Counted from the first letter of the stretch, positions 1 to 64,000 are shown. The stretch is 64,000 nt of DNA from Polaribacter sp. (GCA_047616665.1 JBLHGY010000002.1:9319-73318); one strand, 5' to 3'. Translations and numbers: made by a program. Notes: generated by a model from the sequence alone, not told the origin.

Positions 1-63
1 TAAAATTAAGGCACATTGCATACCCGCAACACCACCACCAATGATTAATACATGAAAATTCAT
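1..63 (-). CDS. N-terminus of FAD/NAD(P)-dependent oxidoreductase (thioredoxin-reductase-like); runs off the left edge
   Basis: Manual translation from ATG at 63: MNFHVLIIGGGVAGMQCALIL, a Rossmann GxGxxG motif; directly downstream of the MarC gene. Confidence 0.8.
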   Translation of the reverse strand, partial: MNFHVLIIGGGVAGMQCALIL

Positions 64-64
64 T

Positions 65-646
65 TTAAAACAGTTCTTTTATATTGGTTGCAAATAATTT
101 AACAGAGATAGCTAATAATATAACACCAAAGATTTTTCTAATGATTAAAATTCCATTCGGACCAATAATTTTTTCAATTTTAGAAGATGTTTTTAAAACA
201 ACATAAATTAAAGCCACGTTTAATAAAACGGCCACAATTATATTTTCTAGATGAAACTCTGAACGTAAGGAAAGTAAGGTTGTTAGACTACCTGGGCCTG
301 CAATTAACGGAAAAGCTAAAGGAAAGACAGTAGCCGTAATTGTAGCCGCATTTTCATCCTCTTTATACAGTGTAATTCCTAAAATCATTTCTAAAGCAAT
401 AAAGAATAAGATGAACGCCCCAGCAACTGCAAAAGAATTTACATCGATACCTATTAAGCTTAATAAACTTTGCCCTAAAAATAGAAACACAATCATAATA
501 GCACCTGCAATTAAAGAGGCTTTTTCAGACTGAATATGCCCTACTTTTTTACGTAAATCTATAATAATAGGGATGTTTCCTATGATATCTATAACAGCAA
601 ATAGAACCATAAAAGCCGTCAGTATTTCTTTAAAGTTGAATTTCAT
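65..646 (-). CDS. MarC family membrane protein
   Basis: Hydrophobic 193 aa with D-x-x-GN, AFPLIAGPG and GVILLAISV MarC-type motifs. Confidence 0.9.
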   Translation of the reverse strand: MKFNFKEILTAFMVLFAVIDIIGNIPIIIDLRKKVGHIQSEKASLIAGAIMIVFLFLGQSLLSLIGIDVNSFAVAGAFILFFIALEMILGITLYKEDENAATITATVFPLAFPLIAGPGSLTTLLSLRSEFHLENIIVAVLLNVALIYVVLKTSSKIEKIIGPNGILIIRKIFGVILLAISVKLFATNIKELF

Positions 647-732
647 GATCTCTTTTTTTAGTTTTACAAAATTAGTTAACGAAGTTTAGCAAAGTGTAAA
701 TTTAAAGTAAATAATTGTCTTATTTTTGCGAC

Positions 733-1302
733 ATGTTTCAATTAGGAAAAACAATAGTTTCAGAAGATATTATAGAAAAAGATTTCGTGTGTAATCTTTC
801 TGCTTGCGGCGGTGCTTGTTGTGTAGACGGCGATGCTGGTGCTCCTTTAGAGGAGGAAGAGGCTAAAATTTTAGAAGATATTTATCCGAAGATAAAGCCT
901 TTTTTAAGAAAAGAAGGAATTGCTGTTATCGAAAAAGAAGGTGTTTGGATTAAAAATGAATGGGGAGAAATCGAAACTCCTTTAATTAACAATGCAGATT
1001 GCGCTTATGTAATTTTCGATGAAAAGAATAAAACCTTGTGCGGTATTGAAGAAGCATATAATTCTGGGGCAATAGATTGGAAAAAGCCAGTTTCTTGCCA
1101 TTTATACCCAATAAGAGTAAAAGATTACAGTGAGTTTTCTGCTGTAAATTACCACAAGTGGGAGATTTGTGATGATGCTTGTACTTTAGGTAAAGAACTA
1201 CAGGTGCCAGTATACAAGTTTGTAAAACAAGCTTTGGTGCGTAAATTTGGCCAAAATTGGTATGATGAATTAGAGAAAGTAGCAGCGAAACATTTAGAAT
1301 AA
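733..1302 (+). CDS. DUF3109 family Cys-rich protein
   Basis: FVCNLSACGGACCVDGDAGAPL and KPVSCHLYPIR motifs; start moved to ATG 733 because the track start overlaps the TATTTTTG -7 promoter at 721-728. Confidence 0.85.
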   Translation: MFQLGKTIVSEDIIEKDFVCNLSACGGACCVDGDAGAPLEEEEAKILEDIYPKIKPFLRKEGIAVIEKEGVWIKNEWGEIETPLINNADCAYVIFDEKNKTLCGIEEAYNSGAIDWKKPVSCHLYPIRVKDYSEFSAVNYHKWEICDDACTLGKELQVPVYKFVKQALVRKFGQNWYDELEKVAAKHLE

Positions 1303-1329
1303 ATTTTATTCCTTTAAAATAAATAAGAC

Positions 1330-1363
1330 AAACAGCATCAAAGAAATTTGATGCTGTTTTTTT
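1330..1363 (+). terminator. Rho-independent terminator
   Basis: AAACAGCATCAAA-GAAA-TTTGATGCTGTTT followed by T-run. Confidence 0.8.
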
Positions 1364-1415
1364 GTGGCATGTTCTTTGGTTTTAAATAGTCTTAACCTTT
1401 AAAAAAAAATGAATT

Positions 1416-2159
1416 ATGAAAAACCTAAAAAAACAACCCACCAAACAACTAGAAAAGTTTTCTAACATCTTTATGCAGTTAGGTCTTGTTCTTGTGCTCT
1501 TTGTCGTTTTTATTTCTTTAGAGCATAAAACAGCGCAGAAAACAGTGGCAGACGAAAATTTAGACTTTAAATCTGAAGTTTATCAGTTTAACCCCAATAC
1601 AGCCGTTGTTTTTAGAAAAGAGCCAAAAATTATCCCAAAACAAGAAACTCCAAAACAGAAACTTGTTTTTTTTGAAAAAATTAAAAAAGGTGACAATCCA
1701 ATAATTGAAACGGTTATTGATATTGATATCGAAGATCTAAAAATATTAGATATTGACAGTTTTGAAGAAGAAAAGGAAGATGAAGAGTTTAAACCAGAAG
1801 ACGCTGTCTCTTTTATAAACATTCAAAACGCACCTGTTTTTAAAGGATGTGAGGGGCTTTCTAAAGCCGAAAATAAAGTGTGTTTCGATAAAAAAATGAA
1901 ACGTTTTGTACAACGTAATTTTGATGCAGGTCTTGCAAATGAGTTGGGTTTAAATGCCGGGAAATACAAAATTAGAACGCAATTTATAATCGATGAGAAA
2001 GGGAATGTTATAGACATAAAAATTAGAGCACCGCATAGACAATTAGAAAAAGAAACTTCAAGGCTTATTAAGAAATTGCCTCAGTTTACACCAGGGCAGC
2101 AACAAAATAGATTTGTAAGAGTCAGGTACACGTTGCCAATAGCTTTTAGTGTAGAGTAA
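1416..2159 (+). CDS. tonB: Energy transducer TonB
   Basis: N-terminal TM anchor, acidic linker, C-terminal TonB_C (APVFKGC...PGQQ...VRVRYTLPIAF). Confidence 0.85.
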   Translation: MKNLKKQPTKQLEKFSNIFMQLGLVLVLFVVFISLEHKTAQKTVADENLDFKSEVYQFNPNTAVVFRKEPKIIPKQETPKQKLVFFEKIKKGDNPIIETVIDIDIEDLKILDIDSFEEEKEDEEFKPEDAVSFINIQNAPVFKGCEGLSKAENKVCFDKKMKRFVQRNFDAGLANELGLNAGKYKIRTQFIIDEKGNVIDIKIRAPHRQLEKETSRLIKKLPQFTPGQQQNRFVRVRYTLPIAFSVE

Positions 2160-2163
2160 AAAG

Positions 2164-2193
2164 AAAAACCCAACCAATTGGTTGGGTTTTTTT
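2164..2193 (+). terminator. Rho-independent terminator
   Basis: AAAACCCAACCAATTGGTTGGGTTTTTTT palindrome with T-tail. Confidence 0.8.
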
Positions 2194-2227
2194 ATAGCTG
2201 CTATTTAGATTTTGTTATTTTTGTAAC

Positions 2228-2974
2228 ATGAAAATAAGTCATTATTTGGATGCAACATATTTAAAAACAGCAATACAAGCTGGTATTACTGAAAAAGAAA
2301 ACTTAGAGAAGGTAGTAGCACTTGCAAAGGAGGCAATTAGCTATGATTATAAGTTAGTTATGATTCGTTCCAATTACATAACAACGGTAAAAAAAATAGT
2401 AAGCATTTCAGGGGCTAAGGTTTTAATTGGAACTGTAATTGATTTCCCTTGTGGAGATTCATCTTTAAAACAAAAAATACAAGAAGCTGAAAAGGCAATT
2501 AAATTAGGTGCAGATGAGTTGGATTTCGTTGTTAATTATAATGCTTTTAAAAAAGGAAATATAGATGTGGTAACAGAAGAAGTAACTCTTTGCATAGCAC
2601 TTTGCCTTAGCCATCAAAAAATTGCAAAATTTATTATAGAAGCTGCAGCCTTATCAAATGAAGAAATAATTGTAATTTCACAACTTGTGAAACATATTGT
2701 TTTAGAAAATTTCGGAGAAGAAAACGCAAAAAATGTATTTGTAAAATCGTCTACAGGATTTTTTAAAACAGAAAGAGAGATTCCAAATGGTGCTACTTTT
2801 GAAAATATAATGTTAATTTCTAAAAATGCGAAACCATTAAAAATTAAAGCTGCAGGTGGTGTAAGAGATTACGAAACAGCTTTGAAAATGATTTCTTTAG
2901 GAGCAGATAGAATTGGAACATCTTCATCAAAAGAAATAATAAATAAAGAACAACACTCAAACCAAAGCTACTAA
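2228..2974 (+). CDS. deoC: Deoxyribose-phosphate aldolase
   Basis: LDATYL, GADELDFV, FVKSSTGF (Schiff-base Lys), KIKAAGGVR, GADRIGTSS. Confidence 0.9.
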   Translation: MKISHYLDATYLKTAIQAGITEKENLEKVVALAKEAISYDYKLVMIRSNYITTVKKIVSISGAKVLIGTVIDFPCGDSSLKQKIQEAEKAIKLGADELDFVVNYNAFKKGNIDVVTEEVTLCIALCLSHQKIAKFIIEAAALSNEEIIVISQLVKHIVLENFGEENAKNVFVKSSTGFFKTEREIPNGATFENIMLISKNAKPLKIKAAGGVRDYETALKMISLGADRIGTSSSKEIINKEQHSNQSY

Positions 2975-2976
2975 TT

Positions 2977-3549
2977 TTGAAAGATTTTTTTGCACACGAA
3001 ACAGCTGTTATAGATACTGATTGTACAATTGGGAAAGATACTAAAATCTGGCATTTTAGTCATATTATGTCTCATTGTGTTATCGGAGAAGGTTGTAATA
3101 TCGGACAAAATGTAGTCATTTCTCCAAAAGTTATTCTTGGACAAAATGTAAAAGTTCAAAACAATATTTCTATTTACAGTGGGGTTGTTTGTGAAGATGA
3201 TGTTTTTTTAGGACCCTCTATGGTTTTTACAAATGTGATAAATCCTAGAAGTGCCATTAAAAGACAAAATGAATACCAAAAAACTATTGTAAAAAAAGGA
3301 GCTACCATTGGTGCTAATGCTACTATTGTTTGTGGTAACAATATTGGTGAATATGCTTTTATTGGCGCTGGTGCAGTGGTTACTAAAGAGATTTTACCTT
3401 TTGCCTTGGTTGTTGGAAACCCTTCGAAGCAAATAGGTTGGGTTAGTGAATATGGCCATCGATTAGAATTTGATCAAAAAGGTTTTGCAATTTGTATAGA
3501 AAGTAACCAAGAATATTTACTAAAAAACAATATTGTTATAAAATTATAA
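2977..3549 (+). CDS. WbpD/WlbB-like hexapeptide-repeat N-acetyltransferase
   Basis: IWHFSH, QNNISIYSGV, FLGPSMVFTNVINPRS; left-handed beta-helix repeats. Confidence 0.85.
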   Translation: MKDFFAHETAVIDTDCTIGKDTKIWHFSHIMSHCVIGEGCNIGQNVVISPKVILGQNVKVQNNISIYSGVVCEDDVFLGPSMVFTNVINPRSAIKRQNEYQKTIVKKGATIGANATIVCGNNIGEYAFIGAGAVVTKEILPFALVVGNPSKQIGWVSEYGHRLEFDQKGFAICIESNQEYLLKNNIVIKL

Positions 3550-3587
3550 TATTTTCTTTTTTAAAAGAAATATGTATTATCTTTGAT

Positions 3588-3665
3588 GTGTAGTTCTTTT
3601 AAAGAATTACACTTTTTCTTTTTCATAGCAATTTTCCCACTCAATTTATTGAGTGGGTTTTTTTT
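3588..3665 (+). ncRNA. Candidate small RNA (promoter, hairpin, single-stranded linker, terminator)
   Basis: TATCTTTG -7 box 3578-3585; hairpin 3588-3612; terminator CCCACTCAAT/ATTGAGTGGG 3636-3657 plus T-run; no + strand ORF inside. Confidence 0.45.
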
Positions 3666-3744
3666 ATTTATTTAACATCAAAAGCTTTAAAAACTATGGT
3701 AAATTCATATTTATCAAATATCTTTGCAAGCTAATTATGGTGAT

Positions 3745-4647
3745 ATGAATACAGCCGTTATTTCAGATAATAAAACATCTATGAAAACTATTATTTCAGA
3801 CTTTAAGCAACTTACTAAAGTTGGCTTGTCTTTAAGTGTTGTGTTTTCTTCTGTCGCAGGTTATTTGTTAGCGGTAGAAACTGTAGATTACTTTATACTA
3901 TTTCTTTTAGCTATTGGTGGTTTTTTCATGGTTGGTGCTTCTAATGCGTTCAATCAAATTATAGAAAAAGATACAGACGCCATTATGAAACGTACGCAGA
4001 ACAGACCTTTACCAACGGGTAGAATGTCTGTAAATGTTGCATTAACGATTGCAATAGTATTTACCGTTTTAGGAATTTCAATCCTATATAGCATCAATCC
4101 TAAGTCGGCATTATTTGGCGCAGTGTCAATATTCCTATATACATGTGTTTACACCCCTTTAAAGGCAGTAACACCCTTAACCGTATTTGTAGGTGCAATT
4201 CCAGGAGCAATTCCTTTTATGCTTGGTTGGGTTGCCGCAACTAATAATTTTGGTATTGAGGCAGGATTTTTGTTTATGATTCAGTTTTTCTGGCAATTTC
4301 CGCACTTTTGGGCAATTGGTTGGTTGCAGTTTGAGGAGTATAAAAAAGCGGGCTTTAATATGTTGCCCATGGGAGCTAAAGATAGAGGTGCTATAAAGCA
4401 AATTATTTTTTATACAGGAATCATGATTTTAGTCTCTATAGCGCCAGTTTTAAAAGTATCTGGGGCGTTTTATATTTATCCAATAACCGCGGTAATTATT
4501 GCACTATTAGGTATTGTAATGCTATATTATGGTGTTAAACTGTATAAAAGTCAAGAAAATATAGATGCGAGAAAATTAATGTTATCAAGTGTCTTGTACA
4601 TTACGGTAGTTCAAATTATATATGTAGTAGATAAATTTTTACATTAA
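3745..4647 (+). CDS. cyoE: Heme o synthase (protoheme IX farnesyltransferase)
   Basis: NQIIEKDTDAIMKRTQNRPLPTGR, YTPLK, WQFPHFWAI; ATG 3745 chosen because the track start lies in the -7 box 3719-3726. Confidence 0.93.
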   Translation: MNTAVISDNKTSMKTIISDFKQLTKVGLSLSVVFSSVAGYLLAVETVDYFILFLLAIGGFFMVGASNAFNQIIEKDTDAIMKRTQNRPLPTGRMSVNVALTIAIVFTVLGISILYSINPKSALFGAVSIFLYTCVYTPLKAVTPLTVFVGAIPGAIPFMLGWVAATNNFGIEAGFLFMIQFFWQFPHFWAIGWLQFEEYKKAGFNMLPMGAKDRGAIKQIIFYTGIMILVSIAPVLKVSGAFYIYPITAVIIALLGIVMLYYGVKLYKSQENIDARKLMLSSVLYITVVQIIYVVDKFLH

Positions 4648-4656
4648 AAAAGGAAG

Positions 4657-5241
4657 ATGGTAGAACAAACATTAGAACAAGAATTAACAGTTGCTAGAAG
4701 AAAATCTGGAAAACCAATGTTGTGGGTTTCTATGATAAGTATGGTAATGTTTTTCGCAGGTTTAACAAGTGCATACGTAATTAGTATGGAAAGAGATGAT
4801 TGGGTAACTTTTGATTTGCCTGATGCTTTTTATACGAGTACTTTTTTAATTGTTGCGAGTAGCATTACAATAATCTTGTCTCAAAGATTTTTGAAGCAAG
4901 AGAAAAGACAGATGTCACTTATATTACTAGTGGTAACTTTATTTTTAGGAATTGGTTTTATCTGGCAACAATACGAAGGCTTTAACGAGCTTAAAGGCTT
5001 AGGCCTGTATTTTACTGGACCAGGAAGTACAGTATCTACATCGTTTATAATTGGCATCACATTAATGCATGTTTTACACCTATTGGCTGGTGTAATTGTG
5101 CTTTTTGTTGTTATTTATAATCATTTTAAATATAAGTACAAACCAAATGATTTGCTGGGGTTTGAACTGGGTGCAATCTTCTGGCATTTTGTAGATATAC
5201 TATGGATTTATCTATTTTTCTTTTTCTATTTTATTAGGTGA
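4657..5241 (+). CDS. Cytochrome c oxidase subunit III-like protein (first of two)
   Basis: MFFAGLTSAY, HVLHLLAG, FWHFVDILW. Confidence 0.9.
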   Translation: MVEQTLEQELTVARRKSGKPMLWVSMISMVMFFAGLTSAYVISMERDDWVTFDLPDAFYTSTFLIVASSITIILSQRFLKQEKRQMSLILLVVTLFLGIGFIWQQYEGFNELKGLGLYFTGPGSTVSTSFIIGITLMHVLHLLAGVIVLFVVIYNHFKYKYKPNDLLGFELGAIFWHFVDILWIYLFFFFYFIR

Positions 5242-5298
5242 TGAAAAATGATTAATTTTGCAAAACTATTTTTAACATTCAATCAATAGAATACATTT

Positions 5299-6279
5299 AT
5301 GGAAGCAAATATTGCTGTACCAACTGACAAAAAAGATATCTGGAATGGCGGAGGTGGGAAACCATTTGGCGCTAGTTATGGTAAAATGATGATGTGGTAT
5401 TTTATCCTATCAGATGCATTAACTTTTTCTGGTTTTTTAGCTGCTTATGGGTTAACACGTTTTAAGTTTATAGACACTTGGCCAATTGCAGATGAGGTTT
5501 TTACGCACGTACCTTTTGTGCATGGAGATTTTCCAATGATTTACGTTGCAATTATGACGTTTATCTTGATTTTTTCTTCTGTAACAATGGTGTTAGCGGT
5601 AGACGCTGGCCATCAAATGAAAAAGAATAAAGTAGCTTGGTATATGTTTGCTACGATTATTGGAGGTATTATTTTTGTAGGCTCACAAGCTTGGGAATGG
5701 AATACTTTTATTAAAGGGTCTTATGGGGCTGTAAAAACAACGGAAGGTAAGCTGTTACAGTTTGTAAAAGATGGTAAACAAATAGCTTTGGCAGATTTTG
5801 TTATTGGTAACAGAACAGACGGTAGAGTTCAGCATACTAAGAAAAACGGATTGTGGTTTGAAGAGGAGGGTACAATTGCTAATTACTCTGTAGCACAAGT
5901 AATTCAAGCGTATAATGCAAACCCTGAAATTCAAGTAAGAACAGAATTAATAGATTTAGACAAGAAACAAAAAACAATTCTTTCTAGAGAAGCAGGTTCT
6001 GCAATGCTAGCAAGAACAGATAGAGTTGTAGAAGGCGCTAATTTAGAGGAAAACGAATATGGTAACACAATTTTTGCAGATGCCTTTTTCTTTATTACTG
6101 GTTTTCATGGTTTTCACGTAGTGTCTGGAATTGCAATTAATATTATTATTTTCTTTAATGTAATCTTAGGAACTTATGAGAAAAGAGGACATTACGAAAT
6201 GGTAGAAAAAGTTGGTTTATACTGGCACTTTGTAGATTTAGTTTGGGTATTTGTATTTACCTTTTTCTACTTAGTATAA
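5299..6279 (+). CDS. Cytochrome c oxidase subunit III-like protein (second, with large soluble insert)
   Basis: SDALTFSGFL, TGFHGFHV, GLYWHFVDLVW. Confidence 0.9.
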   Translation: MEANIAVPTDKKDIWNGGGGKPFGASYGKMMMWYFILSDALTFSGFLAAYGLTRFKFIDTWPIADEVFTHVPFVHGDFPMIYVAIMTFILIFSSVTMVLAVDAGHQMKKNKVAWYMFATIIGGIIFVGSQAWEWNTFIKGSYGAVKTTEGKLLQFVKDGKQIALADFVIGNRTDGRVQHTKKNGLWFEEEGTIANYSVAQVIQAYNANPEIQVRTELIDLDKKQKTILSREAGSAMLARTDRVVEGANLEENEYGNTIFADAFFFITGFHGFHVVSGIAINIIIFFNVILGTYEKRGHYEMVEKVGLYWHFVDLVWVFVFTFFYLV

Positions 6280-6299
6280 CAAAAAAATAAAAAGAAGAA

Positions 6300-6638
6300 A
6301 TGGCACACGCACACGAATCGAACACAAAGAGAATATGGATAGTTTTTGGTATTCTTTCTTTTATAACAATAGTAGAAGTATACTTAGGTATTATTAAACC
6401 TGCAGCCTTGCATTTACAAGGTATGGGTACAAGTTGGTTAAATTGGATTTTCATCATTTTAACACTAGCAAAAGCATACGGAATTGCATGGGTTTTCATG
6501 CACTTAGAAGGAGAGAAGAAATGGCTTAGACGCTCTATTGTGTGGTCTGCCGTCTTTTTAATCTCATATCTCGTCACACTGTTTTTATTTGAAGGAGGCT
6601 ACATATTCGATACATTATCACCACTTGTAAAATGGTAA
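6300..6638 (+). CDS. Cytochrome c oxidase subunit IV family protein
   Basis: Three TM segments, KAYGIAWVFMHL motif, follows the cox3 genes. Confidence 0.85.
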   Translation: MAHAHESNTKRIWIVFGILSFITIVEVYLGIIKPAALHLQGMGTSWLNWIFIILTLAKAYGIAWVFMHLEGEKKWLRRSIVWSAVFLISYLVTLFLFEGGYIFDTLSPLVKW

Positions 6639-6649
6639 TATAAAATTTT

Positions 6650-6676
6650 AAAAGGTGGTCTTAACCACCTTTTTTT
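6650..6676 (+). terminator. Rho-independent terminator
   Basis: AAAAGGTGGT-CTTA-ACCACCTTTTTTT. Confidence 0.75.
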
Positions 6677-6707
6677 ATACATAAAAAATACACACTAAAA
6701 GAGAATT

Positions 6708-7367
6708 ATGAAATTTTTCACTAAAAAAAGAATCGTTTTATTTTTACTATTTATTTTTCCACTGATGTGTTTTTTATTACTGTCAACAGGAATAAACAAC
6801 GCTGCTAAACTACCAATCTATGGCGAGAATACTTTAGATATCTCAATAGTCGATTCAACAAAAACACTAAAAAATAAAGTTTCTTTAATTTGTTTTTTAG
6901 GGGGTGATATTGCTAATAATAAGGGCGGTGTATTTAATTTGAATCAAAATATTTATAAGAAATTCATTGAACATAATGATTTTCAAATTATAGCGATTTA
7001 TCCCAAAGGCACCGACAAAGAAGTCTTAAGCTTTAAAAAAGAACTTGGTGCTTTTACAGATATGGCAAAGTGGAAGTTTACAGCCGGTTCTAGAGAAAAT
7101 ATAAACACATTTTTTGACAGCTTTAAAACGAATACTTCTCTAGATAATTTTTATACTTCTGATGCCTTTATAGTGGATAAAAATGGATATTTAAGGGAGC
7201 GCACAGACGATGAAGAAAAGAAAGAAAGGAAACTAGTTGGGTATGACATGAATTCTGTTGCAGAATTAAAGAAAATAATGAAAGATGATATAAACGTACT
7301 CTATTACGAATATTACGCTGCATTTAAAAATAAAAATAAAGCAGATAGAAAAGAAGTAGGCTTATGA
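6708..7367 (+). CDS. SCO-like thioredoxin-fold membrane protein lacking CxxxC
   Basis: N-terminal TM; KWKF..., FIVDKNGYLR, GYD resemble SCO C-terminus; no CxxxC. Confidence 0.6.
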   Translation: MKFFTKKRIVLFLLFIFPLMCFLLLSTGINNAAKLPIYGENTLDISIVDSTKTLKNKVSLICFLGGDIANNKGGVFNLNQNIYKKFIEHNDFQIIAIYPKGTDKEVLSFKKELGAFTDMAKWKFTAGSRENINTFFDSFKTNTSLDNFYTSDAFIVDKNGYLRERTDDEEKKERKLVGYDMNSVAELKKIMKDDINVLYYEYYAAFKNKNKADRKEVGL

Positions 7368-8038
7368 AAAAGAAGTATTCATATATAGGTATTGCATTTA
7401 TTATTTTATTATTTGGTATTTACACGGTGCCAAAAGTAGTAGATAGGTTTAAAGCAGATACTACGTTAGAATATTTAAAAACGAATGAAGCAAATCCTCA
7501 GAAAAGAAAGGTACCTGAGTTTGAATTTATAAACCAAGAAGGGAAAATAATTACAAATAAAAGTTATGAGGGTAAGGTATATGTAGTAGAGTTTTTCTTT
7601 TCAACATGCCCTAGTATTTGTCCAATAATGAATCAAAAAATGGGTACCATTCAGGATGCTTTTTTTGGCAATCCAAATTTCGGAATTGCTTCAATCTCTA
7701 TTACACCAGAAATAGATACACCAGAAATTTTAAAGGAGTATGCAAAAGCAAATGGAATTACAAATAGAAACTGGCATCTATTAACAGGAAAACCTTACGA
7801 AGCAGTAATTACATTGGCAAAGCAAGGGTTTAAGCTGTATGTAGGAAAAGGCGAGGAGGAACACGGTGGTTTTGAACATTCTGGTTATTTTGCTTTGGTG
7901 GATAAAAACGGATTTATTCGTTCTAGAAAAGATGACAATGGAAACACCATTATTTATTATAACGCTCTAGAAGACAATGGCTTTCCAGATCAAATAAAAG
8001 AAATAAAAGAAGATATTAAAATATTACTGAATGAATAA
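7364..8038 (+). CDS. SCO1/SenC copper chaperone
   Basis: FFFSTCPSICP (CxxxC), HSGYFALVD. Confidence 0.9.
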   Translation: MKKKYSYIGIAFIILLFGIYTVPKVVDRFKADTTLEYLKTNEANPQKRKVPEFEFINQEGKIITNKSYEGKVYVVEFFFSTCPSICPIMNQKMGTIQDAFFGNPNFGIASISITPEIDTPEILKEYAKANGITNRNWHLLTGKPYEAVITLAKQGFKLYVGKGEEEHGGFEHSGYFALVDKNGFIRSRKDDNGNTIIYYNALEDNGFPDQIKEIKEDIKILLNE

Positions 8039-8570
8039 TCTAGCACAAGAAAAAAAGTATAAAAAAATTATTACGGCATTGTCTGTAATAATTCCATTAG
8101 CTGTAGCTGCTTTATTTGGTGTTAATCTAAGAAGTTTGGGGTTTGATGTAGCTCCGTTAAAATTTCTTCCGCCAATCTATGCATCTATAAATGGGCTAAC
8201 CGCAGTGTTATTAATAGCAGCAGTTATCGCTATAAAAAAAGGAAATAAAAAATTACATGAGCAATTAAATACGGCAGCAATCGCTTGTTCTTTATTGTTT
8301 TTATTAATGTACATCGCATATCATATGACTTCAGATTCGACCTCTTTTGGGGGTGAAGGATTTATAAAGTATGTATATTATTTTATTTTAATTACGCACA
8401 TTGTGTTGTCTATTATTGTAATTCCTTTGGTGTTGATTACCTACATGAAGGCAAAACTTGGACTTTTCACCGAGCATAAAAAAATAGCAAAGAAAACCTT
8501 TCCTATTTGGTTATATGTTGCCGTTACTGGCGTTATAGTATATTTAATGATATCTCCTTATTATGTTTAA
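8031..8570 (+). CDS. DUF420 membrane protein (CtaM/YozB-like)
   Basis: Multi-TM, ILITHIVLS, HKKIAK.TFPIWLYVAVTG; oxidase assembly cluster context. Confidence 0.85.
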   Translation: MNNLAQEKKYKKIITALSVIIPLAVAALFGVNLRSLGFDVAPLKFLPPIYASINGLTAVLLIAAVIAIKKGNKKLHEQLNTAAIACSLLFLLMYIAYHMTSDSTSFGGEGFIKYVYYFILITHIVLSIIVIPLVLITYMKAKLGLFTEHKKIAKKTFPIWLYVAVTGVIVYLMISPYYV

Positions 8571-8784
8571 AAACAAAACTCTTCTTATTTTAGCGTTCAT
8601 TTTTTTTACTTCAAAAACTACGTTTTCTCAATGTGCAATGTGTAAGGCGGTTGTAGAAAATGGAGATATTTCGATGGCCGAAGGTGTAAATAGTGGTATT
8701 ACCTACCTTATGGTTTTTCCTTATCTTTTAATTGGCCTTTTATTTTTTACTATTTATCGTTACAATAAGAAGGTAAATAATTAA
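8563..8784 (+). CDS. Small membrane protein with QCAMC motif
   Basis: Signal peptide, SQCAMCKA, GITYLM TM; overlaps the DUF420 stop. Confidence 0.7.
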   Translation: MFKNKTLLILAFIFFTSKTTFSQCAMCKAVVENGDISMAEGVNSGITYLMVFPYLLIGLLFFTIYRYNKKVNN

Positions 8785-8868
8785 CATTTAAATAAGAGTA
8801 AAACCCTGTAACATATTTTATTTTTGTTCGTCTTATCTTTAGTTAACATTATATAAAATTTGTAAATT

Positions 8869-10200
8869 TTGAAAAATAAATTCATTCTATTTGTAGCACT
8901 ATGTTCTTCTGTTGCTGCTTTTTCACAAAAAACCTGGACATTAAAAGAGGCTGTTGATCAGGCATTAGTCAAAAATATTTCTATCCAACAAAATAAATTG
9001 AGCGTAAAGCTTGCAGAAAAAAATGTTGCCATTGCGAAAGGCAATTTTTTGCCAAATTTAAATGGAAGTTCAAGTGGTAATTACAATGTAGGTTTATCAC
9101 CAGACCAAACTGGTATTCTAACAAATACAAATAACTTTAACGGATCTCTTAATTTAAGTAGTAATGGTATAATTTTTAATGGTTTTAGAAATACAAATAC
9201 TTATAAGCAGGCTCAATTAGGTGTAGAAAGTAGTTTATATGACTTAAAAAAGATAGAAAATGATATTTCTTTAAGAGTTGTAAATACCTACTTAAATGTA
9301 TTGTTTGCTAAAGAAAATTTAGAGGTTGCAAGTGTACAAGCAGCCATAAGTAAAAAACAAATTGAGGCTGCAAAGGCTCGATTTGAAGCAGGTGCAATTG
9401 CAAAAGGAGAACTATTAAATTTTCAGTCTACCGCTGCAAATGACCTACAAAGTGTAATTTTACAAGAAAATGCATTGGACTTGGCATTGTTAAATATTGC
9501 ACAGTTACTGCAAGAACCTGTAAAAGGTTTTGATGTTGCACCCATAGAGGTGGAGACTCCTTCGGTTAATTTATTATATGATAACTCCACGGCTGTTTTT
9601 CAGAAATCTTTAGACTATATGCCAGAAATTGCAAACGCAAAGCTAGCGATTGAAAATGCAGATTTCAATATAGAAATTGCAAAGAGTGCTTTTTTGCCCA
9701 CATTAAGTTATAATTTGGGCGCAGGGACCTCTTATTTTCATCAATTTAACAACCTTTTCCCAGGACAGGCTAATAGTAGTTTTGGAACACAATTTTTTGA
9801 TCGTTTTCAATATGGGGCTGGAATTTCATTAAACATTCCAATTTTTAACAGATTTCAAACCAAGAACAGAGTTGCACAGTCTCTAATTAATAAAGAAGTT
9901 TCTGTAATGAGTTTAGAAAGTCAGAAATTGATATTAAAGCAAACAATAGAACAGGCGTTTTTAGATGTTAAATCTGGTTTAAAAACATTTCAAGCCGCAA
10001 CAATTTCTTTAGCGGCGCAAAAAGAAGCCTTTAAAAATGCGCAGGAAAGATACAATTACGGCACTATGACATTGTTTGATTTCGATCTGGTACGAACACG
10101 TTTGGTAAGCGCAGAAAGCGCTATGATTCGTTCTAAGTATGATTATGTTTTTAAAACAAAAGTGCTGCAGTTTTATTCTGGTGAATTAATTCTAGAATAA
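8869..10200 (+). CDS. TolC family outer membrane protein
   Basis: Signal peptide, WTLKEAV, FLPNL/FLPTL, LNIPIFN, two OEP repeats; TTG start. Confidence 0.9.
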   Translation: MKNKFILFVALCSSVAAFSQKTWTLKEAVDQALVKNISIQQNKLSVKLAEKNVAIAKGNFLPNLNGSSSGNYNVGLSPDQTGILTNTNNFNGSLNLSSNGIIFNGFRNTNTYKQAQLGVESSLYDLKKIENDISLRVVNTYLNVLFAKENLEVASVQAAISKKQIEAAKARFEAGAIAKGELLNFQSTAANDLQSVILQENALDLALLNIAQLLQEPVKGFDVAPIEVETPSVNLLYDNSTAVFQKSLDYMPEIANAKLAIENADFNIEIAKSAFLPTLSYNLGAGTSYFHQFNNLFPGQANSSFGTQFFDRFQYGAGISLNIPIFNRFQTKNRVAQSLINKEVSVMSLESQKLILKQTIEQAFLDVKSGLKTFQAATISLAAQKEAFKNAQERYNYGTMTLFDFDLVRTRLVSAESAMIRSKYDYVFKTKVLQFYSGELILE

Positions 10201-10221
10201 GTAATTAAAACTAATAAACAC

Positions 10222-10263
10222 AATACCTCACAGAATTAAACACTGTGAGGTATTTCTTTTTTT
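10222..10263 (+). terminator. Terminator hairpin of the CCTCACA/TGTGAGG type
   Basis: AATACCTCACAG...CTGTGAGGTATT followed by T-rich tail. Confidence 0.7.
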
Positions 10264-10293
10264 GAAATACTATCTTTGTAAAAAATACAACAA

Positions 10294-10980
10294 TTGGCAA
10301 TAATCCTTAACATAGAAACTTCAACTAAAAACTGCTCAGTAAGTATTGCAGATAGTGGTAAAATTATAGCTTTTAAAGAATTGAATAATGGTAATTATTC
10401 GCATGCAGAAGTTTTGCATCCTTTCATAGAAAGCATTCTAAAAGAAGGCAACATCTCTAAAGTTGAAATAGATGCAATAGCCGTAAGTAAAGGCCCTGGT
10501 TCTTACACAGGACTAAGAATTGGTGTTTCAGCGGCAAAAGGACTCTCTTTCGCTTTAAACAAACCTTTAATAGCAATTGATACGCTTACATCTCTTTCTT
10601 TTGCTATTGCTATTGATTGTGGGGTAATTGTGCCGATGTTAGACGCAAGAAGAATGGAAGTTTATGCAGCTATTTTTGACAAGCAGCACAAAAAAATAAG
10701 AGAAATTAAAGCGGAAATTATAGATGAAACTTCTTTTTCTGATGCGTTAGATAGAGGTAAAGTTTATTTTTTAGGAGATGGTGCTCATAAATGCAAAGAA
10801 ATAATTACCCATAAAAACGCTATTTTTATAGATGATAAGTTTCCTTCCTCAAAGGAAATGGCAATATTATCTTATGATAAATATAAAAAAGGAGCTATTG
10901 AAAATCTTGCTTACTTCGAACCTTTTTATTTAAAAGACTTTATAGTAATTCCTGAAAAAAAGAAGAAGCCTACATTTTAA
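10294..10980 (+). CDS. tsaB: tRNA threonylcarbamoyladenosine biosynthesis protein TsaB
   Basis: ILNIETST, GPGSYTGLRIG, DARRMEVY, EPFYLK. Confidence 0.93.
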   Translation: MAIILNIETSTKNCSVSIADSGKIIAFKELNNGNYSHAEVLHPFIESILKEGNISKVEIDAIAVSKGPGSYTGLRIGVSAAKGLSFALNKPLIAIDTLTSLSFAIAIDCGVIVPMLDARRMEVYAAIFDKQHKKIREIKAEIIDETSFSDALDRGKVYFLGDGAHKCKEIITHKNAIFIDDKFPSSKEMAILSYDKYKKGAIENLAYFEPFYLKDFIVIPEKKKKPTF

Positions 10981-11282
10981 TTTTTACTTGATAAAGATAT
11001 TAGATCATTAGAAATCGTAGGGTTTAATTATTAGGCGCACCGTTGGCTCTTTTTCTTATATTAAAGAAGGGTAACGAATTCCTAAAAAATGCTTGATTTG
11101 TGCTATAACAGAGAATTCGTTATATAATTTTTTTATTATCAATAATACTTTTTAGTAGATTAGTGAGCATATCTACTGGTTTCTGTAAAAAACGCAATGT
11201 TAATTTAATGTTATGCTAATGTTTGTAAATTGTTATAAAAAGCATATATTTGATAAAGGAACACAATCAAAAAAAGCAAATT

Positions 11283-11633
11283 ATGAAAAAAATACTTACA
11301 ATTGCAATGTTTTGCATTGCAGCGATAGGATACTCTCAAGATATAACACCAACTTATGAAGCGGAAGGGGAGCTTGTGAAGGCTACTTATTATCATGAAG
11401 ATGGTACTATTAGTAAAGAAGGGTATTTTAAAAACAAGAAATTAACAGGCAAGTGGACTCGTTTTGACAAACAAGGGAATAAAGTGCAATTGGCTTTTTA
11501 TAAAGACGGTAAAAAAACTGGAAAATGGTTTTTTTGGAATGAAGGTTCTTTACAAGAAGTTACCTATGTGAACAACTCAGTTAAAAGTGTTAATGTTTGG
11601 ACATCGGAATCCAAATTAGCTTTTAATAGATAA
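11283..11633 (+). CDS. Secreted MORN-variant repeat (YwqK-like) protein
   Basis: Signal peptide MKKILTIAMF; repeats G.F.N.KLTGKW / YKDGKKTGKW; ATG 11283 preferred. Confidence 0.75.
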   Translation: MKKILTIAMFCIAAIGYSQDITPTYEAEGELVKATYYHEDGTISKEGYFKNKKLTGKWTRFDKQGNKVQLAFYKDGKKTGKWFFWNEGSLQEVTYVNNSVKSVNVWTSESKLAFNR

Positions 11634-11651
11634 AGATCAAATAGCTTTAAT

Positions 11652-11690
11652 AAAAAAATCCAAAGTAAATTTTACTTTGGATTTTTTTTT
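11652..11690. terminator. Terminator, probably bidirectional
   Basis: A-run, TCCAAAGTAA/TTACTTTGGA, T-run. Confidence 0.75.
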
Positions 11691-12077
11691 ACTCTTTAAC
11701 ACTAAGCAATAGAGAAAGTATTTGTTTTTAATTACTTTAAGGAATTACAATAGGTTACAATCTTCACTTAAATCACCTGTTTTTTATGGGCTTAAAAGCT
11801 CGTTTAACACCCTACTTTTTATCCTTTTTTCTTGTTCTTAAGTATTTTTTTATTTCCTTCTTTACTAAAATTAAGGATACATATCCTATACTCAGATTGT
11901 CTAACATAATTATCCGTGTAAAGTATTAAATTTTACAACGCTGTAAGAAGAAATTTATTTATGAGATGTAGACGAGTATTAAGAGTTGTAATCTTTAGCT
12001 CTGTGACCTCATAATATATATGGAATACATCAAATAATAAGCTATAATGAGGTGTTGTAACTAGAATTCTTTTAAAC

Positions 12078-12111
12078 AAAAAAAACGCTTAGAGGGTATT
12101 CTAAGCGTTTT
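12078..12111 (-). terminator. Terminator for tonB/vanZ/gcvH transcript
   Basis: AAAACGCTTAGA...TCTAAGCGTTTT preceded by an A-run. Confidence 0.7.
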
Positions 12112-12131
12112 AAAAATATTTTATGATATTG

Positions 12132-12851
12132 TTATTCTACTAATAAAGAAAACGGGATATTATAACTAACACCTACTGGTTTCCCTCTTTGTTTACCTGG
12201 TTTCATTTTAGGTAACATTTTCATTACTTTAATAACCTCTGATTTAATTCTCGGGTGCGGTGCTCTTGCTTGAATGTTAACAATATAACCTTGTCTATCA
12301 ATTTTAAAACCAATAAAGACTCTTTTCTTACCTGGAGATAATCCCAATTCATTTGGTAAATCTGCATCAAACTTTCTAGAAAAGTGTTTTTGTACCATTC
12401 GACTAAAACAGTCTTTTAATTCTTTTTTAGAACCTTTACATCCTGGAAATACAGGTGCATCTTCAATAATCATGAAGTTTACATCTTCAATAATCTCTTC
12501 TCCTTCTTCAATTTCTACAATTTCCTCAACTTCTACAGCTTCATTTTCATCTGTTTCAGTAGACTCTATTACAGTTTCTTCTACTTCCTTTTCATCTTCT
12601 ACTACTTCTATCTTTTCAGGTGCTGGTGGTGGTGGTGTTTTAGGTTTTACTGGTTCTACTCTTTCAGTAATAGGAATATCCTCGTCCATCATTGCATTCA
12701 TATTTGCAATACCTAAACTACTTGTGGTTTTGTCGTACGTTTTCTTTTCAATTGCAGCGTAAGTTACAAACAGGGCTAATACAAGACCAATTTGCATAAA
12801 TATTTTACTGTAATTTTCTAAATTCGATTTAGGGTTCTTCTTTATTTCCAT
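12132..12851 (-). CDS. tonB: Energy transducer TonB
   Basis: TM anchor, PPPPAPE plus Glu-rich linker, PGKQRGKPVGVSY. Confidence 0.9.
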   Translation of the reverse strand: MEIKKNPKSNLENYSKIFMQIGLVLALFVTYAAIEKKTYDKTTSSLGIANMNAMMDEDIPITERVEPVKPKTPPPPAPEKIEVVEDEKEVEETVIESTETDENEAVEVEEIVEIEEGEEIIEDVNFMIIEDAPVFPGCKGSKKELKDCFSRMVQKHFSRKFDADLPNELGLSPGKKRVFIGFKIDRQGYIVNIQARAPHPRIKSEVIKVMKMLPKMKPGKQRGKPVGVSYNIPFSLLVE

Positions 12852-12926
12852 TGGATAAAATTTTTTTATAGTTTGCTAATTTAGCTAAATTATTGTGTTA
12901 ATTACAAATCTTTTCATTTTTTAACT

Positions 12927-13292
12927 TCAATTTTTTTTACTAAACTTATTGAAGACAAATAAACCTAATAAAACACCAATAGCGTTTGCAATAACATCAT
13001 AGAAATCTCCTGTTCTGTATGATGTTAGTGTGTTTTGTGAAATTTCAATAATTACACCTAATAAAATACAGCAAACTACTACTAGCCGTTTTTTCTTCTT
13101 TTTATAGAAGACAATTAACCAAGAGATACTTAATACAAAATAGGCAAAGCAATGTTGCCATTTATCTAGATGTGTAACACTTACTTTATATTCAGGTACC
13201 TTTATTAGGCTTAAAATCACAAGACTAATGGTTATGGTTATTGCGATTAAAAATATTTTACCCTTTAACCAGGCTTTCATAAGCTGCAGCAT
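12927..13292 (-). CDS. VanZ family membrane protein
   Basis: [25 protein letters not shown]; true start probably ATG 13280. Confidence 0.85.
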
Positions 13293-13638
13293 CTAATAAA
13301 TCTTCTAGTTGTGAGTTGTCAGTAAATTCAATTTTTATCATCCATCCTTTATTATAAGGGTCTGAGTTCACCAATTCTGGATCATCTTCTAAGGCGTTAT
13401 TAAATTCAATAACTTCTCCTGTTAAGGGCATAAACAAGTCAGATACTGTTTTTACAGCCTCTACAGAACCAAAAACTTCACCTTCAGCTATAGTGTCATC
13501 TAAGGTGTCTACATCTACATAAACAATGTCTCCTAATTCTCCTTGTGCAAAATCTGTAATTCCTATGGTTGCAATAGTACCTTCTATCTGAATCCACTCG
13601 TGATCTTTAGTATACTTTAATTCTGATGGGATATTCAT
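13258..13638 (-). CDS. gcvH: Glycine cleavage system H protein
   Basis: [22 protein letters not shown] (lipoyl Lys), NSDPYNKGW. Confidence 0.95.
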
Positions 13639-13664
13639 TTTGATAAATTTATTTTGTTAATTAT

Positions 13665-16600
13665 TTAATTACCGCCTAAATTATAGATAATATTAAATCC
13701 GCCATTTATGGCTTGTCTAGGGAAAGTTGTAGAGATCGCATATTTAGATGTTTGATGATTGTAATAAAAAGATGCTGTTAAACTACTACTCAATCTATAA
13801 TCGGCTGTAAATTTAATAGAAAATAATCTTTGGCCACCACTAATTTGGTTATTATCTTCATCTACAGACCTAATTTGTGTTAAATTATCTCTTAAAGAAA
13901 CATCTGCTCTTAAATTAACATCTCCTTTTAAGGTTTGTTTTTTACCTGTAAAGCGTGTATTTACTTTTACATCCTTAAAAACATACCCCATTCCAAGAAT
14001 ATATTCTGTACCTTTTATATCTGTTAAAGTACTATTATTAAAATTCATAGTAAGTGTTCTGTCACTTTTTACCTCACCTCTTAGAGAAAATGAATTACGC
14101 ATTTTCATGTCAAGTTTAATTAAAGGAGAAAATTCATCTACCAATGTAGCTGCAGAAACTAATAATTGAGATTCATAGTTCCCCGCAGAGTTCCTATTTG
14201 AAAATGCATTATCATTATCATATTGTAAATTATTGGTAAAACTAGAGACCGTATATGAAGATTTATAACCATGAGAAATAACAAAGCTGCTAAAGTTTCT
14301 TTTAAAGAAACCTAATTTCATGAATCCAGAATAACGTAAAGTCCAATTTGGTATTGGTATATTTCTAAATAAACCTGTATTTATTTTATCGGGATTAGAG
14401 CCAGAATACGCAGCCATAAATGCGGGTAGCAATACTTGCTGGCTGTTACTGCCAAAACCATCAATTGGTGCACCGGTTTCTTTAGCCAGCCTGTTTGCTA
14501 TGATGCTTCTATACGCTTTCATTGTTTGAAATAAAGCATCTCCATCAGTAAATGCTGTTGCAATCATTGCATGACTGGTACTAAAATTTCCTGTCTCAAA
14601 AGCTGGTGCGCTAAAATCTAAAGCACCCGTAGAGGATCCATTTTCTACAACATCTAGTTGTTGGGATAAATCTCTAGTTTTAATTTGATTCCCTCGAATA
14701 TCAATGTTTAAATCTTTAATAGGTTTTAATGTGAATGTATAATCTAATTTATTATACTGTGTTCTGCTATATGTTTTGTTGTAGTACTCGCTATTATTAG
14801 GGTCTCTAGGACCTACGAGCCAACCATTTTGTAAAGCGGTGTTTCTAATATCTACTTGACTACCAAAAGCAAATGAAGTTGGTGCACCCCCTAGAAAGCC
14901 AATATCTTGTGTGTAACCCGGTAGATATTGTCCGTTATTTTCGGAATAACTTACTTTACCCTGTTTTACAGAAGTGGCAACCGTGTACAAACCTTTTAAA
15001 ATTTTCTTTGCAAGGGGTATTTTATTTCCAAGGTATCCAATTCTACGATGTTCTCTTTTGTAATTGTTTTGCAATGCATCTAAGTTGTCCTTTCTTTTAA
15101 TTTCTAGGGTTTTTATTTTTTTAGTAGCTGTTAAAATTTCAGTTGAAAGTTGCGCTCTTTTTTGCAGTATACTTGTTTTTTCTTCTGGAGATAATTTTTC
15201 ATCGAGTTCTTTATCTAAGGTTGCAATTACTTTTTCTATGCTTTTAATTTTTTCTTTTTGAGCTTGTAAAGTTTCTTTAAAACCTTTTAAAACCTTTGCT
15301 ATTTTTCTTTCTTTTTTCTTTAGATAAAATGGTTTGTTAAATCTTTTGATTTGTTTTACCATTTTTAATGTATCCGTTAAACGCTCTCTTTTCGTTTTTG
15401 CCCATTTTTCAAATCCTAAACTCTTGTAAAATTTTTCAAATGAAAACGTAGTATTTAAATTATGGGTATTTGCATTCTGAATAACATTACCTACTAAATC
15501 GACATACGCAACATCCGTTCCGTTAATATCAATTGTGCTTTGCGCTGCCGCTTGCCAATCAAAATCTGCAGTATAGGCATAATCTGCTTTTATCCAGCTT
15601 AAAAAAGGAATTTTTGCTAGTGGTAATTGATAGGTACCATTTAGTTTCTGATGGTAATGATTTGCTCTTCCTGTATTAAAAAATTCATCGAAAATTTGAA
15701 TGTCATCGTTAGAGCCAAACGTATCATAAATATAACTATTGGTGGCATTAAAATTAAATTGAAGCGATTTTGTTAAATCGAAGCCAACGGTATAATCCCA
15801 ATCAAATAAAAATCTACGTTGTTTTAATGCTGGTTGAGCAGATAAACCCTCCACTAAATTTCTAGATTGTTGTTCTGTAAAGTTTCTATTGATTCTAGAG
15901 TTTACAGCAACAGTAGACGGAATAGGATTAAAGTTAAAGTCTTTTATTAGCTTTAAATATTTACTATTTAAAAATCCAATATTTTTAAAAGGCTCTAATG
16001 ATTTTCCTTGAAAGTTATAATTGTAGTTTGCTCCGGCAGTGGCAGTTTCATTACTGTATTTTTTTATATTATAGTCTCTGTGAAATTCTTTGTTGTGCGC
16101 ATAAGAAACAGATAGGTTTTCTACATTATAAAATTTTGGTTTTTTCGTTGAATTTGGGTTTCTGTTCTTTTTTACATTTATAAAACTGATGCTCGTTCTT
16201 TTGGTATAATCTCTAGAAAATTCACTATTTGGATTTTGGTCTATCGCATCTTCTAAAGTAACATCTTGGTATTGAGGATCAAATTTTGGATCTATAAAAG
16301 TTTCACCAATACTATAACTCATCGGCAATTGTATGCCCCATTTCTTAGGCGTTAGTACTTTACCTAGGTTAATAGTAGTTGCAATGTCATATTGCTTGGT
16401 CTCGTCCAAGCTACGTTGGTTTATCCTATCTTCTACGTTACCAAAACCTACGGTAGACATACTTCCGGCTAGAGATACATTCGCAACATCTGCAAAATTT
16501 GCATCGGCATTTAAGACAGCAGCCCAACCTCCTTTATTGTCAAAACCAGCAGAACGCAATTCATTAAACCAAACTTCTGCACTTCTATTATTTAAAGTAG

Positions 16601-19600
16601 TGTTTTTAATTCCTAGCATAATTGTTCTTAATTGTGCTAAAGTTGGGTTTCCTTTTACGCTAAGCTTATAAGGTGTGCCTTCGTCTTGTTCTTGAGATGG
16701 AAAAATTCCTGAGACCGGAAAGTTAGCGCGATTTCTTTCTAATTTTATTTTACCAAAATTTTCTAAAAAGGCATCTAAATTATTAGCTTCTGGCCAAAGA
16801 TCTAAGGCAGATGTTCCGGCATTAGATACTGTAAGCGGAATTTCAATTTGATAAAAATTCTCATTTAAATCTGTACCTAATCTTATAATTGCAGAGATAT
16901 CCCCGTCATTTAAAATAGAATTTTTAATATCTTGTTGCAAGTGCATAAACATTTTTAATTGTTTAAAACGTCTTAAATCGATACTAATATTTTTATAAAT
17001 TGCTCTTATTTCGTTGGGTTTTAATTGGTTTACTTTTAAGGTTACAGATTGTTCATTTTGTAATTGTACCGTAGTACTTCCTTGTAAACGTTCTCTTTCA
17101 ATTCCTGGCGGCTGTGTGTAACTTCCCTCATTTTGCTCTATGCTTACAACACCAACTTCAAAAGCATTTAATTCTTCCTGTGTTAATTCTCTGTCTGTAT
17201 TTGTATTTGGGTCTAAGGTTCTAACATAGCGCCTCCAGTCTCCACGAACTAAATCTAATTCACCAAAACGAATTACAATAGGCATTTTAAAGTTCGTTAA
17301 AAACATTCTGATAAAACGAATACTATTAAAATCTGAAATTCCGTTTATTGGGGTTCCGCTTCGTACAGGTACCCTAAATTGATACCATTTTGTTTCTTGA
17401 GTACTTCCGTTATCTAAAGTAACGGTAGTTGTTTTTTCATCAACAACATACCCAACTCCTTTCTTTAAATCTGCTTGATTCATAGAAACCTTGTACTCAA
17501 AATAACTTTCTACAGTATTCATTGTTTGGTCTCTGTTAATGTCTTCTGTATCTGGATAGGATGTAGATGAAGTTGGATAGGATTCTGTACTTTGATTTAA
17601 TGTTTGTGAGTTTCCTTGCGTATTATTATAATCTTTATATCTCGTTATTAAAGATGCATTTATTGCATCTAAATTAGCGCCTCTAAAAAATTGAAAATTA
17701 TCTGCTGCAGGGTCAATTAAGCCTGAATACTGACCAATATTATCAAGTTGTTTTTCTTCAACATCCTTTAAACCGTCAAAACCAAGATCTTGATTTGCAC
17801 GCGCAGCATCTTGCTCATTAAAGGCATAAATAATCGAAGGATTTCTAGGAACATCTCCCCAGATAGTGGAGTTTACATTGTTTTCATCTACTTTTAAACC
17901 GTCTTCGGGCAAACCGTTTTCGTACATTTTACGGTTGTCCTTTAAAATATCTTCAGAAATATTACCTAAGTTAATGTATAAATCTCCAATTTGATTTGTA
18001 ATATTATTAGGGTCTATTCCTTCTGGCAAACCTTCTGCTGTGGTTAAAGAGTAATTTTGGTATGGATCCATAATCCAAAATTGCATGTATTCTACATTTG
18101 CTTGGTCAAAATTATTAGTGGTTAGCGGACGCATAATTCCACCCCAATTCTCTTGAGGTTTTAGAAGTGTAACTTTTTCGGTAGCAACGTCTATGCTTGC
18201 TTCATTAGGGTCTTGATTAAAATTATAAGAACCTCTTTCTTGAGGGAAATAGGCTAAATCTAAAGTTCTAACTAAAGAATTTTGTGTAATATCTAGTTGA
18301 ACATTAGGAAATAATTCTCTATAATTAATTTGTCTTGTTTCTGCCCTAGAGAGTTCATTTGCATCTACGCTTGAAGGTGTATTTCCTGCACCATAAAATA
18401 TTTGATCTACACGATACCAAGCTAGTTTTCCTCTTTTGTAATTGTAAGATAAGTCATCACTTTCACCATTTAAATTTGGAAAGTATTTTGGTGTACTTGC
18501 TTCATACCAATCTAATGCAGATAAAAGGCTAATAGGTATTTGAGAAGCTTCAAAATCATCTATGTAAGAAGTTGCAGCTCCAGTAACGTCTATTCCACTT
18601 GGTGATCCAGGTATTAAATAAGCAATATCTCCTCTTAAAGATAAATTAGAGGCTACATCTGTATCTACAAAAGGCAGTTTATTTGCCAACTTTGTAAAAA
18701 ACGGAATTTCCGAAGAATAATCAAAATTAAAACCTAACATCGTATTATTTATAGGCTCTGCACCAAAATTAACTTTAGGTGTTAAAGGTCTTTCTTCGAT
18801 ATTTAAATAGGTTGCCCCCACAATTAACTCGTCAGAGAATTTATGCTCTACATCAATACCAAAAAATGTCTTTCTTTGTTGATTAAAAACCGCATTATTT
18901 TCTGTAGAAATACTAATAGGCACGCCAGATGCGCTCAAACCAGGGTCTATTATTTGAACTCTTCCTAATTGATAATCTACTACATAATCTACTCCTTCTA
19001 CCAACTGTCTTCCGCCGGCAGAAACTCTTACAGAACCTCTTGGTACATTAAATGCACCAATAGGAATTCCACCAGAATTTTCTGATTTAAAATATCCTTT
19101 TAAGAAGTACTTGTCTTTACTCTGAAAATTGTTTTTTATATTAATTTTTGTATTTAAATATAATTCTTTAAACAAGTACGTTGCGTCTAAAGGATTTGTT
19201 AAGGCATCTTCTAAATCATTTCCAAAAGGTTCTGGTTCAGGAAAAAATATAAAGCCATTTTCTGAGTTTACCGTAACTCCTTCTACATAATCGAAATAAC
19301 CATCAGCTGTTCTAAACTGACTTTGATCTAACTGGTCTAAATTTAAAACCTGTAATAAAGGGAGGTTAGAGATACCGGTGGTTTGGGCATTTTGTAAAAC
19401 ATTAGAAGGGATTCCTGTTTGGTCATCTCTATATTGAATTTCAAATCGAAAGCCGTCTTGTGTTAGTGGGAAAGCACCTAAAGCATACACATTTTTCATC
19501 ATTAAACGCCATGTTGGAAAAGACTCATCTAAACCGGTAGTGCTATTTGGACGTTTGGTTTGTAAAATTTCTGAGCGTAATAATTTTACAGCCAAATTAT

Positions 19601-21179
19601 TTGGTGCTTGAATTCCGTCATTTGAAAACTCACCAACTTTAAAGGAATTTTTTGTGCTTCCGTTTACGTTACCAGCAACCGTATATTCGTAGGCAACTGC
19701 TAAAACTTCTCCATCATTTAACCTTCTGTTTAAAGATATAAAACCCAATTGCGGGTTTAAACGATATTCATTTTGATTTAATTTTCTAGCATTTTCTAAA
19801 ACGGAATAGTTGGTTCCATTTTGCATATTATAAGGCAATAAAGAACTGTCTACTGTAGAGATATCTCTAATGTTGCCATTTTCTATAATTTCTGTACCAA
19901 TTCTGTTAGCACCGTTAAACGGAAGATTTTTTCCAGATACTTGTGCTTGTGTAATGGAATTATTTAAAACCACTCCATTTTCATCCACTAGAACATTAGG
20001 TTCAGATTCACCGATATCTGCAAATGCAACAATACTTCTAAAATCTTCTGTACTTGCATTTCTATTGGTAATCCAAACTTCTACTCTCGTAATATTTATA
20101 GGACTACTTATTAAAGGATAATTTTTTAGTGAATTTGCATAGTTGTCTATAAAGTACTGAGACAGGAAAAAGTGTCTGTCATTGTCATAATCTGTAGTTC
20201 TTAACTCAAATTCTTGAATAGAGGCACCACCTTCTGCAACCACCGTTTTACTTTCAGAATTTTGTTGAGAGAAAACAGCCGTAATATTTGTATTCCCAAA
20301 CTGTAATTTTGTTTTTACACCAAATAAACTTTGCGCTCCGTTAATTAAAGAGTTTTTAATAGGCATAGAAATATTACCAGCCTCTAGCCCCTGTATTATG
20401 CCGTCTTCAGAAAACTCTCCACCATTTTTATAAGCATCAATTTTTTCGCTAGCACCGCTCGTTTTACTTCTTATATCGGATAGTTTATTACTGTTTTTGT
20501 CGCCTAGTACTTCAGATGCTGATGGTGGTATAAATTGAATTTTTACTAAATTTTGAAAATCGAAAGATGCCTGTGTGTCGTAATTGAAAGTAGCCTCTAT
20601 ACGAGAACCAACTTTTGCACGAACACTTGCGTTTATTTGTTGATCAAAATCAAACGTTAGGTTGCTTCTGTTTTCTTCTGAAATTTGCGGATTGTCTGTG
20701 TTCTGATAAATAAAACCAAGTTTTAAGTTCAAATTACCAGTTGGTATTACCTTTACCTCTGTACCACCAAAAATAGTTTCAAAAAATTTATTATTTATAT
20801 AATACGTTGGTAATAAATCTTTTTGAGCTGATTTGGCTCCTTTTTTCTTGCTGTTTGTTGCACTTACCTTGTCTTTAAAGTATTGCAACATGTCTCTTTT
20901 TAATCTATATTGTTGGTATTCTTTTGGTGTTAAATAAATAGGAGTTCTTGTAGCATAATTTCCAATTTTTTCAACAATAACATATTTGTTTAATAGCGTA
21001 TCAAAAATAATTTCTTTTTTGGCTAAATCATCTAAATACAACCCCCCTTTTTGGGTGTTTTTAAAATTGTAGCGCAAGTTTGTACTATCTTTTTGGGTAT
21101 TATTTTGGCCGTAGGTTGTTGCGCTTACTGCAAGAGTAATAAGAAGTACTAAAAAAATTCTTTTAAAAAAAGGACTCAA
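13665..21179 (-). CDS. sprA: T9SS outer membrane translocon SprA/Sov
   Basis: 2504 aa; FDFDQQI, GAQSLFG, SYIDDFE, WYQFRVP, SIRFIRMFL, VWFNELR; between ruvA and gcvH as in other Flavobacteriaceae. Confidence 0.95.
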   Translation of the reverse strand: MSPFFKRIFLVLLITLAVSATTYGQNNTQKDSTNLRYNFKNTQKGGLYLDDLAKKEIIFDTLLNKYVIVEKIGNYATRTPIYLTPKEYQQYRLKRDMLQYFKDKVSATNSKKKGAKSAQKDLLPTYYINNKFFETIFGGTEVKVIPTGNLNLKLGFIYQNTDNPQISEENRSNLTFDFDQQINASVRAKVGSRIEATFNYDTQASFDFQNLVKIQFIPPSASEVLGDKNSNKLSDIRSKTSGASEKIDAYKNGGEFSEDGIIQGLEAGNISMPIKNSLINGAQSLFGVKTKLQFGNTNITAVFSQQNSESKTVVAEGGASIQEFELRTTDYDNDRHFFLSQYFIDNYANSLKNYPLISSPINITRVEVWITNRNASTEDFRSIVAFADIGESEPNVLVDENGVVLNNSITQAQVSGKNLPFNGANRIGTEIIENGNIRDISTVDSSLLPYNMQNGTNYSVLENARKLNQNEYRLNPQLGFISLNRRLNDGEVLAVAYEYTVAGNVNGSTKNSFKVGEFSNDGIQAPNNLAVKLLRSEILQTKRPNSTTGLDESFPTWRLMMKNVYALGAFPLTQDGFRFEIQYRDDQTGIPSNVLQNAQTTGISNLPLLQVLNLDQLDQSQFRTADGYFDYVEGVTVNSENGFIFFPEPEPFGNDLEDALTNPLDATYLFKELYLNTKINIKNNFQSKDKYFLKGYFKSENSGGIPIGAFNVPRGSVRVSAGGRQLVEGVDYVVDYQLGRVQIIDPGLSASGVPISISTENNAVFNQQRKTFFGIDVEHKFSDELIVGATYLNIEERPLTPKVNFGAEPINNTMLGFNFDYSSEIPFFTKLANKLPFVDTDVASNLSLRGDIAYLIPGSPSGIDVTGAATSYIDDFEASQIPISLLSALDWYEASTPKYFPNLNGESDDLSYNYKRGKLAWYRVDQIFYGAGNTPSSVDANELSRAETRQINYRELFPNVQLDITQNSLVRTLDLAYFPQERGSYNFNQDPNEASIDVATEKVTLLKPQENWGGIMRPLTTNNFDQANVEYMQFWIMDPYQNYSLTTAEGLPEGIDPNNITNQIGDLYINLGNISEDILKDNRKMYENGLPEDGLKVDENNVNSTIWGDVPRNPSIIYAFNEQDAARANQDLGFDGLKDVEEKQLDNIGQYSGLIDPAADNFQFFRGANLDAINASLITRYKDYNNTQGNSQTLNQSTESYPTSSTSYPDTEDINRDQTMNTVESYFEYKVSMNQADLKKGVGYVVDEKTTTVTLDNGSTQETKWYQFRVPVRSGTPINGISDFNSIRFIRMFLTNFKMPIVIRFGELDLVRGDWRRYVRTLDPNTNTDRELTQEELNAFEVGVVSIEQNEGSYTQPPGIERERLQGSTTVQLQNEQSVTLKVNQLKPNEIRAIYKNISIDLRRFKQLKMFMHLQQDIKNSILNDGDISAIIRLGTDLNENFYQIEIPLTVSNAGTSALDLWPEANNLDAFLENFGKIKLERNRANFPVSGIFPSQEQDEGTPYKLSVKGNPTLAQLRTIMLGIKNTTLNNRSAEVWFNELRSAGFDNKGGWAAVLNADANFADVANVSLAGSMSTVGFGNVEDRINQRSLDETKQYDIATTINLGKVLTPKKWGIQLPMSYSIGETFIDPKFDPQYQDVTLEDAIDQNPNSEFSRDYTKRTSISFINVKKNRNPNSTKKPKFYNVENLSVSYAHNKEFHRDYNIKKYSNETATAGANYNYNFQGKSLEPFKNIGFLNSKYLKLIKDFNFNPIPSTVAVNSRINRNFTEQQSRNLVEGLSAQPALKQRRFLFDWDYTVGFDLTKSLQFNFNATNSYIYDTFGSNDDIQIFDEFFNTGRANHYHQKLNGTYQLPLAKIPFLSWIKADYAYTADFDWQAAAQSTIDINGTDVAYVDLVGNVIQNANTHNLNTTFSFEKFYKSLGFEKWAKTKRERLTDTLKMVKQIKRFNKPFYLKKKERKIAKVLKGFKETLQAQKEKIKSIEKVIATLDKELDEKLSPEEKTSILQKRAQLSTEILTATKKIKTLEIKRKDNLDALQNNYKREHRRIGYLGNKIPLAKKILKGLYTVATSVKQGKVSYSENNGQYLPGYTQDIGFLGGAPTSFAFGSQVDIRNTALQNGWLVGPRDPNNSEYYNKTYSRTQYNKLDYTFTLKPIKDLNIDIRGNQIKTRDLSQQLDVVENGSSTGALDFSAPAFETGNFSTSHAMIATAFTDGDALFQTMKAYRSIIANRLAKETGAPIDGFGSNSQQVLLPAFMAAYSGSNPDKINTGLFRNIPIPNWTLRYSGFMKLGFFKRNFSSFVISHGYKSSYTVSSFTNNLQYDNDNAFSNRNSAGNYESQLLVSAATLVDEFSPLIKLDMKMRNSFSLRGEVKSDRTLTMNFNNSTLTDIKGTEYILGMGYVFKDVKVNTRFTGKKQTLKGDVNLRADVSLRDNLTQIRSVDEDNNQISGGQRLFSIKFTADYRLSSSLTASFYYNHQTSKYAISTTFPRQAINGGFNIIYNLGGN

Positions 21180-21183
21180 TTGG

Positions 21184-21765
21184 TTATAGATTTTTTAAAG
21201 CTAATTTTATAATTTGTTCAACGGAAGCATCTGTATTTTCTTTTACAATAGCAGAAACTAATTTTTCTGATTGTTTTCTTTGAAAACCTAAGACTTCTAA
21301 CGCAGATAACGCTTCATCTTTATTTGTATTGTTTACACCGACAGAAACTTCGTCAATATCAAAAGTCTTTAATATTTTATCTTTTAAGTCTACAATAACT
21401 CTTTGTGCTGTTTTTACACCAATACCTTTTACAGATTGAATAACAGCAACGTTTTCTGAGGCAATTGCTTGCTGAATTTCTTCTGAAGTCATAGAAGATA
21501 ACATGGTTCTTGCAATACTTGGACCGACGCCAGAAACAGAAATTAAAAACTTAAAAATTGCTCTTTCTGTTTTGTTGATAAATCCAAAAAGTGTGTGCGC
21601 ATCTTCTCGTATAGAAAGATGCGTATATAAAACTACGTTTTCGTCTGAAGGCAGTGCAGCATATGTGTTTAAAGAAATATGCAACAAATACCCAACACCA
21701 TTGCAGTCAACAACAACCTCTGTTGGATTTTTCTCTACTAACCTTCCTCTAACTTGTGTTATCAT
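21184..21765 (-). CDS. ruvA: Holliday junction branch migration protein RuvA
   Basis: GVGY, LISVSGVGP, KGIGVKTAQR, EALSALEVLGF. Confidence 0.95.
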   Translation of the reverse strand: MITQVRGRLVEKNPTEVVVDCNGVGYLLHISLNTYAALPSDENVVLYTHLSIREDAHTLFGFINKTERAIFKFLISVSGVGPSIARTMLSSMTSEEIQQAIASENVAVIQSVKGIGVKTAQRVIVDLKDKILKTFDIDEVSVGVNNTNKDEALSALEVLGFQRKQSEKLVSAIVKENTDASVEQIIKLALKNL

Positions 21766-21791
21766 AAAAATATTTTCAGACTTCTAAAGTA

Positions 21792-24080
21792 CTACTTTTT
21801 ATTTGTTGTTTTTTTTTCTTTTTGTTGTGCATCTACAACTGCTAAAGCAGCCATATTTACCATTTCATCTACGCTGGCACCTAACTGTAAAATATGCACC
21901 GGTTTGTTAAAACCTAAAATTACAGGTCCAATAGATTCTGCACCTTCTACTTGTTTTAACAACTTGTAGGTAATGTTGGCAGATTCTAGATTAGGGAAAA
22001 TTAAAACATTCACTTTTTTTCCGTTTAACTTAGAAAAAGGAAACTCTTTGGCTAGCATTTCTGGGTTTAAAGCAAAATCTGCTTGTATCTCTCCATCTAT
22101 TACAGTATCCGGAAAATAACGATGTATATAAGAGACAGCCTCTCTAATTTTTTTAGAAGTTGCAGAATTTGAAGAGCCAAAATTAGAGTAAGACAGCATA
22201 GCAATATTTGGTTTCATACCAAACATATTTGCAAATCTGCCAGTCATTTGTGCAATTTTAGCCAATTCTTTTGCTGTAGGATTCTCGTTAATAGTCGTAT
22301 CCGCTAAAAACAAAGGGCCTTGTTTTGTTAACATTAGATTACAAGCCGCTATTCTTGTAACATCTTTGTCTTTTTCTATTAACTCTAGCATTGGTTTTAC
22401 AACCGTTGGGTAGGGTCTAGAATATCCAGTAATTAAAGCATCTGCTTCGCCTTCATTTACCATCATTGCAGCAAAATAATTACGCTCTCGCATTAATTTT
22501 TTTGCTTCAGAAAGCGTTCTTCCTTTTCTCTGGCGTGTTTTCCAGTATGCTTCGCCAAAACGGTTTATTCTTTCTTTTTCTTCGTCTGTTTTTGGGTCTA
22601 TAATAGTAACTTCATCTAAAAACCCAATTTCTTCTTTCAGCTCAATAATTACATCTTTTCTTCCTAGTAAAATTACTTTCCCTAGTTTTTCTTCATGCAC
22701 TCTTTGTGCTGCTTTTAAAACATCTAGATGATCTGCTTCTGCAAAAACAACACGTTTTGGATTGTTTTTTGCGCTGTTATGTAAAAGTCTAATTTCTTTA
22801 TTACCAGAGCCAGAGCGCTCCATTAATTCTTCTCTATATTTATCCCAGTCTTCAATTGGTTCTAAGGCAACTCCAGACTCCATTGCAGCTTTTGCAATTG
22901 CTGGTGGAATTTCATAAATTAATCTTGGATCAAATGGTTTTGGAATAATGTACTCTCTCCCGTAGGTTAAACTCACTTCATCATACACAATGTTTACTTG
23001 TTCTGGAACCGTTTTTTTAGCTAAATCTGCTAAAGCATGCACAGCTGCCATTTTCATCTCTTCGTTAATTTTGGTTGCTCTAACATCTAAAGCTCCTCTA
23101 AAAATAAACGGGAAACCAAGTACATTATTTACTTGATTAGGATGGTCAGATCTTCCGGTAGCCATAATAATATCATCTCTAGTAGCTACTGCAATATCGT
23201 ATTCTATTTCTGGTTCTGGATTTGCCATTGCAAAAACAATAGGATCATTAGCCATTGTTAAAAGCATCTTTGGCGTTACTATATTTCCTGTAGATAAACC
23301 TATAAAAATATCTGCATTCTGCATTGCTTCATCTAAAGTTTCTAAATCTCTATCGGTTGCAAATTCTGCTTTTTGTGAGGTAAGATTTTCTCTATCTTTT
23401 CTAATTACTCCTTTGCTGTCGCACATGACAACATTTTCTCTTTTTACACCTAACTTTAAATATAAACGTGTACAAGAAATTGCTGCGGCACCGGCACCAT
23501 TTACTACAATTTTTACTTTACTAATATCTTTTTCTGCAATATCAATGGCATTTTTAAGCGCAGCTGCAGAAATAATTGCAGTTCCGTGCTGATCGTCATG
23601 CATTACAGGAATGTCTAACTCTTCTTTTAAACGTCTTTCTATTTCAAAAGCTTCAGGAGCTTTAATGTCTTCTAAATTAATGCCACCAAATGTAGGAGCA
23701 ATCGCTTTTACTGTTTGTATAAAAAGTTCTACATCTGTTGCATCTACTTCAATGTCAAAAACATCAATATCTGCAAATATTTTAAAAAGCAATCCTTTTC
23801 CTTCCATTACTGGTTTAGAGGCTTCAGGACCAATATTTCCCAAACCTAAAACTGCAGTTCCATTAGAAATTACAGCCACTAGGTTGCCTTTAGCAGTATA
23901 CTTATAAACGTTATTTTTATCTTTTGCAATTTCTAAACAAGGTTCTGCTACTCCTGGAGAATATGCCAATGCTAAATCGTGCTGCGTTGCATATTTTTTA
24001 GTAGGAACAACTGCAATTTTTCCTGGTTTTGGCTTCGCATGGTATAATAAGGCTTCGTGTCTTTTTCTAGAATCACTCAT
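21792..24080 (-). CDS. maeB: NADP-dependent malic enzyme with C-terminal PTA domain
   Basis: LAYSPGVA, NLEDIK, HDDQHGTA, NQVNN; PTA domain IDGEIQAD, FPNLESANI. Confidence 0.95.
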   Translation of the reverse strand: MSDSRKRHEALLYHAKPKPGKIAVVPTKKYATQHDLALAYSPGVAEPCLEIAKDKNNVYKYTAKGNLVAVISNGTAVLGLGNIGPEASKPVMEGKGLLFKIFADIDVFDIEVDATDVELFIQTVKAIAPTFGGINLEDIKAPEAFEIERRLKEELDIPVMHDDQHGTAIISAAALKNAIDIAEKDISKVKIVVNGAGAAAISCTRLYLKLGVKRENVVMCDSKGVIRKDRENLTSQKAEFATDRDLETLDEAMQNADIFIGLSTGNIVTPKMLLTMANDPIVFAMANPEPEIEYDIAVATRDDIIMATGRSDHPNQVNNVLGFPFIFRGALDVRATKINEEMKMAAVHALADLAKKTVPEQVNIVYDEVSLTYGREYIIPKPFDPRLIYEIPPAIAKAAMESGVALEPIEDWDKYREELMERSGSGNKEIRLLHNSAKNNPKRVVFAEADHLDVLKAAQRVHEEKLGKVILLGRKDVIIELKEEIGFLDEVTIIDPKTDEEKERINRFGEAYWKTRQRKGRTLSEAKKLMRERNYFAAMMVNEGEADALITGYSRPYPTVVKPMLELIEKDKDVTRIAACNLMLTKQGPLFLADTTINENPTAKELAKIAQMTGRFANMFGMKPNIAMLSYSNFGSSNSATSKKIREAVSYIHRYFPDTVIDGEIQADFALNPEMLAKEFPFSKLNGKKVNVLIFPNLESANITYKLLKQVEGAESIGPVILGFNKPVHILQLGASVDEMVNMAALAVVDAQQKEKKTTNKK

Positions 24081-24331
24081 AAGTTAGTCGTTTATTGTAA
24101 CCCACAAATATATGGTTTTCAATTGAAGAGAAAACGAAGAAAGAGAATCTTTTATAAAATGGATTTCTTATTTAAAACAAGAAAATTAATTATAAATACA
24201 GATTGTTTCTTAGAAAGTTTTGCTGTTTTAAAAGGCGCTGTAAAGTAAAAATAATTGTATTTGATTTAACAAATCTTAACAGTTTTCTTGTAACATAAAC
24301 TTTATGTTTACGTCTTATAAAAAAACCTACG

Positions 24332-26797
24332 ATGAAAAAGAGTGTTATTATTTTATTTTTGTGCTTTGCATTTGCTATCAATGCGCAGATAAAAGGAACC
24401 GTGAAAGACAAAGAAGGAGCACCCCTGTCTTTTGTAAGTGTTTATTTAAATAAGACTTTTACAGGAACTACTACAAATGGCAATGGAGACTATCTTTTAG
24501 ATATAAAAAAACCAGGAAAGTATGCCGTAGTCTTTCAAATTATAGGATTTACTACTTTAAAAAAAGAGGTAAACATTACTTCTTTTCCGTTTGAATTAGA
24601 TATTGTTTTAGAGGAAGAAAATGTACAATTAAAAGAAATTGTAATTTCAACAAAAGACAATCCTGCAAACCGAATTATAAGAAATGTTATTGCGAATAAA
24701 GAGAAGAATACGGATAAATATTCTAAGTACACAGCAAAATTTTATTCTAGAGGATTGTTTAGAATAAAAAACGCCCCAGAAAAGTTGCTTGGAATAAGTA
24801 TTGGCGATCTTGGTGGAGGTTTAGATTCTACCAGAAGCGGAATTGTATATCTCTCTGAAACGTTCTCGAACATCTCTTTTCAGAAAAAACCGAAAAAATT
24901 TAAAGAAAAAATAACGGCTTCTAAAGTCTCAGGTAAAGACAATGGTGTTAGTTTTAATAGAGCAGAAGAATCTAATTTAGATTTGTATGAAAATAGCTTG
25001 GAAATTTTTAATGGTCTAATCTCTCCAATTGCTTCAAACGCTTTTAGTTATTATAAGTATAAATTAGTGGGTTCCTTTTATGACACCAATAGCAGATTAA
25101 TTAATAAAATAAAATTAATTCCGAAGCGAAAAAACGACCGTGTTTTTGATGGTTTTATTTATATTGTAGAAGATGATTGGGCATTGTACGGAACAGATGT
25201 TACTACAACAGGCGCGCAAATAGGAATTCCTATTTTAAATTCTTTAGAATTAAAACAAGGGTATCAATATTCCGAGGAAATAGCCGGTTGGGTTTTAACA
25301 AATCAAACCATTGGTTTTGATGTTTCTTTCTTTGGTATTAAACAGAACGGTAAATTCTCTTACGTGTATTCAGACTATAACTTTAAGCCTTCTTTTAGCG
25401 AAAATAGCTTTACCAATGAGGTTTTGTCTTTCGAAAAAGACGCTTCAAAAAAAGACACTGTTTTTTGGAATAAATTAAGACCTGTGCAACTTACAAAAGA
25501 AGAGGCTACAGATTATAAAATTAAAGACAGTATTAAGATTGTTCGAAAATCTAAACCCTATTTAGATTCGATTGATCGCAAAGGAAATAGGTTTGGTTGG
25601 TTAGATCCAATTAAGGGATATCGTTTTAGAAACTCTTACAAAAACAACTCTTTTTCTTATAAAGGGCCTTTATTAAAGTCTGGTTTTAACACCGTGCAAG
25701 GTTTTTATACAGGTGCGGGCTTTCGTTATTTTGAGCAAATAAATAAATATGGAAAATGGTGGAACGCAGGCGTAAATGCCGAATATGGTTTTTCAGACAA
25801 ACGGGTAAGACCTACTTTCTTTTTTACCAAAAAGTGGAATAATTTATCAAGACCAAGGTTAAATATTTCAGGAGGAGTTACAACGAGTCAGTTTAACGGC
25901 AGAGAACCGATGAAAAAATTCGGGAACACTTTAAGATCTTTGTTTTTTGGTAATAATTATTTGAAGATTTATGAAAAAACCTTCACAAAGGTTGCATATT
26001 CCGAAGAAATTAAAAATGGTGTTTACTTTTCATCTTCCTTAGAATATGCAAAAAGAACGCCACTTTTTAATACTACAAATTACGCTTTCGTAAAGGAAAG
26101 TCAAAATGAATACAACTCTAACAATCCTTTAGACGAGACAGATTTTACAAACGGCGCTTTTAAAGAACACAATATTGCTACTTTAAATGTGGGTGCTAAT
26201 TTTGTCTTTGGTCAAAAATACGCTACATATCCTAACTCAAAAATGAACGAGGGCAACGATACGTATCCGAAGTTAAGTGTAAATTATACGAAAAGATTTG
26301 GCGCAAAGAATTCAGCGTTAAATTCAGATCTATTTACAGCAAATATTACACAAGATGTGCGTGCAGGAAATTATGGTAATTTTCAATATCAAATTAGGGC
26401 AGGTGCTTTTTTAAAGAAGAAAGATATTGCTTTTATGGATCATTTACAGGCCAATGGAAATCAATTATTATTTCCAATAGATACAGGGCTTAATAGTTTT
26501 AATCTATTGGAGTATTATAAGTTTTATACGAATGATAAATATGCAGAAATGCATTTAGAGCATGACTTTAGGGGAGCTATATTAGGTCAGATTCCTTTAA
26601 TTAATAAATTGAATTTTCATCTGGTAGTAGGTGCAAAAGCACTGTTTATGGCAGATAGTAAACCTTACACAGAATATGCTGTTGGTTTGGCAAACGTAGG
26701 TTTTGGTAAATGGCGTCTTCTTCGCATAGAATATGTGAATTCTCAATACGGTGCTATAAAAGAAAATGGTTTTGTGTTTAGAGCAAGTTTGTTTTAA
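24332..26797 (+). CDS. Carboxypeptidase-like regulatory domain + DUF5686-type outer membrane protein
   Basis: Signal peptide, IKGTVKD...GTTTN..G.Y N-domain, SPIA..AF.YY.Y, FWNKLRPVQLT, C-terminal Phe. Confidence 0.8.
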   Translation: MKKSVIILFLCFAFAINAQIKGTVKDKEGAPLSFVSVYLNKTFTGTTTNGNGDYLLDIKKPGKYAVVFQIIGFTTLKKEVNITSFPFELDIVLEEENVQLKEIVISTKDNPANRIIRNVIANKEKNTDKYSKYTAKFYSRGLFRIKNAPEKLLGISIGDLGGGLDSTRSGIVYLSETFSNISFQKKPKKFKEKITASKVSGKDNGVSFNRAEESNLDLYENSLEIFNGLISPIASNAFSYYKYKLVGSFYDTNSRLINKIKLIPKRKNDRVFDGFIYIVEDDWALYGTDVTTTGAQIGIPILNSLELKQGYQYSEEIAGWVLTNQTIGFDVSFFGIKQNGKFSYVYSDYNFKPSFSENSFTNEVLSFEKDASKKDTVFWNKLRPVQLTKEEATDYKIKDSIKIVRKSKPYLDSIDRKGNRFGWLDPIKGYRFRNSYKNNSFSYKGPLLKSGFNTVQGFYTGAGFRYFEQINKYGKWWNAGVNAEYGFSDKRVRPTFFFTKKWNNLSRPRLNISGGVTTSQFNGREPMKKFGNTLRSLFFGNNYLKIYEKTFTKVAYSEEIKNGVYFSSSLEYAKRTPLFNTTNYAFVKESQNEYNSNNPLDETDFTNGAFKEHNIATLNVGANFVFGQKYATYPNSKMNEGNDTYPKLSVNYTKRFGAKNSALNSDLFTANITQDVRAGNYGNFQYQIRAGAFLKKKDIAFMDHLQANGNQLLFPIDTGLNSFNLLEYYKFYTNDKYAEMHLEHDFRGAILGQIPLINKLNFHLVVGAKALFMADSKPYTEYAVGLANVGFGKWRLLRIEYVNSQYGAIKENGFVFRASLF

Positions 26798-26810
26798 CTA
26801 TTTTTGATGT

Positions 26811-27053
26811 ATGAAAATTAAAACACTTTTCTTTGGTATTACTGCTGATTTAATTGGTGAAAGTGAACTCGATGTATTAATATCAAGTTCTATTTCTATT
26901 GTTGCATTTAAAACTGTTTTAAAAGAGAAATATCCACAGTTAAAAAATATTGAATCTTATGCAATTGCTGTAAACGAAGTATATGCAGAAGATGCTTTAT
27001 TTTTAAAAGAGGGTGATGTTGTCGCGGTTATTCCGCCAGTTAGCGGAGGTTAA
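26811..27053 (+). CDS. moaD: MoaD/ThiS sulfur carrier
   Basis: IAVN, GDVVAVIPPVSGG C-terminal diglycine. Confidence 0.9.
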   Translation: MKIKTLFFGITADLIGESELDVLISSSISIVAFKTVLKEKYPQLKNIESYAIAVNEVYAEDALFLKEGDVVAVIPPVSGG

Positions 27054-27169
27054 AAATGATTTTAATTCTTTTCAGGAACGCTTAGTATTTAACTTCGTAA
27101 AGTTAAACAGATATCATGGGTTGTTAAAACTGGTAATGCCCGATCTTTTTATACTTCAAATTACAAAAA

Positions 27170-27445
27170 TTACTTCTGCAAATACTTTTTATCTACATAA
27201 AAAGTTCCAAAAGGAATGACAGAGGCGAGTATAACAATTCCTATAGTTTTTAGATTCCATTGCATTTGTTTCTGAATAACAATTGCCAAAACAATATAGC
27301 CCATAAACAAAATTCCGTGTGGCATTCCAAGCATTTTCACATAAGATGCATCGCCCTGAGAGTATTTAATTGGTACCGCAATAAAAAGCAACAATAAATA
27401 AGAGATTCCTTCTAAAAAGCTAATAACTCTAAATGTATTTTTCAT
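27170..27445 (-). CDS. DUF3817 membrane protein
   Basis: FRVISFLEGISY, GMPHGILF, IPFGTF. Confidence 0.85.
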   Translation of the reverse strand: MKNTFRVISFLEGISYLLLLFIAVPIKYSQGDASYVKMLGMPHGILFMGYIVLAIVIQKQMQWNLKTIGIVILASVIPFGTFYVDKKYLQK

Positions 27446-27566
27446 TTAATAAATTGTTTTATAGAGATTCATAGAGAGTCTCAGAGGTTTTTTATCTGCG
27501 CTACAAAAATACAAATTTGTTTTCCTATTTTTGTAAAATACTGAGCTTGTTTCAGTAGCTCATAAA

Positions 27567-27989
27567 ATGATTAGAACTTCTATAAAAATAACGTCAGAAA
27601 AACTAGATTTACAAGAATGCTACCGTTTTGTAGAAGACGCTTCTTGTGGCGGAATTTCTGCATTTATAGGAACTGTTAGAAATGATACTCAAGGAAAAGA
27701 AGTAACACAATTAGATTTTTCTACCTACAAACCAATGGCAATTAAGGAAATGCAAAAAATTGCAGCACTAACTTTAGAAAAGTTTGATATTTATAAAATT
27801 GCTGTGCATCATGCGGAAGGAGTTTTGAAAATAGGAGACATTCCTGTCATAATTACGGTTTCTTCTAAACATAGAAAAGCAGCTTTTGCAGCTTGTGAAT
27901 TTGCAATTGATACCCTAAAGGAAACGGTTCCAATCTGGAAAAAAGAATACTTTTCTGATGGCGCGGTTTGGGTGAATGCACATCCTTAG
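27567..27989 (+). CDS. moaE: Molybdopterin synthase catalytic subunit
   Basis: GGISAFIGTVR, SKHRKAAF, LKETVPIWKKE. Confidence 0.93.
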   Translation: MIRTSIKITSEKLDLQECYRFVEDASCGGISAFIGTVRNDTQGKEVTQLDFSTYKPMAIKEMQKIAALTLEKFDIYKIAVHHAEGVLKIGDIPVIITVSSKHRKAAFAACEFAIDTLKETVPIWKKEYFSDGAVWVNAHP

Positions 27990-28006
27990 GTTTTAGTCTC
28001 AGTTTA

Positions 28007-28135
28007 CAGTAATTAGTTTTTTACTGTTACGGTGTTTGGTTGGTAGCCTTTTATATCGCTTAGCGTTTTTACTCTGGTATTGTTAGTAGTCTTATTTTAA
28101 ATACTCGTTTGTATTACAGTAAAAAACTGCTACTG
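28007..28135. repeat. Imperfect inverted repeat with CAGT/ACTG short-period units
   Basis: AGTTTTTTACTGT (28015-28027) and ACAGTAAAAAACT (28116-28128) are exact reverse complements. Confidence 0.6.
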
Positions 28136-28157
28136 CCAACCGTTACTAAATACTATT

Positions 28158-29174
28158 CTATTTTGCATACCGGTTCTGCAGCCACAAGTAAAATTGTAGG
28201 CCGAATAAAAGTGCACCTGCCAATAAGTGGATTGCCTGCGTACCAATAGGAATTTCTGCATAATACATTAAAATACCTGTAATTGCTTCTAAGAAAATTA
28301 AGAAAACAATCCAATTTACCAATGTATATCCCAAGTTTTTTAATTGATTTAGATAGAACATTCCTAAGTTTACTAAAACAATTGCAATGGTAAAAGATCT
28401 ATGAAAGTAAAATTTAAAACTAGGATTCATTAAACTGTGGTTCTTGTTTTCAAAACCATATAATTTCACCTGTTCGTCTATAAATTGCCTTACTTGTGTT
28501 CCCATAGCAATTTGTATCAATGAGAAAATTACAGAAATAATTAATAATTTATTAAAGAGTGCGTTGTATTTGTAGAGTACCTTTTTATTAGTAACAATAA
28601 ATCTCAACCATAATAAGAGTCCAATGATTATTAAACCAATTACCATGTGAACGGTAATAATTGCGGGGGTTAAATTAGTATCTACAACTGTTTTTCCTAA
28701 CCAAGCTTCAAATAACATTAAAAAGAATGCGCCGAACGCTAATCGTGGAATTCTTTTATCAGTTTTTCTTAACTTATAGGCTCCGTGAATAAGAAATAGA
28801 AACACAAAACCAGCTAAAACAGAAACGAGTCTATTAATGTATTCTGTCCAAGTATGAAACTTATTAAATTTGTTATAACCGTGTTTTGTGTATGCTGACC
28901 AATTTTTTGTGTTAAAGTTTTTTTCCGTTTTTAAATCGCTTTCGGCAACAAATAACACTTCGTCTTTAATAATAATAAGACCCTCTTTATAGGTTGTATT
29001 GGGTTTCCAGGTAATTTGTTCTTCAGAAGTTGGCGGAATGTAATAACCAAAACATTTAGGCCAATCAGGACAACCCATTCCAGAACCCGTCATTCTAACA
29101 ATAGCACCTGCCAAAAAGATTAAATAAACAGAAATAATAGCGATTTTCACTATTTTTGGAAACCTATTTTTCAT
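28158..29174 (-). CDS. ctaA: Heme A synthase COX15/CtaA
   Basis: VRMTGSGMGCPDWPKCFG, EYINR, TVHM, YFHR, QAIHL. Confidence 0.9.
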   Translation of the reverse strand: MKNRFPKIVKIAIISVYLIFLAGAIVRMTGSGMGCPDWPKCFGYYIPPTSEEQITWKPNTTYKEGLIIIKDEVLFVAESDLKTEKNFNTKNWSAYTKHGYNKFNKFHTWTEYINRLVSVLAGFVFLFLIHGAYKLRKTDKRIPRLAFGAFFLMLFEAWLGKTVVDTNLTPAIITVHMVIGLIIIGLLLWLRFIVTNKKVLYKYNALFNKLLIISVIFSLIQIAMGTQVRQFIDEQVKLYGFENKNHSLMNPSFKFYFHRSFTIAIVLVNLGMFYLNQLKNLGYTLVNWIVFLIFLEAITGILMYYAEIPIGTQAIHLLAGALLFGLQFYLWLQNRYAK

Positions 29175-29560
29175 TGAAAAAACTTTTTACAAAGATACTT
29201 CAAAAATGAATGAGCAAAAAAAAATTAAAACACTTCTCTCTATGTATAAAAATTCTAAATAACACTTTTAAAAAACATATTCTCAATAATTTTATTTCTT
29301 ATAATTTTTTATATTAAAAAAAAATTTTTTCAAAGTGCTTTTTAGGAATGTCAGCAGTAGTAGGAACTTAGCTTTTTTTGTCGATTTAAATACTTGATAA
29401 TAAGGCATTTGTATAATTATTAAAATTTGTTGTTTTTTTCGAAAAAAGTCAGATTGTTAAAAACTTCAAGGGTTTTGTGAATAAGTATGGCTTTCATTTA
29501 AAACGAAAAAGCCCAATCTTTGTAAGACCCTATTTAATTATTAAATAACAATACTTTATC

Positions 29561-30835
29561 GTGGAAATTACTCATATCATAAAAAGAGACTCTGAAATCA
29601 GTATTTTTGAGTTAGAAAAAATTACAAAGGCGATTGAAAAAGCGATGCTTTCAGTGAACAATGGTTCTAAAAGCGACGCTATTCAAATATCTTATAGTGT
29701 AAACGAAACTTTGTTAGAAACAAAGTCAAATGAACCAAAATACACACCCACAGTTGAGCAGGTTCAAGATATTGTAGAGCTTAAACTAATGAACAGCCCT
29801 TTTCAGGATGTTGCCAAAGCATACATTCTATATAGAAATGAGCAAACTAGAAGCAGAAAAAGAAATATTTTTGAAAAGAGACTAAACTTAAAGCCTTACG
29901 ATTATCCTGCTTTAACGGATTATGTAGATGCTATTAGACACTCTTATTGGATTCATACAGAGTTTAATTACACAAGTGACATACAAGATTTTAAAGCTAC
30001 ACTTACAGAAGTAGAGCAAGGTGCTATAAAAAACACTATGTTGGCAATTTCTCAAATAGAAGTAGCGGTTAAAACATTTTGGGGAGATATTTACAAGAAA
30101 ATGCCAAAGCCAGAAATTGGTGCGGTTGGGTCTACGTTTGCAGAAAGTGAAGTACGCCACCATGATGCATATTCGCATTTACTAGAGATTTTAGGGTTAA
30201 ATAACGAGTTTCACAACTTAAAGAAGAACCCAGTAATGATGAGGCGTGTAAATTATTTAGAGGGAGCTCTAAAGAATGTGAAAAGTGAAGACAATAAAGA
30301 ATTTTCTGAATCTATAATTCTTTTTTCTTTATTTATAGAGCATGTGTCTTTGTTTTCTCAGTTTTTGATAATAATGGCTTTTAACAAGCATAAAAATGTA
30401 TTAAAAGGAATTTCTAATGTGGTAGAGGCTACTTCTAAAGAAGAGCAAATTCATGGAGATTTTGGTATCGATATTATTAAAATTATAAAAGAAGAAAATC
30501 CAGATTGGTTTGATGAGGATCATAGTTTAATGGTTCAAGAAACTTGTAGAGAAGCTTTTCTCTCTGAAAGTAAAATAATTGATTGGATTTTTGAAAAAGG
30601 AGAATTAGACTTCTTACCTAAAAAAGTAATAAAAGAATTCGTAAAAAATAGATTTAATAACTCATTGGCAAGTATAGGTATCACAAAAATATTTGAAATT
30701 GATGCCGTTCTATTATCTGAAACAGATTGGTTTGATGATGAAATTATTGGAACCAAACACGGAGATTTCTTTGTAAAAAGATCTATTAATTACAGTAAAA
30801 GAACTAAAAGTATAACCAGCGACGACTTATTTTAA
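29561..30835 (+). CDS. nrdB: Ribonucleotide reductase beta subunit with N-terminal ATP-cone
   Basis: IIKRD....FE.EKI..AI.KA...VEQVQD.VE..LM.....VAKAYILYR (ATP-cone), then ferritin-like domain with QIE, ESEVRH, FIEH, KEEQIH; GTG start. Confidence 0.92.
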   Translation: MEITHIIKRDSEISIFELEKITKAIEKAMLSVNNGSKSDAIQISYSVNETLLETKSNEPKYTPTVEQVQDIVELKLMNSPFQDVAKAYILYRNEQTRSRKRNIFEKRLNLKPYDYPALTDYVDAIRHSYWIHTEFNYTSDIQDFKATLTEVEQGAIKNTMLAISQIEVAVKTFWGDIYKKMPKPEIGAVGSTFAESEVRHHDAYSHLLEILGLNNEFHNLKKNPVMMRRVNYLEGALKNVKSEDNKEFSESIILFSLFIEHVSLFSQFLIIMAFNKHKNVLKGISNVVEATSKEEQIHGDFGIDIIKIIKEENPDWFDEDHSLMVQETCREAFLSESKIIDWIFEKGELDFLPKKVIKEFVKNRFNNSLASIGITKIFEIDAVLLSETDWFDDEIIGTKHGDFFVKRSINYSKRTKSITSDDLF

Positions 30836-30839
30836 ATTT

Positions 30840-32618
30840 ATGAACCAAACCGAATCTAAGACCACCCATCTTACAGAGCACGAACAATTAATTCAAGCAG
30901 CGAACACTGCTAGAAAAGATATTCTCGAAAAACAAAAAGAACCAGAAATTACTTGGCTAACAGAAAATAGTCGCAAATTTTTAGAGTCCGGTTATTTAAC
31001 CGGAGATACAACTCCAGAGGAAAGAATACGCGAAATAGCAGACAATGCAGAAGGTATCTTGAAAATTAAAGGATTTTCAGATAAGTTTTACAAGTATATG
31101 GCTGCAGGTTATTTTTCTTTATCGTCACCAGTTTGGTCTAATTTTGGAAAGAAAAGAGGGTTGCCAATTAGCTGTTTTGGTTCGCATGTAGCAGATGATA
31201 TGGGAGATATTTTATACTCGCAATCTGAAGTAGGCATGATGTCTAAATTAGGTGGAGGTACTTCTGGGTACTTTGGTAAATTACGTGAAAGAGGTGCAGA
31301 TGTAAAAAATAATGGATCATCATCTGGTTCTGTACACATCATGCAGTTGTTTGAAAAAATGGTCGATGTTGTAAGTCAAGGTTCTGTAAGACGTGGACGT
31401 TTTTCTCCATATTTACCAGTTGATCATAAAGATATTAAAGAGTTTTTAGAAATAGGAACGGAAGGAAACCCAATACAAGAATTAACCCATGGTGTTACGG
31501 TAAGTGACCAATGGATGGAAGAAATGATTGCTGGAGATACAGAAAAGAGAAGTATTTGGGCAAAAATTTTACAAAGAAGAGGTGAGATAGGGTATCCTTA
31601 TATTTTATTTAGAGACAATGCAAATAATGGAACGGTAGATGTTTACAAAGACAAAAACCACGAAATTTATGCAAGTAATTTGTGTACAGAAATTATGCTG
31701 CCTTCTAATGAAGATTGGTCTTTTGTATGTTGTTTATCATCCATTAACTTGGTGCATTATGAGGAGTGGAAAGATACAGACGCAGTAGAAACTTTAGCTT
31801 TCTTTTTAGATGCAGTAATGCAAGAGTTTATTACCAAATTAGAAGTGTTTAAAGATTCTCCAGATAGAGATGATCAGTTTACATTTCGTTTTATGGAAAA
31901 AGCTTACAATTTTGCAAAAGAAAACAGAGCTTTAGGTTTAGGAGCTTTAGGTTGGCATTCTTTATTACAATCTAAAATGTTGGCATTCGATAGTCAAGAA
32001 GCGTATAACTTAAATACAGAAATCTTTAAAGTTATTAAAGAGAAATCATACAAAGCGTCTGAAGAAATGGCGAAGATGTATGGGGAACCATCTGTATTAA
32101 AAGGATACGGTAGACGTAACACCACTTTAAATGCAATAGCACCCACTACATCGTCTGCTTTTATTTTAGGGCAAGTATCACAGGGTATCGAGCCAATTTG
32201 GTCTAATATTTATGTAAAAGATATTGCAAAAATTAAAACAACCATTAGAAATCCGGTTTTAGAAAAATTACTAGAGGCAAAAGGACAAAGTACTTCAGAT
32301 GTTTGGAAGAGCATTCGAGACAATGATGGTTCTGTGCAACATTTAAGTATTTTAACAGCAGCAGAAAAAGACGTTTTTAAAACGTATTCAGAAATAGATC
32401 AAAAAGTAATTGTGTATCAAGCAGCAAATAGACAAACGCATATAGATCAAGGGCAATCTATAAATATTATGGTACACCCAGACATGCCAATTAAAGAAGT
32501 AAACGATGTATATATTACGGCTTGGAAATTAGGTGTAAAATCTATGTATTACCAACACAGTATGAATGCAGCACAGAAATTTAAACAAAAGAAAGATTGT
32601 GCAAGTTGCGAAGGATAA
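30840..32618 (+). CDS. nrdA: Ribonucleotide reductase alpha subunit (short, no ATP-cone)
   Basis: PISCF, SNLCTEI, VCCLSS, APTTSS, SMYY, C-terminal CASCEG. Confidence 0.95.
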   Translation: MNQTESKTTHLTEHEQLIQAANTARKDILEKQKEPEITWLTENSRKFLESGYLTGDTTPEERIREIADNAEGILKIKGFSDKFYKYMAAGYFSLSSPVWSNFGKKRGLPISCFGSHVADDMGDILYSQSEVGMMSKLGGGTSGYFGKLRERGADVKNNGSSSGSVHIMQLFEKMVDVVSQGSVRRGRFSPYLPVDHKDIKEFLEIGTEGNPIQELTHGVTVSDQWMEEMIAGDTEKRSIWAKILQRRGEIGYPYILFRDNANNGTVDVYKDKNHEIYASNLCTEIMLPSNEDWSFVCCLSSINLVHYEEWKDTDAVETLAFFLDAVMQEFITKLEVFKDSPDRDDQFTFRFMEKAYNFAKENRALGLGALGWHSLLQSKMLAFDSQEAYNLNTEIFKVIKEKSYKASEEMAKMYGEPSVLKGYGRRNTTLNAIAPTTSSAFILGQVSQGIEPIWSNIYVKDIAKIKTTIRNPVLEKLLEAKGQSTSDVWKSIRDNDGSVQHLSILTAAEKDVFKTYSEIDQKVIVYQAANRQTHIDQGQSINIMVHPDMPIKEVNDVYITAWKLGVKSMYYQHSMNAAQKFKQKKDCASCEG

Positions 32619-32708
32619 TCGAGTAGATTGTTTTTTATTACAAAATTGATAAAAAGAGAGGTCGAAAGGCTTCTCTTTTTTGTTTAATTTAGACAATATT
32701 TTATAATT

Positions 32709-34049
32709 ATGATGAACTGGGAACAACTACTTTCTTTAAAACGCTTTGGCGACACACAAAAACGCCCAAGAGCAGCACAAGACGAAACACGTTTGGGTTT
32801 TGATGTAGACTTTGATAGAATCATCTTTTCATCGGCATTTAGAAGTTTACAAGACAAAACACAGGTAATTCCGTTATCTGAAACCGATTTTGTACACACC
32901 CGTTTAACGCACAGTTTAGAAGTGTCTGTTGTGGGTAGAACCTTAGGTAGAAGAGTAGGTAAAGTGTTGTTGGAAAGACACCCAAACTTAGCAGCTTTAG
33001 GATACACTTTTAACGATTTTGGAGCCATCGTTGCAGCGGCCTCTGTAACACACGATATTGGGAATCCTCCTTTTGGGCATTCAGGAGAAAAAGCTATTGG
33101 CGAGTATTTTAAAACAGGAAACGGTGCGAAGTATAAAGATAAACTTACAGATAAAGAATACCAAGATTTAATAGACTTTGAAGGAAATGCAAACGGATTC
33201 AAAATTTTAACAGAATCTAGAGAGGGTGTTTTTGGAGGTTTGCGCTTGTCTTATGCTACTTTAGGAGCCTTTTTAAAGTATCCGAAAGAAAGCCTTCCAA
33301 AAAATCCAACCAACCATATTGTAGATAAAAAGTATGGCTTTTTTCAATCAGAAAAACAAGAATTTTTAGAAGTTGTAGCAGATTTAGGGCTATTACAAAA
33401 AGCTACAGAGGCAATTTCTTTTTACAGGCATCCTTTAGCTTACTTGGTAGAAGCGGCAGATGATATTTGTTATACAATTATAGATTTTGAAGACGGAATA
33501 AACCTTGGTTTAATTGAGGAAGAATTTGCTTTAGAATATATGATTAAGCTCGTAAAAGATACCATTGATAGTAAAAAATACCATTCATTAAAGCACAAAA
33601 CAGACAGAGTAAGTTATTTACGTGCTTTGGCAATTGGCGTATTAATTAATGAAGCTGTAGCCATTTTTTTAGAAAACGAAGCGGCAATTTTAGCAGGTAC
33701 TTTTGAAAAATCATTGTTAGAGAAATGCAAGTACGAAGCACAAATTAACGATATTATTAAAATAAGTGTTGCTAAAATTTACAAAAGTACAGAGGTCGTA
33801 GAAAAAGAAGTTGCGGGTTATCGGATTATTGCAGATTTGTTAGATGTATTTGTAACTGCTTTAAATAACAAGTTTGATGGAAATCCGTCTAATTTTGATA
33901 AGTTGGTTTTAAATTTATTACCAGAAGAATACAAAATAGAGAACGTTAATTTATATGATAGAATTATGCAGGTGTGCAGTTATGTGGCCAGGATTTCAGA
34001 TAGTTATGCAATTAGAATGCATAAAAAATTAACAGGAAATATACTATAG
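32709..34049 (+). CDS. dgt: dGTP triphosphohydrolase
   Basis: FRSLQDKTQV, TRLTHSLEV, HDIGNPPFGHSGE, EAADDICY. Confidence 0.93.
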   Translation: MMNWEQLLSLKRFGDTQKRPRAAQDETRLGFDVDFDRIIFSSAFRSLQDKTQVIPLSETDFVHTRLTHSLEVSVVGRTLGRRVGKVLLERHPNLAALGYTFNDFGAIVAAASVTHDIGNPPFGHSGEKAIGEYFKTGNGAKYKDKLTDKEYQDLIDFEGNANGFKILTESREGVFGGLRLSYATLGAFLKYPKESLPKNPTNHIVDKKYGFFQSEKQEFLEVVADLGLLQKATEAISFYRHPLAYLVEAADDICYTIIDFEDGINLGLIEEEFALEYMIKLVKDTIDSKKYHSLKHKTDRVSYLRALAIGVLINEAVAIFLENEAAILAGTFEKSLLEKCKYEAQINDIIKISVAKIYKSTEVVEKEVAGYRIIADLLDVFVTALNNKFDGNPSNFDKLVLNLLPEEYKIENVNLYDRIMQVCSYVARISDSYAIRMHKKLTGNIL

Positions 34050-34093
34050 AGAAATAAATTTTAATTAAATTTGGGAAATTAAAGTTTAAAAAG

Positions 34094-37000
34094 ATGGAAA
34101 AAATGAAGAAAAAATTATTCTTTTCAATTGTATTATTTGCAGCGATCGCTTTTACATATAATGCTTTTACAAAACAAACACAAATAGAGATACTAAGAGA
34201 AAAACATGTAGATTTTCTAGCAGAGAGTCCTTTTAAAGAAACACTTAAGCTTTCAAAAAAAGAAAGAAAAGCAATAGAACTTACACCTAATAAGTTTTAT
34301 GAAAGACAATGGGAACTTACTCTTAATCCTGCTACAGGAAAGCCTGAGCCAGAAAAATTATTAGCACTTCAAGAAAGGTTAAGAAAAGACAGACTCTTTT
34401 CTAAAGTGCCAGGTGATGGCAGTAATAGTTGGACTGAACGCGGCCCAGATAATCAAGGGGGTAGAACCAGAGCAATTATGTTTGATCCGAATGATGTGAA
34501 TGGTAAAAGAGTATTTGCTGGAGGTGTAAGTGGTGGTCTTTGGCTTAATACGGATATAACGGATGCTAATTCTGCATGGTCAGAGGTTGGTATTCCTGCA
34601 AATTTAGCGGTATCCGTGATAACGCATGACCCAAATAATACAATGACATTTTATGTAGGAACCGGCGAGAGCTATACCAATGGTGATGCAAATGGCAATG
34701 GTGTATGGAAGTCTACTAATGGAGGACAAACATGGGCAAGAATATTTGGTGGTGAGCCGGGAGAAACGTACGTTATTCCTGATACAGGAATCGATACCGG
34801 AGATGTAAAGGTTACTGTTAATTCTCCAAGCAGTATTGCAGGAGATTATTTTGGACTTTCTGGGTCTTTTGGTGCTGATTTAACCCCAATATCTGGTACT
34901 TTAGTGTTAGTTGATGATGGTAGTGGAAACCCTAACGAAGGTTGCAGTTCTTTAACTAATGGTGCAGCCATTTCAGGAAATATTGCAGTTGTTTATAGGG
35001 GGTCTTGTAATTTTTCTTCCAAAGCATTAAATGCTCAAAATGAAGGTGCGCTTGCAGTTATTGTGGTTAACAATGTTTCTGGACCTGCTGTTGGAATGGC
35101 GTCAGGAGACGATGGCGATCAGGTTACAATTCCTACGTTCATGCTTTCACAAGCAGACGGACAGGCTATTATAAATGAACTCGCTAGTGGTGTTACTGTA
35201 GACTTAGAAACCATACCTTTCGTAAGAGATTACGCTGGTTATACAGCTAAACCTGGGGTACAACATATAAACGACATAAAAGTAAGAGACATCGGTGGTG
35301 GTAATAGTGAAATATATATTGCAGCAGGAACTGCTTATTATAGAGGTGTATTTTTAGGACCGGAAGATTTTGGTCTCTTTAAATCTGTAAATAGTGGAGA
35401 TAGCTGGTCTAAATTAGAGTTGGCTGAAGCAATACCAAATGATATTGAAATTGGTGCAGACAATGCGGTTTGGGTGGCAACAACAAACAATTCTTTTGGT
35501 GATGAAGCTGGTGAAATTTTTTCTTCAACAGACGGTACTACTTTTGCCTTAAAGCACAAGGTTGCAGATGGTTTGCGTACTCAAATAGCAGTATCTAGGA
35601 CCAATGCATCTTTACTATATGTCTTAGTTGGTACAAGTTCTGCACCGGTAGAAATTATTTATACAGACGATGCTTTTGCAACAACTACTAGTGTATCATT
35701 ACCAAATGACGCTGATAATGGGATTCCTGCAGATGATTTTACGAGAGGTCAAGCGTTTTATGACTTAATGATTGAGGTAGATCCTAATAATGATAATGTT
35801 GCATATGTTGGAGGAATAGATTTATTTAAAACTACGGATAGTGGAGGTACTTGGGAACAATTATCGCACTGGTATGGTGGTTTTGGCTTTCAAGAAGTAC
35901 ACGCAGATCAGCATGCACTAACCTTTTTAAACAACTCCTCTTCTATAATGATGTTTTCAAATGATGGTGGGGTTTATTATTCAAATGATGCAGGCGCAAA
36001 CATAACTTCTAGAAGTAAAAATTATAACACTCTTCAGTTTTATAAAGGAGCTATAGGACAGGAAGTTGGAGCAAATGAAAAATTATTAGCAGGAGCCCAA
36101 GACAATGGATCCCAATTAATAAATAATGCTTCTGCAGGAATAAATTCTGCAAATGAAGTTACTGGAGGTGATGGCGCTTATTGTTTTATTGATAAGGATA
36201 ATGAATATATGATAACCTCTTACGTGTATAATAATTTTTATTATTTAAACTATGCAACAGGGGCTCAAGTATATTCAATTGATTCAGATTCAGATTCTGG
36301 AGATTTTATAAATCCATCCGCTTTAGATAGCAATACGAATAACTTGTATACAAACGGATCTTCAGGAACTACATATCAAATAAATAGATACAGTTTAGCA
36401 TCAACTTCGGCAACTAAATATATTTTATCAGACGCTTTGTTAGATGCTGCACCTACAGTATTTAAGCCATTGGCATCTACCTTTTTCCATAAAAATGTTA
36501 TGGTTGGAACAGAAAATGGAAAATTGTTTACCATAAAATTTAATGATTCTAGTGCTACTTGGACAGAAATTACAGGAGCCAATTTTGTTGGTAGTATTTC
36601 AAGTATAGCATTGGGAGATACAGAACAAGAGATTTATATAACATTTTATAATTACGGTGTTTCTAGTGTTTTCTACTCTAGTAATGGTGGTGCTTCTTGG
36701 CAAGACAAAGAAGGTGATTTTCCAGATATTTCAATAAGAGCGATCATGGCAAATCCATTAAATTCAAATGAAGTAATTATAGGAACTGATCTTGGAGTTT
36801 GGGGGACTGATAACTTTAGTGATGCAAGTCCTAATTGGATGCAAGCGTATAACGGTATGAAAGATGTACCTGTGCATAGTTTCGATTTAAGAACTGCTGA
36901 CAATACTGTTTTAGCTGCAACGCACGGTAGAGGTCTGTTTACTGGCCAATTTACTTCAGAACCAAGTACGCTATCTATCGATAATATCGAATTTGATGAG

Positions 37001-37240
37001 GCATTCAGCGTTTATCCAACAGTATCAAAAGGGAACATTACGGTTTTTGCTAAAAGTTCTTTAGGAAAGGTGAAAATGAATATTTTTGATATTTCAGGAA
37101 GGCAAGTTCATAATGAAGATTTAGATTTTGGTTTACAAGAAAAACAAAAAGTTTCTTTAAATTTAAATTCAGGAATCTATTTTGTGAATTTAATACATGG
37201 GAATGGGAAAAAATCTTCTAAGAAGATTGTAATACAATAA
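34094..37240 (+). CDS. T9SS-secreted BNR/Asp-box beta-propeller protein with inserted PA domain
   Basis: Asp-boxes (S.NGGQTW, TTDSGGTW, SSNGGASW), HADQH, PA domain (RGSCNFSSKALNAQNEGALAVIVVNN), type-A CTD (VYPT...GIYFVN...KKIVIQ). Confidence 0.85.
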   Translation: MEKMKKKLFFSIVLFAAIAFTYNAFTKQTQIEILREKHVDFLAESPFKETLKLSKKERKAIELTPNKFYERQWELTLNPATGKPEPEKLLALQERLRKDRLFSKVPGDGSNSWTERGPDNQGGRTRAIMFDPNDVNGKRVFAGGVSGGLWLNTDITDANSAWSEVGIPANLAVSVITHDPNNTMTFYVGTGESYTNGDANGNGVWKSTNGGQTWARIFGGEPGETYVIPDTGIDTGDVKVTVNSPSSIAGDYFGLSGSFGADLTPISGTLVLVDDGSGNPNEGCSSLTNGAAISGNIAVVYRGSCNFSSKALNAQNEGALAVIVVNNVSGPAVGMASGDDGDQVTIPTFMLSQADGQAIINELASGVTVDLETIPFVRDYAGYTAKPGVQHINDIKVRDIGGGNSEIYIAAGTAYYRGVFLGPEDFGLFKSVNSGDSWSKLELAEAIPNDIEIGADNAVWVATTNNSFGDEAGEIFSSTDGTTFALKHKVADGLRTQIAVSRTNASLLYVLVGTSSAPVEIIYTDDAFATTTSVSLPNDADNGIPADDFTRGQAFYDLMIEVDPNNDNVAYVGGIDLFKTTDSGGTWEQLSHWYGGFGFQEVHADQHALTFLNNSSSIMMFSNDGGVYYSNDAGANITSRSKNYNTLQFYKGAIGQEVGANEKLLAGAQDNGSQLINNASAGINSANEVTGGDGAYCFIDKDNEYMITSYVYNNFYYLNYATGAQVYSIDSDSDSGDFINPSALDSNTNNLYTNGSSGTTYQINRYSLASTSATKYILSDALLDAAPTVFKPLASTFFHKNVMVGTENGKLFTIKFNDSSATWTEITGANFVGSISSIALGDTEQEIYITFYNYGVSSVFYSSNGGASWQDKEGDFPDISIRAIMANPLNSNEVIIGTDLGVWGTDNFSDASPNWMQAYNGMKDVPVHSFDLRTADNTVLAATHGRGLFTGQFTSEPSTLSIDNIEFDEAFSVYPTVSKGNITVFAKSSLGKVKMNIFDISGRQVHNEDLDFGLQEKQKVSLNLNSGIYFVNLIHGNGKKSSKKIVIQ

Positions 37241-37260
37241 AAAGAGTTTAAAATAGCAGT

Positions 37261-37290
37261 AAAAAAGACGCTACATGTAGCGTCTTTTTT
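37261..37290. terminator. Bidirectional terminator
   Basis: AAAAAGACGCTACATGTAGCGTCTTTTT between convergent genes. Confidence 0.8.
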
Positions 37291-39055
37291 ATGCTTTAGA
37301 AAATAAGCTTGCTAAATTACTTGCATCCAAACCAATTTTACGTTGAAGTTCTAAAACACTTCCGTGTTCTATAAAGTTATCTGGAATACCTAGTACTTGA
37401 ATCTTGTTTTTATACTCATTTTTGGAAACAAATTCTAAAATAGCAGCTCCAAATCCGCCTTTGATGGTGCCATCTTCAATGGTGAAAATGGTTTTGTGAT
37501 TTTTAAAAATTTCATGCAACAAACGCTCATCCAAAGGTTTTACAAAACGCATGTCATAGTGTGCAATTTCTGAAGAATCACCCGATAATTCAATGGCGTC
37601 AGAAACATTTTTAGCAATGGTGCCAATAGATAAAACAGCTTTTTTTGTACCTGTTTTTAACTGTAGTCCCTTTCCAATTTCAATTTTTTCAAAAGATTTT
37701 TGCCAATCACTAATACTTCCAGTTCCTCTTGGATACCGAATTGCAATCGGATTTTTTAACCCTAATTGGGCTGTATATAAAATATTTCGCAATTCAATTT
37801 CATTTCTTGGGGCAAAAACAATTAAATTAGGAATGGCACGCAAGTATGCCAAATCAAAAACTCCGTGATGTGTAGCACCATCTTCTCCAACCAAACCTGC
37901 CCTATCTAAACAGAATACAACTGGCAAGTTTTGAAGTGCAACATCATGAATTACTTGGTCATAAGCACGTTGTAGAAAGGTAGAATAAATGTTACAAAAC
38001 GGAATAAAACCTTGTGTTGCCATTCCTGCAGCTAAGCTTACAGCATGTTGTTCTGCAATACCCACATCAAAAGTTCTTTTCGGGAATTTTTCAAACATAA
38101 ATTTTAGCGAACTTCCTGTTAACATTGCAGGTGTAATTCCTATGATTTTATTGTTTTGTGTTGCTAATTCTACCATTGTTTTTCCAAAAACATCTTGGTA
38201 TTTTGTATATAAACTTGCTGTTTTTTTTATGCGCACCCCAGAAACTTTATCAAACTTTCCAGGAGCATGATAGGTTACTTGGTCTTCTTCTGCTTTTTGT
38301 AATCCTTTACCTTTGGTGGTAATTACATGTAAAAACTTAGGGCCTTTCACAGATTTTAAGCGTTCTAATTCAGCCAAGACCTTCGGTAAATTATGGCCAT
38401 CAATTGGACCCGAATAATCAAAATTTAAGGCTTTTATAATATTATTTTGAGCGGCTAGTTTTCTATCTGTTTTTACCCTAGTTAAATATTCTTTAAGAGC
38501 ACCAACAGATGGATCTATTCCGATAGCGTTGTCGTTTAAAATGATGAGTAAATTTGCTTTAGAAACCCCCGCATGGTTTAGTGCTTCAAAAGCCATTCCG
38601 CTGGCAATAGAAGCATCGCCAATAACAGCAATGTGTTGTTTTTCGGTCTGCCCTTTTAGGTTCGATGCAATTGCCATTCCTAAAGCTGCAGAAATAGAAG
38701 TAGAAGAGTGCCCCACGCCAAAAGCATCAAATGCGCTTTCTTTTCTGGATGGGAATCCTGCAATGCCACCAAATTGTCTGTTGGTGTGAAAAATAGCCTT
38801 TCTTCCCGTTAAAATTTTATGGCCGTATGCTTGGTGTCCAACATCCCAAACGAGTAAATCATTGGGAGTATCAAACAAATAATGAATTGCAATGGTAAGC
38901 TCTATAACTCCTAAACTTGCGCCTAAATGCCCTTCTTTTGTGGCAATAACATTAATAATAAATGCACGTAACTCTTTGGCCAACTGTGGCAATTGAGTAG
39001 GATTTAGTTTTCTTAAATCTTTCGGATTTGATATGTTGTCTAGCAAATTCTTCAT
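37289..39055 (-). CDS. dxs: 1-deoxy-D-xylulose-5-phosphate synthase
   Basis: GHLGASLG, WDVGHQAYGHK, GDASI, DVGIAEQHA, DRAG.VGEDG.THHG; start ATG 39055. Confidence 0.95.
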   Translation of the reverse strand: MKNLLDNISNPKDLRKLNPTQLPQLAKELRAFIINVIATKEGHLGASLGVIELTIAIHYLFDTPNDLLVWDVGHQAYGHKILTGRKAIFHTNRQFGGIAGFPSRKESAFDAFGVGHSSTSISAALGMAIASNLKGQTEKQHIAVIGDASIASGMAFEALNHAGVSKANLLIILNDNAIGIDPSVGALKEYLTRVKTDRKLAAQNNIIKALNFDYSGPIDGHNLPKVLAELERLKSVKGPKFLHVITTKGKGLQKAEEDQVTYHAPGKFDKVSGVRIKKTASLYTKYQDVFGKTMVELATQNNKIIGITPAMLTGSSLKFMFEKFPKRTFDVGIAEQHAVSLAAGMATQGFIPFCNIYSTFLQRAYDQVIHDVALQNLPVVFCLDRAGLVGEDGATHHGVFDLAYLRAIPNLIVFAPRNEIELRNILYTAQLGLKNPIAIRYPRGTGSISDWQKSFEKIEIGKGLQLKTGTKKAVLSIGTIAKNVSDAIELSGDSSEIAHYDMRFVKPLDERLLHEIFKNHKTIFTIEDGTIKGGFGAAILEFVSKNEYKNKIQVLGIPDNFIEHGSVLELQRKIGLDASNLASLFSKA

Positions 39056-39165
39056 TCGGTTACAAAAATACAACTTCCAATTTTATATTGATAAAACAGT
39101 TGCTTTATAAATACAAAGCTATCGCAAATATTTTACTTAATTTTGTCTTTCTTAATCAATACTTC

Positions 39166-39615
39166 ATGATACAGCCTTTTGATGATGTTTATTTTATGAA
39201 AAAAGCTTTTCAGGAAGCAGAAACCGCTTTTGGAAAAGGAGAAATTCCTGTAGGTGCTATAGTTGTTTTTAAAGACCAAATAATTGCAAGAGCACATAAC
39301 TTAACAGAAATGTTAAATGATGTAACAGCGCATGCAGAAATGCAGGCATTTACTTCTGCAGCAGATTTTTTAGGCGGAAAATATTTAAAGGATTGCACGC
39401 TATATGTTACTTTAGAACCTTGCCAGATGTGTGCTGGCGCAAGTTACTGGACTCAAATTGGTAAAATAGTCTATGGAGCCTCAGAACCCGAAAGAGGGTT
39501 TGTTAACTTAAAAACAACACTTCACCCAAAGACAAAAGTAGTTTCCGGAATTCTAGAAAAAGAGTGTGCCCAGCTTTTAAAACGTTTTTTTATTGAAAAA
39601 CGGAATTTAAATTAA
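39166..39615 (+). CDS. tadA: tRNA adenosine deaminase-like nucleoside deaminase
   Basis: EIPVGA, TAHAE, TLEPCQMC; start ATG 39166. Confidence 0.88.
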   Translation: MIQPFDDVYFMKKAFQEAETAFGKGEIPVGAIVVFKDQIIARAHNLTEMLNDVTAHAEMQAFTSAADFLGGKYLKDCTLYVTLEPCQMCAGASYWTQIGKIVYGASEPERGFVNLKTTLHPKTKVVSGILEKECAQLLKRFFIEKRNLN

Positions 39616-39629
39616 AGCTAAAACATACA

Positions 39630-39836
39630 TTAATCGGCTACAAATGCTAAAATATCTGCAGGCTGGCATTCTAATGCTTTACAAATTGCTGCTAAGGTAG
39701 AAAAACGAACCGCTTTTGCTTTACCAGATTTTAAGATGGATAAATTTGCTGTGGTAATGCCAATAATTTCCGCCAGTTCTTTACTCCGCATTTTACGTTT
39801 GGCAAGCATTACGTCTAAGTTTACAATGATGGCCAT
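39630..39836 (-). CDS. XRE/Cro-C1 HTH regulator (YozG-like)
   Basis: LDVMLAKRKM, GIT.ANLSILKSGKAKAVRFSTL, CQP.DIL. Confidence 0.9.
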   Translation of the reverse strand: MAIIVNLDVMLAKRKMRSKELAEIIGITTANLSILKSGKAKAVRFSTLAAICKALECQPADILAFVAD

Positions 39837-39838
39837 GG

Positions 39839-40342
39839 CTATATTGTTAAGTCGTTTTCTTGTTTTACATTTTTAGCTATTTTAAATATTTCACTTAAAA
39901 CTAAAAAGAATAAACCCAAACAAATAAGTACTAAATGTTGATTTAAACCAAATTCTAAGGAAACTTTTTGTTCAAAATATATTTTACCAATTATTGAAAT
40001 TATCAGCGAAATAAAACCTGAAAACGTTAATAGGTTTCCTATTTTCTTAAAAGAACTAATGACTAGCTCTTCAAAAACTGTTACGCGTACAAAATTGGTT
40101 ACTACTTTTCTAAAAAAATACAAAGCCAGAATAAGTAATAAATAATTTAAAGATGAAATAACAAATAATATTTTTGAGAAGAGATCATTTTGATTGATGT
40201 TGATTGTATCTAGCTCGATATTTAAATCACTTAAATCTACAAAAAATGTTGTGAAAGAAACTCCAATAATTATCAATACCACGGGCATAGAAAATATCCA
40301 AAGTAAATCTACTATCGTTTTTAATATATTTATTTTTTTCAT
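39839..40342 (-). CDS. DUF2975 membrane protein
   Basis: 4 TM, C-terminal KQENDLTI, paired with YozG-like HTH. Confidence 0.85.
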   Translation of the reverse strand: MKKINILKTIVDLLWIFSMPVVLIIIGVSFTTFFVDLSDLNIELDTININQNDLFSKILFVISSLNYLLLILALYFFRKVVTNFVRVTVFEELVISSFKKIGNLLTFSGFISLIISIIGKIYFEQKVSLEFGLNQHLVLICLGLFFLVLSEIFKIAKNVKQENDLTI

Positions 40343-40491
40343 AATTTCTATTTTTAGAGTCCTGCAAATATATAGAAATTATTGTAAAACAATAATAAAA
40401 TATTTTTTATTGATAATAAATTTATTTTTTAAACAAAAAAAGACAGTACTTTTTAGCACCGTCTTTCTGTTTATTTATATAAAAATTAGTT

Positions 40492-41193
40492 TTAATCTCT
40501 AGACATAAATATCGATAATACATACCAAAAAAGTAGCATCAAAGAAGCAAATAAACCTAAAGAAGCAGGTATGTAATCTTCAGTACCATATTTATTTACC
40601 AAGTTAGAGGTTTGGTATAAAATAGAGCCTCCAGCTAATACACACATACCAACAGAGAACCATAAACCTAAATTAAAACCAAATAAAGATCCGGCAACAA
40701 TTAAGCCCATTGCAATAAAAAAGCCAACAGTTAAACCTGACTTTAAGAACGAGAAATCTTTTTTAGTAACTATAACAACGGCAGAAATACCTGTAAATAA
40801 TGCTAAAGTTACAATAGCTGCCTGTTCTACTAATTCGGCACTTTCTGTATAATAAATTGCGATGTACAAAAGAGGTACAAAAATAATGGCTTGTGCAAAA
40901 ACATAGAGTGCATATGCCATATACTGTTTATTTTTATCTGCAGTTTTTAAAACGGTACTTTCGGCATAATTAGTAACAAACATAAAACCACCTAACATTA
41001 CAAGCCAACGCCAACCTTGCGTCATAGACATCATAAAGTTTACAATAACATCACTTTGTAGCAATAGATACTCAAAAATAATAAATAATAAAACGCCACC
41101 AGCAACATGCTTGTAGGTTTTTTTATAAAATTCTACACGAACTTGATCTGTAGCGGTACTTAATAATATTTTGTTTTCTAAAGTGTTTTCCAT
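40492..41193 (-). CDS. Bax inhibitor-1/YccA family membrane protein
   Basis: FYKKTY.H, TKKDFSFL, ILYQTS, 7 TM; start ATG 41193. Confidence 0.88.
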   Translation of the reverse strand: MENTLENKILLSTATDQVRVEFYKKTYKHVAGGVLLFIIFEYLLLQSDVIVNFMMSMTQGWRWLVMLGGFMFVTNYAESTVLKTADKNKQYMAYALYVFAQAIIFVPLLYIAIYYTESAELVEQAAIVTLALFTGISAVVIVTKKDFSFLKSGLTVGFFIAMGLIVAGSLFGFNLGLWFSVGMCVLAGGSILYQTSNLVNKYGTEDYIPASLGLFASLMLLFWYVLSIFMSRD

Positions 41194-41233
41194 AGTGTTT
41201 TTATATAAGATATTGTTTTTTAAAAAGAGAAAT

Positions 41234-41668
41234 TTAAACTTTCTTAATAACATTTGTTACAATGCCCCAAACCATAAAATCATTCTCTTTTGTAATGTTT
41301 ATAATTGGGTAGTTAGGGTTTTCTGGTTGCAACCAAACTTCGTTTTTTTCTACACGCAAGCGTTTTACAGTAAATTCTCCATCTAAAAAGCAAACGGCAA
41401 TTTTATTATTTGTAGGCGCTAAACTCCTATCAATTACTAATAAATCATTATCATCTAAACCCGCACCAATCATAGACTGCCCTTTTACCTTTGCATAAAA
41501 CGTGGTGTCTTTATTTTTAATTAATTCATCATCTAGAGAGATTCTACTTTCACTAAAATCGTCTACAGGAGATGGAAATCCTGCAGATATACCTGTGTCA
41601 ACAAATATTGCTCCGTTTCCAGAGGGTAGTTTTGGGGTATAAAAAGTAAGTGTTTTCGTAGTTTCCAT
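41234..41668 (-). CDS. umuD: UmuD-like S24 autoprotease
   Basis: SAGFPSP cleavage motif, GQSM (Ser), FTVKR (Lys); no DNA-binding domain. Confidence 0.85.
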   Translation of the reverse strand: METTKTLTFYTPKLPSGNGAIFVDTGISAGFPSPVDDFSESRISLDDELIKNKDTTFYAKVKGQSMIGAGLDDNDLLVIDRSLAPTNNKIAVCFLDGEFTVKRLRVEKNEVWLQPENPNYPIINITKENDFMVWGIVTNVIKKV

Positions 41669-41714
41669 AGGAATGCAAATTATAACTTTTCTTTAAATCT
41701 AGATCTCTTTTATT

Positions 41715-42092
41715 TTAAAATATTACGCTACATTTATTGCAGATCTTTCTGGTTTTTTCAAAAAAAGGGAACAACATATAGAAAACATTTTTTCTTTGTA
41801 TTGGGGCAATTAAAATTCGATTAGAATTGCAGTTAGGACAAGAGAAATTATTTCCGTTTCTGTCTTTTTGATAGCTTCTAATTTCATTATAAATCTCTAA
41901 TGCCTTTTCAAAATCGTCTTTATACACTAGTAATTTTACACCGCCAATGGCATTGCTTATTAAAGGATCTGAATCTATGGTTTTTTCATCCATTAACATC
42001 GTTTGCAAACCTTCTGAGTCTAATTTCGATTTTGTAAGGTGAGCTTCTGTAGAATATTCGAAAACAGCTATAATTTTATAATTACTATTCAT
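41715..42092 (-). CDS. DUF2007 (putative signal transducing) protein with C-terminal Zn-ribbon
   Basis: EAHL.KSKL.SEG, AIGGVKL; CPNC...CNKC. Confidence 0.8.
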   Translation of the reverse strand: MNSNYKIIAVFEYSTEAHLTKSKLDSEGLQTMLMDEKTIDSDPLISNAIGGVKLLVYKDDFEKALEIYNEIRSYQKDRNGNNFSCPNCNSNRILIAPIQRKNVFYMLFPFFEKTRKICNKCSVIF

Positions 42093-42136
42093 GTAAATAG
42101 GGTTTATGAATTAAATATTTTATAAGAATCAATTGT

Positions 42137-43648
42137 TTAATGTTCACTTTTTTTTATGGATACTTTGTGATAAGCATTTTTTAATTTTTGAATGACAGCT
42201 GCTATTTCCTCTGTATTTAAATGCCCAAACCCAAAACGAATAGCACAGGTATTTTTATCTTGATAAAGGATGGTTTTGGGAAGAAATAAATTGTTTTTTT
42301 CTGCTTCTTCAGCTAGTTTTACTAATGATATTTCAGGCTTAAATTGTAACCAAATTGTCAATCCTCCAGAGGGTGTTTTCCAATAGGCAATATCTTTAAA
42401 GTGTTCTGTTAATAGTTCGCATAAACAATCAAGTCTTTGTTTATAGAGCACTACATTTTTTTTCATCAGTCGGTAAATTTCACCTTCAATAATTAATTCA
42501 GATAACATTTGTTCTTGTATAAAATCTCCTTGTTTGTCTAGCAATTGCAAATAATTTGTGGCTTCAGAAATTAGGTTTGCTGGCGCTACCACAAATCCTG
42601 TTTGAAAACTAGGAAATAAAGATTGTCCTAGTTTTCCTAAATAAATAACCATCCCATTTGTGCCTGCGCTTGCCATGGGCAACATTGCAGAACCTTCAAA
42701 CTGAAAATCATAATCGTAATCATCTTCTATAATAGCAAAACCAAACTCTTTAGCAAGTTGCAGCAAGGCTAGCCTGCGCTCTGCGCTTAAGGTTACCGTT
42801 GTAGGGTAATCTCTTTGCGCGCAGATGTAAACGCATCTAATACTGTTTTTTACAAAATGTTTTTTAATATACTCAATATCTAACCCTGCTGCGTCCACAG
42901 GAATGGTTTTGATATTTGCACCCGCTTGTTGAAAAATCATATTAGAAGCATAATTACTCAAATTCCCTACTAATACGACATCATTTTGCTGTATCAATAA
43001 TTGAGAAACAATGTATAAGCTCATTTCTGAACTACGGGTGCTTAACAGATTATTTGGACTTATATGAAAACCTCTCGTTGCATTTAAATAGTTACAGAGC
43101 TGTGTTTGAAATAGAGAATAGGAATGTTCCTTTGGTTCGTTCCATTTCTTTATCAATGTTTTACGCTTCATAGCAGCGCTGTACCACCGTGTAAATTGAT
43201 GTACCGGATGCAAACGTACATCTGGTTTTCCATCATTAATACTATATTTAGCATTTGTTAGTTGCGCTGTAGATGCTAAATGAAATGATTTTTGAAAAGG
43301 AAAGCCTGTTGTTTTGGCATAGGTATATGCTTCATTTATTTTTTGAGAAGGTGCTTTTATTTTTGCTGTTTTTAGCGATGGCTCTATAATAAAGGTGCCT
43401 TTATTTGGTATAATTTCTACCCAACCCTGCGAAGCTAGCTCTTCGTAAATAGCAACAGCTGTATTTCTATGCACTTTTATTAACTGCCCAAACACACGGG
43501 TTCCGGGTAGTTTTGTACCTTTGGTTAGATACTTTCGCTGTATGGCATTTGCAATTTGTTGTGAAACTTGAATATACACGGGTTGCACCATTGCTTTATC
43601 AAAATCAATGAGTTGTTTTAGTACTGTATTTACCGGACTATCTATCAT
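42137..43648 (-). CDS. MocR/GabR family regulator (GntR HTH + PLP aminotransferase-like domain)
   Basis: VYIQV...LPGTR...VHRNT...Y.EL..QGW; IIEDDYDYDF. Confidence 0.9.
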   Translation of the reverse strand: MIDSPVNTVLKQLIDFDKAMVQPVYIQVSQQIANAIQRKYLTKGTKLPGTRVFGQLIKVHRNTAVAIYEELASQGWVEIIPNKGTFIIEPSLKTAKIKAPSQKINEAYTYAKTTGFPFQKSFHLASTAQLTNAKYSINDGKPDVRLHPVHQFTRWYSAAMKRKTLIKKWNEPKEHSYSLFQTQLCNYLNATRGFHISPNNLLSTRSSEMSLYIVSQLLIQQNDVVLVGNLSNYASNMIFQQAGANIKTIPVDAAGLDIEYIKKHFVKNSIRCVYICAQRDYPTTVTLSAERRLALLQLAKEFGFAIIEDDYDYDFQFEGSAMLPMASAGTNGMVIYLGKLGQSLFPSFQTGFVVAPANLISEATNYLQLLDKQGDFIQEQMLSELIIEGEIYRLMKKNVVLYKQRLDCLCELLTEHFKDIAYWKTPSGGLTIWLQFKPEISLVKLAEEAEKNNLFLPKTILYQDKNTCAIRFGFGHLNTEEIAAVIQKLKNAYHKVSIKKSEH

Positions 43649-43677
43649 TTTAAAACTGGACTAGTTTAGTCGTCCGG
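43632..43677. promoter_or_regulatory. Probable MocR operator: two direct repeats plus one inverted copy
   Basis: ACCGGACTA 43632-43640, ACTGGACTA 43655-43663, GTCCGG 43672-43677. Confidence 0.6.
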
Positions 43678-43723
43678 AAAGTTACGACTTTTGTAGTGTA
43701 TTTATACTAAAATAACACTTAAA

Positions 43724-45547
43724 ATGAACCAAAGTAAAGTACTAATTATTGCACTTCTAATTTCACATTTGAATCTTTTTTCTCAAGAAAAAAAGGAAAT
43801 ACAGGCGCTAGACACTATTTTAATAAAATCTACCAGAATCGATTTGCCTTTTAAAGAAAACTCTAGAACTATAAATGTTATCACGTCAAAAGATATAAAA
43901 AATAGTGCTGCTACAAACGTAGCAGATTTATTACAGCAAGTTGCAGGTGTAGACATTAGAAGAAGAGGCACCGCTGGTAGCCAAGCAGATTTATACATTA
44001 GAGGTGGTGGTTTCGATCAAACATTATTGTTAATAGACGGTATTAAAATGGATGATGCACAAACAGGACATCATACAATGAATGCCGCTTTGCCAATTGA
44101 AGTTATCGAGAGAATAGAAATTATTAAAGGGCCGGCTGCAAGAGTTTTCGGACAAAATGCATTTACTGGCGCCATCAATATTGTAACAAAAAGCACCTTA
44201 GAAAACACTACTTCTGTAAATATAGAAGCAGGGTCTTTCGGACAATTAAATGGTTCTGTAACGATTGGTAAAGAATTTGAAAATGCAGCTATTATTGCGC
44301 ATGTTGGTGTATTAACTTCAGACGGTTATAGAGAAAACTCTGATTATAACAATTACAATTATTTATTAAAAGCAATTTTTAATAAGAAAAAACAACCCAT
44401 AGAAGTGTTGGCTACTTTCTTCGATAAAAAGTTTGGTGCACAAAATTTCTATACGCCAGCAGCATTTGGTTTTAATGAATATGAAGAAACGCAGAGTAGT
44501 TTATTGGGTGCTTCTACAACTTTTAGAACTGAAAAATTAAAGATTACTCCAAGAATCTATTGGAAAAGAGGACAAGATATCTTTTTATTGAAAAGAGACG
44601 ACCCTAGTTTTTATAGAAACTTGCACATCACAAATAAGGTAGGTGTAGAAACAAATGCGTCTTATACCTCAGGTTTAGGAATTACGGGTTTTGGTATAGA
44701 TCTTTCTAGATTTTCTATTAGCAGTAATAATTTAGGAGATAGAAATAGAACGATGGCAAATTTCTTTTTAGAACATCGTTTTAAATTTTTAGACGGTAGA
44801 CTAGATGTTACGCCAGGTGTTGCAGTAACCTATTTCTCAGATTTCGACTTTAATGCTTTTCCTGGGTTAGATGTTGGTGTAAAATTAACGCAACATTTAA
44901 AGGCATATGGTAATATTGGGTACACCTTTAGAGTACCAACTTTCACAGATTTGTACTACAGAGATCCCGCAACTTCTGGGAACGTAAATTTAGAGCCAGA
45001 GAGCGCTTTTGCACAAGAAGCAGGGTTAAAATTTAGCAACACTAAATTTTCTGGATCTATAGCTGTATTTAATAGAGATTCAGATAATTTAATAGATTAT
45101 ATAAGACCAAACACAGACGAGAGCATTTTTACAGCAACCAATGTTACAGAGGTAAACACCAAAGGGTTTGAAATTGAAGGTTCTTATAATTTCAAATTGA
45201 AAGAATATAACCAAACAGTAACCTTTGGGTATACCTATTTAAATGATGATATTTCAGATGAAAATAAAGATTTATCTCGGTATTCTTTAAACACGCTAAA
45301 ACACCAATTTATAACTCGTTTTTCTAGTAAATTTCTTAAGAACGTAAGACAGAACATCATTTACAAACATGCAGAACGTGCTATTGGAACAAGTTATAAT
45401 GTTTGGGATGCTTCTGTAATTGTAGATTTTAATACATTTAATTTTACGGTTACTGCAAATAATATATTTAATGCAGACTATATAGAGTCTGGTTATGTAC
45501 CAATGCCACCAAGTAGTCTTTTATTTGGTTTGCGTTATAATTTCTAG
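43724..45547 (+). CDS. TonB-dependent receptor (BtuB-like size)
   Basis: Plug domain (LYIRGG...LLLIDG...IERIEIIKGP), GNVNLEPE, C-terminal GLRYNF. Confidence 0.9.
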   Translation: MNQSKVLIIALLISHLNLFSQEKKEIQALDTILIKSTRIDLPFKENSRTINVITSKDIKNSAATNVADLLQQVAGVDIRRRGTAGSQADLYIRGGGFDQTLLLIDGIKMDDAQTGHHTMNAALPIEVIERIEIIKGPAARVFGQNAFTGAINIVTKSTLENTTSVNIEAGSFGQLNGSVTIGKEFENAAIIAHVGVLTSDGYRENSDYNNYNYLLKAIFNKKKQPIEVLATFFDKKFGAQNFYTPAAFGFNEYEETQSSLLGASTTFRTEKLKITPRIYWKRGQDIFLLKRDDPSFYRNLHITNKVGVETNASYTSGLGITGFGIDLSRFSISSNNLGDRNRTMANFFLEHRFKFLDGRLDVTPGVAVTYFSDFDFNAFPGLDVGVKLTQHLKAYGNIGYTFRVPTFTDLYYRDPATSGNVNLEPESAFAQEAGLKFSNTKFSGSIAVFNRDSDNLIDYIRPNTDESIFTATNVTEVNTKGFEIEGSYNFKLKEYNQTVTFGYTYLNDDISDENKDLSRYSLNTLKHQFITRFSSKFLKNVRQNIIYKHAERAIGTSYNVWDASVIVDFNTFNFTVTANNIFNADYIESGYVPMPPSSLLFGLRYNF

Positions 45548-45595
45548 AAAAATAAGCACAGTATATAAGTAACTATTAGAAGTCTTTTGATTAAA

Positions 45596-45760
45596 TAGTG
45601 TCTGGTCGTAAACATAGCAATATTAAATATGTTTCTTTTTGCGCCCTTTCCATTTATTTTTAATCGATTGATGCTAAGGCATCACCTTATAAAAAGTAAC
45701 TGAAAATGACATCAAAAATAATTCAAATTATAAAAATCGTCTGTTTACGACCAGACACTA
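45596..45760. mobile_element. MITE-like element, 165 bp, perfect 19-bp terminal inverted repeats starting and ending in TA
   Basis: TAGTGTCTGGTCGTAAACA (45596-45614) and TGTTTACGACCAGACACTA (45742-45760); central hairpin TGATGC-TAAG-GCATCA 45669-45684. Confidence 0.8.
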
Positions 45761-45859
45761 AATATTAATTTTCTAAAAATGTTTAGATACTATATTTAGT
45801 TGTCAAACTACTTTACGTATCATTAGAAATTAGCCATATTTATTTTTAAAAGCAAACTT

Positions 45860-46957
45860 ATGAGTGAAGTAAGACACAATTGGACGAAAGAAGAAATATT
45901 AGAAATCTATAACAAACCAATGATGGAGTTGCTGTATGATGCGGCAACAATTCATAGAGAATTACATGATCCAAATGTTGTGCAAGTATCTACTTTACTT
46001 TCAATAAAAACGGGTGGTTGCTCAGAAGATTGTGGATATTGCCCACAAGCGGCTCGCTATCATACAGGTGTCAAGGGGAATGATTTAATGACTATTAATC
46101 AAGTAAAAGCACAAGCGCTGCGTGCTAAAGAAAGCGGAAGCTCTCGTGTTTGTATGGGAGCAGCCTGGAGAAATGTAAAAGACGGGCCAGAATTTGACCA
46201 AGTTTTAGACATGGTTAGAAGCATTAACAAATTAGAAATGGAAGTTTGTTGCACCCTTGGGATGGTTACAGAAAATCAAGCACAAAGGTTGGCAGAAGCT
46301 GGTTTATATGCCTACAATCATAACTTAGATTCTTCAGAAGAATATTATAAAAAAGTAATTTCTACACGTGGATATCAAGATCGATTAGATACTATAGACA
46401 ACGTCAGAAAAACAAATGTAACGGTTTGTTCTGGTGGAATTATTGGAATGGGAGAAACTGCAGCGGATAGAGCAGGAATGTTAGTTGCTTTGTCCACATT
46501 AAACCCGCAACCAGAATCTACACCAATTAATGCTTTAGTTGCTGTTGAAGGAACTCCTTTAGCAGACGAAAAGCCAGTTGAAATTTGGGATATGATTAGA
46601 ATGGTTGCAACTGCTAGAATTGTTTTACCAGAAACGCAAGTGCGTTTATCTGCGGGAAGAACTCAAATGAGCAGAGAAGGACAAGCAATGTGTTTCTTTG
46701 CAGGAGCAAATTCAATTTTTGCAGGAGATAAATTATTAACAACTCCGAACCCTGATGTAAATGAAGACATGAAAATGTTTAAATTATTAGGATTAAATCC
46801 ACAAAAGCCATTTACAAAAAAAGCACAGCCACAATCTGTAGAAGCCTCAGATTCTGAATATCAAGCCTTAGGTGAAAAACCAAAATGGACAAGACCAACC
46901 CATAAAATTGATAGAAATGAAGCTGCAAAACAAAATGGAAAAATAGTAAAAGCTTAA
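45860..46957 (+). CDS. bioB: Biotin synthase
   Basis: KTGGCSEDCGYCPQ radical-SAM motif, YNHNLD, VCSGGI, RLSAGR, ANSIFAG. Confidence 0.96.
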   Translation: MSEVRHNWTKEEILEIYNKPMMELLYDAATIHRELHDPNVVQVSTLLSIKTGGCSEDCGYCPQAARYHTGVKGNDLMTINQVKAQALRAKESGSSRVCMGAAWRNVKDGPEFDQVLDMVRSINKLEMEVCCTLGMVTENQAQRLAEAGLYAYNHNLDSSEEYYKKVISTRGYQDRLDTIDNVRKTNVTVCSGGIIGMGETAADRAGMLVALSTLNPQPESTPINALVAVEGTPLADEKPVEIWDMIRMVATARIVLPETQVRLSAGRTQMSREGQAMCFFAGANSIFAGDKLLTTPNPDVNEDMKMFKLLGLNPQKPFTKKAQPQSVEASDSEYQALGEKPKWTRPTHKIDRNEAAKQNGKIVKA

Positions 46958-47238
46958 AACAAAATACGTTTCTATAGAAACCATTCTCTTTGTTAGAGTA
47001 TGGTTTTCTTTTTTAATAAAAGACGTTGGCTATCGTTTCTTGGTGCAGTATTTTAACTTTTTGTTACCGATATGAGCAGTATTAAAATTTGAAAATGAAT
47101 TGATTGCAAGAAAAAACAACAATTAAGATGACAAATAAGATACATAATTGTTAAAAAAGAGAATTTTATACAGGTGTAAGTAGTTGTTTTTTTATTACTT
47201 GAGAATAAAAAATAGAGTTTTAATATAAAATTCTACCG

Positions 47239-47394
47239 ATGAAAAAATGCCCCCGATGTAAGTCTACTTTTAGACATAGAATTAGAAGAAAGGGATTGAT
47301 GAAATTAATATCAGGAACGAAAGCTTATGCAGGTGAGAAGTGTAATTTTCGTTATACTTGGTTTCCTTTATTAAAACCTCTTTATAAAGTTTAA
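47239..47394 (+). CDS. Small basic 51-aa Zn-ribbon-like protein (below the ORF-track cutoff)
   Basis: MKKCPRCKSTFRHRIRRKGLMKLISGTKAYAGEKCNFRYTWFPLLKPLYKV; immediately followed by a terminator. Confidence 0.55.
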   Translation: MKKCPRCKSTFRHRIRRKGLMKLISGTKAYAGEKCNFRYTWFPLLKPLYKV

Positions 47395-47430
47395 AAAAAG
47401 CCTCACAAATTAAATTTGTGAGGCTTTTTT
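47393..47430. terminator. Terminator/palindromic repeat, copy 1
   Basis: AAAAAGCCTCACAAAT-TAA-ATTTGTGAGGCTTTTT. Confidence 0.8.
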
Positions 47431-47675
47431 ATTGTTTTGTAATTTATTGTAACAAAAGTACTTTTTAAACTACTAATAAGAGAAGCTTAATTGCAGTATA
47501 GCATTTTAATACTATTATTTTTAACCCTAATAAACGCAGCATTAAATTTAAAAATCAACAAAAAATACTTTATTTAAAAGTTGATAAAAGTAAAAATTAA
47601 GTTTCTTTCTTATTGATTAAAGAAGCTATGTTAATCGGTAAAAACCAGTATATTTATTCACATTAAAAAAATGCT

Positions 47676-48248
47676 ATGACAGAATGGTTTCAAGAGTTAA
47701 CCTCTTTTCAAAAAACGTATTGGATTATTACAGGAATTTCTACATTCATGTTTTTATTGGTCTTAATTTCTACACTAATTGGTGCAGATTCAGATGATAT
47801 TGGAGATATAGATACAGAAATAGATGCAGATACAGGTGCTGGCTTTCAGTTTTTTACATTGAAAAATTTAGTTGCTTTTTTTGCTATTTTTGGTTGGAGT
47901 GGTATTGCGAGTATAGACGCAGGAAACTCTAAATCTGTAACCATTATTATTTCTGTATTTTTTGGTTTATTAATGATGTTTGTAATGGCTGCATTATTTT
48001 ATTACATCAGCAAATTAACAGCTAGCGGAACTTTAAAAATGAAAAATGCTTTAAATGCTATTGGCGAAGTCTATTTAACCGTAGGTGCAAATAGATCTAG
48101 AACAGGTAAAATTCAGATTAAAATTCAAGGAGCTTTAAGAGAATTAGAAGCGTTAACAGACCACAATGAAGATTTAAAACAAGGAAAAATTATTAAAGTA
48201 ATTGAAGTAACAAATAACGGAACTTTAATTATAGAACCTCAAAACTAA
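47676..48248 (+). CDS. NfeD-like (YuaF/YqiJ-type) membrane protein
   Basis: TM helices, FGWSG, C-terminal OB-fold GEVYLTV...GKIQI; upstream of flotillin. Confidence 0.8.
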   Translation: MTEWFQELTSFQKTYWIITGISTFMFLLVLISTLIGADSDDIGDIDTEIDADTGAGFQFFTLKNLVAFFAIFGWSGIASIDAGNSKSVTIIISVFFGLLMMFVMAALFYYISKLTASGTLKMKNALNAIGEVYLTVGANRSRTGKIQIKIQGALRELEALTDHNEDLKQGKIIKVIEVTNNGTLIIEPQN

Positions 48249-48254
48249 AAAAAA

Positions 48255-49688
48255 ATGATGCTAAATTTAATTGGATTACAAAGTAACTCGTTTGCGGGTT
48301 TAATAGGAATAGGAATTGCTATTCTGTTTATTTTTATATTGCTACTTGCAATGATAAAACGCTACAAAAGATGTCCGTCAGACAGAATTTTAGTGGTGTA
48401 TGGTAAAGTTAGTGGTGGCGAATCTGCCAAATGTATTCATGGTGGTGCCGCATTTATTTTTCCGGTAATTCAAGACTACCAATTTTTAGATCTAACGCCA
48501 ATTTCAATAGAAGTTAATTTGGTAAACGCACTTTCTAAACAAAATATTCGTGTAAATGTGCCAAGTAGATTTACAATTGGGGTTTCTACAGAGCCAGGAA
48601 TAATGCAAAATGCAGCAGAAAGATTGTTGGGTTTAGGACAAAGTCAAATTCAAGAATTAGCACAAGAAATTATCTTTGGGCAATTGCGTTTGGTAGTTGC
48701 ATCTATGGATATTGAAGAAATAAACTCTGATAGAGATAAGTTTTTAACCAATATTTCTAAAAGTGTAGAATCTGAATTAAAGAAGGTTGGTTTAAAACTA
48801 ATTAACGTAAATATTACAGATATAGTAGATGAGTCTGGCTATATAGAAGCTTTGGGTAAAGAAGCAGCAGCACATGCAATTAACGCAGCAAGAAAATCTG
48901 TAGCAGAAAAAACTAGAGATGGTTCTATTGGAGAGGCAAATGCAGTGCAAGATGAAAGAACACAAGTTGCAGCAGCAAATGCAAAAGCGGTAGAAGGAGA
49001 AAATGTTGCGAAGATTAATGTAGCAAATTCAGACTCTCTAAGAAGACAAAGAGAAGCGGAAGCGGAACGTACAGCAATTGCATCAGAAAAAGTACAAACA
49101 GCAAATGCGTTAAAAGAATCTTATGCTGCAGAGCAAGAAGCAGAAGTAGCAAGAGCAGAAAGAGAACGTTCTTCTCAATTAGCAGATATTATTGTGCCTG
49201 CAGAAATTGATAAGAGAAAAGTAGAAATTGATGCAGAAGCTACTGCAGAAAATATTAGAAGAATAGCAAAAGGTGAAGCCGATGCGATCTTATTTAAAGC
49301 ACAAGCAGAGGCGCAAGGATTGTATGAAGTTTTAACAAAACAAGCAGCTGGTTTAGACCAAATTGTAAAAGCAGCGGGCAACAATTCTCAAAACGCAGCA
49401 TTGTTATTAATTGCAGATAAATTGCCAGAATTGGTAAAAATACAAGCAGAAGCTATTAAAAACATTAAGATAGATAAAGTTACTGTTTGGGAAAATGGTG
49501 GTGGAAAAGAAGGGAAAACATCGACTTCTAATTTTATTTCTGGAATGTACAAAGCAGTGCCGCCATTGCAAGAAATGTTTAATATGGCTGGTATGGATTT
49601 GCCAAGTTATTTAAAAGGAAAAGATCTCTCTGCAGAGCAAACCACAGCGGTTATTGAAGCGGAAGATGATGTAGTTTCTGAAAAATAA
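48255..49688 (+). CDS. Flotillin/SPFH family protein
   Basis: RYKRCPSD.ILVVYG, SPFH domain, AEA-rich coiled coil, IDKVTVW. Confidence 0.9.
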   Translation: MMLNLIGLQSNSFAGLIGIGIAILFIFILLLAMIKRYKRCPSDRILVVYGKVSGGESAKCIHGGAAFIFPVIQDYQFLDLTPISIEVNLVNALSKQNIRVNVPSRFTIGVSTEPGIMQNAAERLLGLGQSQIQELAQEIIFGQLRLVVASMDIEEINSDRDKFLTNISKSVESELKKVGLKLINVNITDIVDESGYIEALGKEAAAHAINAARKSVAEKTRDGSIGEANAVQDERTQVAAANAKAVEGENVAKINVANSDSLRRQREAEAERTAIASEKVQTANALKESYAAEQEAEVARAERERSSQLADIIVPAEIDKRKVEIDAEATAENIRRIAKGEADAILFKAQAEAQGLYEVLTKQAAGLDQIVKAAGNNSQNAALLLIADKLPELVKIQAEAIKNIKIDKVTVWENGGGKEGKTSTSNFISGMYKAVPPLQEMFNMAGMDLPSYLKGKDLSAEQTTAVIEAEDDVVSEK

Positions 49689-49714
49689 GATAGTAGTAAG
49701 GTAGTATTTTTTAT

Positions 49715-49749
49715 AAAAGCCATCATTCATTTATTTGAATGATGGCTTT
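49715..49749 (+). terminator. Terminator
   Basis: AAAGCCATCATTCA...TGAATGATGGCTTT. Confidence 0.7.
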
Positions 49750-49929
49750 CTCTTGAATAGCGTATTTTTTTTACATGAAAACAGGTATTCAATGCAAGTC
49801 TTCTTTTAAATATAGAATAAAAAGAAGCGGTTTACTAAAACAGATACCAGGAACTAAAGCTTTTATATGCAAAGTATATGATATAAAATAAGGCGTATTT
49901 GTTCTGTTTAATATCTCTTTTATAATTTT

Positions 49930-49974
49930 AACTTAAAAAGCCTCACAAATTAAATTTGTGAGGCTTTTTAAGTT
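49930..49974. terminator. Terminator/palindromic repeat, copy 2
   Basis: AACTTAAAAAGCCTCACAAAT-TAA-ATTTGTGAGGCTTTTTAAGTT; core identical to 47395-47429. Confidence 0.8.
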
Positions 49975-49992
49975 TTAAGAAAGCTGTTTTTT

Positions 49993-51348
49993 CTAAAAAT
50001 AATCTTTTAAGTGTCTGTATACATCATTCCCATTTGCAAAAAGTAACAAGGCAATTAGTAAAATAAAGCCAACAACTTGTGCATATTCTAAGAACTTATC
50101 TCCAGGTTTTCTTCCGGTAATCATTTCCCAAAGGGTAAAAACTACATGTCCACCATCTAGAGCAGGTATTGGCAATAAGTTCATAAAACCTAACATGATA
50201 GACAAGAAGGCCGTTATCTCCCAAAAAGCTTGTGCGCTCCATTCACTAGGAAAAATACTTCCAATAGAAATAAAACCACCCAAACCTTTGTAAGCACCCG
50301 TGTTTGGATTAAAGATTTTCTTTAACTGCTTCATGTAATCCGTTAAGGTTTTTATAGACTTGTTCCAACCTGCAGGGATTGCTTCTAAGAAAGAATATTT
50401 AAAATCTGCTAAATCATAGTATCCTAATTTTTCTAAATCTGCGCCAGAAATTGTAGCAAAGCCAACGCCTATTTTTCCTTCATTTGTAACTTTAACAGGA
50501 ATATCTTTCGTTTCATTTCCTCTTTTTATCGTTACAGAAATAGCAGTATTTTTATATTTATTTAAGGCAATCTGTGCTTGGTCAAAATATTTAATAGTTT
50601 CACCATTAATAGCAACTATAATGTCTTTCGCCTTTATATCTGCATTTATATTGGGAGAATCTTTAGAAATGCCAGTAACCGTAAACGGATATCTAATATT
50701 TAAAAAACTTCCTGCCCCTTTTTCTCTGTCCATTAACTGAGAAATAAAATCTTCAGGAATTTCTTTATCTAAGACTTCTCCGTTTCTTTCAATTTGATAA
50801 GTGTTTCCGTTGATAAACTCTAGGGGTAAACTGCGAAATTTTTTCACTTTTTGTCCGTCTACAGTTAAAATCTTATCACCTGTTTTTAAACCTAAATTTT
50901 TAGCTAATACATTGTCTGCCCAAACCCCGTCTTTTACATTTTCATTTGGTAAATACCGCTCACCATAAGACCACATTAGCATAATGTAGATAAAAATTCC
51001 TAAAACAAAATTCACAAAAACACCACCTAGCATAACAATTAGGCGCTGCCAAGCTGGTTTAGATCTAAATTCCCAAGGTTGTATTGGTTGTGCTAGCTGC
51101 TCGGTGTCCATACTTTCGTCTATCATCCCAGAGATTTTTACATACCCTCCTAAAGGAATCCAACCAATACCGTAGACAGTATCACCAACTTTTTTCTTTA
51201 AAATTGAGAATTTATAATCAAAAAATAAGTAGAATTTTTCTACCTTAATTTTAAATAATTTTGCGGGTATAAAATGCCCTAATTCGTGCAAAACAATTAG
51301 TAAGGATAAACTTAGTATAAATTGAGATGCTTTTATTAATATTTCCAT
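49993..51348 (-). CDS. rseP: RIP metalloprotease RseP
   Basis: HELGH, PLGGYVKI, two PDZ-like regions, NLLPIPALDGG. Confidence 0.95.
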   Translation of the reverse strand: MEILIKASQFILSLSLLIVLHELGHFIPAKLFKIKVEKFYLFFDYKFSILKKKVGDTVYGIGWIPLGGYVKISGMIDESMDTEQLAQPIQPWEFRSKPAWQRLIVMLGGVFVNFVLGIFIYIMLMWSYGERYLPNENVKDGVWADNVLAKNLGLKTGDKILTVDGQKVKKFRSLPLEFINGNTYQIERNGEVLDKEIPEDFISQLMDREKGAGSFLNIRYPFTVTGISKDSPNINADIKAKDIIVAINGETIKYFDQAQIALNKYKNTAISVTIKRGNETKDIPVKVTNEGKIGVGFATISGADLEKLGYYDLADFKYSFLEAIPAGWNKSIKTLTDYMKQLKKIFNPNTGAYKGLGGFISIGSIFPSEWSAQAFWEITAFLSIMLGFMNLLPIPALDGGHVVFTLWEMITGRKPGDKFLEYAQVVGFILLIALLLFANGNDVYRHLKDYF

Positions 51349-51518
51349 TCAGCGTTAAATCAGATTAAAAAAGATACAAATGTAAGGTTTTCAGTAGAGG
51401 TGTAAAAGAACTATTAAAGGTTGCTTTTTTAATTTAACAAATATTTTAGATAGCATTTGTTTTTGTTTGCTGTTCTAGGGTGTTTTTAAGTCGTATTTTT
51501 GTAAAATAAAATAAAACC

Positions 51519-52199
51519 ATGGAGCTTAAATTTTTTAAAAAATCGATTCCAACATTTATTTTTTTAGCCCTTTTTTCGGTTGTTGTTATTCCTGTTTTTT
51601 ATCAATTATTAAAAGTAGATGAAAAGTTAAAAATTTACAATCCTGCAGATGTAAATCCGCGTTTGGTAGATTTTTCTATGAAACACATTACCAAAGATCA
51701 TACGATTGCAGATTTTGAATTGACCAATCAGAATGGTCAGAAAATTACGAATAAAAACTATCAAGATAAAATTTACGTTGCAGATTTCTTTTTCACGCGT
51801 TGCCAAACTATTTGTATAAACATGGCATATAATATGGGTGAATTGCAAGACTTTTATAAAAAAGATGCCGATATTCTATTTCTTTCTCATTCTGTAACAC
51901 CCGAAATAGATAGTGTTACTGTTTTAAAAGAATATGCAGATAAAAAAGGGGTTATAGATGGTAAGTGGAATATAACTACAGGAGCTAAAACTCATATTTA
52001 TGAGCTGGCTAGGAAAAGTTATTTTGCTGTTTTAGACGAAGGTAATGGAGACGAAAACGATTTTATACATACAGAGCAATTTGTATTAGTAGACAAAGAA
52101 AAACGCATTAGAGGCTATTATGATGGCACAGAAAAAGAAGATATGGAAAAGTTAAAGAAAGATATTGTTTTGTTAAAGGAAGAATATGCCTCTCAATAA
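51519..52199 (+). CDS. SCO1/SenC family protein
   Basis: FFFTRCQTIC, FIHTE.FVLVD..RIRGYYDG. Confidence 0.9.
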   Translation: MELKFFKKSIPTFIFLALFSVVVIPVFYQLLKVDEKLKIYNPADVNPRLVDFSMKHITKDHTIADFELTNQNGQKITNKNYQDKIYVADFFFTRCQTICINMAYNMGELQDFYKKDADILFLSHSVTPEIDSVTVLKEYADKKGVIDGKWNITTGAKTHIYELARKSYFAVLDEGNGDENDFIHTEQFVLVDKEKRIRGYYDGTEKEDMEKLKKDIVLLKEEYASQ

Positions 52200-52203
52200 C
52201 TTG

Positions 52204-52232
52204 TTTAGAATCATTCTAAATGGCTATATTTG
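52204..52232 (+). promoter_or_regulatory. Fur-box-like palindrome and -7 promoter of feoAB
   Basis: TTTAGAAT-C-ATTCTAAA (52204-52220) next to TATATTTG (52225-52232). Confidence 0.7.
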
Positions 52233-52250
52233 CTGTCCAAATAAAAAACG

Positions 52251-52478
52251 TTGAATACAATAGCATCTTTACATATTGGAGAAATGGGGTATATTTCTGA
52301 AGAATCTTTAGATTCTATTCCATTAAAATTATTAGAAATGGGTTGCTTGCCAGGCGCTGAGGTGCAGTTGGTACAAATAGCACCCTTAAAAGATCCGCTA
52401 TATATCTGCGTAAACGGAAGTCATTTGGCAATTAGAAAAGAAACAGCTTCAAAAATAAGAATTCTAAAAAGCGAATAA
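52251..52478 (+). CDS. feoA: Ferrous iron transport protein A
   Basis: KLLEMGCLPG, APLKDP, LAIRKE.A; TTG start. Confidence 0.9.
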   Translation: MNTIASLHIGEMGYISEESLDSIPLKLLEMGCLPGAEVQLVQIAPLKDPLYICVNGSHLAIRKETASKIRILKSE

Positions 52479-52481
52479 TTC

Positions 52482-54590
52482 ATGTCTAAGAAAGATATAA
52501 AAGTTGCTTTAATAGGAAATCCGAATACAGGGAAAACTTCACTTTTTAATCAACTTACGGGTTTAACACAGAAAGTAGGAAATTACCCAGGCGTAACGGT
52601 AGATAAAAAACAAGGGTCTTGTAAATTGTCTGCAACACAAAATGCAATCATTACAGATTTACCGGGAACGTATAGCATCAATCCAACTTCTGTAGACGAA
52701 AGTATTGTTTTAAAAACCTTACTTAAAAAAGACATAAAAGAATCTCCGGATGTAATTTTAGTAGTTGCAGATGTAGAAAACTTAAAGCGAAATTTATTAT
52801 TATTTTCTCAAATTAAAGACTTAGAAATTCCTACGGTTTTGGCCATAAATATGGTAGACCAAATGACTAGGAAAGGAATTTCTATAGACTTAACAGCATT
52901 AAAAGAAGAACTAAATACAGAAGTTGTTTTAATAAGTGCTAGAAAAAATCAAGGAATTGAAGCCGTAAAAGCGGCTATTATTAAGTGTCATGTTGCTGCA
53001 AAAGCAACACCAATGTGCGATAATAAGAAGATAGACCCTGCGTATTTTGAGGAGTTAAAAGCAATTAACCCAAATTACACATTGTATGAGTTGTGGTTAA
53101 TGGTTACACAAAAGAATTTCCCAGAAGAAATCACGAAACAAGAAAAAGAAAAACTACTGTCTTTTAATAAAGATGTTTCTAAATTAAAGAAATACCAGCA
53201 CAAAGAAACTATTTATCGCTACCAAGAGATTAATAAAATTTTAAAAAACACCTATCTAGTAGACAAGAGCAAAGCGAAAGATTTAAGGGCGAAGTTAGAT
53301 AAGGTTTTTACACACAGAATCTTTGGATATTTTATTTTCTTGTTGGTTTTACTGTTAATTTTTCAATCTATTTTCGATTGGTCTTCTTTACCAATGGATT
53401 TAATTGATACTACTTTTGCAGAACTATCAGATTTTGCAAGAAGTAATTTACCAACAGGTGTTTTATCAGATTTAATTGTCGAAGGAATTATTCCGGGCAT
53501 TGGTGGTGTTCTTATTTTTATACCACAAATTGCTATTTTATTTTTGTTTATAGCTGTTTTAGAAGAAACGGGTTATATGAGTCGTGTTGTTTTTCTAATG
53601 GATAAAATTATGCGCCGTTTTGGGATGAATGGAAAATCTGTAATTCCATTAATTTCTGGAACTGCCTGTGCAATTCCTGCAATTATGGCAACAAGAACCA
53701 TTTCTAGTTGGAAAGAACGTTTAATTACTATTTTGGTAGTTCCTTTTACAACGTGTTCTGCAAGACTGCCTGTTTATGCAATTTTAATTTCGTTGATTAT
53801 ACCAGACACAAAAATATTTGGATTTTATAATCTGCAAGCTTTTACATTACTAATGTTGTATGCTTTGGGTTTCGGAACTGCAATTTTAGCAGCTTATATT
53901 TTACAGAAAACCTTAAAAATTAAAAGCAATTCTTTCTTTGTGGTAGAGATGCCTAACTACAAATTACCCTCTGTAAAAAATGTATTGTTTGATGTTTTAG
54001 AAAAAACAAAAGCTTTTGTTTTAGGTGCAGGGAAAATTATTTTAGCCTTGTCTGTAGTTTTGTGGTTTTTAGCTTCTAACGGACCAGAATCTTACCAAAA
54101 TGCTGAACAAAATACCATAGAAAAAGCAGCAAATAAAAACTTAGAAACCGATGAATTGCAACAAAAAATTGCAGCGGTAAAATTAGAAAATTCTTATATT
54201 GGTATTATGGGTAAGTCTATAGAGCCAGCGATAAGACCTTTGGGGTACGATTGGAAAATTGGAATTGCCTTAATTACATCTTTTGCGGCTAGAGAGGTCT
54301 TTGTAGGAACTTTAGCTACTATTTATAGTGTAGGTTCAGATGATGAAAACACAGCTACTATTAAAGAGAAAATGCGCTCAGAAATTAATCCGGCAACGGG
54401 TAAAAAAATATTTAATTTTCCAGCGGGCATGTCTTTATTAGTTTTTTACGCGTTTGCAATGCAGTGTATGGCAACTTTAGCTATTGTAAAGCGCGAAACT
54501 AAAACATGGAAATGGCCTTTAATTCAACTTTTTGGGATGACAGGTTTGGCCTATGTATGTTCATTAATTGTTTTTCAAATTCTTAAATAA
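52482..54590 (+). CDS. feoB: Ferrous iron transport protein B
   Basis: GNPNTGKT, VGNYPGVTV, DLPG, NMVD, CSARLP, AAREVFV. Confidence 0.96.
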   Translation: MSKKDIKVALIGNPNTGKTSLFNQLTGLTQKVGNYPGVTVDKKQGSCKLSATQNAIITDLPGTYSINPTSVDESIVLKTLLKKDIKESPDVILVVADVENLKRNLLLFSQIKDLEIPTVLAINMVDQMTRKGISIDLTALKEELNTEVVLISARKNQGIEAVKAAIIKCHVAAKATPMCDNKKIDPAYFEELKAINPNYTLYELWLMVTQKNFPEEITKQEKEKLLSFNKDVSKLKKYQHKETIYRYQEINKILKNTYLVDKSKAKDLRAKLDKVFTHRIFGYFIFLLVLLLIFQSIFDWSSLPMDLIDTTFAELSDFARSNLPTGVLSDLIVEGIIPGIGGVLIFIPQIAILFLFIAVLEETGYMSRVVFLMDKIMRRFGMNGKSVIPLISGTACAIPAIMATRTISSWKERLITILVVPFTTCSARLPVYAILISLIIPDTKIFGFYNLQAFTLLMLYALGFGTAILAAYILQKTLKIKSNSFFVVEMPNYKLPSVKNVLFDVLEKTKAFVLGAGKIILALSVVLWFLASNGPESYQNAEQNTIEKAANKNLETDELQQKIAAVKLENSYIGIMGKSIEPAIRPLGYDWKIGIALITSFAAREVFVGTLATIYSVGSDDENTATIKEKMRSEINPATGKKIFNFPAGMSLLVFYAFAMQCMATLAIVKRETKTWKWPLIQLFGMTGLAYVCSLIVFQILK

Positions 54591-54706
54591 TGCAAGAAAT
54601 AGCCGTGTATGTATTGTTAATTTTAGCGTTGTTTTTCTTAGTAAAGAAATACGTATTTCCATCTAAGAAAAAAGGAAATTGCAATACAGGTTGCGATTGC
54701 CATTAA
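54590..54706 (+). CDS. FeoB-associated Cys-rich membrane peptide (38 aa)
   Basis: ATG overlaps feoB stop (TAATG): MQEIAVYVLLILALFFLVKKYVFPSKKKGNCNTGCDCH. Confidence 0.8.
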   Translation: MQEIAVYVLLILALFFLVKKYVFPSKKKGNCNTGCDCH

Positions 54707-54793
54707 AAGTTAACAAAAAATTAATAGTAACCAATGTAAGGTTTTCTATTTTTTTTGACAAATTTGAAAATCAATAATAATTAATTTATAAAA

Positions 54794-55345
54794 ATGAAAA
54801 AATCAATATTAGCAATTACAATTTTTGCAATCACTTTAATTAGTGCATCAGAAATTGCTGCACAAAAATTCCCTAAATTAGATTTAAGCCCCTTAGATGC
54901 AGCATCATACCCAAGCAGCTATAAGATTTCAGATAAGATTGTAAAGGTTGTTTATGGGAGACCACAATTAAAAGGAAGAGATTTAGCAAAACTAGCACCA
55001 GCGGACAAAGTTTGGAGAACAGGAGCAAACGAAGCAGCAGAAATTACATTTTATAAAGATGTTGTTTTTGGTGGAAAAGAAGTAAAAGCAGGAACCTATT
55101 CTTTATTTACAATACCAGCTTCAGAAGCAGATTGGACTGTAATTTTGAGTACAGCAAGAAATGTTTGGGGTTCTTATTTTTACAAACAAGACGAAGATGT
55201 AGTGCGCGTTTCAGGAAAAATTTCTACATCAGAAAAAAGTATAGAAGCTTTTTCTATGCTGTTTGATAAAAACATGACCTTAAAAATGGGCTGGGAAAAT
55301 ACGGTAGTTTCTGTGTCGATAACAGTAGCAGTGTCAGAAGATTAA
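54794..55345 (+). CDS. DUF2911 secreted protein
   Basis: Signal peptide, YGRP..KGR, VWRTGANEA, AGTYSLFTIP, WEN. Confidence 0.88.
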   Translation: MKKSILAITIFAITLISASEIAAQKFPKLDLSPLDAASYPSSYKISDKIVKVVYGRPQLKGRDLAKLAPADKVWRTGANEAAEITFYKDVVFGGKEVKAGTYSLFTIPASEADWTVILSTARNVWGSYFYKQDEDVVRVSGKISTSEKSIEAFSMLFDKNMTLKMGWENTVVSVSITVAVSED

Positions 55346-55410
55346 TTTTTAGAGACATTTTAAAAAACCGCTAGTTATTTAGAGTGGTTATAATCGCAAT
55401 TATTACAATT

Positions 55411-55450
55411 TTAAAAGAGGCTTCCAATACAAATTGGAAGCCTCTTTTAA
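55411..55450. terminator. Terminator
   Basis: TTAAAAGAGGCTTCCAAT-ACAA-ATTGGAAGCCTCTTTTAA. Confidence 0.75.
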
Positions 55451-55519
55451 TTTAAAGTAAAGTAGCTTTTCACTTAGAAAGATTAAACGTAAATTTGTCG
55501 CTTAATTAAGGAAATAGAA

Positions 55520-58500
55520 ATGCAATACAATCATCAAGAAATAGAAGAAAATTGGCAAAAATTTTGGGCGGAAAATCAAACTTTTAAAGCCTCAAATACT
55601 TCTGAAAAGCCAAAATATTATGTGTTAGATATGTTCCCGTATCCAAGTGGTGCAGGTTTGCATGTTGGGCATCCTTTAGGGTATATTGCAAGTGATATTT
55701 ATGCACGTTACAAGCGTCACAAAGGCTTTAATGTGTTGCATCCGCAAGGGTATGATTCTTTTGGTTTGCCAGCAGAGCAATACGCAATTCAGACAGGGCA
55801 ACACCCAGCAAAAACCACAGAAGCAAACATTGCAACCTATAGAAAACAATTAGATAAAATTGGTTTTTCTTTTGATTGGAGTACAGAAGTAAGAACTTCT
55901 AACCCTGAATATTATAAATGGACACAGTGGATTTTTATTCAACTATTTAATTCTTGGTATCATAAAGACACAGACAAAGCAGAAGACATTGCTACTTTAA
56001 TTTCAATCTTCAAGAAATCTGGAAATGCGAAAGTAAATGCTGTATCAGATGAAGATATAGCCTCTTTTTCTGCGGAAGAATGGAACGCTTTTTCTACCAA
56101 AGAACAAGAAGCAATTTTATTACAATACCGTTTAACTTTTTTATCGGATACAGAAGTAAATTGGTGTCCGGGTTTAGGAACCGTTTTAGCAAACGATGAA
56201 ATTGTAAACGGAGTATCAGAAAGAGGAAGTCATCCTGTTGTGCGTAAAAAGATGACCCAATGGTCTATGCGAATTTCTGCATATGCACAGCGTTTATTAG
56301 ACGGTTTAGAAACCATAGATTGGCCACAGCCTTTAAAAGATTCTCAAACAAACTGGATTGGGCGTTCTCAAGGAGCCATGGTTTCTTTTGATGTCCTATC
56401 CCCAACCCTTTCCGAAGGAAAGGGAGTGCAATCAGACTCTAAAAAAACACTTGGTTATATGACAGGTGGAAATAACTCCTATTTATTGCTTGAAAAAGCA
56501 AAAGAAATGAGAGCCAATCCAACTCCAGCAGAAGCGATCTTATGGAAACAATTAAAAGGAAAAAAAACAAAATTAAAGTTTAGACAGCAACATTTAATAA
56601 ACAATTTTATTGTAGATTTTGTTTGTTTAACTCGTAAGTTAATCATAGAAGTGGATGGTAAAATTCACGATTATCAATTAGAAAAAGATGCTGAAAGGAC
56701 TTTAGAATTAGAACAAGAATCTGGTTTTAAAGTTATCCGTTTTAAAAACGAAGAAGTAATTGAAAATATAGATAAAGTTTTATTTGAAATTGATAAAGAA
56801 TTAACAAATCAATTTTATAAAATACAAAAACAAGAGAAAGAAATTCAAGAGAAAGATAAGAACGTACAGGCTTCCCTTTCCTTTGGAAAGGGATTGAGGG
56901 ATAGGATTCAGGTTTTTACCACAAGACCAGATACTATTTTTGGGGTTTCTTTTATGACGCTTGCCCCAGAGCATGAGTTGGTTTCTAAAATTACAACAGC
57001 TGCTCAAAAAAGTGCAGTTGAAAAGTATATTACTGCCACTGCAAAACGTTCTGAGCGCGATCGAATGGCAGATGTTAAAACCATTTCTGGTGTATTTACG
57101 GGAGCGTATGCAATACATCCTTTTTCTGGTGAAAAGGTTCAAATCTGGATTGGAGATTACGTACTAGCAAACTACGGAACAGGAGCTGTAATGGCGGTAC
57201 CTTGTGGAGATCAAAGAGATTACGATTTTGCTAAAAAGTTCGAAATTCCGATTCCTAATATTTTTGAAGGGGTAGATATTTCTGAAGAAGCGCACACCGG
57301 TAAAGACGCAACAAGAATTGCAAATTCCGATTTTTTATCAGGACTAAAATACAAGAAAGCATTAAAATTAGCCATTTTTGAAATGGAGAAACGTGGCTTT
57401 GGGTACGGCAAAATAAATTACCGTTTGCGAGATGCTGTTTTTAGCAGACAACGGTATTGGGGAGAACCATTTCCGGTGTATTATAAAGACGGAATGCCTC
57501 AAATGATTGACGCAAAACACCTGCCAATTGTATTGCCAGAGGTAGAAAAGTACCTACCCACAGAAGATGGGAAACCACCTTTAGGAAATGCAATAGCTTG
57601 GGCTTGGGATGCTCGTGGCAAGAAAGTAGTCTCTAATGAGAAGTTAAAAAACAAGACGGTGTATCCTTTAGAACTGAATACAATGCCTGGTTGGGCAGGA
57701 AGTTCTTGGTATTTTAATAGATATATGGATGCTACAAATACAGCAGAATTTGCAAGCAAAGAAGCCTTAGATTATTGGAAAGAAGTAGATTTATATATTG
57801 GAGGTTCTGAGCACGCAACAGGGCATTTATTGTATGCGCGTTTTTGGCAAAAATTCTTGTTCGATAAAGGAATTGTGCCTGTAGATGAGTTTGCAAAAAA
57901 ACTGATCAATCAAGGGATGATTTTAGGAACTTCTGCTTTTGTTTACAAAGCAACTGCTTTTGTGAAAGAAGGTTGTGGTTGTGCTGATGAAAAATCGAAT
58001 GCTGATATTCTAAATAAAATACCTGCAGTACTTGTTTCTAAGAATTTATTTAGTTCTGATGACGAATTTGAAACAGTCGTTAAAAACTATCTAATGGATA
58101 ATGGTTTTTTGAATCCTTTAAATGCAGACATGGTACTGATTGTGAAGACTGCTATGCATGCAGATGTTTCTTTGGTAAATGCTTCTGATGAGTTGGATGT
58201 TGAAGCTTTTAAAAATCATGCTTTAAATGCAGCTTATAAAAACGCTGAATTTATTTTAGAAGATGGGGTTTACAAAGTAAAGCGCGAAGTAGAAAAAATG
58301 TCGAAGTCGAAATACAATGTTGTAAATCCGGATGCTATTGTTGCCCAATACGGTGCAGATGCACTGCGTTTGTTCGAAATGTTTTTAGGTCCTTTAGAAC
58401 AAGCAAAACCTTGGAAAACTTCTGGTATTTCTGGAGTTTCATCCTTTTTAAAGAAATTATGGAAACTGTATTTTAACGAAGAAATTTTTGAAGTTTCAAA

Positions 58501-58975
58501 AGAGAAAGCAACAAAAGAGGAGTTAAAGGTTTTACATAAAACAATTAAGAAGGTTGAAGAAGATATCGAGCGTTTTTCTTTTAACACCTCTGTTTCTACT
58601 TTTATGATTGCGGTAAATGAATTCACCGCCTTAAAATGTAATAAGCGGGCTATATTAGAACCATTATTGGTTTTATTATCGCCGTATGCACCGCATATTT
58701 CAGAAGAATTATGGAGCAAGCTAGGAAATAAAAAATCTATTTCTACGGCAGATTTTCCGGTTTTTGATGCAAAACATTTGGTAGAAAGTGCGAAGAATTA
58801 TCCGATTTCATTCAACGGAAAAATGCGTTTTACGTTAGAACTTCCGTTAGATTTATCAAAAGAAGAAATAGAAAAAGCAGTATTAGAAAACGAGAAAACA
58901 ATTGCACAATTAGAAGGTAGAACTCCTAAAAAAGTAATTGTGGTGCCTGGAAAAATTATAAACATCGTTGGTTAA
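55520..58975 (+). CDS. leuS: Leucine--tRNA ligase carrying an in-frame DUF559 insertion
   Basis: MFPYPSG.GLHVGH (HIGH), TTRPDT, GTGAVMAVP..DQRD, RQRYWGEP, KMSKS; 1151 aa. Confidence 0.96.
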   Translation: MQYNHQEIEENWQKFWAENQTFKASNTSEKPKYYVLDMFPYPSGAGLHVGHPLGYIASDIYARYKRHKGFNVLHPQGYDSFGLPAEQYAIQTGQHPAKTTEANIATYRKQLDKIGFSFDWSTEVRTSNPEYYKWTQWIFIQLFNSWYHKDTDKAEDIATLISIFKKSGNAKVNAVSDEDIASFSAEEWNAFSTKEQEAILLQYRLTFLSDTEVNWCPGLGTVLANDEIVNGVSERGSHPVVRKKMTQWSMRISAYAQRLLDGLETIDWPQPLKDSQTNWIGRSQGAMVSFDVLSPTLSEGKGVQSDSKKTLGYMTGGNNSYLLLEKAKEMRANPTPAEAILWKQLKGKKTKLKFRQQHLINNFIVDFVCLTRKLIIEVDGKIHDYQLEKDAERTLELEQESGFKVIRFKNEEVIENIDKVLFEIDKELTNQFYKIQKQEKEIQEKDKNVQASLSFGKGLRDRIQVFTTRPDTIFGVSFMTLAPEHELVSKITTAAQKSAVEKYITATAKRSERDRMADVKTISGVFTGAYAIHPFSGEKVQIWIGDYVLANYGTGAVMAVPCGDQRDYDFAKKFEIPIPNIFEGVDISEEAHTGKDATRIANSDFLSGLKYKKALKLAIFEMEKRGFGYGKINYRLRDAVFSRQRYWGEPFPVYYKDGMPQMIDAKHLPIVLPEVEKYLPTEDGKPPLGNAIAWAWDARGKKVVSNEKLKNKTVYPLELNTMPGWAGSSWYFNRYMDATNTAEFASKEALDYWKEVDLYIGGSEHATGHLLYARFWQKFLFDKGIVPVDEFAKKLINQGMILGTSAFVYKATAFVKEGCGCADEKSNADILNKIPAVLVSKNLFSSDDEFETVVKNYLMDNGFLNPLNADMVLIVKTAMHADVSLVNASDELDVEAFKNHALNAAYKNAEFILEDGVYKVKREVEKMSKSKYNVVNPDAIVAQYGADALRLFEMFLGPLEQAKPWKTSGISGVSSFLKKLWKLYFNEEIFEVSKEKATKEELKVLHKTIKKVEEDIERFSFNTSVSTFMIAVNEFTALKCNKRAILEPLLVLLSPYAPHISEELWSKLGNKKSISTADFPVFDAKHLVESAKNYPISFNGKMRFTLELPLDLSKEEIEKAVLENEKTIAQLEGRTPKKVIVVPGKIINIVG
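56394..56906 (+). mobile_element. Inverted-repeat/hairpin-bounded DUF559 endonuclease cassette inserted in frame in leuS
   Basis: Left end TCCTATCCCCAACCCTTTCCGAAGGAAAGGGAG; right end reverse-complemented TCCTATCCCTCAATCCCTTTCCAAAGGAAAGGGAAG; encodes AKEMRANPTPAE..LW..L...KFRQQH.I..FIVDF.C...KLIIEVDG.IH...D.ERT..L...GFKVIRFKN. Confidence 0.85.
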
Positions 58976-59012
58976 AGGCGCAGCCTTTATAGGTATCTGT
59001 TTGTTTGTAAAA

Positions 59013-59149
59013 TGTCATTGCGAGGCACGAAGCAATCTGCTAGTCGGTTTATGTAATTTATTTGTCATTTCGAAAAGTGCCTTTTTAGGCGATTGAGAAA
59101 TCTCATTAAAAAAAAAATCGAAAGATTAATACTGAATCTTGATTTAGTA
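59013..59149. repeat. Cluster of short palindromic REP-like units
   Basis: TGTCATTGCGAGGCACGAAGCAATCT 59013-59038; TGTCATTTCG...GAGAAATCTC 59063-59104; TACTGAATC-TT-GATTTAGTA 59130-59149. Confidence 0.6.
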
Positions 59150-59182
59150 AGAGTGGAATCCATCAAAAAAAAATAAAAAGAA

Positions 59183-59440
59183 GTGCTTAATTTTTACGAA
59201 ATTATTGGTTTGTTAGCAGCGTTTATTACGACAGCATCCTTTTTGCCACAGGTTTTTAAAACGTATAAAACAAAAGATACTTCCGGGCTATCTTTAACCA
59301 TGTATATTGCTTTTTTTATTGGAATTGTTTTGTGGTTAATTTACGGAATTCATCTCAACAGTTTGCCAATGATTTTAGCGAATGCAATCACTGCTATTTT
59401 ATCTTTATTTCTAATAATTATGAAATTAAAGCATAAATAA
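59183..59440 (+). CDS. SemiSWEET (PQ-loop) transporter
   Basis: IGLLAAFITTASFLPQ.FKT.KTKDTSGLS, 3 TM, PMILAN; GTG start. Confidence 0.9.
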   Translation: MLNFYEIIGLLAAFITTASFLPQVFKTYKTKDTSGLSLTMYIAFFIGIVLWLIYGIHLNSLPMILANAITAILSLFLIIMKLKHK

Positions 59441-59583
59441 GAAGTGAAGTTATAAAAACTATAGAAGTTATTACTGCGCAATTTCTGAGTTGTAATAACT
59501 TTTTATTTGATTATCTTTAACCTAAATTATACTATTAATGTCTTTAGGAATCGTTTTTAAAGCCCCATAAAAAACCATAAATT

Positions 59584-61041
59584 TTGATTCGTTTAACCAG
59601 TATCTCCCTAAGAATTCGTATTTTTTTATCCATGATTTTATTGGTGTTGTTAACATCTATTTTAATTTTGGTAGTAACGGTATACCAGTATGATGAGCAG
59701 ACAAAAGACTATAACATTCAGCGTTTTGAGCGTAAAGAAGCCATTGCAAAAAAAACGATTGAATTAGAACTTACAAATAAAACCATACACGCCGTACATA
59801 CAGATAATTTAGCGAAGATTTTTCAGGATAGAATTTATGAGATATCTTCTATAAACAAACTAAATATTACCATTTATAACCTACAAGGAAACTTACTAAA
59901 AACGTCTTTTGGTAATGCCTTTGAAAAAGTAGATACCACGCCTTTAACAGACTATATAGTGTCTGAATTGGCACAAAACTCAAATCACAGAATTTTAAAA
60001 AACAAAGAAATTGATGGTACAAGTTATCAAACCTCCTATTCTTATATAAACGGCCCAAAATTTAAACGAATAGGTATTTTAGAATTACAGTTTACGCAAG
60101 ACAACTCTGAAATAGAGGCAGAGCTTAAAGAGTTTATTTACAGGTTAAGTTTGGTGTATTTACTCATGTTTTTGTTAGCAATTTCTTTTGCTTATTTTCT
60201 GTCTAGTTATATTACACATTCTATAAAAACAATTTCAGATAAAATGCAACATACGCGTTTAAACGAAAGAAATGAGAAAATTATATTAAATAAAGCAAGC
60301 TCAGAAATTGAGATTTTAGTAGATGCTTACAATAATATGATAGATCAGTTAGAAGAAAGTGCTGCAAGATTAGCTAAAAGTGAAAGAGAACAGGCTTGGA
60401 GAGAAATGGCAAAACAAGTAGCACATGAGATTAAAAATCCGTTAACACCAATGCGTTTATCTGTGCAAAGTTTTGAGCGAAAATTTAATCCAGAGGATGA
60501 AAATATTAAAGAAAAACTAGCAGAATACAGCCAGACTTTAATTCAACAAATAGATGTTATGAGTTCAATAGCCTCTGCTTTTTCAGATTTTGCAAAAATG
60601 CCCACTCAGAAAAAAGAAAAAATAGAAATTATAAGTATTGTAAAATTAGCCCTAGATATTTTTAATGAAAAAGCTATAAAATACCAAACAAAAGAAAAGG
60701 AATTATACGCTTTTTTAGATAAAACACAACTGATTAGAATTGTAACTAATTTGGTTAAAAATGCACTTCAGGCAACAGAAACTGAAGAAAACCCTTTCAT
60801 AAATGTTGAAATAATATCTAAAGGGTCTAAAATAAAAATAGTAGTTTCAGACAATGGAAAAGGAATTTCTGAAGAGGTAAAAGATTTAATATTTGAACCT
60901 AAATTTACTACAAAAACAAGTGGAATGGGCTTAGGATTGCCAATGATAAAAAACATTATTGAAGCCTATGATGGTGCTATCTCATTCACGTCAAATAAAG
61001 GTACTGGAACGGTTTTTACTGTAATTTTACCAAAAAAATAA
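59584..61041 (+). CDS. Sensor histidine kinase (NtrY-like, HAMP)
   Basis: 2 TM, AWREMAKQVAHEIKNPLTP, NLVKNA, DNGKG, FEPKFTTK.SGMGLGL. Confidence 0.92.
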   Translation: MIRLTSISLRIRIFLSMILLVLLTSILILVVTVYQYDEQTKDYNIQRFERKEAIAKKTIELELTNKTIHAVHTDNLAKIFQDRIYEISSINKLNITIYNLQGNLLKTSFGNAFEKVDTTPLTDYIVSELAQNSNHRILKNKEIDGTSYQTSYSYINGPKFKRIGILELQFTQDNSEIEAELKEFIYRLSLVYLLMFLLAISFAYFLSSYITHSIKTISDKMQHTRLNERNEKIILNKASSEIEILVDAYNNMIDQLEESAARLAKSEREQAWREMAKQVAHEIKNPLTPMRLSVQSFERKFNPEDENIKEKLAEYSQTLIQQIDVMSSIASAFSDFAKMPTQKKEKIEIISIVKLALDIFNEKAIKYQTKEKELYAFLDKTQLIRIVTNLVKNALQATETEENPFINVEIISKGSKIKIVVSDNGKGISEEVKDLIFEPKFTTKTSGMGLGLPMIKNIIEAYDGAISFTSNKGTGTVFTVILPKK

Positions 61042-61096
61042 AATTAATTTAAAGTAGAATTTATAGTTTTAACACCCATTTTAAATAGATAACAAA

Positions 61097-61879
61097 ATGA
61101 TTTTCGAAAACATCTTAGTTCAAAAGACAGCTGCTTTAGCACAAATAACAATCAATAGGCCAAAAAAATTAAATGCCTTAAATAAGGCAACGATTCATGA
61201 GCTACACAAAGCATTTGATGCTTTAGAAACTGATGTAAATATAAAAGCAATACTACTTACAGGTAGCGGAGAAAAAGCATTTGTTGCGGGAGCAGACATC
61301 TCTGAATTTGCACATTTTTCAATGGAAGAGGGCGCTGGTTTAGCTCGAGAAGGTCAAGAAATACTATTTAATTTTATTGAAAATTTAGCAACACCCGTAA
61401 TTGCTGCAATTAACGGTTTTGCTTTAGGTGGTGGTTTAGAATTGGCAATGGCTTGTCATTTTAGAATTGCATCAGACAACGCAAAAATGGGCTTACCAGA
61501 AGTTTCGCTTGGGGTAATTCCGGGCTACGGTGGTACACAGCGTTTACCGCAGTTGGTGGGTAAAGGAAAAGCAATGGAAATGATGATGACTGCCGGAATG
61601 ATTTCTGCAGAAGATGCCAAGAATTGTGGTTTGGTTAATCATGTAACAACGCAAGAAGAGTTAATACCATTGGCAGAAAAAATTGCAAGTAAAATAGTAA
61701 GAAACTCACCGGTAGCAATTTCTGCTGCAATTGTTGCTATAAATGCAAATTTTGTAGATGGTACAAATGGTTTTAATACAGAAATTAATGCTTTCGGAGA
61801 ATGTTTTGGAACAGCAGATTTTAGAGAAGGAACAACCGCTTTTCTTGAAAAAAGAAAACCTAATTTCTCTGGGAATTAA
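61097..61879 (+). CDS. Enoyl-CoA hydratase/crotonase
   Basis: INRPKKLNAL, AFVAGADI, ALGGGLELA, GLPEVSLG.IPGYGGTQRL. Confidence 0.93.
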   Translation: MIFENILVQKTAALAQITINRPKKLNALNKATIHELHKAFDALETDVNIKAILLTGSGEKAFVAGADISEFAHFSMEEGAGLAREGQEILFNFIENLATPVIAAINGFALGGGLELAMACHFRIASDNAKMGLPEVSLGVIPGYGGTQRLPQLVGKGKAMEMMMTAGMISAEDAKNCGLVNHVTTQEELIPLAEKIASKIVRNSPVAISAAIVAINANFVDGTNGFNTEINAFGECFGTADFREGTTAFLEKRKPNFSGN

Positions 61880-61887
61880 AATAAAAA

Positions 61888-61913
61888 AAAGCGAGTCAAT
61901 TAAGACTCGCTTT
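61888..61913. terminator. Terminator between convergent genes
   Basis: AAAGCGAGTC-AATTAA-GACTCGCTTT. Confidence 0.7.
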
Positions 61914-61959
61914 ACCACTAAACTTTAGCATTAGCTTAATGAACAATTAACTAAATTAT

Positions 61960-62541
61960 TTATATTTTAAAATTTTTACGATAATTTTTGTTATCAGCAT
62001 TTATAGCTACTGTATAAGTACCTTTTTTGTTTTTTAACAACCTTAAGGCTCTATTTAAGACTTTAGTATCTTTTGAAGTTTCAGTATAAATAACAGCATC
62101 CATATAGTATAATGTTATTTTTATAGGCTGGTTTTTTAAAGATATTTTAGAAATAAGTAGTAAATTATCTTGGGTTCTAATAACGGGCTTAAAAATTGTT
62201 TTATTTTCTTCAGGTGTAAAAGTAACCAGACCGTTTGCTACTAAAAATGGCTTTATAATTGTTTCAAAATCCTTTTCTAATTCTGCTGTGTATTTTCCAT
62301 TTTCTAAATTAGTTAAATCAAATGTTCTAGCGTAATTTCCAGCCATTTCAATAACATCGCTATACATTACAATATTGTTTGCGTTTTTTATAGATAAAAC
62401 CTGTCCTTTTCTTACAGCTGTAAATTCAACTTTAACTTTTTTTCCGTCGATAGTTGTAGAAATGTTTTTTTCAGTTGCGTAACTTACTAATGATAATAAG
62501 AATGTAACCGCTACTAAGTACTTTTTAATTATTGTTTTCAT
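61960..62541 (-). CDS. Secreted protein with two small beta-sandwich (CTD/DUF3244-like) repeats
   Basis: Signal peptide; FDLTNLENGKY and KGTYTVAI motifs. Confidence 0.6.
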   Translation of the reverse strand: MKTIIKKYLVAVTFLLSLVSYATEKNISTTIDGKKVKVEFTAVRKGQVLSIKNANNIVMYSDVIEMAGNYARTFDLTNLENGKYTAELEKDFETIIKPFLVANGLVTFTPEENKTIFKPVIRTQDNLLLISKISLKNQPIKITLYYMDAVIYTETSKDTKVLNRALRLLKNKKGTYTVAINADNKNYRKNFKI

Positions 62542-62744
62542 ATTTTTTTATTTAAGTATTATGAACACCACAAAATTAGAACAGATTTAGAACTTAGAAA
62601 ACAGCTAAATTAATGAGTATATGTGCTAAATTATCACAATATCTAATGTTAAATTAACATGAAGTTAATATAGCATACAATAAAGTTAATTTTATGCCTT
62701 TTGTTATCTTTTAGTATTGTAATTTTGTATTAAATTAGTACCCA

Positions 62745-63614
62745 TTGAAGACAAAACCTACATTAGAAAAAATTACACCAAGTTTTGGTAGTTCTTTATT
62801 AGTAAAAAAGCACGTTCAGTTTTTAAAAACGAATACTGCTTTTTGGCATTTTCATCCAGAAATAGAAATTGTATATGTAAATAAAGGAAAAGGAAAAAGA
62901 CACATTGGAAACCATATAAGTTATTTTAACAATAGCCAATTGGTATTAATTGGGTCTAATTTGCCACATTTAGGTTTTATGGATCGTTTAACAACCAATG
63001 GTTCTGAAACATTAATACAGTTTAAACCAGCGTTTTTAGGAGAAGATTTTTTTAAAATTCCAGAGATGGTTGCTATTGCGCAGCTTTTTGAGCGTGCAAA
63101 AAAAGGAATTCGATTTAATATAGAAATAAAGAAGAGAATTGGCGCTAAAATTGAAGCGTTAGTAGATTTAGAAGGCCCTCATAGAATTATTTCTTTCTTA
63201 GATATTTTAAGAGAATTAGCGCAGACAGATGATTATACGATTTTAAATGCAGATGGCTTTGCTTTTGAAACGCAGCCCCAAGATAGTAGTAAAATAGACC
63301 TCATATTTAAACATGTAAATGAGAATTTTAACCAGCATATAAGTTTAGATGAAATTGCAGGGTTGGTTAGTATGACGGTGCCTGCTTTTTGCCGGTTTTT
63401 TAAAAAAACAACTTCAAAGACATTTACGAAGTTAGTAAATGAGTACAGAGTGGTGCATGCTACAAAATTACTATCCGAAAGTAATATGAGTATTACAGAT
63501 ATTTGTTTTGAGTGTGGTTTTAATAATTTTTCTCATTTTAATAAATTATTTAAAGAGTTTACGGGTAAATCTGCATCAAAATATAGAAGTCAAATATTAA
63601 AACTTGTACAGTAA
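62745..63614 (+). CDS. AraC family transcriptional regulator
   Basis: WHFHPEIE cupin; FCRFFKK.T, ICFECGFNNFSHFNKLFK. Confidence 0.92.
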   Translation: MKTKPTLEKITPSFGSSLLVKKHVQFLKTNTAFWHFHPEIEIVYVNKGKGKRHIGNHISYFNNSQLVLIGSNLPHLGFMDRLTTNGSETLIQFKPAFLGEDFFKIPEMVAIAQLFERAKKGIRFNIEIKKRIGAKIEALVDLEGPHRIISFLDILRELAQTDDYTILNADGFAFETQPQDSSKIDLIFKHVNENFNQHISLDEIAGLVSMTVPAFCRFFKKTTSKTFTKLVNEYRVVHATKLLSESNMSITDICFECGFNNFSHFNKLFKEFTGKSASKYRSQILKLVQ

Positions 63615-63615
63615 A

Positions 63616-63798
63616 ATGAAAACTAGCAAAGATAAAATTGAAGAAACATTAAGTTATTATACTTTTAAAAGTTTAGAAACTTTAAATTTTATAAATTCTA
63701 AATCGAATTTAACGGTAGAAGAAATTATAGAAAAGGCAGAGGAATTAGCGGTGTTAGAATATAAAATTACAGCTTTAGAGGCCGCAAAGGAAAATTAA
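63616..63798 (+). CDS. Small helical hypothetical protein (60 aa)
   Basis: ATG 63616 directly after the AraC stop; protein-like composition. Confidence 0.65.
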   Translation: MKTSKDKIEETLSYYTFKSLETLNFINSKSNLTVEEIIEKAEELAVLEYKITALEAAKEN

Positions 63799-63799
63799 A

Positions 63800-63904
63800 C
63801 TACTCTAAACCATCCCACTCATTATAAAACTGTGTTAGAAATTGCTCCATATATTGGTGTCTTTCTAATGCAATTTTTTTACCAGTTTTGGTGTGCATCT
63901 TATC
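63800..63904 (-). pseudogene. Orphan 3' end of an HD-domain (YedJ/YpgQ-like) phosphohydrolase gene
   Basis: DKMHTKTGKKIALERHQYMEQFLTQFYNEWDGLE*; upstream in-frame sequence is unrelated and has a TAA at 63971-63973. Confidence 0.6.
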
Positions 63905-64000
63905 TGGAACAAAACCATTACAGTTTCCTGGTAGAAAAGGGTTTAAAATTCTTTCTATCTCTCGTCTCTCTTAAGCCATTGCTGTTATTGCGAGTGCGCA

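Follow-up and report, generated by a model that had tools for sequence, protein, structure and literature searches.

A predicted DUF559 nuclease between inverted boxC-type arms, in frame in the leuS gene of a Polaribacter, at a loop swapped repeatedly between hosts

How does an essential gene come to carry a predicted nuclease within its own reading frame, is the insert kept in the protein, and what moves it? These questions arise at the leuS gene of Polaribacter sp. (GCA_047616665.1, JBLHGY010000002.1:9319-73318; this whole stretch of 64,000 nucleotides is called the window). A first-pass annotation of the window had placed a DUF559 insert with a complete set of nuclease motifs at residues ~293-462 of the encoded leucyl-tRNA synthetase (LeuRS). 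Our analysis confirmed that these residues are a DUF559 insert, lying between inverted boxC-type arms. The parts of the locus, counted from the first letter of the window, are as follows.

55520..58975, + strand: leuS, leucine-tRNA ligase, 1151 aa, the host gene; a single uninterrupted ORF with a match to TIGR00396
56342..56393, + strand: 5′ anchor block QTNWIGRSQGAMVSFD, residues 275-291, conserved
56394..56906, + strand: complete cassette, 513 nt, in frame, in place of about 7 codons of the empty loop
56394..56426, - strand: left arm, a C-rich tail and an 8-bp hairpin (56406-56424); the triplex rule fits the bottom strand; translated LSPTLSEGKG
56492..56803, + strand: DUF559/YcjD-like, Vsr-fold predicted nuclease domain, residues 325-428 (PF04480); predicted active-site residues E338, D366, E377, D379, H383 and D390
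about 56871..56907, + strand: right arm, an inverted copy with a 9-bp hairpin and a mirror G-rich tail; the triplex rule fits the top strand; translated SLSFGKGLRDR
56897..57367, + strand: CP1 editing domain (PF13603), residues 460-616, its first hairpin interrupted by the cassette
56908..56935, + strand: 3′ anchor block QVFTTRPDT

The window LeuRS scored 872 bits against TIGR00396 (an NCBIfam equivalog with a cut-off of 548), preserves the HIGH, KMSKS and CP1 motifs, and has as its closest public homologues proteins annotated as Polaribacter LeuRS. At E~1e-50 its gene is the only leuS-type editing-domain match in the whole assembly. An assembly artefact was rejected, as near-identical proteins of 1151 aa occur in many public records; 118 of the 120 best long homologues are LeuRS, from across Bacteroidota. 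Within the insert, PF04480 (DUF559) matched residues 325-428 with E=4.2e-31 over model positions 5-108 of 109, and the score of 107.5 bits, against a Pfam gathering cut-off of 20.6, makes it a nearly full-length member of the family. All the motifs listed in the first-pass annotation were found (E338, FRQQH at 354, D366, E377-D379-H383, D390 and RFKN at 407). Of 120 intact copies, 114 have D at residue 390, and D390A is common to two relatives, P0002 (near-identical) and P0003 (a look-alike from another species). The insert also matches PDB 3hrl, a Neisseria endonuclease-like structure (E=6e-17), and its Pfam content comprises DUF559 and a sub-threshold NusG_II match only. An AlphaFold model built from a 67-row alignment shows residues 321-440 as an autonomous domain (block pLDDT 61-85) with low-confidence linkers on either side, while its host core is poor (pTM 0.43) and the model is uninformative for the geometry of the fusion; a single-sequence model reached a pLDDT of 34. 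A Foldseek search returned LeuRS only, among the matches listed. We treat this DUF559 domain, with its conserved candidate catalytic residues, as a predicted nuclease.

The ends of the cassette had been described as GC-rich inverted repeats in an AT-rich gene, and composition bore this out: GC content is 55% and 47% in the two arms, which form hairpins of 8-9 bp, against 36% in leuS and 27% in the core. The folding z-score of the cassette strand is -7.9, with none of 100 shuffles equally stable, and by pairing with each other the two arms can build a single long stem that places the junctions side by side. Each arm runs from a pyrimidine block through a 3-nt loop to the complementary purines, followed after a 3-nt linker by a mirror block of purines. 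The rule given for boxC/PIT/TM repeats joins a pyrimidine strand, its Watson-Crick purine strand and a mirror third strand, with stems of 6-15 nt, loops of 1-6 nt and at most one mismatch (PMC4666352). Both arms share this layout of a Y-hairpin-R and a mirror R, having stems of 8 nt (left) and 9 nt (right) and loops of 3 nt. Our own re-implementation of that rule, with T*A-T allowed, was positive in 1 of 728 background leuS windows and returned four sites in the 2.06-Mb genome, two of which are the leuS arms themselves. The E. coli boxC-type motif is reported as always intergenic and without a link to mobile elements (PMC4666352), whereas the cassette arms are coding, differ in sequence from the TMECO consensus and bracket a predicted nuclease. 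Since stem variation between cassettes is accompanied by compensating changes, and the arms at one and the same recG site are translated in two different frames, the constraint acts on the nucleic acid.

We compared the loop between QxNWIGRS and VFTTRPDT in 70 of 73 genomes of the genus, excluding G052, whose leuS is cut at the 5′ end and is of the decayed type, and G046 and G049, which have no leuS editing-domain match above 6e-8. Twenty-four loops are empty, eight hold a short insert, 31 a decayed, armless DUF559 domain and seven an intact cassette. The site had been described as a short variable loop; the length of the empty loop proved to be fixed at 33-34 aa (one aligns gap-free with the crystallised LeuRS, PDB 2v0c), and variability was found in what the loop receives. 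Short inserts add 5-29 residues, some of them derived from a second repeat family, and several kinds of insert use the same position, which is thus a hot spot. The window loop measures 197 aa. Arm to arm, the cassette spans 513 nt or 171 codons and the frame survives its deletion, as had been stated, but the deletion product is a loop of 26 aa, 7 residues shorter than any natural loop, and not the empty allele of 33-34 aa. From this difference we conclude that about 7 codons of the host gave way to the cassette and that its precise excision would not regenerate the natural gene. When the empty recG and metH sites of this genome were compared with filled relatives, host codons were likewise replaced without duplication, and the left end is offset by two codons between intact leuS copies; on these grounds an insertion sequence or MITE was rejected.

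In the decayed domains the equivalents of D379, H383 and D390 are gone, and so are both arms. Presence of the arms tracks the E.DG..H motif, in leuS (7/7 intact vs 0/31 decayed) and likewise in recG (13/13 with an intact motif vs 0/5 without), in counts that include kin and are not independent. The residue before I-x-VFTT is K in 26/31 decayed and 15/24 empty loops and in 0/7 intact ones. Purifying selection acts on the inserts in either state: intact ones give dN/dS values of 0.06-0.31 over the 20 computable pairs of 21, and decayed ones a median of 0.128, compared with 0.101 for the host (465 pairs). Because armless decayed inserts are kept in frame under such selection, LeuRS evidently tolerates a domain of ~130 aa with no arms to guide its removal.

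This bears on an idea raised in the first pass, that the cassette is removed at the RNA or DNA level or looped out by arm pairing, and on a bypass in translation guided by the same pairing. The long stem that the arms can form would join the junctions (z -7.9), the insert length is a multiple of 3, and the depth of the insert is low in one RNA run. We examined four metatranscriptome contig sets from two studies; such sets lose rare forms and may contain DNA. The insert has coverage in 4/4 runs, one contig extends from within the insert over the right junction, unspliced, no joint that skips the insert occurs in the contigs of the four runs, and the left junction is bridged by no contig among the pieces listed. 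The low depth in the one run goes together with loose ends carrying the decayed allele of co-occurring strains. Loose ends in contigs of both studies read as the P0121/P0122 loop, which indicates that intact and decayed alleles co-occur in the same waters. The arm-to-arm product of 26 aa also contrasts with 33-34 aa in 24/24 empty alleles and in PDB 2v0c, and 31 genomes tolerate an armless insert. The deletion loop being too short, RNA contigs showing no skip and armless copies being under purifying selection, removal, which the first pass had put forward as one option, or bypass is very improbable, and the insert is very probably retained in the LeuRS protein. A group I or II intron was rejected, given 0 Rfam matches in the window, no skip joint and a deletion product 7 aa short of the empty allele. 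Inteins are marked by a Hint domain, an N-terminal C, S or T, and a C-terminal HN followed by C, S or T; an intein was rejected too, as the insert has no Hint match in Pfam, begins with L or V and ends in R-I.

To follow the alleles through their hosts we computed host trees without the loop, using FastTree and IQ-TREE. On the insert-free tree the intact state requires 7 changes for 7 rows, and the AU test rejects the intact hosts as a clade (7 rows, p-AU 2e-62; 5 rows, p=6e-9) and with it a single ancient vertical insertion. The comparison of leuS alleles among relatives, which the first-pass annotation had set as a test, thus came out in its favour, the alleles being patchy and incongruent with the host tree. 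The sister of the window in the genus set carries a decayed allele, for each flank separately (support 93 and 99), and the sisters of two other intact hosts are empty. When LeuRS were ranked by right flank, the nearest 93 (the window included) comprised 87 decayed, 6 intact and 0 empty alleles, so that overwriting of a decayed predecessor by the cassette appears to have happened in the window lineage. P0121 has a decayed allele despite 99.1% identity across the 679-aa right flank, and in P0003 the insert is 94.7% identical while the flanks are 91.6% and 83.7% identical. Q464 accompanies the cassette in 5/5 near intact relatives, with D or A at this position in 87/87 near decayed ones, and R277 is common to P0002 and P0003 and found in just 1/87 decayed relatives. 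Sliding 90-nt windows revealed no co-conversion tracts of at least 90 nt; the exchange of flank with the cassette is short.

At host identities of 0.85-0.90, the core lies at least 5 points above host identity in 34/430 intact pairs vs 0/2078 decayed pairs, the pairs being non-independent and the intact set having been retrieved through similarity to the window insert. The insert tree sorts by host gene into 8 intact leuS rows (support 91), 18 recG rows (98) and 31 decayed leuS rows (100). Decayed alleles crossed lineages too, with G015 among empty hosts and G016 and G047 among intact ones, and the near relatives of the window are mosaic. No recent transfer is visible among one-per-species genomes, where insert dS equals host dS, near saturation. 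A metagenome scan with the exact left flank returned one locus, a decayed allele with 88.6% flank identity. The loop has been swapped repeatedly between hosts, with one nuclease lineage per host gene, and the cassette was very probably exchanged laterally as a unit.

As to what drives the exchange, we infer a selfish, nuclease-driven spread. We favour a reading in which an in-frame DUF559 cassette, kept on a surface hairpin of LeuRS, spreads by nuclease-promoted, homing-like allelic conversion without splicing or transposition, and we give this reading an even chance; for the causal role of the predicted nuclease in the conversion the balance is the same. An arm-bounded cassette would enter a tolerant loop and displace a few codons, and only in-frame landings would survive. 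The nuclease, fused or released, would then cut a recipient allele whose junction no arm has altered, and donor-templated repair, with crossovers in the conserved WIGRSQG and VFTTRPDT blocks, would copy the cassette, the 5′ anchor block at 56342..56393 being the likely left crossover zone. After fixation the arms and active site would decay, and the domain, as part of an essential enzyme, would keep its fold. Decayed alleles would regain an empty-like right junction (K-I-D-V) and be open to overwriting again. The target may be the K-I-D/E-V right junction, which is common to empty and decayed alleles and overwritten by the right arm in 7/7 intact ones; since it is lost there, an intact cassette could cut and replace a decayed allele while being itself immune. 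Arms that stand alone and doublets without a nuclease would be non-autonomous by-products of this cycle.

Some properties of the alleles sit uneasily with a nuclease as the driver. Decayed alleles are mobile and relatives are mosaic, so ordinary recombination can move the loop, and the D390A change in both P0002 and P0003 makes it likely that an impaired nuclease was involved in one exchange or more. Intact alleles are in the minority and no empty allele exists among the 93 nearest sequences, a pattern not expected of a sweeping homing element. It may be, then, that the domain is a passive or domesticated passenger: after an old entry aided by the instability of triplex repeats, it would have been tolerated or useful (for example, in nucleic-acid binding on LeuRS), neutral recombination would shuffle the alleles, and cutting would be irrelevant. 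This agrees with the decayed domain being the commonest allele and conserved nearly like the host, with the mobility of decayed and D390A copies, with the other repeats or short inserts that occupy the same loop, and with the report that triplex motifs mark unstable loci (PMC4666352). It leaves unexplained the joint keeping or loss of arms and catalytic residues in two genes, the D390 of 114/120 intact copies and the over-representation, among divergent hosts, of intact cores that are nearly identical, and we consider it improbable.

The arms are not confined to leuS. The whole cassette architecture recurs in recG, metH, ileS and a UvrD-like helicase, again in frame, in keeping with the earlier description of a nuclease with cognate terminal hairpins, devoid of transposase, intein and intron motifs, in tolerant loops of housekeeping genes. 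An exact-arm scan of a genome collection yielded at least 123 loci, 80 of them with flanks. DUF559 lies within 78 nt at 10 of these 80 (five leuS, one ileS, one metH, two UvrD-like helicases and one free gene), far above the background of PF04480, which has 84 matches in 121 whole genomes or, by calculation, ~0.06% per 2.4-kb locus; an association of hairpins and DUF559 elsewhere, which the first pass had anticipated, therefore exists. At the remaining 70 of the 80, arms stand alone or form doublets without a nuclease, in some cases in frame. Nuclease-less inverted doublets lie in frame within ileS/valS-type genes, and the Polaribacter genome itself has solo arms, inside an ABC transporter and also at one end of metH. 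The exact arm pattern occurs in 12/121 genomes, all 12 with a DUF559 match, compared with 0 for the reversed control, a contrast that is partly circular. Arm copy number is low, 4 in this genome and at most 5 per genome among those with exact arms. Only 3/10 free DUF559 genes and 1/4 metH cassettes have arms that fit the strict rule, and all four metH inserts are bounded by shorter hairpins. In E. coli, a full boxC lies downstream of the DUF559 gene ycjD, oriented like the right arm, and a partial boxC at the 3′ end of this gene, which occupies the place of the eefRABCD operon in strains without that operon (PMC12817139). The main text of PMC4666352 contains neither ycjD nor endonuclease as a word and assigns no enzyme to boxC/triplex repeats.

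This distribution recalls REP/REPIN elements with their RAYT (REPtrons) and the intragenic REPs and Rickettsia RPEs, in which, similarly, an enzyme gene lies between inverted palindromes and solo and doublet copies occur, some in frame (PMC3733652, PMC3337134). DUF559 might act like a REPtron mobiliser that recognises a folded single-stranded arm, nicks beside it and disperses arms, doublets and occasional cassettes, the leuS swaps being left to ordinary homologous recombination. Such a mobiliser would explain why solo arms exceed cassettes (70/80 loci), the in-frame doublets and the solo arms in the ABC transporter and at metH, the partly circular 12/12 co-occurrence, the boxC motifs beside ycjD and the exchange of ycjD for eefRABCD (PMC12817139); a small catalytic core with no DNA-binding module fits the recognition of structure, and the mobility of decayed and D390A alleles is accounted for. 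The strict clustering by host gene and the reuse of the same leuS site across Bacteroidota instead point to allelic, not random, spread, the arm copies are few, and neither a target duplication nor a fixed end was seen. The cassette shares the inverted palindromes and the dispersed solo and doublet copies with REPtrons and differs from them in the absence of an HUH/Y1 tyrosine transposase from the Pfam scan, the lack of a GTAG/CGTC tag, the low copy number and an enzyme gene set in frame inside essential genes. We regard this mode of dispersal as possible but rather unlikely.

Homing-like conversion, the reading that we favour, has precedents in the fold of the domain, as Vsr-like nucleases are known homing enzymes (PMC3239194, PMC2677866). 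The EDxHD/Vsr-like homing endonucleases (I-Bth0305I, PDB 3r3p, and those of 'fractured genes') resemble the cassette in predicted fold, in their use of conserved host genes and in patchy allelic occurrence (PMC3239194, PMC2677866), and they share with DUF559 one Pfam/structure group, group 58 (PMC3424549). Residues comparable to those of the EDxHD core (E338, D366, H383 and D390) occur at similar spacing, with 17 residues from D366 to H383 as from D196 to H213, a correspondence by spacing and not by alignment, and 3r3p was not matched at E<=0.01. EDxHD enzymes are found within group I introns or separating the halves of split inteins or genes, with DNA-binding parts at the N-terminus (PMC3239194, PMC2677866), whereas the cassette is a bare core, a single 104-aa domain fused in frame within one continuous ORF, with triplex arms and no splicing device. 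The additional DNA-binding modules of I-Bth0305I are absent from it, and the homing reading does not account for the origin of specificity. Inteins with homing domains and the yeast WHO elements are alike in using allelic sites in conserved housekeeping proteins, in frame, and in cycles of invasion, decay and reinvasion (PMC7282813). WHO elements home without protein splicing, replace the gene's 3′ end and are separately expressed (PMC7282813), while the cassette stays within the host polypeptide. A terminal DUF559 fusion has been described on a SPOUT methyltransferase (PMC1829167).

In the mainly open-access literature searched, we came across no account of DUF559 cassettes bounded by arms within housekeeping genes, and the cassette is likely an undescribed kind of selfish DNA that would need no splicing. 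Going further, and with somewhat less than even confidence, we suggest that DUF559/YcjD together with boxC-type arms makes up a mobile element of a class of its own: the nuclease would be the missing boxC/TM enzyme, reading a folded DNA end, and the element would be free of introns and inteins, permanent in essential proteins, able to re-invade the loops of its own decayed and domesticated copies, and a source of new protein domains. To our knowledge, homing elements are thought to require an intron or intein for entry into essential genes; if true, a nuclease cassette retained in the protein, with allelic sites in leuS, recG, metH, ileS and a helicase, would add a third way in. It would also give DUF559/YcjD a testable function and the boxC/triplex repeats a candidate mobiliser, and a nuclease of ~105 aa that reads a folded DNA end could serve as a tool. 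What the locus itself contributes is a four-state allele series, the joint decay of arms and active site, and the replacement of a decayed allele among near relatives. With empty, intact, D390A point-damaged and fully decayed alleles all present in close relatives, it offers a test bed of natural sequences for assays of target, immunity and inheritance bias. In turn, the 31 genomes in which a dead nuclease domain is maintained by purifying selection nearly as strong as that on the host illustrate the birth of a protein domain by domestication.

A second palindromic repeat family is present at leuS, and the copies next to the gene, together with a terminator-like repeat on its other side, lie as follows in the window:

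59014-59036 and 59064-59108, members of the second palindromic repeat family, one at each position, just 3′ of leuS
55411-55450, perfect 18-bp inverted repeat, terminator-like, in the gap between leuS and its upstream gene

Copies of this family, seven in the genome, begin with GTCA(C/T)T(T/G)CGA. In five relatives (G007, G014, G020, G022 and G072) the leuS loop that holds the DUF559 cassette in the window contains related repeats, read in frame, and the loop ends in a peptide of this type in 76 of the 87 near alleles in which the nuclease is decayed and the arms are absent. LeuRS has a second variable region at residues ~815-905 (window ~57960-58230), which differs strongly among relatives.

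DUF559 was also found in further arrangements. Among the homologues P0021, P0029, P0006 and P0071 there are two inserts at separate sites in LeuRS, and two or three in MetH. The G023 bin carries two distinct leuS copies (L012 and L074), each with an intact cassette, which probably reflect strain mixing. In G101 (L016/L138), an ORF resembling a type I restriction M-S fusion has DUF559 between repeated coding units that are of another kind. In E. coli, ycjD is a DUF559 gene, and according to PMC12817139 it stands where other E. coli lineages have eefRABCD. BoxC repeats accompany it in K-12, and solo arms occur elsewhere in the window's genome:

E. coli K-12 fabI-ycjD locus (L141), 2207-2243 and 2395-2423, full and partial boxC repeats, the partial one overlapping the ycjD 3′ end
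Contig C34, 6008-6039, solo arm with the same sequence as the left arm of the cassette, in frame within a 751-aa peptidase-domain ABC transporter ORF
Contig C198, 2252-2285, solo arm making up the final codons of the N-terminal metH ORF

At four loci (L172, L196, L241 and L156), genes for class I aminoacyl-tRNA synthetases contain REPIN-like inverted arm doublets that lack the nuclease and keep the reading frame.
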